DNA of 64,000 nt from Lophium mytilinum (lineage: Eukaryota). Numbering within the stretch: position 1 is the first letter of the stretch; every line of letters begins with the position of its first letter. The notes under the pieces are model-generated. The model did not search any database. It was not told the origin of the DNA and worked only from the letters and a program-made list of their open reading frames with translations. This document shows positions 1 to 64,000 of this stretch, one piece after another. A program made the translations under genes and the position numbers. The DNA is taken from positions 682,001 through 746,000 of the forward strand of contig MU004187.1 in assembly GCA_010093605.1 (NCBI GenBank). Reading direction: 5' to 3'.

Positions 1-2011
1 TCGCTCCAGTCACATGCTTCGCTACAAGATTGGTGCTATGCATGAAAGTAACGCGTGACGTTCAGCCCTGTTATTCAAAGGTGCCTTTTGTCGGCGTCTT
101 CCGTCAAGATCAGGGTCCACCCTTCTCGCTACCAATATCACTAAACATATAGCGAGCTTGTAACTAGCAGGTTTTGGTATTCAACATTACGCGCATAATG
201 CGGCTGGAAATCACTCTTGAAGACCCAACATGGCCTCCAGGCAGTTCCCACCATTCGTCCCCACTCCCCAGACTGTGCAAGGCAACTCAGCCAGGCCACT
301 TTACATATAGAAAGAATGATCAACACGTTTGCTTTAACTTGACAGCGGTAAGAGAGCACTGCAGTGTACACGGATTTGCAGTGCCAGCTGTTGGCAGCCT
401 TTTGCTGGATTATCTAGTTTCGTGAATGTCAAGACATGTCAGTGTGGGTATCCCAGCAAGCACGGATTTACCTCAGTGACCTAGATTCAAATAACCTAGC
501 CGGCGAAGTTGGAACCATCCAGAATACAATTGACCAAGTAGCGGTCCAGCAGTGCAGCCAATTGTATGCCTCCTAGCCAGTTGGAATCCCAGTTTTTCAC
601 GCTGGCAGGCGCTGTCAAGGTGCGTGCAGCAGCTGGGAGCCTTCAGACGGCCCGTGAAGGCGGGTGTATGGCGCACATCAGAGACGGCCGGGCGGTCCCG
701 TTCGCGGGACAGATTGCGCACAATTGGCCATCGCAAGCGACGATAAGCCAGGTCTGGCTCTGCGGTTGCTGCTCCGTGCGGATGAAGCGCTTCGTGGCAG
801 AGGCATTTGTTTGTAGAGCGAGTGGACGTAGGGCGGCGACATGTCCACGCAATATTCGAGAATCGAGACACGCGTCACGCTTTTCTCACGACGGCGGACG
901 GAGCATCGTTGTTGCATGCTGACGCGGAAGCGGAAGCTGCTCCCACTGCGAATCTACCGAGACGGAAGGCGTGGCTCGAGTCGGGCAGGCAGCGTGTCGG
1001 CGAGATAGGCAAGTGCGCCTGGCCTGGTGGGCATTCTTCTGTGCTTCGAGAAGTCATGACTCTTGTCGGCGCATGCGTCCTGCAGTTGCCGGACAGGGAA
1101 GAAATGCACCCCCAGGACCTGCCGTTTGCGTCCAACGTGCCTCCCAGCATCTCACAATTCGCGTGGTGTTGGTGCCATGTGGTATCGCCAGCACGGCATC
1201 TCTGAGTGTAAAGGCAGCTTCTCCGGCGGTGTTGGGTGTGGGTTGAGGCTCCCACGGTGCCACCACTCTGCGAACTGACTTTGACGGCGCGGGGTCTAGC
1301 GAGCCAAGGTTCGGCGAGCCGAGTCGCCTAAAGTTAATGCATCGGGCGCAATTGGCTTTCTGCTTGCGTCTGCACCTCAACACCACGCGCGAACCGCGGG
1401 GGAGGCATACACATTCTCCATAGCCGGGACGCTGCACGCGATGCCCTGCGCCGTGAAGCTGTGCAAGCCGGTGCAGTCTGCTGCCCGAGTGCCCGGATGG
1501 AGCCGTCTTGGTGCTACTGTAGATGTACCGCTCGGACGAGGCTGGCAGCGTGACTCGTGCCGCAGCCAGGCTCGGGCGTCCGCCCCTGATGAAGCCGTTG
1601 GAGGCCTGCCCACTGTGGCCGCGTTGAGGTGTTTTGGCGGTCCCAGAGCCAGACCGGAGGGCCGCTGGCTTGTCGATCCACCACAGTGCTGAGCGCTGGG
1701 ACCTGCAGAGGGATCTGAGCGCTCCGGCAAGGAGTTGGGCCAACCCTGAACCCGGCGCTGAAGCCGCAAGAGGGCCCTCGACTGCCCGGCAGCTTTCTTT
1801 CCAGGCCTCGTTGCCGAACCACCACAATAATCCCCAGCACCGCAGCCACTAAACCCACAAGCCCTGCAGTCCGCTCCACCCACAACTTCCCTACCTGCTA
1901 GCTGGTGCAAAGGGCTGATCCACCTACTCGCTGCCCAGGAGCACGCTTTTCCCGCATCCACACTCCATATACGCGCCGACAGTCTCTCTCCGCCGCCCTC
2001 CCACCCTCGAC

Positions 2012-3659
2012 ATGGGTCTTTTCAGTCGCAAGAGCTCCAAGCCCCAGGTTTCCAGCGGCGACGGCATTGCCAGCGCCTCCAATGGCTCGCTGAAGTCGCC
2101 TGTGCCGCCCTCCTCGCAGAGCGGCCAGTCCACCGTGAAGCCTGCACCGCCTGTCCACGATGTGCCACTGCCAAAGGCCCCCGATCCTGCTCTAGATCCC
2201 GCGGGCTACCTGCGCAGCATCTATGCTGTGCGAGAGCGCACCAAGCTTGTGCTCGAGAAGGCCAAGAAGAATCAGCTGAAGCACTTCACCGTCGACATGA
2301 CCAAGTTCCAGGAGACGGCCGGCTATGTGGTGTCCATCATCAAGGTCAGTCCTACCCTCAATGAAATTTTTAACGGTCCACTGACAGCCGCCATTGCAGC
2401 GCGACTATGCCCCCGACTACGCGTCCATCCCTCCCCACGGACGCTGGCAGCATTTCGAAGTTGGTGGCCGCCCTCGCATCGATCAGCTAATGGCTTCCTG
2501 GCCATTGACTGTCGACAACCAGGAGCGGACCCGCCGTCTCATTGACCTGTTCTTGGTCTCGGTCCTCCTCGACGCTGGCGCTGGAACAAAGTGGCAGTAC
2601 AAAAGCAAGGAGTCTGGCCGGGTATATCGACGAAGCGAGGGTCTGGCCGTCGCCAGTCTGGAGATGTTCAAGGCGGGCGTCTTCAGCAGTGACCCCAGCG
2701 AACCCTGCCAGGTTGACAGTGCCGCACTGAAGAGACTGGACGTCAAGACCATGGCCCGTGGTCTGCAGGTCACCGAGGAAAATCCACTTGATGGGCTGCA
2801 GGGACGCACGGGTCTCCTGGTAAGACTTGCGGACGCACTGCAAAACCAGGAGATATTCGGTCTGGAGGCGCGACCGGGCAACATGCTAGGTAAATATACC
2901 ACAAAGCCTAGATTTGAAATACACTAACACGATGCAGACTACTTGCTCTCGCACCCCTCAACACAGGCCTCCTCAGTCCCTATCATCCCACTGCCCACGC
3001 TATGGAACGTCCTGATGGATGGCCTCGGTCCCATCTGGCCTGCGACTCGCACCCAAATCGACGGCATATCTATTGGGGATGCCTGGCCATGCAGTGTCAT
3101 GCCCTCTCATCCGACCCACCCTTGGGAGAACATTGTCCCGTTCCACAAGCTCACCCAATGGCTAACATATTCGCTGATGGTGCCCATGACCAAGCTCCTA
3201 AACGTATATTTCGCCGGCAGTGAGCTGTTGACAGGTCTACCTGAGTACCGCAATGGCGGCCTTCTGATTGACACTGGTCTGTTGACGCTCAAGCCGGAGG
3301 ACGCGAAGCGCGGACTCGCCCAGTACCAGCGGAACGCCCAAGTTAAGGGCCAGCCAAATATGGAAGTGGTTCCGCTCTTTACTGCCGATGACGATGTCAT
3401 TGTGGAATGGAGAGCTGTCACTGTTGGCTTCCTGGATGAGTTGTTGGCCGAAGTCAATACGCTGCTAGGACTGCGCGGTACAGAAAAGCTGAACCTTGCC
3501 CAGATGCTGGAAGCTGGTTCATGGAAGGTTAGTCCTGAAACTTCCTCGTATTTCCTTCCCTACTGACAATTCCAGGGTGGCCGAGAAATCGCCGAGGTCT
3601 CGCGACCCAACACCAAGGAGCCTCCGATTATGATCTTGTCCGATGGAACCGTTTTCTAA
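2012..3659 (+). CDS. URC4: DUF1688 family protein (uracil catabolism protein Urc4/Urg3-like), 4 exons
   Basis: Exons 2012-2344, 2400-2889, 2938-3527, 3576-3659 join in frame through GT..AG introns with CTRAC branch sites. Motifs IPPHGRWQHF, SVLLDAGAG, RSEGLAVASL, PFHKLTQWL, TGLPEYRNGGL and C-terminal SDGTVF are typical of DUF1688. Confidence 0.88.
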
Positions 3660-4188
3660 GATACCCTTGCACGCCTTGCTTTCCATTCCATTCCTCTGAT
3701 CCACTAGGGGAGACCCCAATATGTGCGCAACACTACGGCGCGCGGTGGAGGTGCACACGGTCTTCAATGGGTTGCTTCTCTGTTTATACTTCTTTGGCCG
3801 CGCGTAAAGCGTGGATTTACAGCGCTACCTATCTGCGGCTGGCTACCTACTATTTGCATTCTGAAAGACGGCATGTTATGGACTCTGTTTGCTGCATGTT
3901 ACTGCTAGAGGTCGTTTACCTACAGGGACGGAAGAAAAAAAGCGGCGTAGCCATAATGGGGCTTGAGAGCCAAACGGCCTTACTCCACGATGAAGTCTTA
4001 AAGACGGAAGTCTGCGTGTAGCAAAATCCACCAAGTGAAGCCTTCCTCAATTCACTAGCTGCCTGCTTATCTACGTGACTGCTCCGTTCTAACTAAATCT
4101 CTCCTCTACACCTCTTCTCACCTGCATCGAAGTTTCCAAAAACATCACAGAAAAGCATGAACTAGAGCGGATCGGTCTTAGCTTTACC

Positions 4189-5642
4189 ATGGAGCTGCAA
4201 ATGTGGGGGCAACATCATGGCGTGGGACGTGGGGGCACAAGCTCCCGCAGCTCCAGCGTCATCTTCGACTCGCTGGCATCCGACTCCTCTACCTCGTTCG
4301 AATACTACAAGCCCGCGTACTACCTGCCCCGAAGCCCTTCCGCCGTCGCTATGAACTCCAGCAGGCGCCAGAAGCAGCGCAAGGTGCTGCTTATGGGCAA
4401 AAGCGGCGCCGGGAAGTCGTCGATGCGGTCTATCGTCTTTAGCAATTACGTCGCGAAGGATGTGAGGCGGCTGGGTGCGACGATTGATGTTGAGCACAGC
4501 AATATCAAATTCATGGGGAATTTGATGCTGAACTTGTGGGATTGCGGCGGGTGAGTGGGAACCGTTTCGTTTTGATATTCTCTTGACACCTCTCCGACGC
4601 TCTCGGAGGTGCTTCGTGCGAACTTCTTAAGTTTCAACTAAACTCACCCTTCAATTCGATTCACACCAAGTCACCTGCTAAGTAATCATCTCTCCACAGT
4701 CAAGACGGCTTCGTGGAAAACTACCTCACGCACCAACGCGCCCACGTCTTCGGCAGCGTCGCAGTCCTCATCTTCGTCTTCGACATCGAATCGCGCGAGT
4801 TCGCGGCCGACGTCGTCTCCTACAGCAACATCATCCGAGCGCTATCAGAATGCAGCCCCGGTGCCAAAGTCTTCTGCCTCATCCACAAAATGGACCTCGT
4901 GCAGGCGCGGCTCCGCTCCCAGCTCTTCGAAGAGCGCTCCGAGTACATCCGCGCCGCGAGCGAGACGTTCAAAGACACGGTCGATTTCTTCCCGACCAGC
5001 ATCTGGGACCAGAGCTTGTACAAAGCGTGGACGCAGATTATATACTTCCTGATCCCGAACGCGGCGACCATCGAGGGGCTGTTGCGGCAATTAGCGGAGG
5101 TGATTGACGCCCGCGAGCTGATCTTATACGAGCGCACGACCTGCCTCATGGTGACCCATGTCACGCGGGACGAGGAATCGCAGAACCCGTTCACCGACCG
5201 CTTCGAGCGCATCTCTAGCATCCTGAAGACGCATAAGCAATCCATGGCGTACGTCCCATCCCCAACCTTAGCTTCCCCCTGAACCTTAACCCCCCTTCCC
5301 CACAAACTACTCATCAGCTAACGCGGCGTGTTCCACAGCAAACACACCAACATCCCCCCCGGCAGCGCCAACTTCGCCGAAATGCAGATCAAAACTGGCC
5401 GCTTCATGTTCTTCATCACCCGCCTGACGGAGAACACGAACCTCGCCGCCGCCATCCCGCCCTCGGAGCAGGTCTTCAACGCCGCCCGCATCAACATCAT
5501 GCTCGCGCGGTCGAAGTTTGCCGAGCTGGATATCGCGAATAAGCCGCGGCCGGGGCTGCAGCAGGCGTTTGCGAGCGTGTCGATGGGGCATAGTGGGGAG
5601 AGCGACGGCGAGGGCGGGAGAGGGGAAGATTTTGGGGTCTGA
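4189..5642 (+). CDS. GTR1: Gtr1/RagA small GTPase (TORC1 amino-acid signalling), 3 exons; true start may be ATG 4351
   Basis: [18 protein letters not shown]-loop, [41 protein letters not shown]. Introns 4551-4699 and 5249-5338 restore the frame. Confidence 0.93.
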
Positions 5643-6240
5643 GATAGGAGGGTTGAGCGCGGCTTGGGGGCGATTTAAAAGTGCTTTGTTGGTGCGAGAT
5701 ACCCCCTTTGGTTATGGCGTTCGGCGTCGAGCTGAGTAGGAAAAGCGAAGGATGCTCTAGGCGGCTTCGAGGGGATCCTACTGGATAGGAAATTTCGAGG
5801 CTGAGGCTATTTTGGACGGGATCTGATCTATAACACCACACCGTTGATTTGACGAAGTCTTGAGTGGTCCTGCACGGAGCACTCCAACGTACTCTCAGAA
5901 CCCCTTAATAGGATCTATCAATTTGGAGCTTCTCAATCAAGCATGCTTTCCTGTACATGTCCCAGCATCTTAGCACTGCCTGGGAACCTCCACTTCGCTC
6001 TCTAAAACCCGAATAAATAGTGGTGTTCCATGGAATGCAAGTCAGACTCACAGCATAGAAATATCGAGTCTGGCTCGATATAGCGCGTCAAGCAATAACA
6101 TACCAAAAGCGACTCCAAATCGCACGAACTAGCTCCCGTTCATACATCTCACCACACCGTAATTTCACCCCGTTGCGCTACCCCAATTCAAAGTGTCTGG
6201 CCTCCGACATCTTACGGTAGCCTGCTGCACAAAGGAGTCA

Positions 6241-6293
6241 AACTCAACAGGAACTCAGCAGGAACTCAACAGGAACTCAACAGGAACTCAACA
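6241..6293. repeat. 11-bp tandem repeat (AACTCAACAGG) x ~4.8
   Basis: Read directly; one copy has an A>G change. Lies between the convergent 3' ends of GTR1 and the glucosidase II gene. Confidence 0.9.
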
Positions 6294-6424
6294 TGTATCA
6301 ACAAACTCCTCTCCTAGCATTCGTTATACATATACTCTAAGTGTATCACATCTACCCCAACCCTAAAATCCAACTTTTTCCCAACCCACCCACCCCATCT
6401 ACCTAGGTACCCTCCCCTCCACAC

Positions 6425-9400
6425 CTACGCAAATTGAATCCTCCACCCCTTCCCCACGGCCACCTTCGGATCCCTCACCACCGCCCACGCCGCCTTCACC
6501 CCCTGCGCCGGATAAAACGTCACCTTCGCCCTCCTCCCCCCTTTACTCTCCTTGACCCCCTCCTCACTAACCGCCACCTCCGCCAACCCCTCCCACGCCG
6601 CCGGCGCACCCACCACAACGACCTTCTCGACCCTCACCTTCGCCATCGCCTTCGCAAACGCCGCCGTCTTCGGCCCCTGCGTCCCGATATCCGTCGAACT
6701 CAGCGCGCTCGTCTCGTGATCAAACACAAACTTCCGGTGGATAGCCGCGCCCTGCTCAAACTCAAACGTCTCGCCGTCGTCGATATACAGCGTCCCCTCG
6801 GCGTTGCCCGCGCGGTCGAGCACGACGACTAGCGTGAAGGGGTCCCATTTCATGAGGCCGGAGCTGCGGCGCGGGCGGTCGCGGCGCGGGATGACGTGGC
6901 CGCCCTGCATGAGCAGCGGGATCTTGTCCAGGGGCGCTTGGACGGTGTGGTAGCCGGCGCCGGTGTAGGTGGTGTAGTCGAAGTAGTCGTAGTAGGGTTC
7001 GGCGTCGGCGAGGTAGATGTCGACGCTGTTGGCGCCCTCGGTGACGACGGGCTTGGCGAGGAGCCCTGTCGAGCCGACGTAGAGCTGGTCGTCGATGGCG
7101 AAGCCGGCGGCGTCGTCGGGGTGGACGTAGAAATTGGGGCGCACGATGGGCGCGCCCGTCGTGGCGGCTTCATGGAAGGCTGTGTACCAGGCGGGGAGGA
7201 GCTGGTAGCGGAGGCGGAGGGCTTGAGAGATGATTTCTGTGTAGGGGGCGCCAGGGACGTAGGGCTCGCGTCGGCGGGTGTCGATGTGGGCGTGGCCGCG
7301 GAAGAAGGGGTAGAAGGTGCCGGTTTGGTACCAGCGGGTTAGGAGCTCTTTGCTTGGGTTGCCGAAAAAACCACCGACGTCGGCGCCGGCGAAGGGAAAG
7401 CCTGAAATCCCTTGGTTGAGTACCATGGGGATGGATATGGCTAGATGAGACCATTCTGCCAGATTGTCCCCGGTCCACATGGCACCGAGACGTTGGCTTC
7501 CGGCGTAGAATGAGCGGGTTAGCACAAAAGGTCGGCGGACCTCACCCTTCTTTCGTTCCACCATGGCCTCGAATGTGGCATTGTGGAAAGTCAAGCCATT
7601 GATGTTATGCACATCACGGTGCTCCCAGTTTCCATAGTGTAGATTGTCCTTTGGCATGGTCGTTTCAGGGCCGTTGAAGACCGAGGGCTCGTTCATGTCG
7701 TTCCAGATGAAAGTGTTGGCAAAAGTCCCTTTCCAGCTGTCGTATTTGAACAGTGTCGTCCACCATTTGATGGCTGCAGGATTGAAGCAGTCAACCCAGT
7801 AAGACGATCCAGGCCAACACCAGCCTTCGTAGTCGTTGCCCTCCTTGTTCTTTACTGCAAGGCCTTTGCTCTTCATTTCGTCGATGACAGGGTATTTGTC
7901 CGTGTTCTTAATGTGAGGATCGATGATCGCGACCAGCTTCCTGTCGCGCTTATCCAACTGATTGTGCATTTTCTTGGGATTTGGGAATGTGAGGGGATCC
8001 CAGGTGAAGTACTTCTTACCATCTGTGTACTCAATGTCGAGCCAAATAACGTCGTATGGGATCTTGAATTTGTCGAATTTGCGATCAACGTCCATGACAT
8101 CCTCGTCGGTGACATAGTTCCATCTGCACTGGTGGTACGCAATGGCGAACTGCTGTGGCATCGCCGTAAATCCGGTCAATTCGCCATATTTCTGGGTGAT
8201 ATCCTTGGGGGTAGGTCCAAGCATAACAAATACATCCAATATTCCGCTTTCGGATATCCAATGTGTTTGAGTGTCTGTGACCGACTTGGTTCCAAGACTG
8301 AGGGGATTTTTGGAACCTTTCGATTTTACGATATCAATCCAGGTCTCGGCTGCATTCAACCAGAAAACTCCGACAGTGGATCCTTTGCGATGAGCTTGCA
8401 TTAATGGAATGGCACCATAAAGTGTCATAGGGCTGTCCAACTCGTACTCGAAAACGTCGGCATTGTAGAGTCGGTAGGGTTCACTGTACTTTCCATCCCC
8501 GCCTCTATAGACTTGTTAGTACAACACTCTTGGTTTAAAATTGAAGATATCGTACCTTGTTTCTTTCAAAGATAGCGAGCTTGCGTGCTCTGGGATTCCG
8601 TAGACGTGCTCGTAGCCCGGGAATGAGATGTCCAGAGCGACGGCCTCCGGTCCCTTGGGCTTGGTATCCGTATTGCCACCAAATGTCTCCTCCCACCAAG
8701 TGCTCTCGTCCTCGCCAGTCTCTTCGGTCGTCTCTGGAGGAGGTTCCTCGCCTTCCTTCGGCTGTGGTTTCTCGACCTTCGCCCTCCAATGCTCCATATT
8801 CAACAGACCCCGCTCGTTGAATTTAATATGTGTTTCGCCATCTCGCTTGAAATTGATACCGAACGGAGAATGCGTTATGACTGCTTCGTGTGTCCCAGCA
8901 GGACCATAGTTCACTCTTGTCGAGCCAGCCTCGGTGTCCCGGCTCAATGCAGCGCCAGTGCTGATTTCGAGGCCCCCAACAATAGCCCATTTTGATGCTT
9001 CGTTGTACCGCTCTTTTCTCGCCTTGCTATCATGCCGTAGCGTGATATCTCCCTTTTGCCTTTTTTCCTCATCTACCGTCACTCGCGCTGTGCCAGATTC
9101 CAAAAATGTGACAGTGAGCGGTAACCGGACCGTCTCACCAGATTTTCCGACCGTCTTGAGTATTGTGCCAGACAACTGCCCATCTTTGAAGGAAACGGAG
9201 GAGGGATCGAGGTTGTAGGGGGAGGTCCAGCTCGTGAGCTGTGCTACGTCGTCGGCGAATGCTCTGTTGCGTTTGCAAAATCCAGCCTGAGTGCATGTCT
9301 TGAAGTTCTCGTGCTTGACCATGACTATACGCCGTATAAGTCTACAATTTCCAAATTCAAAGCAATTTCAATGGACGTCAGACGGAAAACACCTACCAAC

Positions 9401-9481
9401 TGGCGTAAATAGGGAAGTCAACGCGGTAAAAGAAAGGAAAACATCCGTCCAGCTGCGGGGCTGGGGCATTGTGAAGAACAT
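6425..9481 (-). CDS. ROT2: ER glucosidase II catalytic alpha subunit (GH31), 3 exons
   Basis: Exons 9481-9397, 9324-8556, 8504-6425. Signal-peptide-like start, then VKHENFKTCTQAGFCKRNR, WLDIEY, catalytic WNDMNEPSVF, WTGDN and FFRGHAH. Confidence 0.93.
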
Positions 9482-9854
9482 GGTGGCCTAGACGCAGCTG
9501 GTGCTGTCAGGCAGAGTCTCGTACACTTCAGCTGGTGGAGGCTTGGTGTTTGGATGCAGACTGGCCAGGTTGCTCGTCTTGGGGTTGGCGGTGGAGCAGC
9601 AGCTAGCATGTCGCTCCAATTGGCGCTATCAGGGGCTGCACGGCCGCTTTTTTAGCAGCCCCGCCCTAAAGTGCCACCGCACTCCCCCCACTAGATACAC
9701 GACAATTTCTGCCCAGACGCCGCTATATATGACCTCGCAATTCCCCTCTGGCATCCCCGACCCGCCCATCTTCAAGCACCTAGGACCGAAAGACCGCGCC
9801 CGCCTCCGCCATAACATCGAAGTCCACGCCGAACAGGAACGAGAAACCGCCAAC

Positions 9855-10623
9855 ATGACCACCGAACAGACGTGAGTTTCCTCGAGTATCGAGAGAGGAG
9901 CGGTGAAGCTAACATTGGGGGTCCAGTTTCATTGCCATCAAGCCCGACGGCGTCCAGGTATGCCATTGTCCCATGCCATTCTATTATATCAAACCAGCAA
10001 GAGAGCAGAACCATGGAACTCTTCTCTCTGTGCCTGTCACCCCACAATAGATCGAATTGCTAACGTCCTATCAGCGTGGCCTCATTGGACCCATCATCTC
10101 CCGCTTCGAGAACCGTGGGTACGTAGTCCTCATCTTCATTCTTATTTGCACGTTTATAACCTGGACTTCTCACTGACATCCTCCAGCTTCAAGCTCGCGG
10201 CCATCAAGCTCGTCACTCCCTCCAAGGAGCACCTCGAAAAGCACTACGAGGACCTCTCTGACAAGCCTTTCTTCCCCGGACTCATTGCCTGTATGCCTCC
10301 CCTTATATCTTCCCTACACACCATACAAGCACAATGTCCCCATACTAACACACACAGACATGGGCAGCGGCCCCGTCGCCGCCATGGTCTGGGAGGGCCG
10401 TGACGCCGTCAAGACCGGCCGCTCCATCCTGGGCGCCACCAACCCGCTGGCCTCTGCCCCTGGCACCATCCGCGGCGACTACGCCCTCGATGTCGGCCGC
10501 AACGTCTGCCACGGCTCCGACAGCGTCGAGAACGCCAAGAAGGAGATTGCTCTCTGGTTCAAGGAGGGCGAGGTCCAGACCTGGAAGAGCGCCCAGTTCG
10601 ACTGGGTCTACGAGAAGCCATAG
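9855..10623 (+). CDS. NDK1: Nucleoside diphosphate kinase, 5 exons
   Basis: Exons 9855-9871, 9927-9957, 10075-10118, 10187-10290, 10358-10623 give [31 protein letters not shown]...GATNP...GTIRGD...[10 protein letters not shown]. Confidence 0.96.
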
Positions 10624-11259
10624 ATTATGAAAGTAGGATATGGTGATACGATGCTATGAAAGAGCGGACGGTCTAGGGATCTTGCTTGCCCTGTCAGGCC
10701 TTGACCTAGAATAGAAATACAAAACGTATTCTGCAATCTTCCTGTTGAATTTGTTGGGGAGCTTTGGCATGTGATGATGATCTTCCCAAACACCAGGGGT
10801 CGAAGACCAATATATAGGCTGTGGATTTGATTATCGACGCTTGAAAGCCGACAGTACTAGGCCGTGAGTCCGGGCACGCGGATACGACTTTATGAGTATC
10901 GCTTTTAAAAGGCAGACACCACTGTCAGAGCATTAAGGCTACTAGAAAACTAACCAGTTAGAAGGTAACGCAAATTCTGGTGCATGAAACATGACATCGC
11001 TTCTAGCTTATGGAAAGACACGTCTGGCAATAGCAAACGAGTATGGAAATATATTTGATTTGAGAATGTTGCAATGAAGGGTGAAAGGGTCTATGTAAGG
11101 CTTCAGCATGCTAACAGAAGTTGCAATTTATTCAAATTTAGAGGCCAATACTCTGATCTTAAGAACTGCCCATCCACTCTGAATTGTAGGCCTGCCCAGT
11201 GATCGCACACAGTTTACCCTGACCGCTCTATCAAATCCTACCCCTCTGTCGAGCTGAGA

Positions 11260-13567
11260 TCATTTAGCTCTCCAAACAAGCTCTATGTTTGGTTCCTCGT
11301 CCACCTCCTGCTTGACTTTCGCCTCGGCCGCCTCTATGTCTGCCTTTTGCTCGACATTCGCCCCATCTCCAGCTTGCAGGGTATCTCCCTGCTCTGCCTG
11401 CTGTCCTTGCTCTGCCTGATATCTCTCCCATGCAGCCCGATTCCTCTCGCCCTCCTCCCACTTCGCCCTCTTCCGCTTCTCATCATCCTCCTTCATCCGC
11501 TCGAACACCGCTTTCCTCTTCGACCTCCCCTCTTCTCCCCTTTTCTCCCTATGCCTCATCAACGACCCCTGACCCCTCCTCCTCTTCTTCTCATTCAACT
11601 CCCTCAACTCCTCACTGACCCCCTCACTCAACCCCTCCCCAACCTCCCTCACCCCAATCCTCGCCCTCACCTCCTCAAGCACCACATCCCTAATCCCTTC
11701 CACCACCTTCCCCGGCAAGCCCTCCGGCACGCAAACCGGCCCCAGCACCCCACTCGACCCAACTCCACTCCCCACCCCCGCCTTCCTCTTCTTCGTCTCC
11801 CCCTCCTTCTTCCTCCTCCCCGGCTCCGCCTCTCTTACCTCCCGCCACGGCCGCCCCCAAAACACCTCCACCACCGCATCCACCACCACCGCCGCGCCCA
11901 CCCCCGGCACCCGCGTCCCCGCCACCACCGGCATCGCCCGGCTCGGCGGCCGCAACCGCTCCACCCCGGCCAGCCGCATAAGCACCTGTGCCTCCTGCGG
12001 CACGGCCCCGGTGAACCGGCGCTGCCAGAGGTCGCGGAAGGCGTCGTCGCCGCTGAGGTGCGTCTTCAGCTGCGCGGGCCAGCCGTAGAGGCCGCGCGGG
12101 AGGACGGAGGGGGGGAAGAGGAGGCTGAAGACGGATTTGTAGCGCGCCATTTTGCGGTCGATGGGCGGCGTGGGGGTCAGCGGGAGGATGGTGAGGTGGG
12201 AGGCGAGGGCGGCGAGAGAGGCGCAACGCGGGTGGAGGAGGTTTTGGGCGGCGCGGGGCGCGGAGGTGGTGTCGCGGAGCCAGGTGGTTAGGGCGGTGCC
12301 GGAGGGGAGGGGGGTGGAGGAGGGGTTTGGTGGTGGGTGGGGGTTTTTGAAGAGGGCGGAGAGGTGGGGGTGGGTGGTTGTTGAGAATAGGGCCGTGGAG
12401 AGAGGTTCTTCGGATTTGAGGGCGTCTTCGTGTTCTAGAGTAGCTTCGCTTCTGAGGGTGTCTCCATTCTTGGAGGAGTCTTCGCTCTTCAGGGTGGCTC
12501 GGTCCTTGAGAGTTTCTCTGTCCTTGAGGATATCGATACAGCCTCCGTACATATCGAGAAATTCCTTGAGCCCTGAAACCATAAGATCCCACTGTAGAAG
12601 CGTCGTAGTCCAGTGGAGTTCCTCCGGGATTTCGCCTTGAGGAGCTTCTTGGATGGATAACAACGACAGCGCCCTCTCGATATCTTGAAAGACCCACCGC
12701 AGACGAATCCTGAGTATAATGTGTATGGCATACGCGCAATTGTAGTCGAATTCGCCCTTCTTCAACGACTCCCTCGCTAGTTCTAGTGTGGCTAAGTACG
12801 CATCGTCAATCTCTATACCCTCTTTCCTGAGAAGACTTTGCTGGACGATCCCAATCGCAGACTCCACCAGTATCACCCCCATCGACGAAATTTTAGGTTT
12901 CTCTTTCTCCAGGAAGACCAAGCGTTCGAAGTCTTCTCCGAACGGGGGAAGGTCGTTGACGAGGAACGACACGAAGCTCGATTCTCTGACACCAAAGCTG
13001 AGACGGTGGACGAACTCCGGCAATCCGGCGCCTAGGGCATATGTCAGAAACGCGCGCTTGAACTTCGCCCGCTTGGCTGGCTGTTCGAAATGGCCGTGGT
13101 ATGCCCGGAGAAGCGTGCCGAAGACCTTAACGTGTCTATCGAAGCCCGTTAGGGCAGAGTCGTAGTCAGGAAGGACATCGCAATCGGTAATCTCGCCCGG
13201 CGCGAATAGGTGCTTGTAGTTACTAGGCAGCTATTAGCTACTAGATGTTGAGCAGTTGCATGTCAGCTAGAGTATCATACCTGCTTCCGACGTCTTGTTC
13301 CATATTCGTAGCAACCACTAGCTCATGATACGGCCGGCTCGACAGCGCGTCCACGGCTGCGGCGACTGTCACGATCTCTCCCGGTTCACGAGCTAGTAGT
13401 ACAGACAAAGCCATCGCTTCTCTGTGCTTACCATTTGTTTGTGTCGGGGCGTTCGAGCTGTCGGGAAACTTGTCCATCACGAGGGAGCACATGGTGGAGA
13501 GGGCGCGGATTTGCTGGTCTAGCTCGTAGGCCCACTGCTGGTCGCGATCTTGCTGGCTGGCCTCCAT
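11260..13567 (-). CDS. Hypothetical ~750-aa protein, possibly a degenerate OTT_1508-like deaminase-fold protein, 2 exons
   Basis: Exon 13567-13281 joins exon 13222-11260 in frame through intron 13280-13223 (GTATGA..GCTAAT..TAG). The gene model is solid; the family call is motif inference (see findings). Confidence 0.7.
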
Positions 13568-14397
13568 CTTGGGTATATGTTATCAAACTGTGCGATGAGT
13601 GTGTTGGAAGTCAGAGGCAGCGGAGTATGGCGGTCTAAAGAGGGTGTTGTGGTGTTGTAGAACGCGTCGCGCCAGTGAAAGAGAGATCAAGCAATTTCAA
13701 TACGGTTAAGAAAGCGGGAAGTACTGACTTTGTCGTTGACCCACCGCAGCGCCCTCGCTGCTAGTGAGAACACACGTTGCATTCGGATTTACAAGGTGGT
13801 ATGAAAGCCCTAAGTGATGGCCGTCGTAATTGGGGCAAATCCGATGAGATCTGTTGAGGATTTGATTCACAGCCAAGCGATCCAGGCCAACAGAAGTGCT
13901 CACTGAACGGCAACGCATAGCAGTTCGATCATGATTGGGCGGAAGACTGAACAGAACGCGACAGACCACGTGTAGTTTTCATCGAGATTCTATCGGTTTA
14001 CGTCATTTTGACAGGAAACAAAATGACCAGAGAGTACTTATCAGGCAAGCAGCCGCTCAGAAACGCCAGCTTACCACGTGAATGCTTTCCGCATCCGAGC
14101 TCACCATCGATACCTCCCGCACTCGTCACTGATTCCATGGCCACTAGGGTCACTCAGGGTAGGCTAATACCGGTCAGGAAAAGGGCACGTAGAAAGGGAG
14201 TTTTCTCAACTCAGCATGACCGGCAATTGTGTAGATCGCTAGGAGAGCACTCACGGGCTTGGCAACTCGATTCACGTTACCGATTGCTCGTTGTCCACTG
14301 TCGGGTAAGGCATCGCCACAAGTCGGGGCTTGAGCTTCATGCGCATAGGAGTATGGCAGGGATAGAGTAGCTTGTATCGCGGGGACGAGCATGGCTA

Positions 14398-15750
14398 TCA
14401 GTCGCGATTTCGATTTGGAATCCATCTCCGCAACACAAACTCGCGGACCTTGTACTGTGTCAAGATCTTGCCAATATCGGTCTGCTCGATTGCCACATCG
14501 GTCTGCGTCGGTGGCGGTATGTCCACATACACCAGAACTAAACTTTTATGCACCTGTGTCTGAACACGATTGACACGATGTAACCACCACCAATCCCGTT
14601 CAACGCCTTGCTGGGATGCCGCTTTCTGGTCCGGATTTTCAGTCCAGTACGAATGGCTGTAGGACGGTATGATAATGACTGCGAACTCGGCATGGGAGAA
14701 CACTGGCCCTCTGTTGTAAAGCAGGTAGTCGACAGCGAACTTCACGCCTGGACGGACTACCCAGCCCAGCGATCGGAAGTGATGGTACACAACGTATCTC
14801 AGAAGGAAGGCACCATCCGGCTGTAAGTATTGCGACTCACCAGAGGGGAAAGTCGAATGCTCAGCGAATAGTTTCAGAAGCTTCGAAGACGACATTGGTG
14901 AGTCTTTTTCAGACACCTCAAGAGCACCAAGAGCGTAGACTAAGAAGAAGGCCTCTTCGCAGGTCAATTGTAGATGCTCCTGATCCTCGACTTCTTCATC
15001 TATGTCCTCATCCACGTTTTCAGGGACAATTGAGTCATCTTGGGTTGCCGTTGTGGCAATGTGTGTGCCCGGAAGCGATGTGGGTGAGGGTAAGGCAACG
15101 CCGGCATCAAGTAGTATGTCAGTCGCAATGGAAGCTTCGACAGTCTGAATGAGCGCTGACTCCTCACGGATATCAGGAATGTAAGCTCCTCCCGGCATCT
15201 TCCCTTCGTCCTTCAATTGCTGTTCGATAGTCTCTCTTTCCTTTCTTGCGCGCTCCAGTTTGAACTGGCGTCGGGTCTCCCGTCTCTGCCGCGTTACTTC
15301 TTCGCTGGTCTCCAAGGCTATGAGCCCTCGCCTTCTCTTTTCCTGGTCCAACCAGCGAGGTTCGCTGCGACTGAGCGTGCCTTTTCCATAGAAGCCTTGT
15401 TCCCAAAGAGCTCGAATAGTTTTAGGATCTGTGATATGAACAGCTTGTGTATCGGGGGAAAAATAGCCCTTGTAGAGATTCGGCAAGTGAGACGACGGCG
15501 GCCAGAAATATTGGGAGACCGCTGTCAAAACGATTCGCGCAATGGAGAGCGGGTTGTGGGGAATGAATGATGGCACGGGATATATTTCTAGAGGTAGAGG
15601 GCGGCTGTGTATCTGAGCGTAGTTGGGCCTCTTCGGCCGAGGCGTCCGCTCTTGAGGTTTCGCAGCGACATTCTCAGGTAGCTTCCCATTCCCATGGCCA
15701 GATGTTACTGCCAGTACCACTCCATCCACACCGTCGACTTTGGAGTTCAT
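14398..15750 (-). CDS. SEN2: tRNA-splicing endonuclease catalytic subunit Sen2
   Basis: LWEQGFYGKGTLSRSEP, EHLQLTCEEAFFL, YHHFRSLGWVVRPGVKFAVDYLLYNRGPVFSHAEF, C-terminal RRWIPNRNRD; single exon. Confidence 0.93.
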   Translation of the reverse strand: MNSKVDGVDGVVLAVTSGHGNGKLPENVAAKPQERTPRPKRPNYAQIHSRPLPLEIYPVPSFIPHNPLSIARIVLTAVSQYFWPPSSHLPNLYKGYFSPDTQAVHITDPKTIRALWEQGFYGKGTLSRSEPRWLDQEKRRRGLIALETSEEVTRQRRETRRQFKLERARKERETIEQQLKDEGKMPGGAYIPDIREESALIQTVEASIATDILLDAGVALPSPTSLPGTHIATTATQDDSIVPENVDEDIDEEVEDQEHLQLTCEEAFFLVYALGALEVSEKDSPMSSSKLLKLFAEHSTFPSGESQYLQPDGAFLLRYVVYHHFRSLGWVVRPGVKFAVDYLLYNRGPVFSHAEFAVIIIPSYSHSYWTENPDQKAASQQGVERDWWWLHRVNRVQTQVHKSLVLVYVDIPPPTQTDVAIEQTDIGKILTQYKVREFVLRRWIPNRNRD

Positions 15751-16245
15751 ATCCGGGTCTAAATGGCGTCGTGTCGCCTAGTTCTTGTGTACGTTAGCTT
15801 TCGGTCGGGCGAAAATACGTGAAACAAGCATGTTGGTTTGCAGTTGCTCAGATACCGTTGTAGTCTAATACAAATTGGTCTCTCAGAGGAGAACGAAGAA
15901 ATCAAAATTCGCTCTTCAAGTGTACAATAAGGTGTCATCTTCGCAATTTGACGCGTCCGCGATGTGAAAAATGTGAGAGTTTTACTTACAATTTCTCAGC
16001 CCAAGCTGATAGACAGACGGACAAGCAGACGGCCGACAGAAGTGAGCCCTGGGGTTGTCGTAGACATCTCCAAGCTTGGTGATGATAGAGAGCAGGAGCA
16101 GCGCAGATTTTGATGTGAGTCGAAATGGCCGCGGCGCTACGTTCTTCCGGAGCTCTTATCGATAAGGCAGCACGCCAGAGGAACGTCAATCTGCCGATGT
16201 GAGACATTCATTCATCAAGCATAGAACGCTTCTAGATACCCAGCC

Positions 16246-18026
16246 ATGTTGCCCAGATCGAGGTGGTCCTTGAGACTGCCTCAAATAATCTACAGGCCCC
16301 TATCGACCTCCAACCGACCCCGAGGCCGTCCCTTAAAGAACTCCCTCAGCAAACCGCCACCTTCCTCGCAGTTTCTCCGTCACCAGAAACAACCCCAAGA
16401 GCCTGCTCCAGCTCAGCCAACTAATGATCCATCCAGGGTCGAAGCTGTCTCAACAGCTCTAAGCCAGGCATCTGATGCAGATAATGACCTCCTCACGCCC
16501 GTTCATATACCAGAGGATCCCCATGGCGTCCTCAAAGAAAACCACCCCGCCGTCTCGCTGCTCCACAACTCGTCCATCGTGGTACAGCGGCAAATCGAAA
16601 TGATGAATGTGTTTTTGGGATTCGAGCAAGCAAATCGATATGTAATAATGGATCCGCATGGGAATCACATTGGCTATTTGGCAGAGCAGGAGCATGGAAT
16701 GGGGAACGCTATCGCTCGCCAGATGCTCCGGACCCATCGGAGCTTCACAACACATGTATTTGATAAGCACGAGCGAGAAGTGCTTCGGGTACGTAGATCT
16801 GTGCCACCAAGCCATTAATAAATATCCCGCTTTAATTCTGTGTATATTCGTACTTACAAGTATGTTAGTTTCATCGTCCTTTCAGCTGGATATCTTCGAG
16901 GATCAGAGTCTATGATGCTCAAAATGATACTAAGTCATACTCGCCCTCCACATCTTTACAAGGCACGAGTGTTGGCTCTATTGCCGGCCAAACGTCTACC
17001 CATATCTCGTCCATACCCCTCTCCCAAATGCGAATCATCGGGTCAGCCGAGCAAGAGTGGGCACCTTTGCGTCGAAAATACAACTTGTTCCTCTCACGCA
17101 ACCTCAACCAAACCCAACCCGACCCGAACCTACCCCAGCTAACATCAGGCGATCTTCCTTTGTCCAACTCCAAAGCTTTACAAGTAGTAGAAGGCGACTC
17201 GCGTGAGACTGGAATGATGCAGTTTGCGCGTGTCGACGAGCCATTTTTATCCTGGGACTTCACGCTATTATCAGAAGACAAACGGCTGCTCGGCTCCGTC
17301 AACAGGAACTTCGCGGGCTTTGCAAGAGAAATCTTCACTGATACTGGCGTGTACGCGTTGCGAATGGATGCAGCAAGTCTTGCTTCGGAGCCGTCTCATA
17401 TTATTTCAAAGACCGGCGCACGTCACACTGAAGAAGTACAGTTGACGCCCGGAATGACGCTCGACCAACGAGCGGTTATGCTTGCTACGGCGGTGAGCAT
17501 CGACTTCGACTACTTCAGCCGACATAGCTCTCAGACTGGCGGTATGGGATTCATGCCACTGTGGTTTCCCATGGGCGGCGGCGAAGCTGCTGGAGGGGCA
17601 GCTGCCGGGGGTGCGGCTGAAGCTGGTGCCGTTGGAGCGGGTACTGCAGAGGCTCGGACTGCTATGGGCGAAGTTGGTTCTGTGGCAAGAGGTGTCGGAT
17701 CCGGTGAAGGTGCAATAGCCGGTGCAGGGACGATGGCTGGATGCGAAGCCATGCAAAGAGGTAGAGGTTCCTCTCCACAAGCGAATGAGGATGAAAGTCA
17801 AAGGGACCCCCTTGGTGGAGGAGGAGACCCGCGAGATGGGGACAGCCCGTGGGCTTCAGATGAAGATTCACATTGGTTTGGAGACGATTCCCTAGGCAGT
17901 AGTTCTGGACCTGGAGATAGCGGCAGTAACATCCCACCAGGGCCACAAGGACCAGGAGGTGATGGGGGTGGAGGAGAAGGCGGAGGTTGGCTTGATAGCT
18001 TTGGTGACTTCTTTGGCGATGATTGA
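16246..18026 (+). CDS. AIM25: Scramblase-family protein (Aim25-like, probably mitochondrial), 2 exons
   Basis: Arg/Ser-rich N-terminus, RQIEMMNVFLGFEQANRY, FHRPFSWISSRI after intron 16789-16868, WAPLRRKYNLF, REIFTDTGVY, LDQRAVMLATAVSIDFDYFSRHS. Confidence 0.88.
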
Positions 18027-18388
18027 AGCAATTAGGGCAAAAAAATGTATCACCACTCTGTATCCGGATAGTCTGTAAAGCAGAACACAATATATGACTC
18101 ACTACGAACAATACGAGAGACGTATCTTCATTAGAGCTAAACACAAGCTACACATGTCAGTCTCACTATAACGACCAATAAGGAAGCACTGGGCACGTGC
18201 GTCATTGGCGCGACTCCTGCAGAACCTCAACCTTCACCGTCACCTTCGCAGCCAACAACTCCGCTCCAATTCTTTAATACGCCACCCCTATATAAACATC
18301 TTCCAATCATCCCCACCGCTGTTACCTCCATCTCCCCTCTTCAACCTCCTCCAATACCGCCTCACAACCTTTAAACACCACCCCCACC

Positions 18389-18964
18389 ATGGCCAACCCC
18401 GCCAGCAAACGCCTCTTCAAAGAATACCGCGGCCTCTCCTCCGACCCGCCCGAAGGCATCACCGCCGGCCCCGTCACCGAGGACGACATGTTCCTCTGGG
18501 AAGCCCTAATCCAGGGGCCGGAAGGCACGCCCTTCGAAGGCGGCATCTTCCCCGCCGAGCTCAAATTCCCCAAAGACTACCCGCTCGCGCCGCCGACGAT
18601 GCGGTTTACCTGCGAGATGTGGCATCCGAACGGTAAGCAACCGTCCCCATACCGTCCAATCAAGTAAGATGTAAGAAAAACGGGTTAGCTAACGTGTTGG
18701 GGGTTGGCAGTCTACCAAAACGGCACCGTGTGCATCTCGATCCTGCACCCGCCCGGCGACGACCCAAACCACTACGAGCACGCGAGCGAGCGGTGGAGCC
18801 CGATCCAGAGCGTGGAGAAGATACTGATTAGCGTGATGAGCATGCTGGCGGAGCCGAATGATGAGAGTCCGGCGAATGTGGATGCGGCGCGGATGTGGAG
18901 GGAGCGGCGGAAGGAGTATGAGAGGATTGTGAGGGGGAATGTTAGGAAGGGGCTGGGGTTATAA
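18389..18964 (+). CDS. UBC7: Ubiquitin-conjugating enzyme E2 (Ubc7/UBE2G2), 2 exons
   Basis: [24 protein letters not shown], active-site [32 protein letters not shown]; intron 18633-18710. Confidence 0.95.
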
Positions 18965-19723
18965 AAATGATTATACGGCTGCGCGAGGCTTGTTGTGATT
19001 TTGGCCCACTGACTGAACTACTTGTGGTTGACACCGATGTCAGCGGAAAACCCGCTGTCAGCTCCTCTTTGGCGCGTAACAGCAACCTGCTTTCGAGCGG
19101 ATATGCGTCGGCCTGTTGTCTCGAGAAGATTGTATGCGGGACCGAGACTCCCTGGATGGCTCTTTCTACCTGGACACCTGGCATATTATGGTGGAGAACA
19201 GCACTTAACTTTTCCCGTTGTACGCAGGACTATGAAGTCAAGAATTGGAAGGAATGCACAGAATATGCCGCGTTTGGTGAAGGCGTCCAACAATCTCCCG
19301 TTGGTGGGAAGAGTTCGATCTGCAAGCAGCAAGAAGCCACCGGGAAGATGGGTCCTCGAGATGATAGAGACTTGGGTGGGGATGACAAGATAGAGGTTAG
19401 AGCACAAGAAACCACCATATTAGTATGCATGGCATGGCATTGCGTTAATTGATTTGGGTTTAAGGATCTATATCGTGGCGAGTTAGCGTTCACAAGACAG
19501 GCGATTTCATTGCCATTAAGAAGAAAACCAATTTTATTCAACGCATTACAAGCAAGATGAGCGCTCGCTGTTGAATGAGTGCCTGCGTGAAGGAATGCAG
19601 GCTTATACGCAAGTAAAGTCCAACCGTCCCTGGCCGCTCACAGAAGAATCAGTTCTACCCCATCGAACACAAGGAAAGAAGCAACAGAGAACAGCTCTCT
19701 AGCAATAAGACAGGTGGAAGGAA

Positions 19724-21519
19724 TCAATCAGACTCGCTCGGCCACCCTGAGGAAAGACTCCCATTCGCTTTCTCCTCTTCAGCAGGCAAAATTATAGGAG
19801 GTTCGGACTCTGGGTCGACGAGATCCTCCTGTAGCTCCTTTTCAACAGTCTTCGCCCTCTTCCCCGGCGAAAACGCACTGCTCGCCAGCCTCTTCTTGGA
19901 ACTCGTCGTATGGCCTCCCCTCATCACCGGGGCGAGCGGCAAGAACTGCGGCTTTCGGCGCGAGCGGCGCTCATGGTCCGCACGCGATGGATCTTTGCCC
20001 TTCCGATCCTCGTACGCGTGCTGAGGCATAGACGACATCTGCCGTTCCTCTTTCGCTGAGTCCGAGTCACCATCGTCCACGGAATCCTCGGGCGACAGAA
20101 TAATATCAACAGCAGGCGGGCTCTCTCGGTCTCGAGACATACTGTAGTCACCCTGGGAACTTTCCGAGGGCTTGGTGACGAGGTGCAGTCGCTTGAGTTT
20201 GCGACGAGTGAGCTCGGGGGCCCATTGTCCCGGAGGAGAGGGGGACTGTGCGTCTGCGTCGAAGAATCGGGATTTCGACTTGGGATCAAAGGCGCCGCTT
20301 GATCGTTGTCCGTTGGGAGTGATGTCTTGAAGAGCGCTCGAAGACGATGGGCTCATGGAGTCGTACCGGAACGGGTCGCGGTCGGATCCCCTTTGGGCGC
20401 GGCTGGATTCTGGGGTTGGCTCAGGGTCGATATCCTCATGAACGTGGACGAGTGACTTCTCGAGAGTTGGCACAATTTCTGTACTGGTCGGCAGGGCTGC
20501 AGGGGTGATGTCTTGGAGAGCAAAGATGGGAGACCTTTCGAAAGTCGGCACGACGTCCATAAGCGCACGTGTTTCTGTATCGAAGTAGTTCGAATCATCC
20601 GTGCCCGAGCGGCTATGTGCTCCTTCCTCAGGAATCCTTGGGCCTAGAAAGGGTGACGATCCTAAGAGCCTGTTGGCCCTGGAGATCTCGTCTCTGGCAC
20701 GCATAGACTCAGTAGGAGTCGGAGGCCTATAAATTGGAGACCACTTGGGGGACAGCGCAATGTCCTTGAAACCCGAAGCGGCATTAGCGCAGCGATGAGA
20801 GACGTTCAAGGTCGGGCGGGTCTTTGCTCCCGTTTCGAGACATTTTGACCCGGAAAGTGACGAGCCCAGAATGGAAGAGCGTGACTTTGATCGGTCGGTT
20901 CTGGCATCCGCAGGGTTTGCCCATGGTTGCTCCGAAGGCATGGCCATTTTGGACAGGTAATCAGGATCGAGTCCTTGCCCCCAAGGAGGACGTCGCCAAT
21001 TGATCATGTCGAACCTCTTTCGCTTTCCCTGGCCGTCAACACGCTTGATGGCGTCCTGTAGAAGCATGCAGCGTGCCGAACCGGCGATGATGAGCTCGTG
21101 ATCTCCATTCTCGAGATAACGCTTGTGCTGGCGCTCGTACGCATCTAGCCGAGCCTGGAGCTGGTCGAGGCTCATCTCGCAGTACCTGATCTTGAACCAG
21201 TTCATCACACGTACATCCCTCCGTACAAGGACCAGAGAAGACTCATGTCCAGATCTGCTGTAGTGACGCAGGTATCGGGAATGGCAATGTCCCCCATGGA
21301 AATGCGGCGTTGCTTGTAGGAGCAGAAGTCCAATGAGTTGTGGAACGCGGCTTGGCCGGCGATGGCATCGTTGAGGATCTTGAGGCGTTGTTCGTGGTAG
21401 GAAAAGGGGTGGAGTTGGTTGACGTAGTCCCATTTTCCGTCTGCTGCTTCGTCGAAGAGACCGTCGAAACGGCTGGCGTCTTCGAGACGGGCGAGCTCGT
21501 AGAAGCCACGAACTTCCAT
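19724..21519 (-). CDS. Hypothetical protein with long Ser/Pro-rich disordered C-terminus; 5' structure uncertain
   Basis: The 569-codon open frame 19724-21433 overlaps a second frame 21205-21519 that has the more protein-like start. The two can be joined only by a very short intron ending at CAG 21186 or by a frameshift. Confidence 0.55.
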
Positions 21520-22397
21520 GTCGGCGGCGCTAAGTGATGCTTAATAGTACACCGGGGTTATGGATGAGGTGGATGCGATGGGAGTCGTGAGATGGCGGGT
21601 GGAGAAGACAACATGGTCCCGGAACTTTGGGCATGACGAGACAACGATGGAAGGGTAGTTACGAGGCTTTGCACTCATGCTTACCCGTATATGTGAGGGG
21701 AGAAGGAAAGGACAAGTAGGCTGCAGCCACCAGAAAGCGCAACAGAGCGGCCGCGTTAGAAGCGCCTCCAAGCGTCAATACAAACCAACATTCAGTCCCT
21801 CAACCTCGAGGAGCCCGTTCATGTAGACGGTCTAGTCGAGAAGCGAGGAGTTCTACTTACGGCTCAAGTTTGCTATACATAGCGCGTGCGTGTTCAGAGA
21901 AAGTGAGAGTGGAGTTTCACGGGGAGTGAAGCAAGCATTGTCAGTTCGGCAGCCATCACCCGAAGGCTGTCAGGGTGTGATGCTGCTATCAGCTGGAAGG
22001 AATCTAGTGTGTTTTCCTTTTGAAGGCACTAACATCGCCGTGGTGTTGAGTGGCCACGATGAGTGCTGGTGTCAATGGGGGTCAGCGGACTTCGGGGATT
22101 GTGCGGCATCACATCATCGTGATCTCTCGCACGGTTGGCTGTGGCGCGCGATGAGCAACAGTTTGCTCCAAGCGGCTTGCTGTGGCAACTCGTAGCATAA
22201 GATACGGCTTCCAGGCCTTTGCGGTGCCATTGAGTGTCTTTTAGGTGCGAAAAAAGTGCCTTTTAAGTCTATCCTGCTGCCCCCAGATCGATCTGCAGTG
22301 TCATCGTCGCTGAATCCCCGCAAAATCGCACCACCGCCACTTCCCACTGCCAAGCAAGTGCACGAGAAATCACGCAATCGCAGAAAACAGGCCCAAC

Positions 22398-23743
22398 ATG
22401 GTCAAGGTGCGAAATGGCCCCCCTATAGGCCCTATACACACTGCCCGAAGGGGTAATTTGTATACATTCGGCTGACGCTAGGCCTAAAGCTCGAGCATAC
22501 CGTCCAGGAGCCTTTAAATCGAGAGCCGCCGCTCGAAAAGCTGATCTCCAGGTACTGAGCACTTCTGACATATCTCCACCTCCAGCCAGCCAACGAAATC
22601 ATATATCCAGCGAACCACCATGCTAACATATCCGTTAACACAGCTTCATCACTGAAGAGGGTGGCTATGACCGGAACCATGGGTGAGTATCCCACCCGCG
22701 TCATTCGTAGCACACCCATCTAATACACTCCCAGCCCAATCCCATACCTGGATGCCGCGACCCACCGCGTCGCCATCTACGGCACCGTTACTCAGCAAGA
22801 ATTCTCTGTCCAAGAGCTCGCCTCACTCCCCCAGCATACCGTAATATGCGCTCTCCAATGCGCCGGCAACCGCCGCCACACGATGCGCACCAAGCTCAAG
22901 GAAGTTAACGGCATCGACTGGTTCGACGGCGCCGTCATGAACTGTCACTGGCGTGGCCCCCGTCTCCGTGACGTCTTGCTGCACTCCGATCTGGACCTTC
23001 CGCACGAGAAGTGGAAGGACGCCCATGTCGCCTTCGCTTGCTTCCAGACGCCCTGTCAGGATGACGAGTACTACGGCGGCAGCATCCCGCTAGAAAGAGC
23101 TATGCAAGAGGATGCCGACGTGATCCTCGCGCTGGAGATGAACGGACAGCCCCTGACGCCGAACCATGGCTTCCCTGTGCGAGTCGTCACGCCGGGCATT
23201 GCGGGTGCAAGATCGGTCAAATGGCTAGACCGCATTACGGTGCAGCTGTCTGAATCGTCCAACTTCTACCAGCAGCGCGATTATAAGATTCTGCCCGAGG
23301 AGGCGGACTGCGTTGAGAAAGCGAAAGAGTGGTGGAACAAGTGTCCGTCGATCGTGGACATGCCCGTTAACTCTGTCATCGCGTTGCCGGCCTCTGAGAG
23401 CACAGTGAAGCGTGATGAGAACGGGCAGGTTGATGTGAAGGGGTATGCGCTACCAAGTGGACAGGACGGCCCCGTGACGAGAGTTGAGGTCAGCGCTGAC
23501 GGTGGCGAGACTTGGGTGCTAGCAGAGTTGATCCAAGCCGAGTCGCCGGAAAAAGGGGTGAGTCTGAAATGGTCGTGGACACTGTGGCAAGCGAAGGTGA
23601 AGCCGGAGCCTGGGACAGGGAAGAAGTTCTTGAGTCGAGCTATGGATAAGGGCGGCAATGTGCAGGCATCGTGTCCGAAGTGGAACCTAAGGGGAGTCTC
23701 CTACAACGGCTATGGTGAGTCGGAGAACGTTGAAGTCATATGA
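22398..23743 (+). CDS. Sulfite oxidase-family molybdopterin oxidoreductase (Moco and dimerisation domains, no cytochrome b5 domain), 4 exons
   Basis: Exons 22398-22406, 22490-22551, 22644-22682, 22735-23743 give MVKLEHTVQEPLNREPP..YDRNHG..ALQCAGNRR (Mo-ligating Cys)..MNGQPLTPNHGFPVR..GARSVKWL..QQRDYK..WNLRGV. Confidence 0.88.
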
Positions 23744-24349
23744 CCCTCTTGTCATCTCTTTAGTCGCATTTGCGCTTTCGGATTAGTTAGGTAACCTCAT
23801 CGGTATGAAGCGATAAAGCATCTTTGGTACAGTACTAGGATACAAGTTTGGGCAGAGTGTCTTTTCTATTGCGTACGGGTTATGTTAAGGTGATGGGGCA
23901 CCACAAACAGCGGCAAACGGGCTAATCGTCAGCCTGTGCAACAACCGTTTTCGACACCACGTGGTAGATGTGAAGAGTATAGTACTAAGCTAAAAGTCTA
24001 AGTATACGGACTTGCTAATATTCAGCTCCGGTCTTGTTCACTCAACATTACTAAAAGAAGCAGCCTAGGTAATCAGTAGACAGTAAGTTGAGCATCACTT
24101 CAGTTCACACGGCCTGGAACCTGACATCGTGCTAAATGTTTAGACCTCACGGGGGTACACACACAGTAATAAACAAGTACGCGTAATAAACAAGTATGCG
24201 TAGTAGGCTTCTGGCTTGTCACTGTATATAGTGCCTTTGCGCTTTCATTGCGTCCTTACACAAGAGCGGTGATGCTCGTCATCATCTCTTGAAATTTCAA
24301 AAAACGCAAAAAGAAATCCCCCTGTCGTTGCGGTTCGAACACAGGGTCC

Positions 24350-24567
24350 AAAAAAAGATTCAAGGAGCAAAAGTTCGCCGGGCAGGGCCCTACGCTACAT
24401 CTTTGTCGTGTGGAATGGCGCTCTACAGACCCAGGCTGGATTCCAACCCAGCCACGGGGGCGACTTACTAGTGCCCTGGGGGTCGGCCTGAGTCTCGGAA
24501 GACTCAGACGGACCAACCAGGCCACTGATTGCGCTATGGAGTGCCAAGGAATATTTGGAACTATATA
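24350..24567 (-). ncRNA. Candidate structured ncRNA gene with Pol III-like signals (family unidentified; strand uncertain)
   Basis: On the minus strand: TATATA 24567-24562, A-box match TAGCGCAATCAG 24536-24525, nested stems 24417-24545, T7 run 24356-24350, B-box-like GTTCGAAC 24340-24333. Confidence 0.5.
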
Positions 24568-24752
24568 CTTGAGTTGAGTCGCGCTCACATGCTAAATTGC
24601 ATTTACTTACTAAATCACGGCCATCACGCTCACTTACCAAACCACGTCCACCCGCTAGATCACGTTCACCTGTTACATCTTAATGGCTAAGCTGCACGCA
24701 CATACTTGATACCTCTACTCATCTATCTTGACGGCGACTATCTGTGTTCATA

Positions 24753-26518
24753 TCAGCTCTTTTCGGCGGATATCACGTCTGTCGAAATCTCTTTTCCGCC
24801 CGCACCTTGCTTCTCCAATGCCTCAACGACAGTATTCTCCTCAAGTCCATCTTTAGCTCCCGCCTTACCAGCTTCTTCAGTCTCCACCTCTCCTTTCACC
24901 TCCACCACCCCTCCCCCACTCTTCTCATCCCTCACCCTCTTCTTCTCCGCCCTCGCCCTATCCTCCCTCTCCTTCCTCGCCCTCCTCCACCTCGGCCCAT
25001 AGCGCATCAACACCAAATTCGCTGGCGTATACGCCAAAAACACCAGCGCAAAAAACGTATACGTCCACCCAATCCCCATCTTCCCCAGCATCGGAATCAC
25101 AATCGCGCTCGCCGCAGCCCCCAACAAGCACCTGACCAGATTATTCGCCGCCGTCGCCGTCGCTGGCTGCCCGGGCCACGTATCCACCATCAAGATACTC
25201 ATGCACTGGTTCGTCGCGTTCAGCGTCCACCCCAGGAAGAAGACCAGCACCAGCGGCACCGCGAGGTTGGTTTCTGCCTCCATTGCCCACCCGTATGCGA
25301 TCACTACCACGCCGCCTAGTATCTGGAGTGGTAGCGCGATCTGTAGCCGCGCGGTCTCGATGGGGAAGGCGGAGAGGTCTTGCTGGCGGTTGCGCGTGAT
25401 GGGGAAGTTGAGGCGGCGGGCGTGGCGACGGTAGTTCCAGTCGACGAGCTTGCCGGTGCTGAAGGCCGACACGAGCGTGCCGACGCTCATGGGCAGGAAG
25501 ACGAAGCCGAGTTCGAGGTCGGTGAAGTGGTAGATGCGTGAGTACTGGGAGGGAATGCCGACGCTGATGGCGTAGAAGTTCATGAGTCCGAAGCCGACGG
25601 TGAAAAGGATGAGCGCGGATTCGCGGTCCGCGAGGATGCGGAGGGTGCTGAGGGGGTTGGGGACGCGCAGGCGGTAGTTCTCTGCTACGTAGGCGAGCTG
25701 GGTGGGGTCGATGGGGGTCGGCTGGCGGGTTTTGGTCTGGAGGCGGTAGGTGAGGGATTGGTTGATCTTGGGAGGGGGCACGCTGCCGTCGCCGACGACT
25801 TTGCGGCAGGTTTCTGGGAAGAAGAGGAGGAGGGGGATGGCGTAGACGGCGGCGAAGATGATTAGGAACCAGAAGATGGAGCGCCAGCCCAGGTACTGGC
25901 TGAGTACGCCCCCTAGGATGGGAGCTAGAGATGGCCCTAGTACGTTGGGTAGAGAGGACCAGGCAACGTACATCCCTCGCTCGGAGGATGTGACGACGTC
26001 GCCTACGCAACCGATAGCTAGAGCTACGGTGCCGCTGCTACCAGCACTTTGGAGTGCTCGGAGGATCATGAGGGCCACGTAGTTGTCCTGGACAGCTAGT
26101 CCGATGTTTGCAACGATGTAGATGGAGAAGCATATCGTGTAAGCTGGTCTACGTCCCGCGCCGTCAGAGAAGCCTGCTATCATTGTTGGTGCTATGCCTT
26201 GGATGATCTACGAAGTAATTAGTACTGAGGCGGCATTTAAGTTCTGGATTGAAGTTGGTATACCATATAAGTGGTGATGGTTAAATTAATGAGTGAGTTG
26301 CTGACGTCCATATCTTTGGCAATCGAATTCAAAGCAGGCAGATAGATCTGTGCCGACATTGGCGAGAAGAAAGCCCCGAGCGATGCTGTCAGAATTATGA
26401 TCTTCTTTTGCTTATGGGTGAAGATTGAGTATGCCGGTCCAGTGGCTTCTGGCTGTGAGCTCGCTGGCTCAGCAGCAGGGTCCTGTTCTGGAGCATTTTC
26501 TGGTGCCGTGGATGCCAT
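24753..26518 (-). CDS. MFS drug:H+ antiporter (DHA1, Qdr-like), 2 exons
   Basis: YSIFTHKQKKIII..FFSPMSAQIYLPAL..INLTITTYM|IIQGIAP..SDGAGRRP..GWRSIFWFL..FFPET..FPIETARL..ATAANNLVRC; intron 26263-26208. Confidence 0.9.
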
Positions 26519-27327
26519 GAATCAAAGAATTGCCGCTGAAATTGGAAACTGTTCGTTGGTTTGTAAGATGAAAAGAGGAGACGTACGTGATACTGCTTAG
26601 ACAATTGGTATCTCAGCGTCGAAGTCTCGTGACCACTCGGTATAGTGGAGTTAGCGCGACGGAATTAAGACGCCGAAAATCGCCCTTGAGATTTAATCGC
26701 TAAGGAACAGCAGCCGCGAATCGGAGCGGCACGAGAGCATTGACGAATCATCGGCATGCTATATCGAGCAGTTGCGGAGTAGTAATTCACGGCTTGCAGA
26801 CCGCTTTCTTGACCCAAGTGTCGATGATGAAGGTTGAGCATAGAATGGCGGCGTTAATTTCGAATGACTCATGAAGAAGATCTTGCAGTGATAAGAAGAC
26901 TTGACAGTTACTAGTAGTCGAGGAATTACAGAAACTTATCACAGAGGCAATAGGGAAAAGCCAATATGGAAAGGGATAGTTTAGTGCCCCCAATAAAACA
27001 ATAAGACCACGAGGGCGAGGGACTGTAGTCAATCGGTGCAACACGCGTCTGATGAGAAAATATGATTGCGATCCCCTTCGAAAGCTCGAGAAGTTGACTC
27101 GCATAGTTGACAACCAATATATAACAATACCTTATAGGGGTACCCTCTTATACCTTTATATGCTCTTTCTTCGTCATTGCTCAAAAGCATAACTACTGCC
27201 GCTACACGGTAGCAAAGGTATATATTTCTTCGTCCAAACCAAAACTCCGTGACTGCTATCCTCCAATTATCCATCTCTTCATGCTCGTGCGAAAGTTCTC
27301 ATCCTCCGCCCTCTTACGTGTCGTCTC

Positions 27328-27999
27328 TCAGCTCTCCTCCGCCCTCTCCAAAAATCCCGGATCCCGTTCCACCCTCTTCTCAAACTTCCCCCACCACTCT
27401 TGGAACGCCTTCAGCGGCACCACCTCCGCCCCACCAGGCCCGGACCCCGCGAAACTCGCCAGAAAATCATACGCATTCTTGATAATCCGTTGCGCGAGCA
27501 CCTTCGTCGGGACCGCTACAGGCGCAGGAGTATGCCTTACGAGCGCCATCTCCGCCTGGCCCCCCTGCGTCTTCAACTGCGCCATACTCGCCGCCACCTG
27601 GCTTGCCGGCTCAATCGAAATCCCCAGCATGACCATCTCCGCTTCCCCGCTCGCGCCGTTGATGTTTGCCCCGTTGATGCCTTCGTCGACCATCGCGTCC
27701 TCGTCGACCTGCCCAATCGCGCTGGAATCACCGGCAGAACCTTTCACGCGGAATATCGCGCTCTCCTTCCCCTGCCCAATGGCGCCGAGGAAGCGGAAGT
27801 CGGGCGCGCCGGGCATTTTGAGGTACACGGCCGCGGCGGTGGCGGGGTCGAGGGTGGTGCCGGGGAGCATGAAGACGACGATGTGGGAGAAGGAGGGGGT
27901 GGGCGGGATGGCGAAGGCGAATTGGGTGTTTGAGAGGGTGGAGGCGCCGGGGGAGGAGAGGGTGAGGACGGGGCGGGAGGAGAGGACGAGGCCGAACAT
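27328..27999 (-). CDS. OPI10: Hikeshi/OPI10 family protein (DUF775)
   Basis: MFGLV..RP, HIVVFMLPG, FRFLGAIG..KESAIF, LGISIEP, LAQRIIKNAYDFLASF, VVPLKAFQEWWGKFEKR..DPGFLE. Confidence 0.9.
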   Translation of the reverse strand: MFGLVLSSRPVLTLSSPGASTLSNTQFAFAIPPTPSFSHIVVFMLPGTTLDPATAAAVYLKMPGAPDFRFLGAIGQGKESAIFRVKGSAGDSSAIGQVDEDAMVDEGINGANINGASGEAEMVMLGISIEPASQVAASMAQLKTQGGQAEMALVRHTPAPVAVPTKVLAQRIIKNAYDFLASFAGSGPGGAEVVPLKAFQEWWGKFEKRVERDPGFLERAEES

Positions 28000-28782
28000 T
28001 GTGGTTGTATATAGGGGATTTTTGACTGGTGACTTAGTTCGAAGATCGCTAGGGTGGAATGAGAAGACGGTGGTAGGCTAGATGAGCGGGAAGGAGCATT
28101 GAAATGGGACGTTCGGAGTGGTGACTGTGGTGAAGGATGCTGGTGGTTCGAGATTCTGGAGGCTTCGGGATGCGTCTATGGCGATCTCAGCCTTACGGTA
28201 TAAATCGATAAGCAAACGGTGCTGTATTCCACACAAATTTGGGAACGTCGTTTTTCCTTCTCTCTGTTGAAGCACCACAACCTGCGGGCAATAAGGTTCG
28301 TGAAGTATGCCCTTTAGCCACGAAATATTGCCAAATCCTCGGTAGACCTAACGTCTAGCAGACCAAGAGTATTGAGTCGTGTACTCTCACCTCTTGGTCA
28401 GTAGGGGTGTCTGAAATATCATTCAGAGTAAGAACAAAGCCCAAGCGAATCCCGAGCCGAGGATTTATAACAATTCTGCTAAAAGACGTACTGATGCTAG
28501 ATAATTTGCTCTTTTCACCGATTTCGTCTAGATGTTGCCGAAGCGTTCCACACAAAACACCACAGCTCCTAGTACAAGAGTATGCCGGCCCAGGCTCCAG
28601 GTTCTGATAACAAAGAAGTCTCCTCCTTCATATCTAAGCCTAAACCATCTCAACGCGAGTGCTACCCCCTAATTCCAGTTCCTCCGGTTGACCCTCCCAT
28701 GCCGTCAAGGCTACTACTGCACTAATCGAGCTTACTGCTATTAGGACTGCCATGTTCGCAGATAACACTGCCGTTGGACGAC

Positions 28783-29537
28783 TCAATGCCGCCACAGCTG
28801 CTCTTCCTGTTCCCCACTCGGTCTTCTCCTTCTCCTACCATGTGGTCCGTGTCCTGTCCTATAGTCTTCTTCCTCCTTTTCTTCATGTCCTTGCTCGGTT
28901 GGTAACCTTCCTGGGCGCCATGGGTTGACTTTCCAGGATCGAATTAGCATACGACATTCGTCTTGCGTTGCCTCACTTACATCCTGGGGGTGTCAAACGT
29001 CCTCCAATGCCTTTCCCGCCGCCACTTCCATTTTGCCCTTGACTCGCGGGGAAAATGTGACCGCTAACTCGAGCCTTCTCCTCATCTGGCACCTCTTCCG
29101 TATCCTGATATTGGGCAGGCTCGCGAGCACTGGTCCTGGGTCGGCTCTGTCCATATTCCCCATATTCCCCAGGTGTGGAGTGCTGAGACGCGATCTGCCC
29201 GTAGCCGTGATGCCCTGAAGCGGATGGTAAGGTTGTCGATGTCGGCTGGTTGTGCGGATAGTGCAAAGACGCTGGCTGAGAATGTGACTGATAAGACGCC
29301 TGCTGAGCTAGCTGAGAGGGCGACAGAGCTGGAGCGTGCTGAGCCAGCTGAGAGGGTGACTGACCGACGACCGCCGGAGACTGTTTGTGCCAGAGATACA
29401 CAGGCTGCCCTTCAAGCCCTTTAGTTGGCATAGTAGAGGAAGATTACATGATTAGCCTTACCCCTGTCGTCATACGTGATACGGTAATAGTCGTTGTATT
29501 GTGCGCTCCATATCCAACCAGAAGGATTGTCTGCCAT
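28783..29537 (-). CDS. Hypothetical ~216-aa protein with aromatic N-terminal motif and Gln/Ser/Pro-rich body, 3 exons
   Basis: Exons 29537-29462, 29409-28981, 28928-28783. Introns GTAAGG..ACTAAA..AAG and GTAAGT..GCTAAT..AAG keep the frame: MADNPSGWIWSAQYNDYYRITYDDRG|QPVYLWHKQ...PPG|FNPWRPG...LWRH*. Confidence 0.68.
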
Positions 29538-30556
29538 CGGAATGCAACTTTAGTGGCCGAATGGTCTCACAGACTTGACGAGTTAGGGGGAAAAGATATC
29601 GAGATCGGTATTGCAACAACTCTGAGAAGAGGACTGTCTCATGGGCGAGGGAAAGCGGGGTCACGAAGTCAGCCGTACGGTAGAGCCGCATATGAAAGAC
29701 GCGGAAGAGCTGATTTGCAGATAGCCGATACCAAGGCGATGGATTCGTCAGGCCATGTGGAGGATGTTAGAATTGGTGTGGTAGCACAAGGCTGAGGTTT
29801 GGTAAACCACCAACTTCTGCCCAACCTACTTACTTTGGGCAGCAACGAGTCTGCCTGGCTATATCTTGAGGTCAAGGTAGCTGCTCTCCATTCTCCTACG
29901 ATGTCATAGCATTGCTTGTTATGTGTACGTCTTCGTGTCTGCTCAAGCATCTTGAACTTATGGAACACTCTTCGTCACTCCTCTATTAGCTAAGCTGTTC
30001 GTTTTCTTCCTTCTCAACCTTAAGCTTATAATTACCTTTTATTATGGTGGACTCCTCTCCGTAAAGACTGCAGCTCCAGAGAACGTGTGTGCCGGTAGAT
30101 ACGAGCTTGAATTCTTGTTAGGACGTTGTGAATAGAGGACCTGTAGGGACTATGTAATGAAGAAGCGTCATTTGTGCAAAGAGCTGTGCCGATATGAGAG
30201 TGTCTGCAAGCGCAGGAGTTGCTTCACCGATCTCAGGTCATGTGACTATGGGCCCTAAAATGGGCTAGCTCTATCTGAATCAGCAACCACTATTCGACGC
30301 GGACGGTCTTCCGCTTCCAAGCCTCCCCTCATGCACCAGCTCTGTTGCACAGCATTTCGTGACAGCCAGTATCGCCCGACGTGCGTTATTTGGCTGATGG
30401 TGGGACAAGGTCCCGCGAGGCAGAACCCCGCCCGAGGCTGAAGCCTCCAGCTAACAGTAAAGACACCGGTCCCCATGGACTTCAATCTAGGATCATCCTT
30501 CCAGAGCCTTGCAAGCGCACCACATTGTTTTCTTTTGCTACGGCACAGTAGTTTCC

Positions 30557-32973
30557 ATGGCTGACCCACTATCCGTCACAGTTGGAATTTTGGCTCTCAT
30601 TGGTGCAGCTGGGAAAACGGTCCAGGGATTGGAAAAAGCATGGGAACTTCGGCATATCGATGAAGACTTCATGGGATTGTCGAATCAGGTAAAAACGGAT
30701 GAAACATTCTTCCATTCCATCTAAAATCTGTGCAGGTAACGGGACTAAAGACGCAACTCTATGCCGTCAAAAGTTCGCTCCAGCTGTTCGAAAGTAAAGA
30801 TTTCAGTCACCACTGGCTTCGAGACAGCGTTCGCGACACAACGATTTTGTGTGGCCAAGCTGAGTCTGTGCTCGCAGAAATCGACAAGTTCGTTCAAGAC
30901 ATCACTTCCAAGAGCAGGCGAAGGTTGGGTGCCGCGGTCGAGAATAAGCCGTCCAAAAAGAGATGGATACGTCGGAAACCTACATTGATTCGATTGTCAG
31001 CTAAAGTGACACCCATTGTAAACTCCCTAACTGTAGCAGCAGGCGTCCTTCGAGCTATTGCTTCAGACGAAAAGATCAACAAGATTGATCTGAAGGTCAC
31101 TTTCCTTGCCGTTCAAAAGATCGAAATGCTACGGAATGCAAGCAAAACCGCAACGACAATTGAGAGCGCCATGCCATTGGAAAACCAACTCGAAGTGTCT
31201 ATCCGTCAAGCTACAGAGCCTAGCGAAACCAGGATGGGATGCCCCGGCCAAGCCTCGCGGAGATCCTCCATAGATTCTTTCCACTCAGCAGTCTCAAGTA
31301 GTTCAGAATCCACCCCACGATCACTTTCCAGCATTGTTTCTATCTCTGGGACTATGGGAGACGCGACCTGTGAGCCATTTTGTCCATGCCAGTGCCATGT
31401 CAGTAGCCAAGTAAGAACGCCGCAATGGGCCAAGCACATTCTAGGTACCATGACATTCCACGGCAATGGCTCAATATTCCTTAATCGACGACCTTGTAAC
31501 AAGAGCTGTGGCCGGAGTGGGCCAACTTCGATTCAGTTCTCCTACTTCGCCCCTGCTTGGACACTTCTAACGTCGCTGAACATTTTCGTCAAGGCACAGA
31601 GCATCCATGGTTTTAATATCCGTATGCCACGGGTCATTCCCTACAGTGCTACTGTATGGAGCATTATTGAGCTGGGAAACTTGCCGACTCTAAAGGAAAT
31701 GGTCTCACGGAATGCCATATCACCGTATGATGTGAGCCCTTCTGGGATGTCGTTGTTGCAAGTTCGTGTCCTGCCACTTTAACAACACTACCATTAAGAT
31801 ATCTAATGAATTATAATCTAGTGCGCCGCTATGAAAGGTCAAAACGATATTTATGAATACCTACTGTTTTTGAAGGCCGATCCCGACTTCCGAGATGGTA
31901 CAGGAAAGTAAGTACTATCTAAAATGCGATGTCTGCGAGCTCAGCTGACTCAACGCAAATCAAGAGCAGCGAATCAGCCTGGAGTTGATCGAGCGCTCAG
32001 CGGCGTAGACTTGAATCGAACAGTCAGCAGTACAGCTCGAGCTGCTGCTTACAAGCTATTCATCAACACCAACACACTGGATCAACAAGAGTTCAACTTT
32101 CTCCACCTGATCATTCTAGGCCTTCGAAGCCTAGACCTCGACCTTGTCCTTAGACAGTGTTTGAGTCCTCAATGTGACATCGATGCGCCCGATGTCAATG
32201 GACGGACCCCGCTTATTTGGGCCGCTTGGAGAGGCGATATAGAAAGTGTGAATTTACTCATCTCGTCAAAGGCTGACGTCAACAGAATCGACCATGAGGG
32301 CAACAGTGCATTGGCCAAGGCAGCAAAAGGCGGACACCTCGACTGCGTTCGCGAGCTCCTCCGGGCTGGCGCCTCAGTCAGTATCGCAGATAACTGGGGC
32401 CAGCAACCCATTCATCACGCAAGCAGCAATAAAGCGAATGGTCTCCTGGTTGTGGATGAGCTGCTGGCGTGCGGCGCGGATGTAAATGCGCCCAGTGAGG
32501 AGGGCACGCCTTTACACGTTGCCGCAAATATGGGATCACTTGACACTGTGCGGCGCCTTCTTGATCGAGGCGCCAGAATCAACGAACGAGATGCGGACGG
32601 CGACTCGCCTGCTATGATCGCACTACTGTGCTGGAACCAGTCTATATTCGTATACTTGGCGCAGAAAGGCGCAAAGCTGAACCATATACGAACCACTGGA
32701 GAGAACATTCTTCACCTCGTCATATGGGCCGGATCCACTGATATCTGGAGCATGATTACCGAGAATGCCGGCAGTGAGCAATTGAGCGGGGTTGATGCTG
32801 GAGCTCTCCATGCAAGCCATGACCTAAGGCACTGCTTCGAACATTGCCGAGATCTCTGGTATGCTGGGACAAGGGGAAAGAGAGAGGAAGAAGAGATCAG
32901 ATTCCGGTGTATGATTGAGGCCTTCGAAACTAAGCCTATATCTTGCTTCGTAGGAAAAGGACGAGTTCCCTGA
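30557..32973 (+). CDS. Ankyrin-repeat protein with fungal HeLo-like/STAND-type N-terminal helical domain and Cys/His cluster, 4 exons
   Basis: Starts MADPLSVTVGILALIGAAGKTVQGL; contains CEPFCPCQCH; ankyrin repeats GRTPLIWAA, GNSALAKAA, GQQPIHHAS, GTPLHVAA, GENILHLV. Introns 30689-30735, 31762-31821, 31908-31964. Confidence 0.85.
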
Positions 32974-33213
32974 ACAGCTCGCAAGCCGCATTAACACAAC
33001 TACAGTGCTGTCGCTACAGTCTCCACACAGACAATCTAGAACAACGAACCACACACCGATTTTATGGATAGCCCTCGCTCAAATACTTCAATTCATTCAA
33101 GCAGCGCGAAACACGGGTACCAAGCCATAGTCCTAGAACTTTCACTCGCAGCTCCAGTCACAGAAGACACGCAACGTAGGATCATAGTCGTACCATAAAC
33201 TGTACATCCGAAA

Positions 33214-33952
33214 CTAAGCCAACGAAACGATAAAATCCGCCGCCTCCTGGGCATGATTCGGCACCTCATTCGAATGCACATCCTCATCCACCCCACTCGC
33301 ACAAAACGGATCGCCCTCATCACAGTAGCTCCTGAGCACAGCAGCATATGTATTCAGCAACGCCAAGCTATCCCCATTATCACTCCTCGTAAAGATCCCG
33401 TCTCTAGTCGAAGTGCCCACATCAAACGACTGACCCTCGCTATACGACGGGTCTCCGAAAACAACCACACCAGCAACTTTCCACACGTTAGCTCTGCAAC
33501 CTCAAACATCCAGAACGCATCAACTCACTATTCTTCCGATACGCCTCCGCCAACGGATCCGGCTTCGACACTCCCCCCGCCAACGCATCAGTCATCACAT
33601 TCCCCCCCTGACTGAACCCAACCAGCACAATCCGCGCATCCGGACACGCCGCCACATAGCTATGGATCTTATTGATCGTATCCGTGATCCCGTCCGCGAC
33701 AGACTCCGGGTACAAGTCCGCGCAGCAGATCGCAGCCGGGTAGTCCACGGCCACGCTGTCAGATCCCGGCACCGCGTTCTTGATCAGCGTGGCGACCTGG
33801 CCCGGTTTCCCCTCGCCGGGGGCCTCGTTCGAGCCGCGGGCGACGATGATGTGGAAGCCTGTAGCACAGCTCTGGCGAGGGATGAATGGGAGCGCGGACG
33901 TAGAAGCGATGAAGAACGCGAGGGTGGCTAAGGGGAGAGAAAGGCGGACCAT
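33214..33952 (-). CDS. Secreted CE5 cutinase/acetylxylan esterase, 2 exons
   Basis: Signal peptide, IIVARGSNEAPG, DYPA, nucleophile motif GFSQG, VVFGDP, SYCDEGDPFC..H; intron 33528-33477. Confidence 0.92.
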
Positions 33953-35163
33953 GCTGCCGGTTGGCTGGCTTGTCTGGTCGATGGAAGCTCGCTGGGCCAG
34001 GACAACCTGCTTCCTAGGACTCCGCCATCTTTATACATCTCCAATTCCCGACTGAAGCAAGGGAGCCTCGTTTCGGAGCCACTCGCCGACTCGCTTACGC
34101 TGGGCCCTACGCGCCGTCATGGGAAACAATCAGCGGGGAAGGCTTTGCTGCGATAGGCAGCCGACGGAGGCCCGGGGGTGCGTATGGGGCTGCATTGAAA
34201 GCTTATTCGCATGTTGGAGGCGGCGGATGGGCGAATGCATTGCGCTGATCGCTGGTGAAACGCGAGAAACAAAACGCGGGACAGGGTTCCTACGGCGGGT
34301 GTGGCAGGTGCTCTGGGTTTGACCCGGGAGAGTGTGGCGCTGTGTATTGGACTTCGAAAAACGTGGAAGAGAGACGAGGAGGTAGTGGTGGTCGTCTGAT
34401 GGTGAGTGGGGTAGTGGTGTTGTCTACGGATGCACTCCGAAATGGGAGTATAGACCTACTGTATGGAGTCTAGCGCTTCGCTACCGTCGGCAGGAGGATG
34501 GTTGGATGTTCACGAGATCGGCGGCAGAGCGGTTGGTTGGCTGTGTGTAGGGACTTGAACGGGGTGGGCCGCTTAGGCGATGCTGCGATGTGCTTTCGGA
34601 CTTCGTGGAGCTTACTGGATGCGGGGCGCTCCATATGATGAATTGCGAAGTGGAGCATGCCTCGGCTTGGTTCATAGTTTGATTTAGAGTGCGAAGTGCA
34701 CTGAGTTTAGGCTGAATAGGAGGAAGAATGCAAGCTTGACGGATACTGGTATTGAGAGGGAAGGCGACCTTGAGAACTGAGAAACTTGGAATGTGTACCA
34801 CCTCGGCTCTGCTTTCTACGCCAATAGGACATCTTCAGCTCAGGGCAAGAAACAATAGAAGTTGCAAAGCATATATGCCGGGGATCGATGTTATAGACGG
34901 AGACGACAAGGTGCTGAGGACAAAACCAAGGCGGAATGAGGTCGAGATCAGTGGCTTCGGCTCAACATCTCCCGAACCCTGCTCATCAACATCACGTGAT
35001 AAATATAGAAAGTGGTAGTGTTCGAAATCGTATTGAATATTCACAAAAAGAAGACACAGGCTTAAGATGCCATGCGTGGAACCGACTTCCCAAATTCCGT
35101 CCAAAACGCCCGACTCCGTCAATGGTATACGCCTCCTCTTTATGAATGCATGAAAACCCGCGC

Positions 35164-35421
35164 TTAAGATGTCTGCTTCTGAGGCTCGAGCTCCGCTCCA
35201 CCAGTGACTCCTTTTAGATAGGCGGATCTGCTCTTCTCGTATCGTGTGTTGGAGTGCTCCATTGCTTTGCCCTCGCTTCGGGCCACTGTGGTTGTGTATG
35301 TACCGGCAAGCACTACAATAGAAAAGGCGTTAGATAAAATCACCTTTGTTATGGGAAAATGGACCAACGTACCCATGAAACCGGCAAAAGCGGGCCAAAA
35401 CGATTTAGCTGCGGCAGGCAT
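35164..35421 (-). CDS. Spliced 65-aa microprotein with one hydrophobic segment, 2 exons
   Basis: CAACATG start at 35421; consensus intron 35372-35313 (GTACGT..TCTAAC..TAG); TATATA about 190 nt upstream. Product MPAAAKSFWPAFAGFMVLAGTYTTTVARSEGKAMEHSNTRYEKSRSAYLKGVTGGAELEPQKQTS. Confidence 0.7.
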   Translation of the reverse strand: MPAAAKSFWPAFAGFMGTLVHFPITKVILSNAFSIVVLAGTYTTTVARSEGKAMEHSNTRYEKSRSAYLKGVTGGAELEPQKQTS

Positions 35422-36804
35422 GTTGGAGATGTGATTTGGACTGAAGACGGTAGAGTTGAGAGTGGATTTTGCGTTGCAAACAGGCGAATCTAGCGATGTC
35501 GATGCGATGATTTCGTAGAACGAAGAATCGATGAATTGCTCTTGATTGGTTGATGCGCTTGTAGTGATGGCTGTGTGTATGGAATGAAGCCACCCAAGAG
35601 AAACAACTACCTCTATATAACGATCTCGAAAACAAGAGTTCCAGCCCACCCACCGGTCAACCCCGAGCCTCGACACCGAGTTGAGCTCGTGTGTTGCGTG
35701 ACACCTACCCCGTCTTTACCGCAAACGGCAGTGCTCTTCCCCACCGCAAGGGGCTGCGCAAGGTCCTCGTCAGGTCATATCGTGACATTTCCGCCGGCAG
35801 GATTGGCTGGATCCTCGAGGCTGCCAGCTCGCTTCCAGATTCGGCTCCTTCCGAGCGAGCTGGATGGTATCGTGCGATGAGGAATTTGGGAAGCGAGGTG
35901 GTGCGAACCGGGTTGGTGGGGTGATTTGCTGCGCGTGGTGGTGTGACGGATCCTGGGAATTGTCGGCTGAGGATGGGTTGGAGCCGGGGCCGCGCCGGGA
36001 CTCCTCAGGGCCTGGTTTAGATGGAGGGCTCTTTTCAGTGGGTAATGCGAGATATTCTTTATCGTGTTCTTTTATGATTCGTGGTTGATGGATGACGGGA
36101 ACCGGGGAAGGGTTGCGCCTCGTGAGGTTGTGTTACCGCTGCTACTTTCTTCTATATTGCTTCTACATGACGACCAAACTCTAGGCCCTTCCCAATCTGG
36201 AAGGATATCTTCAATTTTTCAAATGTTTCTCTTTCAGCCTTCACGATAGCCATTAACATACGATCTTTGCTGTTGTGCTCAGAGGACTAAGTCTGAGACA
36301 CGTGAGCTTCACATGACCCACAAACATCCTCACACACTTCCAGAATTGCGAAACAAACAGGCACCAAGCATTACATGCATAGGAAGACGAATGAATGTAT
36401 CAGGACATCAGTACTAAGCATCACACATTCGCAAAAACAGTCGCGTAGATCGGGATATTACTGAGTTATCATTGTCGCACTAATCTAATTAACGAGATTA
36501 TCGCTCGAACTTATATCCCGTAACATGGGAACTATCCCAATTAACACACACGGCGGATTCCCCATCGCCATCCTATGACCGTCCTAGTCCCAGTTTCCCA
36601 GATCCCATCCATCCTGACCTTTTTGAAGGAGTGTCTAATAGTAGCCTGTATCCAATGCTAGCCATTCATCGTTAAAAGGAAAGGTAACCCGCCGATACAT
36701 GTCGGCCGTGAGGGTTTTGATAATCGTTGCTTCATAGATAGAAGTAAAAGGATATACATTTGAAAGTTCAAAAAAAAGTTGTTCAAAGGGGGTATTTTTG
36801 TCGT

Positions 36805-38361
36805 TCAAACGAGCGCGGCAAGGGCCATCGCGCCGGCGAAGAACGCAGCGGCAGCGGGAGTGGCCCTGGCGTTGGCAGCTCCAGTGAACTGGCTAGGGGC
36901 CGGGGCAGTGGAAGATGGGCTCGTGTAGACGGGGATAGACGCCGACGGGACGAAAGTCGGGGCGACGTAGGTAGAGGGAGAAGACGCAGGGGGAGGAACC
37001 ACGACCACGGGAGTGGATGCTGGAGGAGGCACCGGTGCGTAGGTAGATAGCGGAGGAACCACGACCGAGGGAGTGGATGCTGGAGGAGGTACCGGCGCGT
37101 AGGTTGATAGCGGAGGCACCACGACCGAGGGAGTGGATGCTGGAGGAGGCACCGGCGCGTAGGTGGATGGGGGAGCGACCGGGCTGGATGGAGGAGGAAC
37201 CGGGACGAGGGTAGTCGCCGGAGGCGCCGGGTAGCTAGTCGGGCAGACCGTGGTGTAGATGCTTGTAGTGACCGTGGTGACCGTGGAGGTGTACGTAGTG
37301 CCAGACGAAGTAATCGTGATGACGCTAGTGCAGGGAACGGTCACGGTAGTGACGGTGGTGATCGTGGTGTAGACGGTCTCCGGTGGCGGGGGAGGAGTGT
37401 AAACCGGGGTAGACTCGCAGGGAGTGGTGGACGGGGGTGGCGGGGGAGGAGTGTAGACCGAAGTAGGGTAAAAGGTCGAGCTTGGCGGTGGGGGAGGAGT
37501 GAACACGCTGGAGTTCCAGGGAATGGTGTACGGTGGTGGGGGAGGAGTGAAGATGCTGGTCGGGTAGTAGACTGAGCTGGGCGTAGAGCTGGGAGTCTCG
37601 CTGGACTCGCAAGGAGTCGATGAAGGAGGTGGAGGAGGGGTGTAGACCGAAGTGGGGTAGTAGGTCGTGCTTGGTGGAGGTGGGGGAGGAGTGCTGGTCT
37701 CGCAAGGAGTCGAGCTCTCCGGCGGTGGGGGAGGAGGAGTGTAAATGGAAGACGGGGATGAAGTCGGGTAGTAGACTGAGGTAGTGGTCTCGTTGCAAGG
37801 AGTCGTGTACGGGGGAGGTGGGGGAGGCGTGTACACGCTGGTCGGGTAGTAAACCGAGCTGGGCGTAGAGCTTGGGGTTTCCGAGGTCTCGCAAGGAGTG
37901 GAAGACGGAGGTGGGGGAGGAGTGTACACGCTGGTCGGGTAGTAGACCGAGCTAGAGCTCCAGGTCGTTGGGTAGTAGACTGAGCTCCAGGTCGTTGGGT
38001 AGTAGACCGAGCTGGGCGTAGAACTGGGAGTGGACGACGGAGTTGGCGTCGGGGTCTCGCTGCTTTCGCATGGAGTAGACGAGGGGGTCGGAGTGGGAGT
38101 GTAGACCGACGAAGGAGTCGAAGACGGGGTGTAGACTGGCGATGGAGTCTCGGATGTCTCACATGGCGTCGACGATGGAGTCGGCACGTAGACGGACGAA
38201 GGAGTCGGCGTTGGTGTCTCCGAAGACTCACACGGCGTAGTAGGATAACCTCCAGTTGGGTAAGGGTGCTCTCCTCCTGGGTAGTAGCCTTCGCCTCCAG
38301 CGATAGGGGTGGCAACAGCAACGCCCAGCAGGGCCAAAAGCGAAAGTGTTACTTTAACCAT
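36805..38361 (-). CDS. Secreted Pro/Ser/Thr-rich repetitive cell-wall protein, probably GPI-anchored
   Basis: Signal peptide MVKVTLSLLALLGVAVA; repeats STPCE(T/S), SVYYPT, YTPPPPP; C-terminal FTGAA followed by a hydrophobic tail typical of fungal GPI signals. Confidence 0.9.
   Translation of the reverse strand: MVKVTLSLLALLGVAVATPIAGGEGYYPGGEHPYPTGGYPTTPCESSETPTPTPSSVYVPTPSSTPCETSETPSPVYTPSSTPSSVYTPTPTPSSTPCESSETPTPTPSSTPSSTPSSVYYPTTWSSVYYPTTWSSSSVYYPTSVYTPPPPPSSTPCETSETPSSTPSSVYYPTSVYTPPPPPPYTTPCNETTTSVYYPTSSPSSIYTPPPPPPESSTPCETSTPPPPPPSTTYYPTSVYTPPPPPSSTPCESSETPSSTPSSVYYPTSIFTPPPPPYTIPWNSSVFTPPPPPSSTFYPTSVYTPPPPPPSTTPCESTPVYTPPPPPETVYTTITTVTTVTVPCTSVITITSSGTTYTSTVTTVTTSIYTTVCPTSYPAPPATTLVPVPPPSSPVAPPSTYAPVPPPASTPSVVVPPLSTYAPVPPPASTPSVVVPPLSTYAPVPPPASTPVVVVPPPASSPSTYVAPTFVPSASIPVYTSPSSTAPAPSQFTGAANARATPAAAAFFAGAMALAALV
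36984..37168 (-). repeat. 60-bp coding tandem repeat x ~3 (STYAPVPPPASTPSVVVPP)
   Basis: Lines 36961, 37021, 37081 and 37141 align in register with only a few substitutions. Confidence 0.9.
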
Positions 38362-41300
38362 GATGATGGATCACAACAATGTGAGTTGGAGTTGACTGCG
38401 ATTGAACGATGGTCGAGTCTGATATAAACGATGGAAACAGAAGAACCGTAGCGAGCGAGTTCTTGCTGGTTTGGGGGGTTGGGGGATGCGAACGGGTGGC
38501 TGGGTACCAAACAGATGCACTGGAGAAGAGCCTCAAATGTGGGAGGAGGTTGGCTCTATATGCACTTTGGAACCAGGCCAGGCAGGGCTCCGGATATCGG
38601 GCTGCCCCCGTGCTTGGAGCATGCTGCCGTGTTCAGGTTGCATGTGCCAAGGGAAGCTTGTGGGCTCTGACGTTGAGCCTCTGGTGAAGAAATAGTGATC
38701 TCCCTGGGTCCGGCTCCTTTGTGGAGGAGCTCCGGCATGACGGCCAGGCGCAAGCTGCCACATGGAGCGTAGGTTTCCGTGAGTACGGACAGAGCGGTCG
38801 TGGGTGCCCGGGCGGGTTGTGCTGGCGAGCGCGGGCCTCGTGGTGGTGAGAGTTCGTATCGATAGGCATAGGGCCAGGGGAGGATACGCTAGACTACTGC
38901 AGGCCGGCCGACGAACCAATTGCTGAGACAACGGTTGGCAGCCATGGCAACGCGGGCTGTAGGACGATGCATTGCGCAGGGATAGCGGCAGGTACTGGGT
39001 AGCGTTGCCTGACTATCGCCCTGCCCCTCACGCCAATTGCGCGGGAAAACCTGCATGGCCAGTCCCTGCGGCCTGCAAGCCCAATAAATAAACCACTCAT
39101 GAGATGCTGATGAAGAGGACATGGACTGAGGATGCTGGAGGCAGCAGAATCGAAGGAAATGCAGCACACTGACGCCGTACTCGCCAGCAAAACACACGAT
39201 AGGACAGCGCCGCTCGCTGCATGAATTTAATAGTTACCCAAAGCAGTCACCCTCTGTCGTGTCTGGCGGCGCCGCGCTGGCGATGATGCAACAGCCACCC
39301 ACCAGCAAACGGTCGGCTGGATCTACCCATGTCTCGCACAGTTCACTGGGAGACACGTGCCTAGCCTTGTTTTTCCTCGGTCTTCGGGTGGCTGAAGTAA
39401 AAATAGATAGATAGACGGGTCGATCTTTGCCGGCAAGTGACAGGTGACAGCACCGTTGGGCTGCCCTCGTCCACGACACCCATCACTGAAGCGTTCTGCG
39501 AGCAGCGATGGAGAAAGGAGGCCGGACAGGCGGTCAGGACAGGCACAGAAACCGCCTTTAGGCTCTGGTTGCTGTGCAACGCAGGCACTCCAGTCCGTCG
39601 AGCTGCAGGGCAGCACTGCTTCGACGGCCTCAGCTCCGGTGCACCATTCATCGGAGGCGGGCGGATCCAACATTCGACTCGACCTGCTGCGAGAGCCAGC
39701 CCCAGCGTCGCTTGACTGGTGAGGTTGCATGGCGGGTTTATCGGAAAGCAAGGTTCAGGGGCGTGCATGGAGAAGTGGAGAAGAAGAAGGCTGGAAGAGG
39801 CAGAGGGCGGGGACGCTGAGGTTGGTCCCAGCCCGAGCCCCCGCCGAGTGGCTAGCACTCGTTGGCTCTCACCCCTCGCCGAAGAAACACCATCGTCCGC
39901 CATCACGATGCATCGCTAGGCACTCCTTTTCCCTAGCACATCGCGGCACACCACGCTGCTGTTTTGTGTTCCTGCGTCCGTCGTTGACAACCATGGTACC
40001 GCAGGAACCCGTCGTTCCAAGTGACGAAATTTCAGGAGACACCTTCAGAATAAGTCAGTGAACGAGAATTCGGCGGCCACTCCGTCCTGCAGCTCTCCGC
40101 TCGCCGCAGAGGTACATCCGACACATGTCTCTCAGCTCAGCTCTTCGATTCGCGTGCCTGAGGGCATTTGTGGGTCGTTCCTCTGTCGGCACGAGCAGTG
40201 TACCCCTGTGATTCGTCGCATCGCACTGAAGACCACATCCCTGAGTTTAAAACATTCCGCTCTCGCACTCTGCTAGCAGGGATGATTTCTTCTGCTGCAT
40301 CATGCTCAGTCAGATCGGCCGTCGACAGACCAGGCTCTCCACTTGCAGAGTTCTTCATGACTTCTGCCGTGTGGACGCCAGCCCAGAACCTAGGCCACCC
40401 CGCAGGAGTCAAGGAGTCGGCGGTACCTTATCGCCTCCACCAGGTGATAATTGCTGACTCTGTGTGTGCCGAGCAGCTTTTCGACTCGTCAAAGCCGCCC
40501 GAAAAAAACAATACCTCAGAAACCTGTTTGCTGGCACTGGCTGCTGTTCGCCTTATTGAAATGCCTCTTCGGGTCATTTCCGGGCAACAGAATAGAATGC
40601 CAGTAGCTTGGCGCATTTTGTATTACAATGCCAGAAAACGCCATATAGACAATAAAGGACCGAGGCCATGCTAATACAGGCCTAGAAGCTAGCTTCTAGG
40701 CTTAATTAAGCACACCCCCCGTCCTCTACTATCTATAAGGCGTTTTCTAGCATTACATAACTATATATAGGCCTTAGCGTAGTATTAAACCTTAATTTTA
40801 TAATATATATAATTAGCCGCTGCCGGCGCACCTCTATATAATATAAGAAAATTAATAAAATTAGCCTAGTATACTCTAACTAAGGGAAAATAGCCTATAG
40901 GACTGTAAAAACGGCCTATATTCTCTAGTATTAGCATCTAAATATATAGAAATAGATAAAAACTCTATTTCTCTATTAAAAATTATCTAATTTTAATTAA
41001 AATTAAATAGTTAGAAAGCCTCTATACTTATACCTACTATATGTATTATACTCTATTTCTCTGCAGATTCTATACTTATTTCTAATAGTCGCCCTTTTAT
41101 CTAAATAGTAGTTACTAAATTACTTTCTTTTATACTATATAGGGCCTAATTACTTCTTCTTTAAAGGTAGAAGAGAGGTAGAACTTAGTAGAAGGTTATT
41201 AACTCTTATAGGCTATATTATATAATATTCTAGTAAGCCCTCTATAAGTATAGAGGCGTAGCTATTCCTCTATATATAGGTTTTATATATATAGCTGTAG

Positions 41301-41773
41301 TAGCTACCTACACGCCTACCTATAATATAGATAATAGCTATTATATAGTAGTAAGAAAACTAGTAATTTTAAAACTCTCTATAGGTGTATTTCTTTCTAT
41401 TAAGCCTTATAATATACACTATAGTATTAAAGTAATACTATACTATAGCCGCGTAGTTATAGTAATTAAATGCTATATATATATTTATCTAGTAGTAATA
41501 GCCTAAGGCCTTATAGAGGTTGCGCTTTAAAAGCTTCTACTTAAATAGTATAAAGAATAGAATATTACCCTATACTTTACCCGGCGGTAGCCTTATAAGC
41601 TTAATAGAATAAGCTATAGCTATAGTATATCTCTTAGCGCGTATCTCTATTACGCGGCCCTATAGCAATACTAAAAGGTGCAAAGTTAATAGCTCTTAGT
41701 TATTCCTAATTATTAAATTAAAGGACTTATTCGCGCTGCTTATAATATAGCCGAAGCGCATAGTAATAATATT

Positions 41774-44700
41774 AGGCAATAGAATAGAATACTAGTAGCT
41801 TAGCGTATTTTATATTATAATGCTAGAAAATACTATATAGATAATAAAGGACTAAGGCTATACTAATATAGGCCTAGAAGCTAGCTTCTAGGCTTAATTA
41901 AGTATACCCTCTATTCTCTACTATCTATAAGGTGTTTTCTAGTATTATATAACTATATATAGGCTTTAGTATAGTATTAAGGCCTTACTTTTATATATAG
42001 GCCTATATATAATATATAGCTTATTATACTACTAGTTATATTACTAGTATTCTTATAAGCTACTAGCCTATTAATACAGCCTTAAATATAGCAGGCTTCT
42101 AGCTGCATATTTTTAATAGATAGGCGCCTCTAAGGCCCTTCTAGAGGCGCTTAATAAGCGCCTAAACTATCTAAATAGGTAATAGATATATAGGTTAAGT
42201 TATTAAAAATATAGGTAAGCTGCCACGCTATAGAAAGCTATAGAGAAGTAGATTTAATAGCTTTATAGGCCTTATCTAGTTAGAAGAGCTCTAGACTATA
42301 TTTTATAGTAGCTATACTAAGAAATTATCTATCTATCTTTCTACACTATATTAGTAATAAAAAAGTAATAAAAAATTAATAGATTTTAATACTATAAAGC
42401 TATAAAAACTTACTATATAGAGGCCCTTCTTATGCCTTTTTAAAGGCCTTAATTTATTCTTTCTAGCTTATATAGCCTCTTATATAGCCTTACTATTATT
42501 CTATAGCCTTACTATTAAGCTTTATACTTTTTATTCTCTCTATTATTATTACTATAGAGTCCTCTAGTATTCCTTAGATTAGTAAGGCCTATAGTACCTT
42601 CTAGAAGATTAAGGAGATCTACTATAAGGTTACTATAGAGAAAGAATAGAGAATTAAGATTCTTATAAGTAATAGAACTTAAATTAACCTATAATATAGT
42701 ACTACTATGCTATACCTATAGTATCTCTATATAACTTAGTAAGTTAATAACACTATAGAGGTTTAAAAGCTTACTAATAAGTATTACTATATTAGCGCGC
42801 CCTCTCTAAAGTGTATAGAGCAGTTATAATTAATATACTTAGTAGAGAATCTCCCTCTTCTTAGCTTTATTACCTATAAGACGCTAATAGATAATATTTA
42901 GGCGCTGGCCTCTATATATCTAGAAGGCCTAATTAATAACTTCTAGGTGCGCCGGGCGTGCCTAATAATATATAGTAATAATAAGAGGTCTATAGAGAAT
43001 AACTATATAAAGATTCTAGAGTACTTAGAGCGCCTAGAGGTTAAAAATCCTAGTATTACTACTAATCTAGTCCTCTACCGCGGTGCCTTCTAGCGCGTCT
43101 TTATATACCCTAAGGAGAGTAGAACCTTTCTTATTTTTAGCCTTAACTAGCTTAGCTTTAATAGAATATATCTAAGAAATAGGTATAAGAATATAGTACT
43201 AATTATAATAGAAAGAGACTAGAATAATAAGGTTTATTTACTTACCTAGGCTATTATAGAGAGCAAGAATAATAAGACATAGGCATAGTTTATAAGGAAG
43301 CTAAAGAAAGCTCTACCGCAGCTTAATACGGCTGGAGTATAGACTATCTACTTATAAGTTTAATTTTTATTATTTATTAATAATTTTTAAGTGGATATCT
43401 ATGCATTTATTTATAGTAGGGATATTAAGTTAAAACGCGTTAATTTTAGTAAGAAATTATGTAGTTTATATATAAGGTTCTATTATAATAAATAATATAT
43501 AGATGTAAATAAAAATTATAATAGCCCCCTCTTAATTTCTATATACCTATTTATAATAGTATTTATACCTCTTAATTTCCTTCTATATACTTCTTAACGC
43601 CGCAGTTAATTTCTATACTAAATTTTATAGTTCCTGTAACTATACTATTCTTATTAATAGATCTATTAAAAATCTACCTACTTATACTATTTTTTTTATA
43701 GTAATTATAATAAAGGCCTCTAGAACACTATTAATAGCCTCTTTCCTTACTACTATAGTATCTACTGCGTTTAGCATCTATTAGAGAATATTAGGAAGCA
43801 CTATAGAACTACCTACTTAAAGCTCTTCTTTAAGCTTACTCTTACTGCTAACTAGGTTAAATTTAACGCCTTAATAGCTAAGATTATATTTCTTAGGCCT
43901 ACCGCCGCAGCCTATATTAAGGCTATAGACTTATACTAATAGGTAATAAAGAATATTATTACTATATACTTTAGCTATATTATAAGCGGCGCGAATAAGT
44001 CCTTTAATTTAATAATTAGGAATAACTAAGAGCTATTAACTTTGCACCTTTTAGTATTGCTATAGGGCCGCGTAATAGAGATGCGCGCTAAGAGATATAC
44101 TATAGCTATAGCTTATTCTATTAAGCTTATAAGGCTGCCGCCGGGTAAAGTATAGAGTAATATTCTATTCTTTATACTATTTAGGTAGAAGCTTTTAAAG
44201 CGTAACCTCTATAAGGCCTTAGACTATTACTACTAGATAAATATATATATAGTATTTAATTACTATAACTACACGGCTATAGTATAGTATTACTTTAACG
44301 CTATAGTGCATATTATAAGGCTTAATAGAAAGAAATACACCTATAGAGAGTTCTAAGATTACTAGTTTTCTTACTACTATATAATAGCTATTATCTATAT
44401 TATAGGCAGGCGTATAGGTAGCTACTGCGGCTATATATATAAAACCTATATATAGAGAAATAGCTACGCCTCTATACTTATAGAGGGCTTACTAGAATAT
44501 TATATAATATAGCCTATAAGAGTTAATAACCTTCTACTAAGTTTTATCTCTCTTCTACCTCTAAAGAAGAAGTAATTAGGCCCTATATAGTGTAAAAGAA
44601 AGTAATTTAGTAACCGCTATTTAGATAGAAGGGCGACTATTAGAAATAAGTATAGAATCTATAGAGAAATAGGGTATAATGCGCGTAGTAGGTATAAGTA

Positions 44701-45143
44701 TAAAGGCTTTCTAACTATTTAATTTTAATTAAAATTAGATAATTTTTAATAGAGAAATAGAGTTTTTATCTATTTCTATATATTTAGATGCTAATACTAG
44801 GGAATATAGGCCGTTTTTGCGGTTCTATAGGCTATTTTCCCTTAGTTAGAGTATACTAGGCTAGTTTTATTAATTTCCTTATATTATATAGAGGTGCGCC
44901 GGCAGCGGCTAATTATATATATTATAAAATTAAGGTTTAATACTACGCTAAGGCCTATATATAGTTATATAATACTAGAAAACACCTTATAGATAGTAGA
45001 GAATAGGGGGTATACTTAATTAAGCCTAGAAGCTAGCTTCTAGGCCTATATTAGTATAGCCTTAGTTCTTTATTATCTATATAGCGTTTTCTAGTATTAT
45101 AATATAAAATACGCTAAGCTACTAGTATTCTATTCTATTACCT
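41774..45143 (+). mobile_element. Mutator (MULE) DNA transposon, inner copy of the same family (3370 bp), opposite orientation
   Basis: RIP-mutated TIRs AGGCAATAG.. (41774) and ..CTATTACCT (45143); 9-bp TSD AATAATATT 41765-41773 / AATAATGTT 45144-45152; sequence is the reverse complement of the outer copy. Confidence 0.92.
42900..44410 (+). pseudogene. RIP-destroyed MULE transposase core (DDE region plus SWIM zinc finger) of the inner copy; bounds approximate
   Basis: Literal translation ERD*NNKVYLLT*AIIESKNNKT*A*F (~43211-43292), NKGL*N..FP..YCV*HLLEN (~43709-43790) and KYTYREF*DY*FSYYY (~44333-44380). Reversing C>T/G>A changes gives GRDxNNxxYLLAWAxVESExxxxWxWF, SDRDKGL..CxxH and CTCxxFQxxxxPCxH, which are MULE/SWIM motifs. 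Confidence 0.85.
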
Positions 45144-47729
45144 AATAATGTTCTTTATTACCTATTAGTGTAAGTCTATAGCCTTAATATAGGCTATAGT
45201 AGTAGGCCTAAGAAATATAATCTTAGCTATTAAGGCGTTAAATTTAACCTAGTTAGCGGCAAGGGTAAGCTTAAAGAAGAGCTTTAAGTAGGCAGTTCTA
45301 TAGTGCTTTCTAATATTCTCTAATAGATACTAAACGCAGTAGATACTATAGTAGTAAGAAAGAAGGCTATTAATAGTATTCTAGAGGCCTTTATTATAAT
45401 TACTATAAAAAAAATAGTATAAGTAGGTAGATTTTTAATAGATTTATTAATAAAAATAGTGTAGTTGCGGGGACTATAAAATTTAGTATAGAAATTAACT
45501 GCGGCGTTAAGGAGTATATAGAAGGAAATTAAGAGGTATAGATACTATTATAAACGGGCGTATAGAAATTAAGAGGGGGCTATTATAATTTTTATTTATA
45601 TCTATATATTATTTATTATAATAGAACCTTATGTATAAACTATATAATTTCTTACTAAAATTAACGCATTTTAACTTAATATCTCTACTATAAATAAATG
45701 CATAGATATCTACTTAAAAATTATTAATAAATAATAAAAATTAAACTTATAAGTAGATAGTCTATACTCCGGCTGTATTAAGCTATAGTAGAGCTTTCTT
45801 TAGCTTTCTTATAAACTACGCCTATATCTTATTATTCTTGCTCTCTATAATAGCCTAGGCAAGTAGATAGACCTTATTATTCTAGTCTCTTTCTATTATA
45901 ATTAGTACTATATTCTTATACCTATTTCTTAGGTATATTTTATTAAGGCCGAGCTAGTTAAAACTAAAGATAAGAAAGGTTCTACTCTTCTTAGAGTATA
46001 TAAAGACGCGCTAGAAGGCACTATAGTAGAGAACTAAATTAGTAGTAATACTAGAATTTTTAACCTCTAGGCGCTCTAAGTACTCTAGAATCTTTATATA
46101 GTTATTCTCTATAGACCTCTTATTATTGCTGCATATTATTAGGCGCGCCTAGCGCGCCTAGAAGTTATTAATTAGGCCTTCTAGGTATATAGAGGCTAGC
46201 ACCTAAATATTACCTATTAGCGTCTTATAGGTAATAGAGCTAAGAAAAGAAAGATTCTCTATTAAGTATATTAATCGCGACTACTCTATATACTTTAGAG
46301 GGGGCGCGCTAATATAGTAATACTTATTAGTAAGCTTTTAAACCTCTATAGTATTATTAACTTACTAAGTTATATAGAGACGCTATAGATATAGTATAGT
46401 AGCACTATATTATAGATTAATTTAAGTTCTATTACTTATAAGAATCTTAATTCTCTATCCTTTCTCTATAGTAACCTTATAGTAGATCTTCTTAATCTTC
46501 TAGAAGGTACTATAGGCCTTACTAACCTAAGAAATACTAGAGGACTCTATAGTAATAATAATAGAGAGAATAGAAAGTATAAAGCTTAATAGTAAGGCTA
46601 TAGAATAATAGTAAAGCTATATAAGAGGCTATATAAGCTAGAAAGAATAAATTAAGGCCTCTAAAAAGGTATAAAAAGGGCCTCTATATAGTAAGTTCTT
46701 ATAGCTTTATAGTATTAAAATCTATTAATTTTTTATTACTTTTTTATTACTAATATAGCGTAGAAAAATAGATAGATAATTCCTTAGTATAGCTACTATA
46801 AAATATAGTCTAGAGCTCTTCTAACTAGATAAGGCCTATAAAGCTATTAAATCTACTTCTCTATAGCTTTCTATAGTATAGTAGCTTACCTATATTCTTA
46901 ATAACTTAATCTATATATTTATTACCTATTTAGGTAGTTTAAGTACTTATTAAGCGCCTCTAGAAGAGCCTTAGAGGCGCCTATCTATTAGAAATATATA
47001 GCTAGAAGCCTACTACATTTAAGGCTATATTAATAGGCTAGTAGCTTATAAGAATACTAGTAATATAACTAGTAGTATAATAAGCTATATATTATATATA
47101 GGCCTATATATAAGAGTAAGGCCTTAATACTATACTAAGGCCTATATATAGTTATGTAATACTAGAAAACACCTTATAGATAGTAGAGAACGGGGGGTAT
47201 ACTTAATTAAGCCTAGAAGCTAGCTTCTAGGCCTATATTAGTATGGCCTCGGTCCTTTATTATCTATGTGGCGTTTTCTGGCATTATAATATGAAATGCG
47301 CCAAGCTACTGGCATTCTATTCTGTTGCCCGTCATTTCCTCTTGTTAGCTCGCCTTCTCGTATTCTTGCCACGCACTTTGGCATCTCTCCAGTCAGCTGT
47401 CATTTTTGTGGTTCTTATTCTTAGCTCAACAAGGCTGGCAGTCGATCGGAGCTCGTAAACATGCTTTTCCAGGCCCATGCAATTATTGTCTGTCTCCAAG
47501 ACTCCAAGGATGCTCGTTGGGCTGTTCTTTATCCCCACTTACCTTACCCTTCTCCTCCGCTCCAAGTCATTCGACCATCGTCATCGGTGTCTGTGTCTCT
47601 GGCCAGTGCTCGTAGAATCCATGCTGAACCCTCTTTTTTTGCATGCATCGCACGAACTGCGCAGATGGTACCTGCACCAGGAACTGCCGGACTCCCGGCG
47701 GGGAGCTCAGGGCAGATGCTCGCTATGCC

Positions 47730-49916
47730 TCAATCGTCATCATCACTGTCCGTCCCACTGTCCCAGCCTTCTTCATACTCCTCCGCAATCATAGCCAGCC
47801 CGTTCGAAATCGCTTCCCTCTCTTCCACACTCACCAACCGTCTCACAAGCTGCTCTGTAGCCCTCACCTGCTCAGCAACAGAAGCACACGTCGTCAAGCC
47901 CGTGTACACTGCTACCTTTTTAGCCTGACCATCGCCTACGTTGATGATGGATGGGAAGCTATCGAGAAGCGGGAACAGCAGCGAGGAAGAGTATCTGTAG
48001 CCGAGTTAGATCGTGAGTGAATGCCCAATCAAGTAGTGACCAAGATGTTGTAGATGCAGGTACCACGTAAGAATGTAGCCTGTAACCTCTGTCGACCGAC
48101 GGCCTCGCGCTCTACAAGGCTGTAACCAAGAAACAAGATATAAGACATACCTCTGAACAATTGGACCACTGTGAAACCTATCGTGCATGTCTCGACCCTC
48201 GCTTCCTTCAGCGATACTCCAAGCCCCTCTGCTCGACTCCGCCCGCCCGAAGATATGATCTTTCTTCCGCCGTGCACCGCGCTGTCGGACACCAGGTAAC
48301 TCCTTCGTCGATAAATCAGCATCGAAGTCATTGAGACGGTCGTCCTTAAAATCGGCCTCATCCTGACGTGTCAGCACCGCGCCGACCTTGTCAGCCTGCG
48401 CTGCCTCCGTCACGACTTTATCCTCCAAGACATCCGGGTCCGCAACACTGAACTCCAACTTCGCAATCCGCCTCTTCCCAGAATTGTTAATTGTTTCCTC
48501 AAGTTCGTTCAAGGACCCTCTCTGCCCGTCTCCCGCCCTTAGCCTCGAGGGCAGCGTCACACTCTCGAACGCCAGAGCATGGACTGCAGACGTCTCCCAC
48601 ATCGAGCTCGCGTCAAGCGACAAGTACGACGGCGTTTTCAACGGTGTGTTCGCGACGGGAATGTACACTGAGGCCTGTTCTGAGATTTCGTAGAGAGAGC
48701 GAGCAGAGTTGGCTAGGCGGGTCAATCGCTTCTCGCGGGAGACGGGTTCATCGCCGCCTTGCTCGAGGCCCCAGACCCAGATGCCTAATTTGCCGAACTC
48801 GTCGCGGAGGCGCTCTGTCCAGCGGGCTGTCCAGCCACCCCAAGCGTCGGTGACGGAGGCGAGGAGTTGGAGGCCCTGGAGGGAGTCGCATTCTTCTATG
48901 AAAGGGCGGAGGTCGCTGATTTGATTTGATCAGCTTTAGTTGAAGTGTGAAGTGATGGCGGAGTCAAAATGAAGCAGTGCCTATCCTCTGCTTTCTCTTT
49001 CTGTTTGGAAGAAAATGGTAGTTGTACTCACCGATCAAGTAAATCCTCCTCTCTGTCCAACGTCCCGAATAGATCTGCGCCCACATCCCACTTTTCCCAG
49101 GCTCTGTGAGTTGCATCTCCGACATCGAATTCAGATAGTTGGACCAGGGACTTTGGATGATAGTAAACGCGCGCATAGTCAGACCAGTACCGCACCGAAG
49201 CAGCCGTGAGCGGAGGTGGTGTTAGACCAGCATCAAGATGGACCTGATATGGGGAGGGCGGAATGGGCGGCGCGTGACGGATGATTGGGGGAGAGGACCT
49301 ATGTTTATAAAATCAAACCCATGCTTTCTATGAGGAACATATGAGTGCGGATGCTATCGATAAAGACCAGTTGATGATTTTGGCAAATGAAATAGATAAA
49401 CATCGTAGCCGGAAGACAATGAGAATAATCTCGACTTACCAAACACCCCTCCCACCCGTAGATCCCTCATCCTCAACTTCATAAAGCGCATTCACTTTCC
49501 TCAAGCTCCCAAACGAGCCCTTGAGATCATAAACTAGAGCGCGCGGTGTGAACGTCTCGGACCCATCGGGTGCGATGCCAGGCCGAAAGTGGATATCATG
49601 ATTGACTGGCGACTCTTCCTCGGGTGGGTATGTGAAGTATGATTCCTTTCATCGCCTTTTGTTAGAACGGTTTCGGAGAGAAGATGAATTTTGGAATTGA
49701 AGTGAATTGTGGAGGTGGATATAGAGTTGACAACGTGGTAAAAAAGTTTTGAGAAGTGCGTAGGGTCTGGTGACGCCCTCAATGGAAGAGATTTGCAGCT
49801 TATGAAAGACCGGGTAATGATAGTCGTGCGAATGGGGGACATACCTGTGTATTCCAGAAATGCGTCCCTAGATAGTTGGCCTGTTGCCCGAATTGGAGCG
49901 TCACTATTTCATGCAT
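47730..49916 (-). CDS. DML1: Misato/Dml1 tubulin-like mitochondrial distribution protein, 5 exons
   Basis: Exons 49916-49845, 49645-49440, 49298-49032, 48915-48151, 47994-47730 give [89 protein letters not shown]. Confidence 0.93.
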
Positions 49917-50545
49917 GGTGGGGGATGAGGTGGGGGAGTCTCCCGCTGGAGAGTAACTCTCGGCAAGCAAGATGCGATTTCGTAGTACTTGGTTAACAGC
50001 TAAGAGTACTTCTAGAGTTCTTGTGTCTGCTAGCTGTGAAGAGAGGAACCTTGTCTGGTGATGGATGGTGTGTTGTTATTGGTGCACATGTAGCAAAGAT
50101 GGTAGATAGTTCCTCATGTTCACGTGGGTTCGCGATCACATCGCAAATTTGCTATGCACGAACCTGAGATATTTACGCGCAACGGACGCATCGCGTCGCT
50201 TTATTATGAGCCGACTCTCATTATTGGTCTAATGACTCATTGCTCCTCTCCTTTCTCTTTTCTTTTCGGTAAGATCAAAGCATACGCCCCAGGCCATTGG
50301 ATCCAATGGCTATGAGTCTCCTGCACAGCAAATGAAGCCTCCCATATAGCAAATTCGCCGTCGCCAATTTTCAATGTACAAGAGACTTTCATGACTTACC
50401 TTCACCTTTGATCAGACTGTCAGGCCTGGTTTTCGACCTCACCTCATGCCCATCTCCATGCTATGCCAGCAACCAGTGTCGCTATGCCAAGTGGTCGCAG
50501 GTTCAAAGGCAAACTTGCCAGATCCCCACCGCTGAAGCAACACTA

Positions 50546-51421
50546 TCACCACCCTCTGCCCCTACCTCTACCCCTCCCAAATCCCCCTCCCCCAGGCGGC
50601 CCCTGCGGTACTTCACCCCTCCTCCACTCACCAGACGGCACACCTCCCCTCCCTTCGAACCTCGGTCCTCCCCTTCCCCTAAATCCGCCATAATCTCCCC
50701 TACCCCCAAACCCATTCTCCCTCGGTCCCATACCACCTCTTCCCCCATACCCTCCTCCTGACGGCCCGCGAAACGGCACACTCAACGGCGGCGGCGCAGC
50801 GGCAACCTCTCCACCCGGCAGCGGCGGGAATACAGCACACGAGACATAGTCCCCAATCACGAACCTCACGCTCGCAAGACTCTTGTCCGCGTCTCCCTCT
50901 AGCCTGCTTAACACCTCTTTCACATCCTCTTTTGCGCCGTTCTCAGTCTCATTCCCGTTCTGCGCGTCTGCCGCGTCGAGGTCCTCGTAGGTTGCGTTTC
51001 CGGCGCCGACGATGATGCTTCCGAGTTCCTTAGCTAGGTAGCGCCCAGGGCCGGGGCGGTTCGCGTCTTTGGTGTCGGGGAAGACGAGGCGGAATGCGAG
51101 GCGCGTGCCTACGGCTGGTGAGGGGAGGAGGGAGGGTAGCGCGGTGAGTAGGAGGTGGGTGAGCTCCTTGAGGGTACAGGTGGGCCAGGTGTAGATTTGG
51201 AGGTGGGGTGGGCTTTGGTTGTTTGGGGAGAATTCCTCGAGGCTGTGATGGGTTTAGATGGGTTCGTATTGAATTAAGGATGGATTGAGCGCTCTGGGTA
51301 GCAATAGGGAAAGTGAATGAGGATCTGAGACATACCGGTGGAAAGTGCCGCTTCTATAGAATAGCTTGAGTAGGAAGGGTGTGGTAGTCTGGCGGTCGAC
51401 CTTGGGTGTTGGAGCTGCCAT
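50546..51421 (-). CDS. SAP18: Sin3-associated polypeptide SAP18 with RGG-rich C-terminus, 2 exons
   Basis: VDRQTTTPFLLKLFYRSGTFHR|LEEF..LQIYTWPTCTLKEL..RFVIGDYVSCAVFPP; intron 51335-51243. Confidence 0.9.
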
Positions 51422-52135
51422 TGTGCTGATTGATAGGTATTTCTATGCGGTCAGTTATAAGAAAGACATGCGCTGCATAGGAAGAGCAATCGCAGATGTA
51501 GTAGGTTGACGTGAATTTGAATGCGAAAGGAAGCTTGACGCTTTGCGACGCGCCAAAGATGTTGGAAGCTCTTCGGCTCCACCTTGTTCTCGGGAGCTGG
51601 TAAACTGGCCAGGCTTGGCATAGATAGTTCGAACTTATGCGCCGCACGTGACTGTAGCTCTATTATAACTAGGCCCACCACAGCTCAAAATGAGTGCTCG
51701 ATTATAAAGGTACAAACTTACACGCTTGATGTAACACATTCTTTCGAGGATAGCAATTGATTCTATCTATGATGCTGTCAGCTATCAAAGCAGTTGTGAA
51801 TCTTGCGCTAAAACAGTCACTTTAAAGCAACGAACTACTAGCACACCAGTGCTCCGTCCGGGAGAAATTGGATACTTATGTGGACTGTTTTGCCATTGTT
51901 GCCTTAATACATTTAGACAAGATTGAATCGGACAAATTGAGGAGCTACCTCCTACGCTTTTATCGTGCGGAGTTACAGGCGCGACCGTGGTTGTGCATGC
52001 CAAGCGGGCCCCAATTTACAAGCTCCCTTCCTCACCTCCGCAACCAAATCTCTAACCTGCATCACTGAACAGACAACAAACCTCACGCCATCACGAACCC
52101 CTCCTCTTCTCTTCGCCCTCTTACCACCCCCAAAT

Positions 52136-53294
52136 ATGGACTTCGCCGCCCTCCTCGCCTCCCAAATCGCCGCCTCATCCCCCAACCCCACTGCCTCCAC
52201 CGCCGCCTCCTCCACCCCCGCGCCGAAAAAGTACCTCAAGCGCTCCGAGATCGAAGCCCAGCGACAAGCCGCCTACCTCGCCGAAGAAGACGCCGCCGAA
52301 GCCGCGCGCCTCGCCAAACTCCGCCAGAAGCGCAAATTCGAAGACGAGGAGGTCGAGCGCGAAGCCGCGCGCAAAGAGAAGCGGCGGCGGCTCGCCGAAG
52401 AATCGCGGGCGCGGCGCGAAGCCGAAGAAGCAGAGGCGGAACGACAGCGGCGAAAGCGACTCGGGCTGCCAGATCTCCCCTCGAAGTCGAAAGATGGGGA
52501 GGGTCCGATGCTGTTGCTAGAGGGCGAGGGAGATATCGAGGATGCAGAGCTGGTGGAGCAGCTGCGGGAGCTGGGACAGCCGGCGAGGGTGTTTGGGGAG
52601 AGCCATCGGCAGCGGTTGAAGCGGTATTGGAGGGTTAGTGGGAAGGGGCCGGCGGCGGTGGTGATGACCGATGGGCCGATTCCGACGTCGCTGAAGCTGG
52701 TGTCGGAGGTGGAGATGAAGGTTGAGGCGAAGGTGCCGAAGGATGTGGAAGGGAAGAAGTTCCTGTTTAGGCAACTGGCGTCGTATTTCACGATGGTGCT
52801 GAAGGAGTGGGAGGTGGCGCTGGCGCATCGCCCGGAGAGCGTGCAGGTCAGCTACCAGGGAAAGCAGGCGTACAATGCTATGGTCCAAGCTAGGGAGAAC
52901 ATGCGGCCGCTGTTCAAGAAGCTGGAGAAGGGAGAGATTGAGGATGGCATTCTTGAGCCGGTAGTCGAGATCGTTGTTGCAGCACAGCAGCGAAGATATG
53001 TGGATGCAAACGATGGTTATTTGACCCTCAGCATCGGAAAAGCGTAAGTTCCCTTCCTTTGTACTCGCCACAAGAGTTAAGAGCTAATTGTTTGTTAGTG
53101 CATGGCCTATTGGAGTCACCATGGTTGGTATCCACGAGCGGTCCGCGCGAGAGAAGTTGCACGAGAGCGACAAAGGCGCCGCGCACATCATGAGCGACGA
53201 GGTTACACGGAAGTATCTGCAGAGCATCAAACGCTGTCTCAGCTTTGCACAGACGAGATGGCCGCCAGATGATCAACTGCAGTTGATGGGCTAA
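52136..53294 (+). CDS. PRP18: Pre-mRNA splicing factor Prp18, 2 exons
   Basis: MDFAALL.., PRP4-like LRELGQPARVFGE..RLKRY, ANDGYLTLSIGKA|AWPIGVTMVGIHERSAREK..AHIMSDEVTRKYLQSIKR; intron 53044-53098. Confidence 0.95.
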
Positions 53295-53785
53295 ATTTGC
53301 TGTGTTTCTGCACTTAAGTCCTCCAGCAAGGTGGGGCGATCTAGGGCAGTTCCACATCCGGATATTAAAACAGGGCATAGTCATGCTCAAAGATATGACA
53401 CAGCTGTCAATTCTTATTTAATGGGCGAAGCAGACGGATTTGCTCTTGAAGTGCCAGGAGTTTAAGGCGAATTGGGGCCACTTGCGAAAGGGGATGGTGC
53501 TCCAAGACTGCAAGATTTATAATCGAATCACTCCTGCATCACTCTCGCAACTTGTGTTAAGCGTTAGTGGTACTTAAAGTACCCGTTTTATTGGATTAGG
53601 ACAATCACCACAGCAAGCAACCTGCATTCAACAGTTCTTGATAATTTACAAAGGTTTCCTGGTAGTCATCATCCAAAGCCAGACGTGCTATCCAAGCTTC
53701 TTCCCTCATAGCCACCACGGCTCGCTGCCGTCACCATGGGTGTAAACAAAATTCCGCCAACCAAGCGAGCATTCAACTAGCCCAA

Positions 53786-56707
53786 CTACGCTTTCGCCTT
53801 CTCTTTGCCCTTGCCTTTCTTCTTCTCCTTTCCCTTCCCGTCTTGCTGCTCTGACACTTTCGGCTTCGGTGCCATTGCTTCGGGCCCCATGCCAACACCC
53901 GCTTTTCGAGCCCCTATGACTGCACTCAGACAACGACCGACTGCCTCCAGATCCCCTAGCAGCGTCACATGTCCGCGGTTACTGCTCACGACCCCACCTC
54001 TGACCACACTGTAACCATCCGGCACCATAGCTGCCCTCGCAAGGACCACCCCATCGCCACTAGCGAACGCCAGCTCGTCGTATGCATCCGCGCGCTTGAT
54101 CGTGTCCCGGCTTTCCACTTTGGCACCGTATACAGTCGGCGTGCTCTTACCGTAGATAACAGCAATGGGAGGATATCTATTAGTCTTCGCATACTCAGAT
54201 TCGAAATCGAGCTCTTGCTTGAACTTCTTGACCTCTGCGAGGACACGCGTTAGATACGCGATGGCCTTGTCTTTCGGAATAGTCGAGGTAGTTGACGGCG
54301 ACGATGACGCAGGGTTGTTGTAGTCATTCGAGCCCGAATTGTTCTTGTGGCCCATTTGAGGCGCAAACCCAGTGCGCTCTGCGCCGCCCTCTGCAGCATT
54401 CGCCGCGTGCTGGGATTTGCTTGCAGAAACTTCGCGGGCGTTTATCGTTGAGGAACTGCTCGGTGTGGTGCCGACGAATACGCCATTGGAGTTCATGACG
54501 CTGCCGCCGGCGCCGCTACTACCACTGTTACTGCCACGGGAGATAGAGCTCTTGCGGCTGATGATGGAGCTGGGAATAACGCTGGACATGGAGCTGAGAA
54601 GGCCGCTGATGCTTGAAGTGCTGGGTATTGAGTTTAGTGCTGGCAATGGGTATGCAATGCAGGGCGAAAGGCGGCAGTCGATCCAGGTGTTGATATCAAA
54701 AAAGTCTACGGGGTATTCCTCGCGGGTATTCCTATCGATGAAGCACCTGCCATCCAACGGAAGAAGAGCAAAACTCGTGCGAATAGTGAAGTTAACCTGG
54801 GCGGTAAGAACACGGGAGCTCAGTAGCACGTCGTCGCCGTTGCGCAAGGGACCGAGGATATTGACACATGTTTGCGGAACTCCCGCATAGACGACACCAG
54901 AGACTAGGTCGGGCTGTTTGTTGATTACATGCCTAGTGATTAGCCCTCCGAGACTGTGGGCAATGACAATTGCGCCTCGTTCTCCTGGTGGTGCGTCGGG
55001 TCTGTTGCATGGCAAATTTGACAAATAGGTAGCTAGTCTCCGGCTAAGAAGGTGCGGGCTCAATCTCCAGTCATAGCCGTAGTTGTGGACGCGAAGGGTT
55101 CCATTTTTGTAGTTTTCAGATGCCCTTAATCTCTTGAAGAGTCTTCGGGAAATATCAACTGGGCCAATGTTGGTGAGCATGCCGCCCTCGATGATACGCT
55201 CTTCCATCGACTCTTCGTCCTCCGGCTCCAGGCCCACTTCAAGATCTACCTTGCGCAAATTCAGGCCAACCTTGATGGGTGCCCATACTTGTTGTTTCGT
55301 GTCGGCTGAGCGTAATATCGACCCTCTGTAGCCACCGAGAATTACGACGTCGCCCGTGAGATCTTTCAAGGCGCCAGTGAAGTACGGATGCGAGGCGGCG
55401 TTGCTTGATGTCATACCCGCGTTCGTTGATGTCTGATTAGCTTTGGACAAGGATATCTTTCGAGGCACAGTGGCCGTGTCTTCGTTCCCGATGCGTTTGA
55501 CAGGCACCTTGGTGGGAATAGGATTGACTTGTCGCGCATAATCTAACCTAGAAGTACCAAAATTGAAGTTAGGCATTGTTGGCAAACTAGGGAGTTTGAA
55601 ATTTGCATCTTGCCAGCTATCTTTGATCGCCTTGATACGACTATTAACCTGCTCTTGAACGTGTTCAAAGCGGCTATCGTCGCCCAAGGAAGACGCTCGA
55701 GATAGTGACCGATGCATAAGGAGCGAGTTGTCGGATGCGGATCGTCTAAGTTTTGGGTGGTGAGTTGGCGTTTGAACTGCTCTAAGTCGATCCGGAGTGG
55801 GAAGAGGATGTGGACGGTCCGAGTGAATGTCTGCTAGCTCGCTGTGAACTACTGGCGGTGGCCTGTCACGTTGAGGTGGGCTGGTTGCGACTATAGAGTG
55901 GCGCTGCGAGGCAGCTTTTGGATCGTGGCGGGCTTGCGAGTGACTTGGGCCATCCAGCTGTACCAGTGAAGGAGAACCAGCACGAGATTGTCTTTTTGAT
56001 CTCTGCGCGTCTTCTACGGTGTGGTCACCTGCATGGCTACTGTCTGAAACCGAAGAGGTGGAGAAACCCGGTAAAGAGAAGTTCAGCAGGTTGGGGCTCT
56101 TGGGCATGGAGGGCAAATTGAAACTCGAAAGGTACTTCTTTAGCGTCTCCGAGGTCGAGCCCCCAGAGGACGCTCTCCGCCGGTGGCCGCTGAGGCTCTC
56201 GCGCAGAGTGTTCCTAGTTTCGTCAAGACGTTGGAACTTTCGAGGACCAGACTTCCAAGGTGACGGTAGCCTGGCAGGTGGTGACGCTGGCGATACCTCA
56301 ACTGCAGGAGGAGTCGTCGGTCGTTCGGGTGTTCGTTGGTCTGTCTCTCTTTTTTCTTCCAGTGCGGTATCCACCCTAAATTCCCTTTGTTCCTCATCTG
56401 GTGTTCCCTCGGGCGACTTCTCCCAGCTGCTATCGAACAGCCCCCCACCTTCGACATCTTCCAATGCGGCGGCCTTTTCAGCAGCCGGAGTCTTTGGAGA
56501 CGTGAGCCTTGTTTGCGCCTGTCCAATGCTAACCCCAATGACAGATTGCGCATCTTCAGGCTGGAAGCCCTGTGGATCCGAGGACTCGTCTTCAGAGGGC
56601 GTGAGATCCGGATCGATTATGGACGCAAATTGTATCTCGGCAAGGGCATTTGGACGGGCGCGACGGGGAGAGGGTGTGGAAGGTATTCCGGCCATGGAAT
56701 CCGCCAT
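53786..56707 (-). CDS. LCAT-like alpha/beta-hydrolase with long disordered N-terminus (yeast YJR098C-like)
   Basis: VVILGGYRGSILR, YGYDWRLSP, nucleophile AHSLGG, YAGVP, FASGDGVV, RGHVTLLGD; single 973-codon ORF. Confidence 0.85.
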   Translation of the reverse strand: MADSMAGIPSTPSPRRARPNALAEIQFASIIDPDLTPSEDESSDPQGFQPEDAQSVIGVSIGQAQTRLTSPKTPAAEKAAALEDVEGGGLFDSSWEKSPEGTPDEEQREFRVDTALEEKRETDQRTPERPTTPPAVEVSPASPPARLPSPWKSGPRKFQRLDETRNTLRESLSGHRRRASSGGSTSETLKKYLSSFNLPSMPKSPNLLNFSLPGFSTSSVSDSSHAGDHTVEDAQRSKRQSRAGSPSLVQLDGPSHSQARHDPKAASQRHSIVATSPPQRDRPPPVVHSELADIHSDRPHPLPTPDRLRAVQTPTHHPKLRRSASDNSLLMHRSLSRASSLGDDSRFEHVQEQVNSRIKAIKDSWQDANFKLPSLPTMPNFNFGTSRLDYARQVNPIPTKVPVKRIGNEDTATVPRKISLSKANQTSTNAGMTSSNAASHPYFTGALKDLTGDVVILGGYRGSILRSADTKQQVWAPIKVGLNLRKVDLEVGLEPEDEESMEERIIEGGMLTNIGPVDISRRLFKRLRASENYKNGTLRVHNYGYDWRLSPHLLSRRLATYLSNLPCNRPDAPPGERGAIVIAHSLGGLITRHVINKQPDLVSGVVYAGVPQTCVNILGPLRNGDDVLLSSRVLTAQVNFTIRTSFALLPLDGRCFIDRNTREEYPVDFFDINTWIDCRLSPCIAYPLPALNSIPSTSSISGLLSSMSSVIPSSIISRKSSISRGSNSGSSGAGGSVMNSNGVFVGTTPSSSSTINAREVSASKSQHAANAAEGGAERTGFAPQMGHKNNSGSNDYNNPASSSPSTTSTIPKDKAIAYLTRVLAEVKKFKQELDFESEYAKTNRYPPIAVIYGKSTPTVYGAKVESRDTIKRADAYDELAFASGDGVVLARAAMVPDGYSVVRGGVVSSNRGHVTLLGDLEAVGRCLSAVIGARKAGVGMGPEAMAPKPKVSEQQDGKGKEKKKGKGKEKAKA

Positions 56708-58508
56708 TGTGATAATTTCTAGAGGGTGGAGAGGACAGAGTATTGCGGCGCCTCAGGTTGTATTTTCAGGCTGTGGCAGTGTCAGACGACAGATCCGAGA
56801 GAGCCGTAAGCTGCGCTTCTCGCAGCCATGGCCATTCTGAAGATGGCGCTGAGTGTAGCTTCGGTGGCGGTCGAGTCTGCATCGTTGCGCCTGCCCACAG
56901 GATGCCCAGTGCGATTCTCTAGCAATGTCGTCAGATGGGAATGAACAGGGCATGATGAGACAACGGCCACTGACCAAGCACTGCAGGTGTGCGCCACACC
57001 CTCTCCCGCCCGGAGATCCCTTCGTCACTTGTCCCTGAGCGCGCTCTACACCCGTCAAGGGCATCACTTCGCAATTGTCACTGTCTGGATGAGACAGCTG
57101 CTCTGTTCCTGGGCGTATGTCTGCTCAAGCACCTACGCCATACGCCGGCGTCTTGGGGCTCTTGGTGCACGGCGCGTGCCATAGTGCATGCCATGGGTCA
57201 GCCCTACGGGTCCCCGCGCGAGTCTCGTGGTATGACTCTCCATTGAACCACGAGGACAACAATATCGACAATTCTAACCTTTGAATGAGAAACTGTGGCC
57301 CCAGAAGCAGTAAGAAAGAAGCTCTTGCCCCTTTTCCGCCGCGAACAGGATACTGAAGAAGGAGCGATGTTGCGTGAGATTGAATTCCGCAGACGGCATA
57401 TTCGCAGCTTATTAACACGAAGCTCCATTCAATTATTCCACAAACAGTATCGTTGTGCAAACACCGCCGATGCAGGTCCTCTCTAATGCCTGTTGACGTG
57501 CATCTTGTCCCGGCATTCTCTCCGTTATGATCTGACGAGGCTGAGAGAATCTAGGACAGGAGGAGCACTCAGCTTTTCTCCTATGCCCACTGCATTGCTA
57601 TGCCAACGCAGATTGAACTCAACTTTGCCATCTGATCATCCTAAAATATTGACTTCCGCTATGTCGATGATAAGAAGGAATTGTGTCCACACAGTAGGTT
57701 TTTTGTAAACCTGCGGGTGGTCTGCACATCTTCCCCCAAGGAAGTCAGAAATCATCTTTGCAGGCACCTTTCCACCTAATTGGACTCCTTATGGGATAAA
57801 GGTATCCCAATGCGATGCACTTGATATGATACCAGGTCACAGGTTCAGGTGAACGGGTATATTACTACTTATGCTCCACTCCTGCCCGCTGGGTACCCTT
57901 GTGAGAAGTAGCCCAGCCAGCATTTGGCGGATAGTCAAAGGCAGTCCAATTCCCACTGCATGAGGCTTTACTTCTTACCCGGAGTCGTAAAGGCCCATAT
58001 ATCAACCTCTTCTGATCACATCTAGTAAGCTTCCTCGTGACTGCGGGAAAAGTCGCGACATCTCCCGACCCCCTGCGTAGGAAGCGCCCGATGGCAGTCT
58101 CCACCATCACCGCCTTTCGGAATTTATCGTGAGACTCTCCCAACCGGCGACAACCGATGCATGCCCTCCCGAAATTGCCCTCAACACACCATGTGTGACA
58201 GCTCCTCTTCACCGCATCCAAGACCCAGAATTCTGGAGTCGCACCGCCTGTACACCCCGCATGGAGTAGCCACTGACAGACCGCATCGCCTGGCCTGACG
58301 GTGGTCTGAGGGATTGCTCCGCTTCTTGCAAGAAAATACCGCCTCAAGGTCGGCGGCAGCTCGGCTGACTGTGTATCCTTGCCGGATCCCGGGGCATGAG
58401 CATGTGTATAATATGCGGAGGCCCGGACGACAAGTACATGTCCTCATCGTAATATCATCGCCTTCGACCTCAGCTTCACATCCATCATCTACTATCATTG
58501 ATATCAAA

Positions 58509-59285
58509 ATGGCTTCTTCCGGCCTCTTTCTCCTTTCTCAGCCTCTCCCGCCTAACACATTGTCTCTTGGTCAACTGCTTCCGAATCCCCTTTCACCGTC
58601 ATCCGGTCCATTTTTCAGTGCCTCCACCTTAGGAGCACAGGACCTTAGAAAACCCCATATCCAGGCGCGGTACAAAGATTTGGTTGCTTTCGACGATGAA
58701 GGCCGCCTAGCTGCTAGTCTCTCGGGACGGAAGGTCGATCCCTCAAGAAAAGACCTCGTTCTCTTACTCGCGGATGAGATGGAATACCGCTCTCTTCAGC
58801 CCAACTCCGCCTTCGACAACATATGCCAGGACCCCGCTGCACTGAGCTGGATGCGTTCTATGGCTGCACAAAACCAGACCCTATACTTCGTTGTTGGCCT
58901 CCAAGAACTCAAGAATGCGACCTTCAAGAGCGCCGTGATTCAGGAAGGGCCCCTTGGTGTCTCAGTGACTGAAGGACCCACAGCTCCCAAGACAAGCCTC
59001 CCTCTTCACGTCCGCCGAGACTCATCCATGGATATCACCGATTCCTCTTCCACTGGCGTCTATGGGTTCGAAGTCCGGAAAGTCCAGTGTCGTCTCGGGC
59101 GGACCGATGAGCCTCATCTCCTAGAGGATCTCGATCTCTCCTGGAACTACCACAGGACTGGCGACGGAGATTTGCAGCTGTCGATTGGCATGAGCAAAGC
59201 GTTGCAAGCCGAGGAACTCCGGCTATTGGCTGCCGCAATGGAGGACGCGTCGGATGCTAGCTATAACTCTTCGGACTCGGAGTAG
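58509..59285 (+). CDS. Hypothetical 258-aa protein, candidate fungal gasdermin (RCD-1/HET-Q1-like)
   Basis: CAAAATGG start, intronless. Ordered motifs LSLGQLLPNP, FDNICQDP..W, LYFVVGL, GVYGFEVRKV. The ORF is solid; the family call is inference. Confidence 0.65.
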   Translation: MASSGLFLLSQPLPPNTLSLGQLLPNPLSPSSGPFFSASTLGAQDLRKPHIQARYKDLVAFDDEGRLAASLSGRKVDPSRKDLVLLLADEMEYRSLQPNSAFDNICQDPAALSWMRSMAAQNQTLYFVVGLQELKNATFKSAVIQEGPLGVSVTEGPTAPKTSLPLHVRRDSSMDITDSSSTGVYGFEVRKVQCRLGRTDEPHLLEDLDLSWNYHRTGDGDLQLSIGMSKALQAEELRLLAAAMEDASDASYNSSDSE

Positions 59286-59929
59286 GATTGGGCCATGGCA
59301 TGAAGGTGTTTTGGGTGGGAGCGGCTTTCGGCTTTCATTATGAATGGCGATGGGCGTTTGTGTCATAGCTTGATTCACTTTATCTTGTATATATATATCC
59401 ACATAGGCCTCCCTTGCAGAATGAAACAGTTGTACATTATCAATTTTTGACCTGGAGAAAGCTGTGACCACTAATATCCTAGCCGTGATATCGCATTGTG
59501 GATCGCAATACGCGCAACTCCAGGCCTGGTGCATTGTCCACCTCTTCCATTCGCACACTACTCGCTACTCTTCATGCCAAAACCAAGATTTATTGGAGGC
59601 GTCCCGCCGCACGCAAGCGAGGCTAGATATAAGCAGACTTCACCATTCATCAAAGGATGCGTTGCTCCTCAAATCAGGCACAGGAGACTGTTTAGCTCTC
59701 CCGACTTCTCAACACCCAGCGTCGACGAGATCCTGGAAAGGTTAGAACCCTTTGACTGTCATGATTACCCGTAGCCGCTTATAACGTTAGTTCCATTGAA
59801 GTGGGGAAGAAGATACAATGAAAAATGATAAAGTAAGGAGGTAAAGACTAAAGCGGTAGATGAGAACTCGGAAACATGCTGGTTTCTCTTTAGGAACGCG
59901 GGGAGAACCTTCGAGGTTACGCTAGCAAT

Positions 59930-60037
59930 AATAGGAGAAGTGTAAGTAATGGGAGAAGTGTAGGTAATGGGAGAATTGTAAGTAATGGGAGTATTGGGGG
60001 TATTGGGAGTATTGGGAGTATTAGGAGAGATGGGAGA
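59930..60037. repeat. Mixed 18-bp (ATGGGAGAAGTGTAAGTA) and 9-bp (GGAGTATTG) tandem repeats
   Basis: Read directly: three 18-mers, then about four 9-mers. The minus strand would read SPNTPNTPNTPNTPITYNSPITYTSPITYTSP. Confidence 0.75.
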
Positions 60038-60824
60038 TATACAAGTAAATCTACTAGAAGGGGCCAGAGAGGGCAGAGAAATTGACCGACGCGGGGTTAT
60101 GAAAGGCAGGGTAAGGCACAATCATACAAGAACATTTAACCGTTGTACATACATAGTATATTGCCATAATTCCGACTTGCTCTATAACTAATAAAAAGGC
60201 GATTGGGTATAAGATGGGGGTGTCTGTTACTCCAAGATTGCAAGAGAAGAGAAATAGATATGATTCACGTCTATATCGAAAGTTGATATGCAAAGTATAC
60301 AACAGAGCTGGCTGATAGTTACATGTGCTTCTCTTGACTTCGCGTTAGTATTTTATACGTAGAGATGCGAGTTTGGCGGGGTCTGTGGCCTGAGAGCGGG
60401 CCAAGCCCTATCCTTTGCATAAAATACGTTAGCATCCCTGGCATCATTGTCAAGGCTGGAGAGCGACTGAATATGATGCAGCATGGTGGAGGAACTCAGG
60501 TGAGAGCCTGTGTCACAAGCGCGGGCTGTACCACCTGCTGACGGCGCCAGGGGCGCCCTTTGCTTTGCGGCGCAGGCAACCACGTTCCGCATCGATGAAC
60601 TCCCGATCACCATCAAACCTACTTCACTTAACCCCCGGCACATATGGTGGAGGCACTCCATACATCCTCATAACTTCATTTCGTTGCAACAACGCGTGGC
60701 CCCCGAGAGTCTATGTCCTCATCTTTTGCTCAACCAAGTTCAGACTTGCGTTGATCAGAGTGGCCCAGATCTCGTAACCGACATTCATTTCCTATCGAAC
60801 GACTTGCTTCGGGTTCCAGAGATT

Positions 60825-61898
60825 ATGGAGCCGGACAGTCCAAGTGCAGACTGTACAGGTATGACAGAGATCATACCCGAGTTGGAGAGCCCAGTACCGA
60901 GACTTCCTCTACACAAGAGACCTCTCGTGGAGGATGTCACCCCTGAAGAGTTCTGCTACCTCTTGGAACAAGTGAGGAGAAGAAGAAGAATGAAGATCGA
61001 TGAAGGCTTTACAATGGCCGAGGATTGCACCTCGTGGCAAGTTGGACAACCCCTGGACAGCTCGAGCCGCGAAGAAAAGATATTCGAGAACCCTCATCAA
61101 TTGTATGTCGACGCCGAAGAAGAAACGAGACAACTCCAGAATGCTGGCGATGTAGTCGAAAAGAGCTATTCAATCTGGTCGAAATTATCACACGAGCTAT
61201 ATAAGCGCATCTCTTCCCTGTGCTTCACCAATAACGACTCCAACCCCCAACCGGATCTCAAACCTTCTCTTCTACTACGCTTGCCGACAGAGCTTCGCCT
61301 CGAAATATGGCGCTTCGTCTTCTCCCCACCGTACTCCAAGCCCCACCGTGCTCTCTCGCTCCTCCGGACCAACCACCAAATCCACGAGGAGGCCCACCCC
61401 ATCGCCTTCCACAAAATCCGCTTCTACTTCCGCAACTACGACAGCCTCAAAGCCCATTTGGCCAGCCTCTCTTCAAAACAACTTACCCAACTCAACCACC
61501 TCCGCCTCCCCGCTAGATCCCTCGAAGCCGCGCTCAAAGACCTCACCCTCATCCCCCTCCTGGCAGACCTCAGCCACACCGCCGTCACCATTACACTGCA
61601 ACTCCCCTCTGGCGCCTCCAACCGCTTCCGCTCTGTGCCTAGTACTATCGCGCTCTATGACTGGCGAACGCGGGCCGAAAAGGTCACTGGCCTAAGAAAA
61701 ATTACTGTTGACAACAACGGGTTTTACGATGACTGGAATCTCTTGCTGTTGTTTTTGAATATGCACGCTCTCGATCCGCGGACACCTATCCCTGAACTAA
61801 TGACGGCTGTGTATACGCAGTGGGCGTATACTTTGCGGCGGAGGGGGAAGAGTGAGGGTGGCGGATTTGTTATGGTGATGGATAGGTTGGATGGTTAG
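60825..61898 (+). CDS. Hypothetical protein with F-box-like motif
   Basis: LLRLPTELRLEIWRFVF followed by LSLLRTNHQIHEEAHPI..F, a common fungal F-box-like pattern; first ATG of the open frame is 60825. Confidence 0.72.
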   Translation: MEPDSPSADCTGMTEIIPELESPVPRLPLHKRPLVEDVTPEEFCYLLEQVRRRRRMKIDEGFTMAEDCTSWQVGQPLDSSSREEKIFENPHQLYVDAEEETRQLQNAGDVVEKSYSIWSKLSHELYKRISSLCFTNNDSNPQPDLKPSLLLRLPTELRLEIWRFVFSPPYSKPHRALSLLRTNHQIHEEAHPIAFHKIRFYFRNYDSLKAHLASLSSKQLTQLNHLRLPARSLEAALKDLTLIPLLADLSHTAVTITLQLPSGASNRFRSVPSTIALYDWRTRAEKVTGLRKITVDNNGFYDDWNLLLLFLNMHALDPRTPIPELMTAVYTQWAYTLRRRGKSEGGGFVMVMDRLDG

Positions 61899-62253
61899 GA
61901 GGGCGAATGGACGTTGTGGGTGGAGCTTGAGGATTGTAAGCTCCGGTAGTTATACTAATAGGTTTTCCCTTTGTATTAATGAACTGTATAGTAGACTACA
62001 CGCAAAGCCCAATAAACTTAATCGCTAATGCTTACAATTGGAGCCGGACATTTGTCTCTGGCTCTGAGCACTCCCATATTAAAGGCACCGTAGCAGTTGT
62101 TGGGGATTGCTGGCATGAGACCCCTGGCCTACCCAAATCTACACATCTATGATGTATATCTCACGACACTCGATTTCTCAACCTTAAGGGGATCATTTGA
62201 TATGTCTAATGACCCACTGCGACGCTCCTACGCCCATCAAGTAACGCCCTTCC

Positions 62254-64000
62254 TCAGACCTTCGTCTCCGCACCCTCAACATTCTCAACCCGCTTATCCC
62301 GCATCTCCAACTCCACCGTCTTCTCCCCATCATGATCCAGCACCTCGGCCAGCCCCCCAACCCCCTCCGTCATCTCCTTCCCCTTCCTCCCAATCAAATA
62401 CCACGGCAGCTCAAAGATCGCATCAATCGCCTCCAGACTCTTCCCCGTCGTCTCCGGCAGGAAGAACCACACCCACACCAACCCAATCGCGGTAATCGCC
62501 GAGAAGAAGAACATCGTCCCCCCCGTCGTCATCCCAATGAACATCAGCGGCACCGCCTTCGAATTCCCGTACTGGTTCGCGAAATGCAGCGTCATGGCGA
62601 TCGAGCCGCCCAGCGCGCGCAGCCGCAGCGGGTAGATCTCCGAGTTGAGCAGGTACTGGATGCTGTTCCAGCCCAGCGCCCACCCGAAGCCGGAGAAGTA
62701 GATCATGACGATGGCGCCCTGGGCGGCGCGTTTCTGGGACGGGGATTGGTGGGGCACGTCGTCGCTGACGGAGGTGTCGATGACGAGGAAGAGGGCCATG
62801 TAGAGCATGGCGAAGAGCTGTAGGATGATTCCTGAGGAGAGGGCGCGCTTGCGGCCGATGTAGTCGACGAGGAAGAAGGCGCAGAGCATTGAGGAGATGA
62901 ATTTGACGAGGCCGAAGATGGCGGTGGCGAAGAGTTTCTCGTTTTGGCCGGTTGTGCCCCTGCGTTTGTCATTAGAAGGAGGGAGAGAGGGGGGGAGGGG
63001 AGGGGGCTTACATCATGGCGAAGTATTCCGGTGCGTAGATGGTGATGCTGTTGGCGCCGGACCATTGCGCCAGAACTTGCGACATCACGCTGAGCATAAT
63101 GCGGTACAGGTTTGAGCGGATGGTGAAGAGCTCGCGCACGGGGCCGAGCCAGGACGTGCCCATGGTGGCTTCGCGCTCGCGGTTCAGCTGGTCGTTGATG
63201 TCGATGATTTCGCTCTGCACGTAAGGATGCTCGATAGGGAGGTTTCGGAGCTGGCTAAGTCCCTTGGCTGCGTCTTCGTGTCGTCCGACTTTGATGAGCC
63301 ATCGCGGGCTTTCTTTGGCAAAAAAGCTGAGGACGAAGATGATGCCGGCGAACATGAGGTGCATGGAGTTCGGGACTAGCCATTGAGCTTGGGATTTGTC
63401 GGAGATGTGGATAGATGAACCCCAAGACGCGAAGTAGGCCAGCATGATCCCAAGATACACAGCTCCAGAGAAGGCGCCCACACAAAGACCGCGAATGGCT
63501 CTCGGGGCGGTCTCTGCTAGGTACGTAGGCGCAACCACGGTAGTCTGACCGATTCCGATACCTGCAATGAATCGGCCTGCATAGACCATACCAATGCTAC
63601 CTGAGGGAGCGGCTGCAAGGAAGATGGCGATGCCAACGACCCAAATGAGACAAAGCTGCCTAGTAGCCCAGAGACGTCCGAGTTTGTCGGTGAGATAGAA
63701 TGCAATGAGTGCTCCGAGAATAGATCCTAATTGGACCATCGAGGTGATGTTGGAGAGCAAATCGGCCTGCTCATGTTTGCTTTTAGACGGATCTTTGAGG
63801 CCAAACTTGGCGATGAAAGGATCGAGGGTCGCGGTAGTTCCAATGAGGCCTTCGTCAATACCTCGAGCTGCTCCCATGATTCCGAAGACTGGACGCATCG
63901 TTAGTAGATCTTCTTGTCAACAAGCTCAGCAAACATACCGAAGACGCCAAACCAGAGACGCCAATTCAGCGACTCCTTCGGCGTGTCCTTGAGGTTCTCG
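62254..64000 (-). CDS. MFS sugar-porter family transporter (quinate permease-like), 5' end outside the window
   Basis: LNWRLWFGVF|VFGIMGAARGIDEG, DKLGR, PTYLAETAPRAIRG, ESPRWL, QWSGANSITIYAP, DYIGRKR, SEIYPLRLR, LPETTGKSLE; introns 63938-63889 and 63011-62960. Confidence 0.92.

What the first reader, a model, noticed from the sequence alone, without database searches (positions are those of the whole stretch)
24320..24567. Unidentified highly structured intergenic element with Pol III-type signals
Seen, between two convergent genes: a 12-bp closing stem (24417-24428 with 24534-24545) enclosing a long imperfect hairpin capped by perfect CTGAGTCT-(4 nt)-AGACTCAG (24488-24507) and a second hairpin GGCTGG..CCAGCC (24434-24453). 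The minus strand reads TATATA (24567-24562), an A-box match TAGCGCAATCAG (24536-24525), a T7 run (24356-24350), then a B-box-like GTTCGAAC (24340-24333) inside another hairpin, with more T runs. Known: TATA + A box + downstream B box is the layout of the S. cerevisiae U6 gene, and Neurospora milRNA precursors are Pol III hairpins. It does not form a tRNA cloverleaf and lacks the U1/U2/U4/U5/U6, SRP and 5S signatures I can recognise. An snR30/U17 m1-like ATATTCCT precedes the stem on the minus strand, but m2 (AAACCA) is missing. Inference: a ~190-nt ncRNA, possibly unclassified. G-U pairs do not settle the strand.
Basis: partly seen in the sequence, partly recalled or inferred. Interest (0 to 1): 0.72.

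Follow-up and report, generated by a model that had tools for sequence, protein, structure and literature searches.

The report
Unrecognised multicopy fungal Pol III RNA
A fungus carries four scattered copies of a small gene that is wired like its own U6 RNA genes and looks built to make a folded RNA of about 185 bases that matches no catalogued RNA family, but a separate transcript, a relative in another species and a function have not been shown.

Summary
No Rfam or tRNA match. The element is one of four full copies plus two fragments on five contigs. Its TATA, start-proximal GCACTYC, T-run and downstream B box copy this genome's own U6 genes (GCACTYC also precedes the SRP gene). That fixes the minus strand and puts the start at about 24537. 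So the proposed closing stem lies mostly outside the RNA, the real A box is 24524-24513, and the 'm1' motif is chance. The inferred ~185-nt RNA has a variable 5' hairpin and a gap-free 101-nt core (80-100% identical between copies, against 43-48% in far flanks). Canonical U1, U2, U4, U6, SRP, MRP and P genes lie elsewhere. Best reading: an undescribed Pol III small RNA that works as a protein-binding scaffold. Rivals: a Pol III-bearing mobile cassette, a milRNA precursor, or a U6-derived splicing decoy. One public RNA run covers the family weakly, without showing a discrete transcript; no homolog was found elsewhere. The scan had not noted this sequence before, but notes other unrecognised U6-layout genes in this genome.

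The parts
24582..24681 (-). Array of five to six degenerate 17-18-bp units (core AGYARGTRA) upstream of the TATA box; candidate gene-specific regulatory sites
   Evidence: Present at the C7, C6 and C18 copies and before one C9 fragment; not clustered near the U6, U4, U1, SRP, MRP or P loci held. Too degenerate for TRF. Role inferred.
24562..24567 (-). TATA box, first T at -30 from the inferred start
   Evidence: Kept in 4 of 4 full copies at -30 to -32; same place as in this genome's U6 genes
24538..24544 (-). Start-proximal element GCACTCC (-7..-1), shared with U6 (GCACTTC) and SRP (GCACTCC) genes
   Evidence: the 30 nt before the start match U6 at 19 of 30 (C7) and 23 of 30 (C6) places and SRP at 20 of 30, without gaps
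24350..24537 (-). Inferred RNA, about 185 nt, from the start to the T7 run
   Evidence: Ends inferred from the genome's U6 and SRP genes; the 16 nt after the core hairpins are invariant in 3 of 3 intact copies up to the T5-T7 run. Not mapped experimentally.
24513..24524 (-). A-box-like TGGCCTGGTTGG at +14, in the 5' arm of hairpin H1
   Evidence: Same offset as the A-box-like motif in own U6 genes; altered in C18, lost in C5; consensus recalled
24470..24526 (-).
   Evidence: Hairpin in 4 of 4 copies (-38.1, -31.1, -21.5, -9.6 kcal/mol) at 40-91% identity
24369..24469 (-). Gap-free 101-nt conserved core; begins with invariant AGTAAGTCG (contains a 5'-splice-site hexamer)
   Evidence: 80-100% pairwise identity, no indels in 4 of 4 copies
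24426..24462 (-). H2: conserved hairpin with a bulged U; its 5' arm repeats the A-box-like sequence of H1
   Evidence: 14 pairs, 1 two-sided and 2 one-sided changes keep pairing, 1 break; inner pairs have probability 0.87-1.0 in 3 copies; internal repeat D3/D5
24376..24394 (-). H3: 3' hairpin (4 firm pairs, 3 further pairs uncertain)
   Evidence: 3 one-sided changes all keep pairing; inner 4 pairs 0.85-0.92 in 3 copies, outer 3 only 0.01-0.26, none in C5
24350..24356 (-). T7 Pol III terminator; a T4 at 24372-24369 lies before it and further T runs at 24312-24308 and 24304-24299 after it
24320..24346 (-). Downstream hairpin holding the B box (24341-24332), outside the RNA
   Evidence: B box kept in C7, C6, C18 and one C9 fragment while neighbours diverge, lost in C5; 6 of 6 U6 genes examined have the same downstream B box

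Best explanation
This is a member of a small, dispersed family of RNA polymerase III genes for a stable ~185-nt RNA that no library holds. Shown: the signals, their match to the genome's U6 and SRP genes, the copies, the conserved core and its hairpins. Inferred for transcription: TFIIIC binds the internal A box and the B box beyond the terminator, places TFIIIB on the TATA box, and Pol III starts at about 24537, reads through the T4 and stops at the T7, as known for yeast SNR6; the upstream repeats may tune expression. Inferred for function: the RNA works as a ribonucleoprotein scaffold or decoy. The fixed-length core (H2, an A/C-rich linker, H3, oligo-U tail) binds one or more proteins, and H1 is a tolerated variable arm constrained mainly by the A box. 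Copies spread as DNA with their flanks and are born and lost like the genome's many snRNA genes; C5 and the C9 fragments look like decaying copies. I put a real Pol III gene at about 0.85, and a selected protein-binding RNA at about 0.5.
For: Four full copies and two 3' fragments. Core 80-100% identical without indels, H1 40-91%, far flanks 43-48%. The promoter pattern finds 11 sites, 0 with the reversed control: 8 U6 genes, 2 copies of this family, 1 other (set; the pattern was derived from these genes). B box downstream of the T run in 6 of 6 U6 genes and 3 of 4 full copies. 7 of the 8 base changes at paired core positions keep pairing, several as G-U on the minus strand. Fold z of the inferred RNA -4.28, -2.43, -2.77 in three copies. 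SNR6 mechanism from PMC5855946 (passages). An RNA run that skips three introns of the flanking genes has contigs bearing C5, C18 and C9 alleles.
Against: No discrete transcript: coverage is low (depth 5.5-20 against 169-274 on the flanking mRNAs), the contigs run on into neighbouring sequence, and none of the 7 laid records shows the window's own core alleles. No homolog outside this genome: 8 of 8 metagenome matches are unrelated. Covariation is not significant (3 distinct rows; 176 of 500 shuffles reach it), and H3 was chosen after seeing the variants. C7 and C6 cores are identical though their flanks are 52-62% alike, which gene conversion explains as well as selection. C5 folds no better than shuffles (z -0.13). 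No protein partner was tested.
Confidence: 0.5

Rival explanations
1. A ~450-bp non-autonomous mobile or passively duplicated cassette carrying Pol III signals (SINE-like or DNA-level); any RNA is a by-product and the core is kept alike by recent copying or gene conversion.
For: Dispersed copies in unrelated neighbourhoods, with fragments. C6 and C18 share flanks out to about -170 and +280 with fairly sharp ends, and C6 has an 8-bp direct repeat at those ends (11 of 500 random zone pairs do as well). Low-copy SINEs of 140-493 bp are reported in Aspergillus fumigatus (PMC5063351, abstract).
Against: TATA, upstream repeats and B box lie outside the transcript yet travel with the copies, which retroposition cannot do. 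No such direct repeat in C7 or C18, no terminal inverted repeats, no simple-repeat tail. Identity is highest in the transcribed core, not uniform along the cassette.
Confidence: 0.2
2. A Pol III primary transcript for microRNA-like small RNAs: H1 is cut by Dicer or trimmed on Argonaute, and the constant core is a processing scaffold for a variable guide arm.
For: Neurospora pri-milR-1 is a ~170-nt intergenic Pol III transcript with TATA-like elements and a T cluster (PMC3547838, passages). H1 is a long hairpin of about 24 pairs in C7/C6. Unchecked scan notes describe promoter-driven repeat-spacer cassettes beside an Argonaute gene in this genome.
Against: The long hairpin is the least conserved part and has several internal loops; H1 sequence found no target elsewhere in the genome in the DNA search (which skips weak candidates). 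milR-1 has no A or B box. The milR sequences are in a figure I could not see.
Confidence: 0.13
3. A U6-gene-derived RNA that modulates splicing: it keeps U6 flanks, shows a 5'-splice-site hexamer in an invariant linker, and has a U6-like 3' stretch that could titrate U1, U4 or U6-binding proteins.
For: Flanks resemble U6 flanks on both sides (23 of 30 upstream; a 13-nt exact match around the B box between C6 and one U6 gene). 18 of 22 columns align with the U6 catalytic region for C7/C6 (11 and 5 of 500 shuffles). The genome has at least 21 U6, 16 U1-like, 9 U2 and 6 U4 matches, with introns in U2, U4 and U6 genes.
Against: The U6 likeness is not significant for C18 or C5 (81 and 91 of 500), several targets were tried, and Rfam U6 does not hit at E<=10. 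No ACAGAGA box, no branch site in the core, no canonical Sm site. No conserved antisense helix to U1, U2, U4 or U6 beyond shuffled controls.
Confidence: 0.1
4. A TFIIIC-binding boundary between two convergent genes that is barely transcribed; the hairpins are incidental.
For: It sits in the 1-kb gap between convergent genes and on the same strand as the MFS 3' end, whose read-through could explain the RNA cover.
Against: A 101-nt gap-free core with pairing-compatible changes, a start element and a terminator are not needed for a boundary.
Confidence: 0.07

Closest known systems
U6 snRNA genes of the Saccharomyces cerevisiae SNR6 type (TATA, internal A block, B block downstream of the terminator; PMC5855946, passages read), and this genome's own U6 genes
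   Same: Promoter and terminator layout, TATA at -30, A box at +14, B box 15-37 nt after the start of the T run, dispersed multicopy genes
   Different: RNA about 185 nt rather than about 100; no ACAGAGA box; no Rfam U6 hit; only a weak 22-column likeness in 2 of 4 copies; an upstream repeat array that U6 loci lack
Fungal SRP RNA gene (RF01502)
   Same: Same sequence just before the start (15 identical bases between C6 and the SRP gene); Pol III T-run end
   Different: A canonical SRP gene exists on C8 (136 bits); its B box is internal; no sequence likeness in 3 of 4 copies
Neurospora crassa milR-1 primary transcript (PMC3547838, passages read)
   Same: Intergenic Pol III hairpin RNA of similar length with TATA-like element and T cluster
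   Different: milR-1 has no A or B box; here the long hairpin is the variable part; sequence comparison not possible (figure not held)
Fungal tRNA-related SINEs (AfuSINE2; PMC5063351, abstract read)
   Same: Low copy number, dispersed, Pol III signals, size range
   Different: B box lies outside the transcript; flanks are copied with the gene; target site duplication in at most 1 of 3 copies tested
Aspergillus fumigatus unclassified RNAs Afu-182, -202, -309, -336 (PMC2377427, passages read)
   Same: Intergenic structured RNAs of 130-320 nt of unassigned class in a filamentous ascomycete
   Different: No Rfam hit of any Afu family at E<=10; those without an Rfam model were not compared

Membership tests
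SNR6-type Pol III gene (promoter class) | TATA about 30 nt upstream, internal A box, T-run terminator, B box downstream | tested here: met
   complete in 3 of 4 full copies, C5 lacks A box, B box and a near T5
SNR6-type Pol III gene (promoter class) | Transcribed by Pol III as a discrete RNA | tested here: inconclusive
   Only contigs of one RNA run; low cover that runs into neighbours
U6 snRNA | ACAGAGA box and Rfam RF00026 match | tested here: not met
   Motif absent in 4 of 4; no hit; true U6 genes elsewhere
U1/U2/U4/U5 snRNAs | Family motifs (ACTTAC, GTAGTA, U5 loop; recalled) and Sm site | tested here: not met
   Absent in 4 of 4; U1-like, U2 and U4 genes found elsewhere; U5 not searched genome-wide
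SRP RNA / RNase P / RNase MRP | Rfam match and conserved boxes | tested here: not met
   No hit here; one gene of each elsewhere; alignments mostly no better than shuffles
snR30/U17 and H/ACA snoRNAs | m1 and m2 motifs inside the RNA, conserved H box, 3' ACA | tested here: not met
   m1 lies upstream of the start and in 1 of 4 copies; no H box at a shared place; 3' end is not ACA
U3 and box C/D snoRNAs | Boxes A' (TACTY), B (AGYGA), C (RTGATGA), D (CTGA) as in PMC5832005 | tested here: not met
   No C or A' box in any copy; CTGA in 2 of 4, in the variable arm
tRNA | Cloverleaf with internal B box | tested here: not met
   ARAGORN finds none at default settings, and none over the element with introns and a lowered threshold
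SINE | A and B box both inside the transcript | tested here: not met
   B box is 15-26 nt past the start of the first T5 run
SINE | Target site duplications and a simple-repeat tail | tested here: inconclusive
   8-bp direct repeat in C6 only, of 3 tested; no tail
milRNA precursor | 21-25-nt Dicer/Argonaute products | not testable with these tools
   No small-RNA or raw-read run was offered
Telomerase RNA | Template for TTAGGG repeats (recalled) | tested here: not met
   No template hexamer in 4 of 4; this organism's telomere repeat was not checked

The most novel reading that the evidence does not exclude
A new functional class of fungal Pol III RNA, born from a U6-type gene cassette, in a lineage with greatly multiplied and intron-bearing snRNA genes: a constant core that displays a 5'-splice-site sequence and a U6-like stretch to regulate the spliceosome, or that holds a variable guide arm for a protein effector, under its own upstream repeat-driven control.
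Probability: 0.15. Interest if true: 0.85.

Novelty: new variant of a known kind. Interest (0 to 1): 0.5.

Why it matters
The Pol III repertoire of fungi is usually taken as tRNA, 5S, U6, SRP RNA and a few others. A selected, multicopy, structured Pol III RNA outside these classes would widen it, and with the other unrecognised U6-layout genes noted in this genome it points to a lineage that makes new small RNAs from a reusable promoter cassette. The ends, strand and copies are defined well enough for a direct northern, RACE and knockout test. The shared GCACTYC start element and downstream B box also give a rule for finding more such genes. If it is a mobile cassette or a decaying by-product, the interest is modest.

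Tried and rejected
Rfam at gathering score (window) and at E<=10 or 5 (region, four other copies): nothing real. Metagenome pattern scan on the 3' hairpin: 8 of 8 matches lack the rest of the element; only that one pattern was scanned, so relatives changed there would be missed. Viral contigs, one pattern: 0. No fungal genome collection was available. The run search listed one holder and none on record as RNA. Pattern with 3 mismatches: 6 family hits and 7 others, against 15 in the control. Antisense guide to rRNA or snRNAs: best helices no longer than controls, no sense likeness to rDNA. Intron reading of the GTAAGT: no branch site in the core. HDV-like ribozyme and a pseudoknot between the H2 loop and the linker: judged by eye, broken in C5 or C18. 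A recalled likeness of H2 and the following bases to a tRNA D arm and Tyr anticodon loop could not be tested: no tRNA gene was found in 400 kb fetched. A first joint-pattern test used a wrong spacing and missed the element (redone). Eight literature searches listed no description of such an RNA; subscription papers are mostly not held, and Canzler et al. 2016 was not available.

Full report
Observation. The stretch folds better than 200 of 200 shuffles on both strands (z -3.61 on -, -4.76 on +). It lies between a molybdopterin oxidoreductase gene on + and an MFS transporter gene on -. Rfam gives nothing at gathering score in the window and only sub-threshold noise in the region; ARAGORN finds no tRNA. 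The host is a fungus with a 43.4-Mb assembly in 49 contigs; earlier scan notes call it a Dothideomycete, which I did not test.

It is a family. A DNA search of the own genome found the window copy (C7), full copies on C6 (95% over 227 bases), C18 (81%) and C5 (two pieces), and a 3' fragment on C9. A pattern search added a second C9 fragment; its other 7 hits are at background level (control 15). Counts are lower bounds.

The genome's own Pol III genes fix strand and ends. There are 21 U6 matches. In 6 of 6 examined, a TATA box stands about 30 nt before the RNA, a T run ends it, and a B box follows 30-37 nt after the start of the run. Four of the six have GCACTTC just before the start, and the single SRP gene is preceded by GCACTCC. 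The new family has the same parts in the same order. The 30 bases ending in GCACTCC match U6 at 19 (C7) and 23 (C6) places and SRP at 20, without gaps. A pattern built from these genes finds 11 sites and none when reversed: 8 U6 genes, 2 family copies, 1 unrelated site; the window copy itself is missed because its TATA continues differently. The inferred start is therefore 24537 on the minus strand. The 16 bases from the T4 onward are invariant in C7, C6 and C18, so the RNA probably ends at the T5-T7 run and is about 185 nt. The mechanism of such a promoter is taken from yeast SNR6 (PMC5855946, passages).

Anatomy. An 11-nt 5' segment (73-100% identical), a variable hairpin H1 (40-91%), and a 101-nt core without indels (80-100%), against 43-48% in far flanks. 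The core opens with an invariant AGTAAGTCG, then hairpin H2, an A/C-rich linker, hairpin H3 and the tail. Of 8 base changes at paired positions, 7 keep pairing, including one two-sided change and G-C to G-U changes that fit the minus strand. With 3 distinct rows this is not significant covariation (176 of 500 shuffles), and the outer pairs of H3 have low predicted probability. The inferred RNA folds at z -4.28, -2.43 and -2.77 in C7, C6 and C18, but -0.13 in C5. C5 has also lost the A box, the B box and the near terminator and borders an AT-rich block, so it is probably decaying. C7, C6, C18 and one C9 fragment carry an upstream array of 17-18-bp degenerate units not clustered at the other RNA loci held. 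C7 and C6 have identical cores but flanks only 52-62% alike, while C6 and C18 have closer flanks (75-79%) but an 88% core: selection or gene conversion over the transcribed part.

Not a known RNA. U1-like (16, all below cut-off), U2 (9), U4 (6), U6 (21), SRP, MRP and P (1 each) genes lie elsewhere. Family motifs, partly recalled and partly from PMC5832005 (passages), are absent or not shared. A 22-column likeness to the U6 catalytic region is reached by 11 and 5 of 500 shuffles for C7 and C6 but by 81 and 91 for C18 and C5; a likeness to SRP holds for C7 only (5 of 200). No conserved antisense helix to rRNA or snRNAs exceeds controls.

Expression. One public run was offered. Its contigs skip three introns of the flanking genes, so it is RNA of this organism. 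Over the element, three contigs of depth 5.5-20 were laid. Their differing letters match the C18, C9 and C5 alleles when read. One joins the window's upstream region and H1 to a C5-type core and stops 48 bases further on, near where C5 has its first T5 run; I could not see those 48 bases, so this is a hint only. The other two are long contigs that run on, as mRNA would. No laid contig shows the window's own core alleles; contigs drop variants, so this shows nothing either way. A discrete transcript is unproven.

Relatives. The one metagenome scan gave 8 unrelated matches, viral contigs none, and the scan's index holds no look-alike sequence. Unchecked notes describe several other unrecognised U6-layout or tRNA-derived Pol III genes in this genome; I could not compare their sequences.

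How it most likely works. Pol III transcribes it from a U6-type promoter (about 0.85). The RNA most likely acts as a protein-binding scaffold or decoy, because the conserved part has fixed length and short stems and guides no RNA I could test (0.5). Rivals: a mobile or passively copied cassette (0.2; an 8-bp direct repeat flanks C6 only; SINE features from PMC5063351, abstract), a milRNA precursor (0.13; PMC3547838, passages), a U6-derived splicing regulator (0.1), a boundary element (0.07). Unclassified Aspergillus RNAs exist (PMC2377427, passages); those without an Rfam model were not compared, and supplements were not read.

Verdict. A real, multicopy, U6-layout Pol III gene family with an undescribed product: a new variant of a known kind, interest 0.5, held back by the lack of a shown transcript, of relatives in other species and of a tested function. 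Eight literature searches listed nothing describing it.

Noticed in passing
L013-L016 (U4), L058-L061 (U2), L041 and C4/C23 U6 copies: U2, U4 and some U6 genes of this genome are split by short GT-AG introns with branch-site motifs. U6 introns in fungi are known (PMC5855946); I found no listing on U4 introns.
   Followed up: partly
G000: Large snRNA gene families (at least 21 U6, 16 U1-like, 9 U2, 6 U4), clustered on C4, C1 and C23; U1, U2 and U4 genes share a conserved downstream box.
   Followed up: partly
G000:C4:396975-397200 (L088): TATA- and B-box-bearing, tRNA-like or intron-bearing stretch that shares 14 exact bases with the 3' part of this RNA, also after a hairpin; no Rfam hit at E<=1.
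   Followed up: partly
L005:1997-2160 (-), C9: Between the two C9 fragments lies another element with TATA, A-box and B-box-like motifs that ARAGORN calls only at a lowered threshold.
   Followed up: no
window 24166-24202: 17-bp tandem repeat, 2.2 copies, 95% matches, in the intergenic gap.
   Followed up: no
window 24604-24614 and L003 upstream array: Some upstream units contain TTAGTAA, which I recall as a Yap1-type bZIP site; others resemble 5' splice sites, and the RNA's invariant linker matches the unit core.
   Followed up: no
L039 (G000:C18:789855): One site with the U6-type promoter pattern but no U6 or family sequence behind it.
   Followed up: partly
G000:C4:273682-273848: U2-like copy lacking the branch-point recognition stretch, scoring just over the cut-off.
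   Followed up: no

Follow-up and report, generated by a model that had tools for sequence, protein, structure and literature searches.

A Mutator-like element inserted in inverted orientation into a copy of itself, and mutated by RIP, in Lophium mytilinum

Introduction

Can a transposon that encodes its own transposase land inside another copy of itself, and what happens to the tightly linked repeats that such an event leaves behind? A 64-kb window of the Lophium mytilinum genome (the whole stretch of 64,000 nucleotides analysed here) raises this question. Within it, a 6749-bp block at 40582-47330 encloses an inverted 3370-bp copy at 41774-45143, and each of the two has its own 9-bp duplication. 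In what order did transposition, nesting and mutation shape this block?

Results

Architecture of the nest

The outer element is bordered by two identical copies of the TSD GTCATTTCC, at 40573-40581 and 47331-47339, and is split into two segments on the minus strand. The left segment (1192 bp, 40582-41773) holds the transposase remnant downstream of the insertion point, from codon 727 onward, while the right segment (2178 bp, 45153-47330) holds the remnant upstream of it. Between them lies the complete inner element (41774-45143), inverted with respect to the outer one and with its transposase frame on the plus strand. Its own TSD consists of outer-element sequence, AATAATATT at 41765-41773 on the left and AATAATGTT at 45144-45152 on the right, the two copies differing by one G/A transition. 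The uninterrupted 9-bp target, whose reverse complement is AATAATATT, occurs only once in the inner element, at 43952-43960 (codons 727-729). These observations support the insertion of the element into its own kind in inverted orientation, as an initial annotation of the window had proposed.

The lengths agree to the base: subtracting the inner copy and one duplication from the outer block gives 6749 - 3370 - 9 = 3370 bp, and the outer and inner 3370-bp copies align without a gap at 93.6% identity. Their 216 differences are distributed along the whole length and are all C:G to T:A transitions (216/216), with no transversion and no indel. The nest appears as two pairs of inverted repeats, 41775-43961 with 45143-47329 (2187 nt, 93%) and 40583-41773 with 43952-45142 (1191 nt, 94%). 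The blastn E-value is 0.0 for both long arms, which excludes chance; no further match to the element was found elsewhere in the 64-kb window. The four TIR ends, both TSD pairs, the interleaved inverted repeats, the uninterrupted target and the closing arithmetic had all been given in the initial annotation, and each of them holds exactly.

Identity of the element

To which family does the element belong? Its 9-bp TSDs, its 208-bp TIRs and a transposase remnant of MULE type support the assignment, made at the outset, to the Mutator superfamily, as an autonomous-type 3370-bp Mutator-like element (MULE). MULEs have TSDs of about 9 bp (8-11), and two independent 9-bp TSDs were found, one perfect and one with a single transition. 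The TIRs are long, 208 bp in both copies, and are shared by all four termini: the outer left TIR at 40582-40789 (plus strand), the inner TIR homologous to the outer right end at 41774-41981 (plus strand), the inner TIR homologous to the outer left end at 44936-45143 (minus strand) and the outer right TIR at 47123-47330 (minus strand). All 39 variable columns within columns 1-208 of their alignment are transitions, and the five non-transition columns among the four termini all fall at column 209 or later. The outer left TIR contains an internal palindrome of ~130 bp, centred at about 40691, with 49/65 positions matched.

One of the six read-through frames matched the Pfam MULE family (E=2.7e-4, 21.7 bits, under the gathering score of 27.6), and the other five gave nothing beyond a chance-level match to RecQ5 (E=0.28). 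Searched by phmmer against 1.84 billion representatives, the stop-riddled frame recovered 173 relatives at E<=1e-3 and eight at <=1e-10, the best of them only 31-33% identical over the mutated frame. Among the 20 relatives scanned (the best 20 of 173), PF10551 scored above cutoff in every one, PF00872 also in 15 and the SWIM zinc finger PF04434 in 14. The SWIM finger had no match in any of the six frames of the element; RIP may have destroyed it, or another frame may contain it. No N-terminal DNA-binding domain was detected in the element. BLASTP with the remnant matched P0001 (E=8e-29) and P0002 (3e-18 and 1e-13).

In the inner copy the conserved remnant covers codons 329-778 of frame +1 (42758-44107, plus strand) and contains 30 in-frame stops, 14 TAA and 16 TAG; X positions of the frame align opposite W or Q in the BLASTP alignments. 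A putative 348-nt intron (43354-43701, plus strand), reading ATAAGT...TTTTTTATAG in both copies, lies within the MULE domain at a place where relatives have 12 residues versus 128 in the frame of the element. Alignment to P0002 suggests the positions of the catalytic DDE residues. After the second putative D, the inner copy reads C-V-stop-H (codons 665-668) opposite the C-C-W-H of P0002, a C-x2-H motif whose counterpart in the outer copy is C-V-stop-Y. The insertion point falls between this motif and the putative catalytic E of the outer transposase. The target, at codons 727-729, lies within the part of the conserved frame that can be aligned to MULE proteins, and the outer transposase was therefore disrupted, as had been claimed.

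Flanking genes

Next to the element lies a DML1/Misato-like gene, whose ORF at 48926-48006 contains a Tubulin_3 domain. Its predicted last exon ends in ...GTDSDDDD* and follows an intron with CTAAC and CAG, an exon join read from the sequence alone. Conditional on this exon, its stop TGA would lie at 47730-47732 (minus strand), and the distance to the end of the element measures 400 bp, matching the ~400 bp first noted. A Pfam family is absent from 11 of the 14 flank ORFs. The reconstructed empty site is crossed by three stop-to-stop ORFs (68-142 aa); the one searched for families, at 40162-40671, gave no match, and the insertion site was treated as intergenic.

RIP in the interior and at the edges

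How far has RIP affected the block? GC content is 0.29 in the element versus 0.52-0.57 in the flanks, TpA/ApT is 1.68 versus 0.73-0.89, and (CpA+TpG)/(ApC+GpT) is 0.22-0.29 versus 1.06-1.22. GC and both indices are normal again no more than about 100-200 bp from either border, confining RIP to the duplicated DNA. CpA/TpG survives at 18 sites in the two copies alike and at 92 in only one of them, TpA is present in both copies 663 times versus 397 for ApT, and 28 in-frame stops are common to both copies while five are private. The block had been described as an ideal substrate for RIP, which is too modest a description: RIP is already close to saturation in both copies. A 1-kb bin at 37001, outside the element, was also flagged as RIP-like; with a GC content of 0.62 and a position inside a Ser/Thr/Pro-rich repeat gene, it was rejected as a false positive.

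At either edge of the block, the outermost ~200 bp are spared. The first ~100 bp of the outer left TIR are nearly free of RIP and the outer right TIR shows little of it near the tip, whereas both inner TIRs are strongly mutated; GC content is 0.367-0.394 in the outer TIRs and 0.274 in the inner TIR at 41774-41981. Over the terminal 200 bp at the two ends together, 47 derived transitions are found in the inner copy, versus none in the outer. With the outer tips taken as ancestral, the inner tips are changed at 30/33 CpA, 12/20 CpG, 3/43 CpC and 1/65 CpT sites. The second-best context is CpG, at 12/20; Neurospora RIP ranks CpT above CpG.

Contigs from public sequencing runs

Contigs of runs X1 and X2, which represent one sample of one study and possibly the source of the assembly itself, were mapped on 39000-48900, where they cover 30/30 bins; 16 of 433 pieces are listed. 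Contigs of both runs match the tips of the element and then continue into foreign flanks, at least four distinct ones; further copies thus exist in the genome, and donors were available. Flank contigs reach only 27-29 bases into the element, and none of the 16 listed pieces (of 433) spans the inner junctions 41773/41774 and 45143/45144. Neither an empty site nor an inversion isomer was present among the listed pieces from this one sample. The inverted repeats might also yield hairpin dsRNA, as the initial annotation suggested; the search for public runs returned no RNA data. Two contig joints were seen, from 41383 to 45370 and from 44529 to 44728, with short sides of only 20-23 letters; neither fits a single-copy allele (41773 to 45153) or the empty site.

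Discussion

Order of events

How, then, did the block arise? We propose, with a probability of about 0.82, that in a RIP-competent filamentous fungus a MULE inserted, that a second copy nested in it in inverted orientation and that RIP then mutated the whole block in place. The first element would have entered intergenic DNA by cut-and-paste transposition, generating the duplication GTCATTTCC. A near-identical copy of the family, from the sister chromatid or another locus, would then have inserted in opposite orientation into the transposase gene of the first, 1192 bp from its left end, making a 9-bp duplication of its own and leaving the two D positions on the other side of the insert from the putative catalytic E. 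RIP would then have detected this 6.7-kb block of interleaved inverted repeats during at least one sexual cycle. C-to-T change at CpA would have come close to saturation in both copies, with CpG less affected; about 30 stops per copy would have arisen, all three putative catalytic codons would have been altered, and the outermost ~200 bp on either side of the block would alone have escaped. That RIP acted in place, after nesting, is argued by the tips, which show 47 changes specific to the inner copy and none in the outer.

Must all of the RIP be younger than the nest? The same structure would result if the family had already been RIP-mutated in its interior with its tips intact, and a dead, non-autonomous copy, moved in trans, had landed in another dead one; the mutations of the inner tips alone would then be later. 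The present outer copy shows such a state, its interior killed by RIP and its TIR tips nearly intact, other genomic copies have tip-like ends, and 28/33 stops are shared. However, the saturation measured independently at the tips (30/33 CpA) suffices to produce such sharing by convergence; by a hand estimate, convergent mutation at about 0.9 saturation predicts the observed sharing of stops and dinucleotides, and no earlier RIP is needed. Mobilisation in trans also demands a source of intact transposase, and none is seen, the closest of the searched proteins being the distant relatives described above. We therefore consider this order unlikely, with the proviso that, in the interior, the shared mutations could be partly older than the insertion.

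Mis-joining of two or more dispersed repeat copies by the assembler might be suspected, given that the family is multi-copy, that contigs of short reads end within the element and that the listed pieces leave the inner junctions unbridged. A mis-join would not, however, yield a 9-bp direct duplication of the same length as the outer TSD, hit a site that is single in the other copy or close the arithmetic to the base, and the 216 private differences along both copies indicate the sequence of two different molecules, arranged in one fixed order. An artefact is accordingly very improbable. Recombination or inversion between two neighbouring copies, in place of transposition of one into the other, deserves still less credence. 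Inverted repeats can recombine, and plant MULEs with extra TIRs have been judged not to be nested, but in the available part of that report the plant cases lack a TSD at the internal TIRs (PMC3310237), whereas a 9-bp TSD flanks the internal copy here. Both inner tips, moreover, end exactly at the TIR terminus, and recombination predicts neither such tips nor the TSD. Insertion of one MULE into another, followed by RIP in place, remains our preferred reading.

Comparison with known systems

Maize double Ds, a chromosome-breaking element, has one Ds inserted, in inverted orientation, into an identical Ds. The locus described here resembles it in that a DNA transposon is nested in a like element, inserted inverted into its own copy, with four termini at one locus. 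Ds belongs to the hAT superfamily and makes 8-bp TSDs, whereas the present element is a fungal MULE with 9-bp TSDs and both of its copies have been inactivated by RIP. Any capacity for breakage or rearrangement of the double-Ds kind through the four termini has probably been lost, because the inner tips are mutated at 47 positions in 400 bp.

Other cut-and-paste elements are known to hit themselves. In the accessible portions of the respective reports, P{lacW} inserts into a resident copy of itself in Drosophila (PMC4744444) and the rice MITEs Castaway and Gaijin show self-insertions (PMC5172404). P{lacW} is an artificial construct and the two MITEs are tiny and non-coding, whereas here a full-length coding element sits within a full-length coding element and both TSDs are kept. 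MULEs are described as ubiquitous in fungi (PMC5751038, in part). According to the excerpted account of Hop1 of Fusarium oxysporum and VdMULE1-3 of Verticillium dahliae, these carry one transposase gene, in some cases with introns, that encodes a MULE domain, together with TIRs and a TSD, and VdMULE1-3 measure 3.4-3.6 kb (PMC3441728). Compared by description only, our element is alike in size class, gene plan, and TIRs with TSD; its 208-bp TIR with a palindrome appears longer than the VdMULE TIRs, given as 73-86 in a table of that paper. As far as the available text goes, plant MULEs can carry multiple long tandem TIRs with no internal TSD, and its authors' verdict is that these are not nested insertions (PMC3310237); the present element also has more than one TIR pair, but its internal pair has a TSD and encloses a complete second element. 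In Neurospora crassa, RIP on closely linked repeats is reported, in the part of the study at hand, to produce only transitions, to prefer CpA and to be confined to the homologous block, and also to reach DNA between the repeat units (bioRxiv 10.1101/115501). RIP at this locus is like it in all of these features.

Implications

What does the locus tell us? Self-insertion, nested transposons and RIP are all already known, and the block is a clean new example that records three known processes together, MULE transposition, self-insertion and RIP, with no new mechanism. It shows that MULEs with a coding sequence can insert into members of their own family. It also provides an internal control, in which one 208-bp TIR is present at four places, the interior two saturated by RIP and the edge two nearly untouched. 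From this control the preference of RIP in the host fungus can be read with context matched (CpA 91%, CpG 60%, CpC 7%, CpT 1.5%), and the four TIRs likewise gauge how steeply RIP declines at the border of a repeat. As a decidedly speculative extension, to which we assign long odds, RIP in this host might halt about 200 bp inside the edge of a repeat block, and RIP-killed MULEs might keep transposition-competent termini. The 6.7-kb composite and other dead copies might then be movable in trans, or alternative transposition of the double-Ds kind might break or invert the chromosome beside DML1. If this is true, the locus would be a natural reporter of homology sensing by RIP, comparing the edge of a cluster with its interior on identical sequence.

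Self-nested structure of the element

The outer Mutator-like element (MULE) spans 40582-47330, begins GGGCAACAGAATAGAATGCC... and has the target-site duplication (TSD) GTCATTTCC at either end (40573-40581 and 47331-47339). Within it lies an inverted inner copy at 41774-45143, with the TSD AATAATATT on the left (41765-41773) and AATAATGTT on the right (45144-45152); all of these borders were read directly at the junctions. The 9-mer of the inner TSD has a single uninterrupted occurrence in the inner copy, at 43952-43960. When a script excised the inner copy together with one TSD, 3370 bp of the outer span remained, equal to the length of the inner copy, and the reconstructed outer copy aligns with the inner one without gaps at 93.6% identity. 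All 216 differences between the two copies are transitions, with no transversions and no indels. A repeat finder returned two inverted repeat pairs, 41775-43961 with 45143-47329 (2187 nt, 93% complementary) and 40583-41773 with 43952-45142 (1191 nt, 94% complementary), interleaved exactly as described in the initial annotation. The self-nest geometry, TSDs and closing arithmetic proposed there are likewise borne out by the junction reading and the gap-free 3370-bp alignment, and we regard the nested element as confirmed, far beyond chance. In a blastn search against the whole 64-kb window, the element had no match beyond 40582-47330.

How did the inner copy arrive? Its TSD of typical length and its tips, which lie exactly at the ends of the terminal inverted repeats (TIRs), point to ordinary transposition rather than recombination. 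A 208-bp TIR is common to all four termini, and past position 208 an element's two ends are no longer alike. Each TIR contains a palindrome of ~130 bp (40627-40754, 41816-41949, 44968-45101 and 47157-47286) with arms of 64-67 nt that are 75-79% complementary, a spacer of 0 and the centre CTAGAAGCTAGCTTCTAG. A AATGCCAGAAAACGCC-like motif is repeated in the palindrome arms and also resembles the extreme tip; these may represent transposase-binding sites in pairs.

Transposase remnant and Mutator assignment

The inner copy was read in all six frames, with stops written as X, and submitted to Pfam. Frame +1 yielded a MULE match at codons 462-515 (E=2.7e-4) whose 21.7 bits fall under the 27.6-bit cutoff. 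A phmmer search with this frame against 1.84 billion representative proteins gave 173 relatives at E<=1e-3, of which 8 reached <=1e-10 and none reached <=1e-30. Among the 20 of the best 42 relatives scanned with Pfam, the MULE domain was above cutoff in all 20, Transposase_mut was present in 15, a SWIM finger in 14 and the MuDR DNA-binding domain in 3; in the element itself, Pfam detected neither a SWIM finger nor an N-terminal DNA-binding domain in the six frames of the inner copy. By BLASTP, codons 329-517 align with the MULE protein relative P0001 (E=8e-29, 32% identity), and codons 411-514 (E=1e-13) and 643-778 (E=3e-18) with a second relative, P0002. The X positions of the remnant face W or Q of the relatives, as expected if TGG, CAA and CAG had become stops, and C-V-stop-H of the element lies opposite C-C-W-H of a relative. 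From the P0002 alignment and the DDE triad of MULEs, the three catalytic positions of each copy are presumably N, N and K.

Codons 514 and 643 of the element frame are separated by 128 residues, against 12 in P0002. Removing a 348-nt interval inside the MULE domain (43354-43701 and its counterpart in the outer copy) would account exactly for this difference and keep the frame. In both copies, the interval starts with ATAAGT and ends with a T-run and TATAG; it is probably an intron in which the G of the GT donor was mutated by repeat-induced point mutation (RIP). Together, the 9-bp TSDs, long TIRs and MULE transposase remnant support membership of the Mutator superfamily, in agreement with the identity first assigned.

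The insertion hit a 9-bp target that matches codons 727-729 in the conserved frame. A C-x2-H motif (codons 665-668) lies upstream of this target, and the position aligned to E in the 'SE.FN' motif of the relatives follows ~13 codons downstream. The outer-copy gene is on the minus strand, with its pre-insertion part in 45153-47330 and its post-insertion part in 40582-41773. The outer transposase is therefore split inside its catalytic region, its halves flanking the inner copy, and the proposed disruption holds.

Genomic surroundings

To the right of the element, an ORF with a Tubulin_3 (Misato/DML1) domain occupies 48926..48006 on the minus strand (Pfam E=2.6e-38). After a short interval with CTAAC and CAG, the DML1-like gene continues on the same strand with an acidic tail ending GTDSDDDD. 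On the exon join that we infer, the TGA stop is at 47730-47732 (minus strand), 400 bp from the element, the distance claimed at the outset. Further right, 50546-51250 on the minus strand holds a SAP18-like gene, and 51941-53044 on the plus strand one that is PRP18-like and carries a PRP4 motif. The nearest clear gene to the left is a 521-codon ORF for a Ser/Thr/Pro-rich repeat protein (38370..36805, minus), which starts ~2.2 kb from the element and has a signal-peptide-like N-terminus, a hydrophobic C-terminus and near-repeats of the form …SSTPCE[ST]SETP…VYYPTSVYTPPPPP…. No Pfam family was found for this ORF, which accounts for the strong GC skew of up to 0.55 at 36.7-38.5 kb. The element is thus intergenic, between the 3' end of DML1 and the upstream region of the Ser/Thr/Pro-rich gene.

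Evidence from public sequencing runs

Two public runs of one sample from one study, X1 and X2, were consulted as contigs; 0.66 and 0.59 of sampled words were present. The assembly may itself derive from these runs, whose support is therefore not independent. Over 39000-48900, contigs covered 30/30 bins, with a summed depth of 114-145 in the flanks and 51-1420 in the element bins, depths that are not copy numbers. X1 has 49 and X2 has 57 places at which contig letters differ from the window, transitions in every case. Contigs of the outer tips stop matching exactly at 40582 or 47330-47333 and then run into ~255 letters of foreign sequence. At least four different unrelated flanks lie beyond the tips, which places further family copies at other genomic sites; this answers one of the checks suggested initially. 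It is a multi-copy family that bears RIP elsewhere in the genome too, and its other copies are possible donors.

Could the nest be an assembly artefact? No bridge over an inner junction occurs in the 16 pieces listed of 433, and flank contigs reach only 27-29 bases into the element. An artefact is therefore rejected on the strength of the sequence itself and not of the reads, through its TSD, arithmetic that closes and 216 differences private to the copies. No contig joint of X1 or X2 over 39000-48900 matches an empty site or a single-copy allele.

At 42475-42528, short CTATAGCCTTACTATTA-like local repeats recur at 19-nt spacing. A 1-base deletion at 42499 is present in some of the contigs, and several contigs end within this stretch. 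This is explained either by a minor tandem-repeat patch within the element or by a difference between copies at that place.

Comparison with known nested elements

In a double Ds, one Ds lies inside an identical copy in inverted orientation. Nested Ds elements of maize, including the chromosome-breaking double Ds, are the closest structural analogue in the reports consulted (PMC3260210); self-insertions have also been described, both of Drosophila P{lacW} (PMC4744444) and in MITE families of rice (PMC5172404). MULEs are described as ubiquitous in fungi (PMC5751038), and elements of 3.4-3.6 kb have been described from Verticillium, the active reference being Hop1 of Fusarium (PMC3441728). In a survey of plants, MULEs that carry extra TIRs lacked an internal TSD and were judged not to be nested insertions (PMC3310237), and the coding MULEs of rice and maize are reported to lie within other transposons in only 7-9% of cases (PMC3903597). 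By this comparison, a full-length MULE lodged within another full-length copy of the same element, the two TSDs still intact, is an uncommon specimen, not new in kind; our keyword search covered open-access literature, and a fungal example may be in print. Overall, the interpretation in the initial annotation is supported.

RIP and its timing

Inside the block, GC is 0.29, TpA/ApT 1.68 and (CpA+TpG)/(ApC+GpT) 0.22-0.29, versus 0.52-0.57, 0.73-0.89 and 1.06-1.22 in the flanks. At each border GC is back at the flank level within 100-200 bp, and no RIP-like DNA was found elsewhere in the 64-kb window. What is informative is that identical sequence fares differently according to its position. TIR GC, taken over the first 226 nt, is 0.39 and 0.37 in the outer tips and 0.27 and 0.27 in the inner tips. 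In the last 200 bp at either end, the inner copy shows 27 and 20 transitions derived relative to the outer copy; the outer copy shows 0 relative to the inner. Since the inner tips had to be recognized by transposase at insertion, their mutations post-date nesting and arose in place. With the outer tips taken as the ancestral state, the inner tips are changed at 30/33 CpA, 12/20 CpG, 3/43 CpC and 1/65 CpT.

Is RIP before the insertion required? In-frame stops number 28 shared by both copies, 2 inner-only and 3 outer-only; 18 sites keep CpA/TpG in both copies and 92 keep it in one copy; and TpA in both copies amounts to 663 versus 397 for ApT (excess 266). At ~0.9 saturation at CpA, independently mutated copies would share most changes, and these counts fit. 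By a hand estimate, subtracting ~30 tip sites from the 92 leaves ~62 one-copy sites, and p=0.9 then predicts ~280-310 doubly mutated sites, close to 266. On this rough estimate, pre-insertion RIP is unnecessary, though some could have occurred.

In Neurospora, DNA between closely placed repeats is reported to be mutated as well, by a heterochromatin-related route, and the heavier mutation of the interior repeat units here fits that report (bioRxiv 10.1101/115501). The interest of the locus is modest: it provides a clean internal control for the context preference and edge behaviour of RIP.

Follow-up and report, generated by a model that had tools for sequence, protein, structure and literature searches.

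Fungal gasdermins are executioners of a pyroptosis-like death that is common to animals and bacteria, and gasdermin pores have been solved for RCD-1 and for bacterial, Trichoplax and mammalian members. Bacterial gasdermins are palmitoylated on an N-terminal cysteine, and in the Runella protein a short C-terminal peptide is the inhibitor. The Trichoplax gasdermin is reportedly activated through a disulfide-linked dimer, a finding attributed to Li et al. 2024. Most fungal gasdermins are understood through the protease gene encoded beside them, and about a fifth have no linked activator. The available part of PMC8851545 counts 373 of 1,884 fungal gasdermins (20%) without a protease within 10 kb, and for 76% of those 373 the genome has a gasdermin-protease cluster elsewhere; Glonium stellatum is represented in its Dataset S1 by seven homologues, three of which have no protease. 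According to the same part of that source, bacterial gasdermin genes adjoin their protease.

HET-Q1 of Podospora anserina is a protein of 278 aa with conserved blocks at 148-155 and 210-217 and is activated by cutting after F238 (PMC8851545, sections available). RCD-1 acts as two antagonistic, highly divergent alleles, whose products RCD-1-1 and RCD-1-2 have 257 and 244 aa, and a proteolytic step in its activation has never been observed according to the accessible text of PMC11760362. Gasdermin-like proteins of fungi are already on record, as are their control by proteolysis and members with no linked protease gene (PMC8851545, PMC11760362, PMC13475620 and PMC12881547, each in the portion available). 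Here we analyse a small gene of Lophium mytilinum within a 64-kb window, by which we mean the whole stretch of DNA that was analysed, and compare its product, P0001, with these systems.

Results

A conserved intronless gene

By its translation, the stop-free frame at 58509..59285 (+) encodes 258 aa plus a stop codon and is intronless. It contains, in order, LFLLSQPLPPNTLSLGQLLPNPLSP, a Ser/Ala/Gly stretch, ADEMEYRSLQP..FDNICQDPAALSWM, LYFVVGLQELKNA, a Ser/Thr/Gly stretch, GVYGFEVRKVQC and an acidic C-terminus; the intronless ORF, the motifs in this order and the acidic end had been named in the original prediction, and all are present. The opposite strand has many stops. An alternative in-frame ATG lies at 58413, 32 codons upstream, and since four full-length close relatives (P0002, P0003, P0005 and P0006) begin with MA(S/P)S.. 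at the position of 58509, translation probably starts at the latter. Relatives can be aligned with the ORF over its whole length, without a gap that would require an intron. Frame, alignment, codon-position-3 bias and the predicted structure (pLDDT and top fold matches, below) define 58509..59285 (+) as the complete coding sequence of a putative gasdermin-fold protein.

A search of 90% clusters with P0001 returned 11 proteins, the closest two at 83% and 78% identity, with Glonium stellatum (52%) and Alternaria incomplexa (30%) among the named ones. The Glonium stellatum orthologue has the locus tag AOQ84DRAFT_182453. In the exhaustive HMMER search over 1.84 billion representatives, 97 matched at E ≤ 1e-3, of which 64 reached E ≤ 1e-10 and 15 reached E ≤ 1e-30. 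Named relatives come from Dothideomycetes and from one lichen-forming ascomycete. When the A2 profile was run against a set of 5.8 billion proteins, nine close relatives were recovered, none of which carries a Pfam annotation (0/9). A search from the distant member P0095 matched four proteins, none annotated (0/4), and no transitive sequence link from P0095 to a named gasdermin family was found through these four. Contigs from public runs of related organisms span approximately 58462-59350, which is essentially only the coding part, and 34 of the 37 differences listed for them inside the ORF fall on codon position 3, with 74 more differences besides those listed. Because the searches found 11 proteins and 97 representatives, a syntenic orthologue exists (below) and the differences are biased towards codon position 3, the ORF is a genuine, conserved gene of fungi and no chance frame.

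A predicted gasdermin fold closest to RCD-1

No Pfam family matched P0001 at E ≤ 10. None of its 53 relatives matched a gasdermin model in Pfam at E ≤ 1 (PF26164 is possibly absent from the Pfam copy used) or in PADLOC or NCBIfam, and no PDB sequence matched either P0001 or the 53-sequence profile at E ≤ 10. Clear PADLOC or NCBIfam matches (E ≤ 1e-5) among the 53 relatives were confined to nucleosidase models, in two fusion proteins, and PADLOC matches of any kind were to nucleosidase and DpdD models only.

The AF2 model of P0001, built from the 53-relative alignment, has a mean pLDDT of 88.7 and a pTM of 0.85, with low confidence at residues 161-180 only, and its predicted structure has a twisted beta-sheet core with gasdermin-N topology. 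Two independent structure searches with the model gave only gasdermins on top, RCD-1 first; Foldseek against the PDB placed RCD-1 or bacterial gasdermins at ranks 1-10, 12 and 13 (best match 8jyy, E = 1.9e-5). For a second family member, modelled from a different alignment, the best matches were again all gasdermins, and the next fold followed at a clear distance. The fold match of P0001 spans residues 1 to ~240 of 258, at 6-15% identity in the structural alignments to gasdermins. ESM Atlas contains P0001 letter for letter, and its own model matches Bact_GSDM or Gasdermin clusters at TM 0.45-0.56; a PF26164-bearing cluster there has feature scores of 0.92 for P0001 and 0.95 for its relative P0095, which serve as leads only. 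The proposal of a gasdermin fold, made initially from the letters alone, was thus borne out by the predicted structure. On this structural evidence, P0001 is very probably a gasdermin-superfamily homologue closest to the fungal RCD-1 type. It would be of the 'pore-domain-only' kind, and among solved structures Neurospora RCD-1-1 and RCD-1-2 are nearest to it.

The closest fold, that of RCD-1-1/RCD-1-2 of Neurospora crassa (8jyx, 8jyy and the pore 8jyz), has 12-15% identity to P0001 in structural alignment and no link to it by sequence search, and the P0001 family differs from RCD-1 in its conserved acidic tail. The Trichoplax gasdermin (8jyv, 8jyw), which is pore-domain-only and activated without cleavage, is a weaker match to P0001 than RCD-1 is. 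HET-Q1 is like P0001 in its small size, in the spacing of the conserved blocks (62 apart, against 58 between the P0001 blocks at 126-137 and 184-198) and in the short C-terminal peptide that follows the core; in contrast to HET-Q1, P0001 has no S8 or CHAT neighbour and its tail is ~25 aa rather than ~40 aa long. Unlike the bacterial gasdermins of Bradyrhizobium, Vitiosangium and Runella (7n50, 7n51, 7n52), P0001 starts with MASSGLFLL and has no N-terminal cysteine, and its gene differs from theirs in not being linked to a protease gene.

Core anatomy and candidate hairpin regions

Along the AF2 model, a strand at 7-13 is followed by strands 50-61, 67-70 and 83-96 and by helices 98-106 and 109-120. 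A very long strand (125-147), a strand at 150-155, the low-confidence loop at 156-180 and a strand at 181-198 come next, and strands 211-216 and 222-231, a helix at 234-249 and a weakly predicted acidic end complete the chain. The N-terminal proline-rich block at aa 9-30 (58533..58598, +), L-P-x-P-x-P ... L-G-Q-L-L-x-x-P-L-x-P, contains strand 7-13 and shows the strongest conservation in the family, with G21 kept in 96%, L9 and P10 in 91% and P27 in 89% of 53 relatives. Strands 50-61, 67-70 and 83-96 together with the loop 71-82 (58656..58796, +) make up candidate hairpin 1, which was delimited by the model and by the period-2 hydrophobic moment; the latter is 0.8-1.5 at 62-70 and 83-89, as a family average with no control set. 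This assignment draws on analogy with gasdermin pores and applies to the region as a whole.

The block Y-F-V-x-G-x-Q-x-L-x-N-A at aa 126-137 (58884..58919, +) opens strand 125-147. Y126 is present in 79%, V128 in 89% and N136 in 77% of the 53 relatives, and the 11 close ones all have Y126, F127 and G130. Candidate hairpin 2 would occupy aa 138-183 (58920..59057, +), the long strand and then the low-confidence loop, as judged by pLDDT (~53 at 161-180) and period-2 moment. Within the loop lies a conserved L-P-x-x-x-R-R-D-S, with R169 at 64%, D171 at 66% and S172 at 70% of 53 relatives. The loop shows strong period-2 alternation at 155-172, above 1.4 at most positions of 158-168 and with a peak of 2.07 (family-averaged, no control set), and the sole higher moment (2.11) belongs to position 225 of a core strand. 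Descriptively, the alternation at 158-168 is what an arm of a latent membrane-inserting hairpin would look like. The hairpin segments had at first been taken to be short and the protein possibly a non-pore-forming offshoot. We found nothing to support this view: the 258 aa of P0001 are close to the 257 and 244 aa of RCD-1-1 and RCD-1-2, its block spacing of 58 is close to the 62 of HET-Q1, and the low-confidence loop shows strong alternation.

The block V-x-G-x-E-x-R-K-V-x-C-R at aa 184-198 (59058..59102, +) is a core strand, modelled at 181-198, in which E188 and V192, like the preceding G183, are invariant in close relatives; V192 is found in 79% of the 53. The last two core strands, 211-216 and 222-231 (..L-Q-L-S-I-G-M-S-K-A; 59139..59201, +), were identified from the model. 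Close relatives almost always keep Q223, S225 and G227, and L228 is present in 87% of the 53. The 11 close relatives share two nearly invariant cysteines, C106 and C194. A self-association prediction with four copies of the core (aa 1-233), in which the alignment was unused, scored 0.01 against a mark of 0.32 and is uninformative either way.

A short acidic C-terminal tail

The tail at aa 234-258 (59208..59282, +) is modelled as an amphipathic helix (E-E-L-R-L-L..) that leads into an acidic Ser/Asp end and is a candidate regulatory or inhibitory peptide. The helix at 234-249 has a pLDDT of ~87-91 and the last 8 residues one of 66. Among 53 relatives, E236 is conserved in 70% and L237 in 62%, and the residues after query position 233 have a median length of 25 aa and are net negative in 48. 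Fold alignments to RCD-1-2 end at model residue 234-235, and that to Runella bGSDM pairs model residues 1 to 250-252 with chain residues 9-268. A tail of ~65 aa, as originally described, therefore takes in two core strands, because in the model residues 199-233 hold strands 211-216 and 222-231 and the RCD-1-2 alignments reach 234-235; the true tail is ~25 aa. The pLDDT values and alignment ranges suggest that the tail may be packed on the core.

Other family members have a different terminus. G-[LIMVS]-[GAS]-G-[FYW] forms the exact carboxy-terminus after an acidic run in 30 of 107 family proteins and lies at most 20 residues from the end in four more, while proteins of the window's clade end in S-Y-x-x-S-D-S-E instead of the G-x-G-G-F type. 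Intramolecular docking of the terminal G-L-S-G-F of P0015 on its own core was considered and found unsupported: the AF2 model of P0015 has a pLDDT of ~56 over the last 24 residues, which include this motif, and the terminus is for this reason not predicted to dock there. As modelled, the G-x-G-G-F-type terminus looks like a free linear motif.

Gene neighbourhood, synteny and fusions

The divergently oriented neighbour is a 988-aa frame at 53786..56752 (-) with a weak match to LCAT-type lipases (Pfam LCAT, E = 0.0071, below cut-off), and the downstream neighbour is a 464-aa frame at 60504..61898 (+) with a sub-threshold DUF7730 match only (E = 0.0054). Further out lie Prp18, SAP18 and a sugar transporter. 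The label LCAT-like given to the divergent neighbour agrees with this weak match, whereas the label F-box-like given to the downstream gene found no F-box model match, DUF7730 being the only one. No protease family (S8, CHAT or other) was found in the six frames around the gene and 25 further frames of the 64-kb window. The 25 comprise 22 of the 37 frames of at least 170 aa in 1-50000 (15 that overlap longer frames being omitted) and three small flanking ones; the scan reaches 4.7 kb downstream of the gene, so that a protease gene lying 5-10 kb downstream would fall beyond it, and exons below the length cut-offs could escape it. For the ORFs scanned in the window, this agrees with the earlier statement that no protease is adjacent. 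A second family copy in the window was not found either, as none of 106 tblastn matches lay outside the ORF.

On a metagenome contig (L001), an orthologue 54% identical to P0001 also has the divergent LCAT-like gene as its neighbour, placed and oriented as in the window, and the LCAT-like frame and its L001 counterpart are 63% identical over 976 aligned positions. By this sequence comparison, the gene and its LCAT-like neighbour are syntenic across considerable divergence, a statement that refers to one comparison because the metagenome search gave a single locus. An intron considered for the L001 orthologue was rejected as non-canonical, as there is no in-frame GT..AG pair that fits. Since the L001 copy stands at 54% identity beside the same neighbour at 63%, the gene seems to behave like a vertically inherited orthologue, which is less typical of fast-evolving allorecognition genes.

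Paired contig variants cover the ORF in run X4, from a related organism, all at least 90% alike to the window, in a search in which only contigs of at least 80% were detectable. Run X1, which is guessed to be RNA, has a contig over 57627-60449 at a word depth of 3427, and the adjoining contig has a depth of 877. Two members of the family are fusions of a nucleosidase (PNP_UDP) with the gasdermin-like part. These fusions and the family's own tail motif are the only features for which no description was found in the literature searched, which included the available gasdermin passages of PMC9815663 but no bioRxiv supplements.

Discussion

Our best overall explanation, to which we give a probability of roughly 0.6, is that P0001 is a latent gasdermin-like pore former, for which loss or displacement of the tail through the product of an unlinked gene would be the most likely trigger. 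A latent pore former is its most likely function because the fold is homologous to that of proteins with solved pores, and we regard it as probable that P0001 forms membrane pores. At rest, P0001 would be a soluble, inactive monomer. A signal would lead to oligomerisation on acidic membranes, where the regions ~aa 55-92 and ~aa 138-183 would refold into two amphipathic beta-hairpins and form a pore that kills or permeabilises the cell. The trigger, the weakest step of this scheme, would be removal or displacement of the ~25-aa helix and acidic tail by a factor from elsewhere in the genome. Release of the tail specifically by an unlinked protease, on the model of HET-Q1/HET-Q2 and the bacterial gasdermins, is a tentative idea to which we give somewhat less than even odds. 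The conserved acidic tail, the cut of HET-Q1 after F238 and the published survey, with its 373 unlinked genes of 1,884 and a cluster elsewhere in the genome for 76% of them, argue for it. A trigger by tail cleavage is, however, not the default for this fold neighbourhood, because the closest relative, RCD-1, is activated without cleavage.

P0001 could be the same pore former and yet be activated without cleavage, as RCD-1 and the Trichoplax gasdermin are, which we think possible but unlikely. In that case P0001 would be set off by meeting the product of a divergent allele or of a paralogue, or by a post-translational switch, redox or other, and the tail would have a part in structure or docking instead of being a cleaved inhibitor. 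Two observations fit this course of events: RCD-1-1 and RCD-1-2, which are nearest in structure, have the same size and no observed proteolytic step, and no protease was found nearby. The nearly invariant C106 and C194 of the 11 close relatives and the conserved R-R-D-S in the flexible loop are consistent with it too. A partner is harder to point to: RCD-1 has a divergent partner allele, whereas none was seen for P0001 in the window or the X4 contigs, which is a weak test. The window holds no second family copy (0/106 tblastn matches outside the ORF), and the X4 variants, at least 90% alike to the window, are not deeply divergent haplogroups, with only contigs of at least 80% detectable. The acidic tail, conserved family-wide, also fits a regulatory peptide and so speaks against a purely cleavage-free switch.

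It is improbable that P0001 has the gasdermin fold but makes no lytic pores and serves a housekeeping or developmental, non-lethal role at membranes, as pejvakin does among animal gasdermins. Orthology and synteny are kept and the neighbour diverges at a similar rate (54% versus 63% identity), the gene is unlinked to a protease or NLR, and the X1 depth of 3427 versus 877 suggests high constitutive expression if X1 is RNA. That status is a guess, however, and expression can be read only poorly from contig depth. The fold is complete, with a length close to that of active RCD-1, and the loop retains a latent amphipathic beta pattern, all of which argues against loss of pore formation. Regulated pyroptosis-like death serves fungal development according to the part of PMC13733946 available, which also weighs against a non-lytic role, because a developmental role then need not be non-lytic. 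Finally, it is hardly credible that P0001 is an unrelated beta-rich protein specific to fungi whose resemblance to gasdermins is convergent or a prediction artefact: the lack of any sequence or profile match to gasdermin models or solved gasdermins and the structural-alignment identity of just 6-15% would suit it, but two family members from different alignments both have nothing but gasdermins among their best matches, clearly ahead of the next fold, the match extends over nearly the whole chain, and the separate model and sequence-feature search of ESM Atlas also indicate Bact_GSDM clusters.

Beside the preferred reading of a latent pore former released in trans, a broader picture, which we hold to be quite unlikely when taken as a whole, would join several of these observations. 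The family would be a distinct ascomycete gasdermin clade, invisible to curated models and outside the rule of a gasdermin beside its protease, with a C-terminal docking handle, a role in development or stress, and two-effector fusions. Under this picture, the helix, the acidic run and the G-[LIMVS]-[GAS]-G-[FYW] terminus (30/107) may be less a simple plug than a site at which a sensor or protease from an unlinked gene docks, perhaps through TPR- or PDZ-type domains. The syntenic single-copy orthologue may be kept for programmed cell death in development or stress and not for allorecognition, and the nucleosidase (PNP_UDP)-gasdermin fusions may be two-effector death proteins.

P0001 leaves the general picture of fungal gasdermins unchanged. 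Its gene is a clean example of the unlinked class, with a structure closest to RCD-1, a conserved acidic tail and a family unseen by curated models, and from these three properties comes its value as a useful test case for trans-activation versus cleavage-free activation. The P0001 family is possibly a clade missed by sequence models, and counts of fungal gasdermins made with such models may be too low.

Genomic neighbourhood of the gasdermin-like gene

The gasdermin-like gene of Lophium mytilinum (58509-59285, plus strand), which encodes a protein of 258 aa, lies next to an LCAT-like gene on the minus strand (53786-56752) that carries the lipase-type motif A-H-S-L-G-G. A metagenome contig, L001, holds an orthologue of the gasdermin-like protein (54% identity) beside an LCAT-like gene (63% identity; L001:829-3753, minus strand), and the two genes are divergent in both loci, as seen in this single comparison. 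A putative lipid-modifying enzyme and a candidate membrane pore former may thus be tied by function or by common descent alone. Downstream of the orthologue, the GC content falls to 26-33% over L001:7000-15632, in contrast to 44-61% across the first 7 kb when counted in 1-kb bins, and no frames of at least 120 aa were found in the downstream stretch. The AT-rich stretch may be a repeat-degraded region. Ordinary genes occupy the matching place in the window.

The window was also matched by contigs of a public sequencing run, X1, which is RNA by guess only. A contig 2,823 bases long is identical to the window over 57627-60449 and has a mean word depth of 3427, compared with 877 for the adjoining contig that starts at 60421 and 283 for another matching contig. 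If X1 is RNA, the locus at 57627-60449 may be highly and continuously transcribed and unspliced. A short tandem repeat was observed at 59980-60050, reading MGVLGVLGVLGVLG on the plus strand and PNTPNTPNTPNT on the minus strand. It is a simple, intergenic repeat, and it draws short, unrelated, loose-ended contigs from several runs.

Conserved residues in the gasdermin-like protein

Alignment of 53 relatives revealed a conserved R-R-D-S at aa 169-172 (59013-59024, plus strand), with R169 conserved in 64%, D171 in 66% and S172 in 70% of the sequences; within the close clade R169 is nearly invariant. In the AlphaFold2 model, these residues are predicted to lie in the sole low-confidence loop of the protein (about aa 161-180). 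R-R-D-S is similar to the consensus for a basophilic kinase site or a dibasic processing site. Two cysteines, C106 (58824-58826, plus strand) and C194 (59088-59090, plus strand), are nearly invariant in the 11 close relatives, but across the wider family their conservation drops to less than 60%. Possible roles for the two cysteines would be redox control or lipidation.

Domain fusions and C-terminal tails across the family

In two relatives outside the window, namely P0070 (561 aa) and P0087 (686 aa), the gasdermin-like domain is fused behind an N-terminal PNP_UDP / MTA-SAH-nucleosidase-like domain. Both are diverged family members that share 35% identity, are collinear across both domains and retain the acidic tail of the gasdermin-like domain. 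Nucleosidases of the PNP_UDP / MTA-SAH class serve as effector domains in fungal NLRs and bacterial defence systems. No description of a nucleosidase-gasdermin fusion was found in the parts of the literature that our search covered.

The tail is interrupted in the L001 orthologue, whose coding sequence ends after E-E-D-L-Q-L (region L001:5872-6110) and is parted by a 234-bp stretch from the tail-coding part, which picks up in frame at L001:6106-6219. The 234-bp stretch is flanked by the 5-bp direct repeat CAGCT and has the appearance of a small insertion that duplicated its target site. An intron was rejected here, since no GT..AG pair fits in frame. Translated without any change, the orthologue would yield a tail-less protein truncated within the last core strand.

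In 30 of the 107 family proteins scored for their C-termini, an acidic run leads into G-[LIMVS]-[GAS]-G-[FYW]-COOH exactly at the end of the chain; a further 4 proteins carry the motif at most 20 residues from the end. The clade of the window protein is without this ending and terminates in S-Y-x-x-S-D-S-E instead (59262-59282, plus strand, in the window protein). In the AlphaFold2 model of P0015, another relative, pLDDT is about 56 at the C-terminal motif, with no confident docking. The terminal G-[LIMVS]-[GAS]-G-[FYW] may be a candidate handle for recognition in trans.
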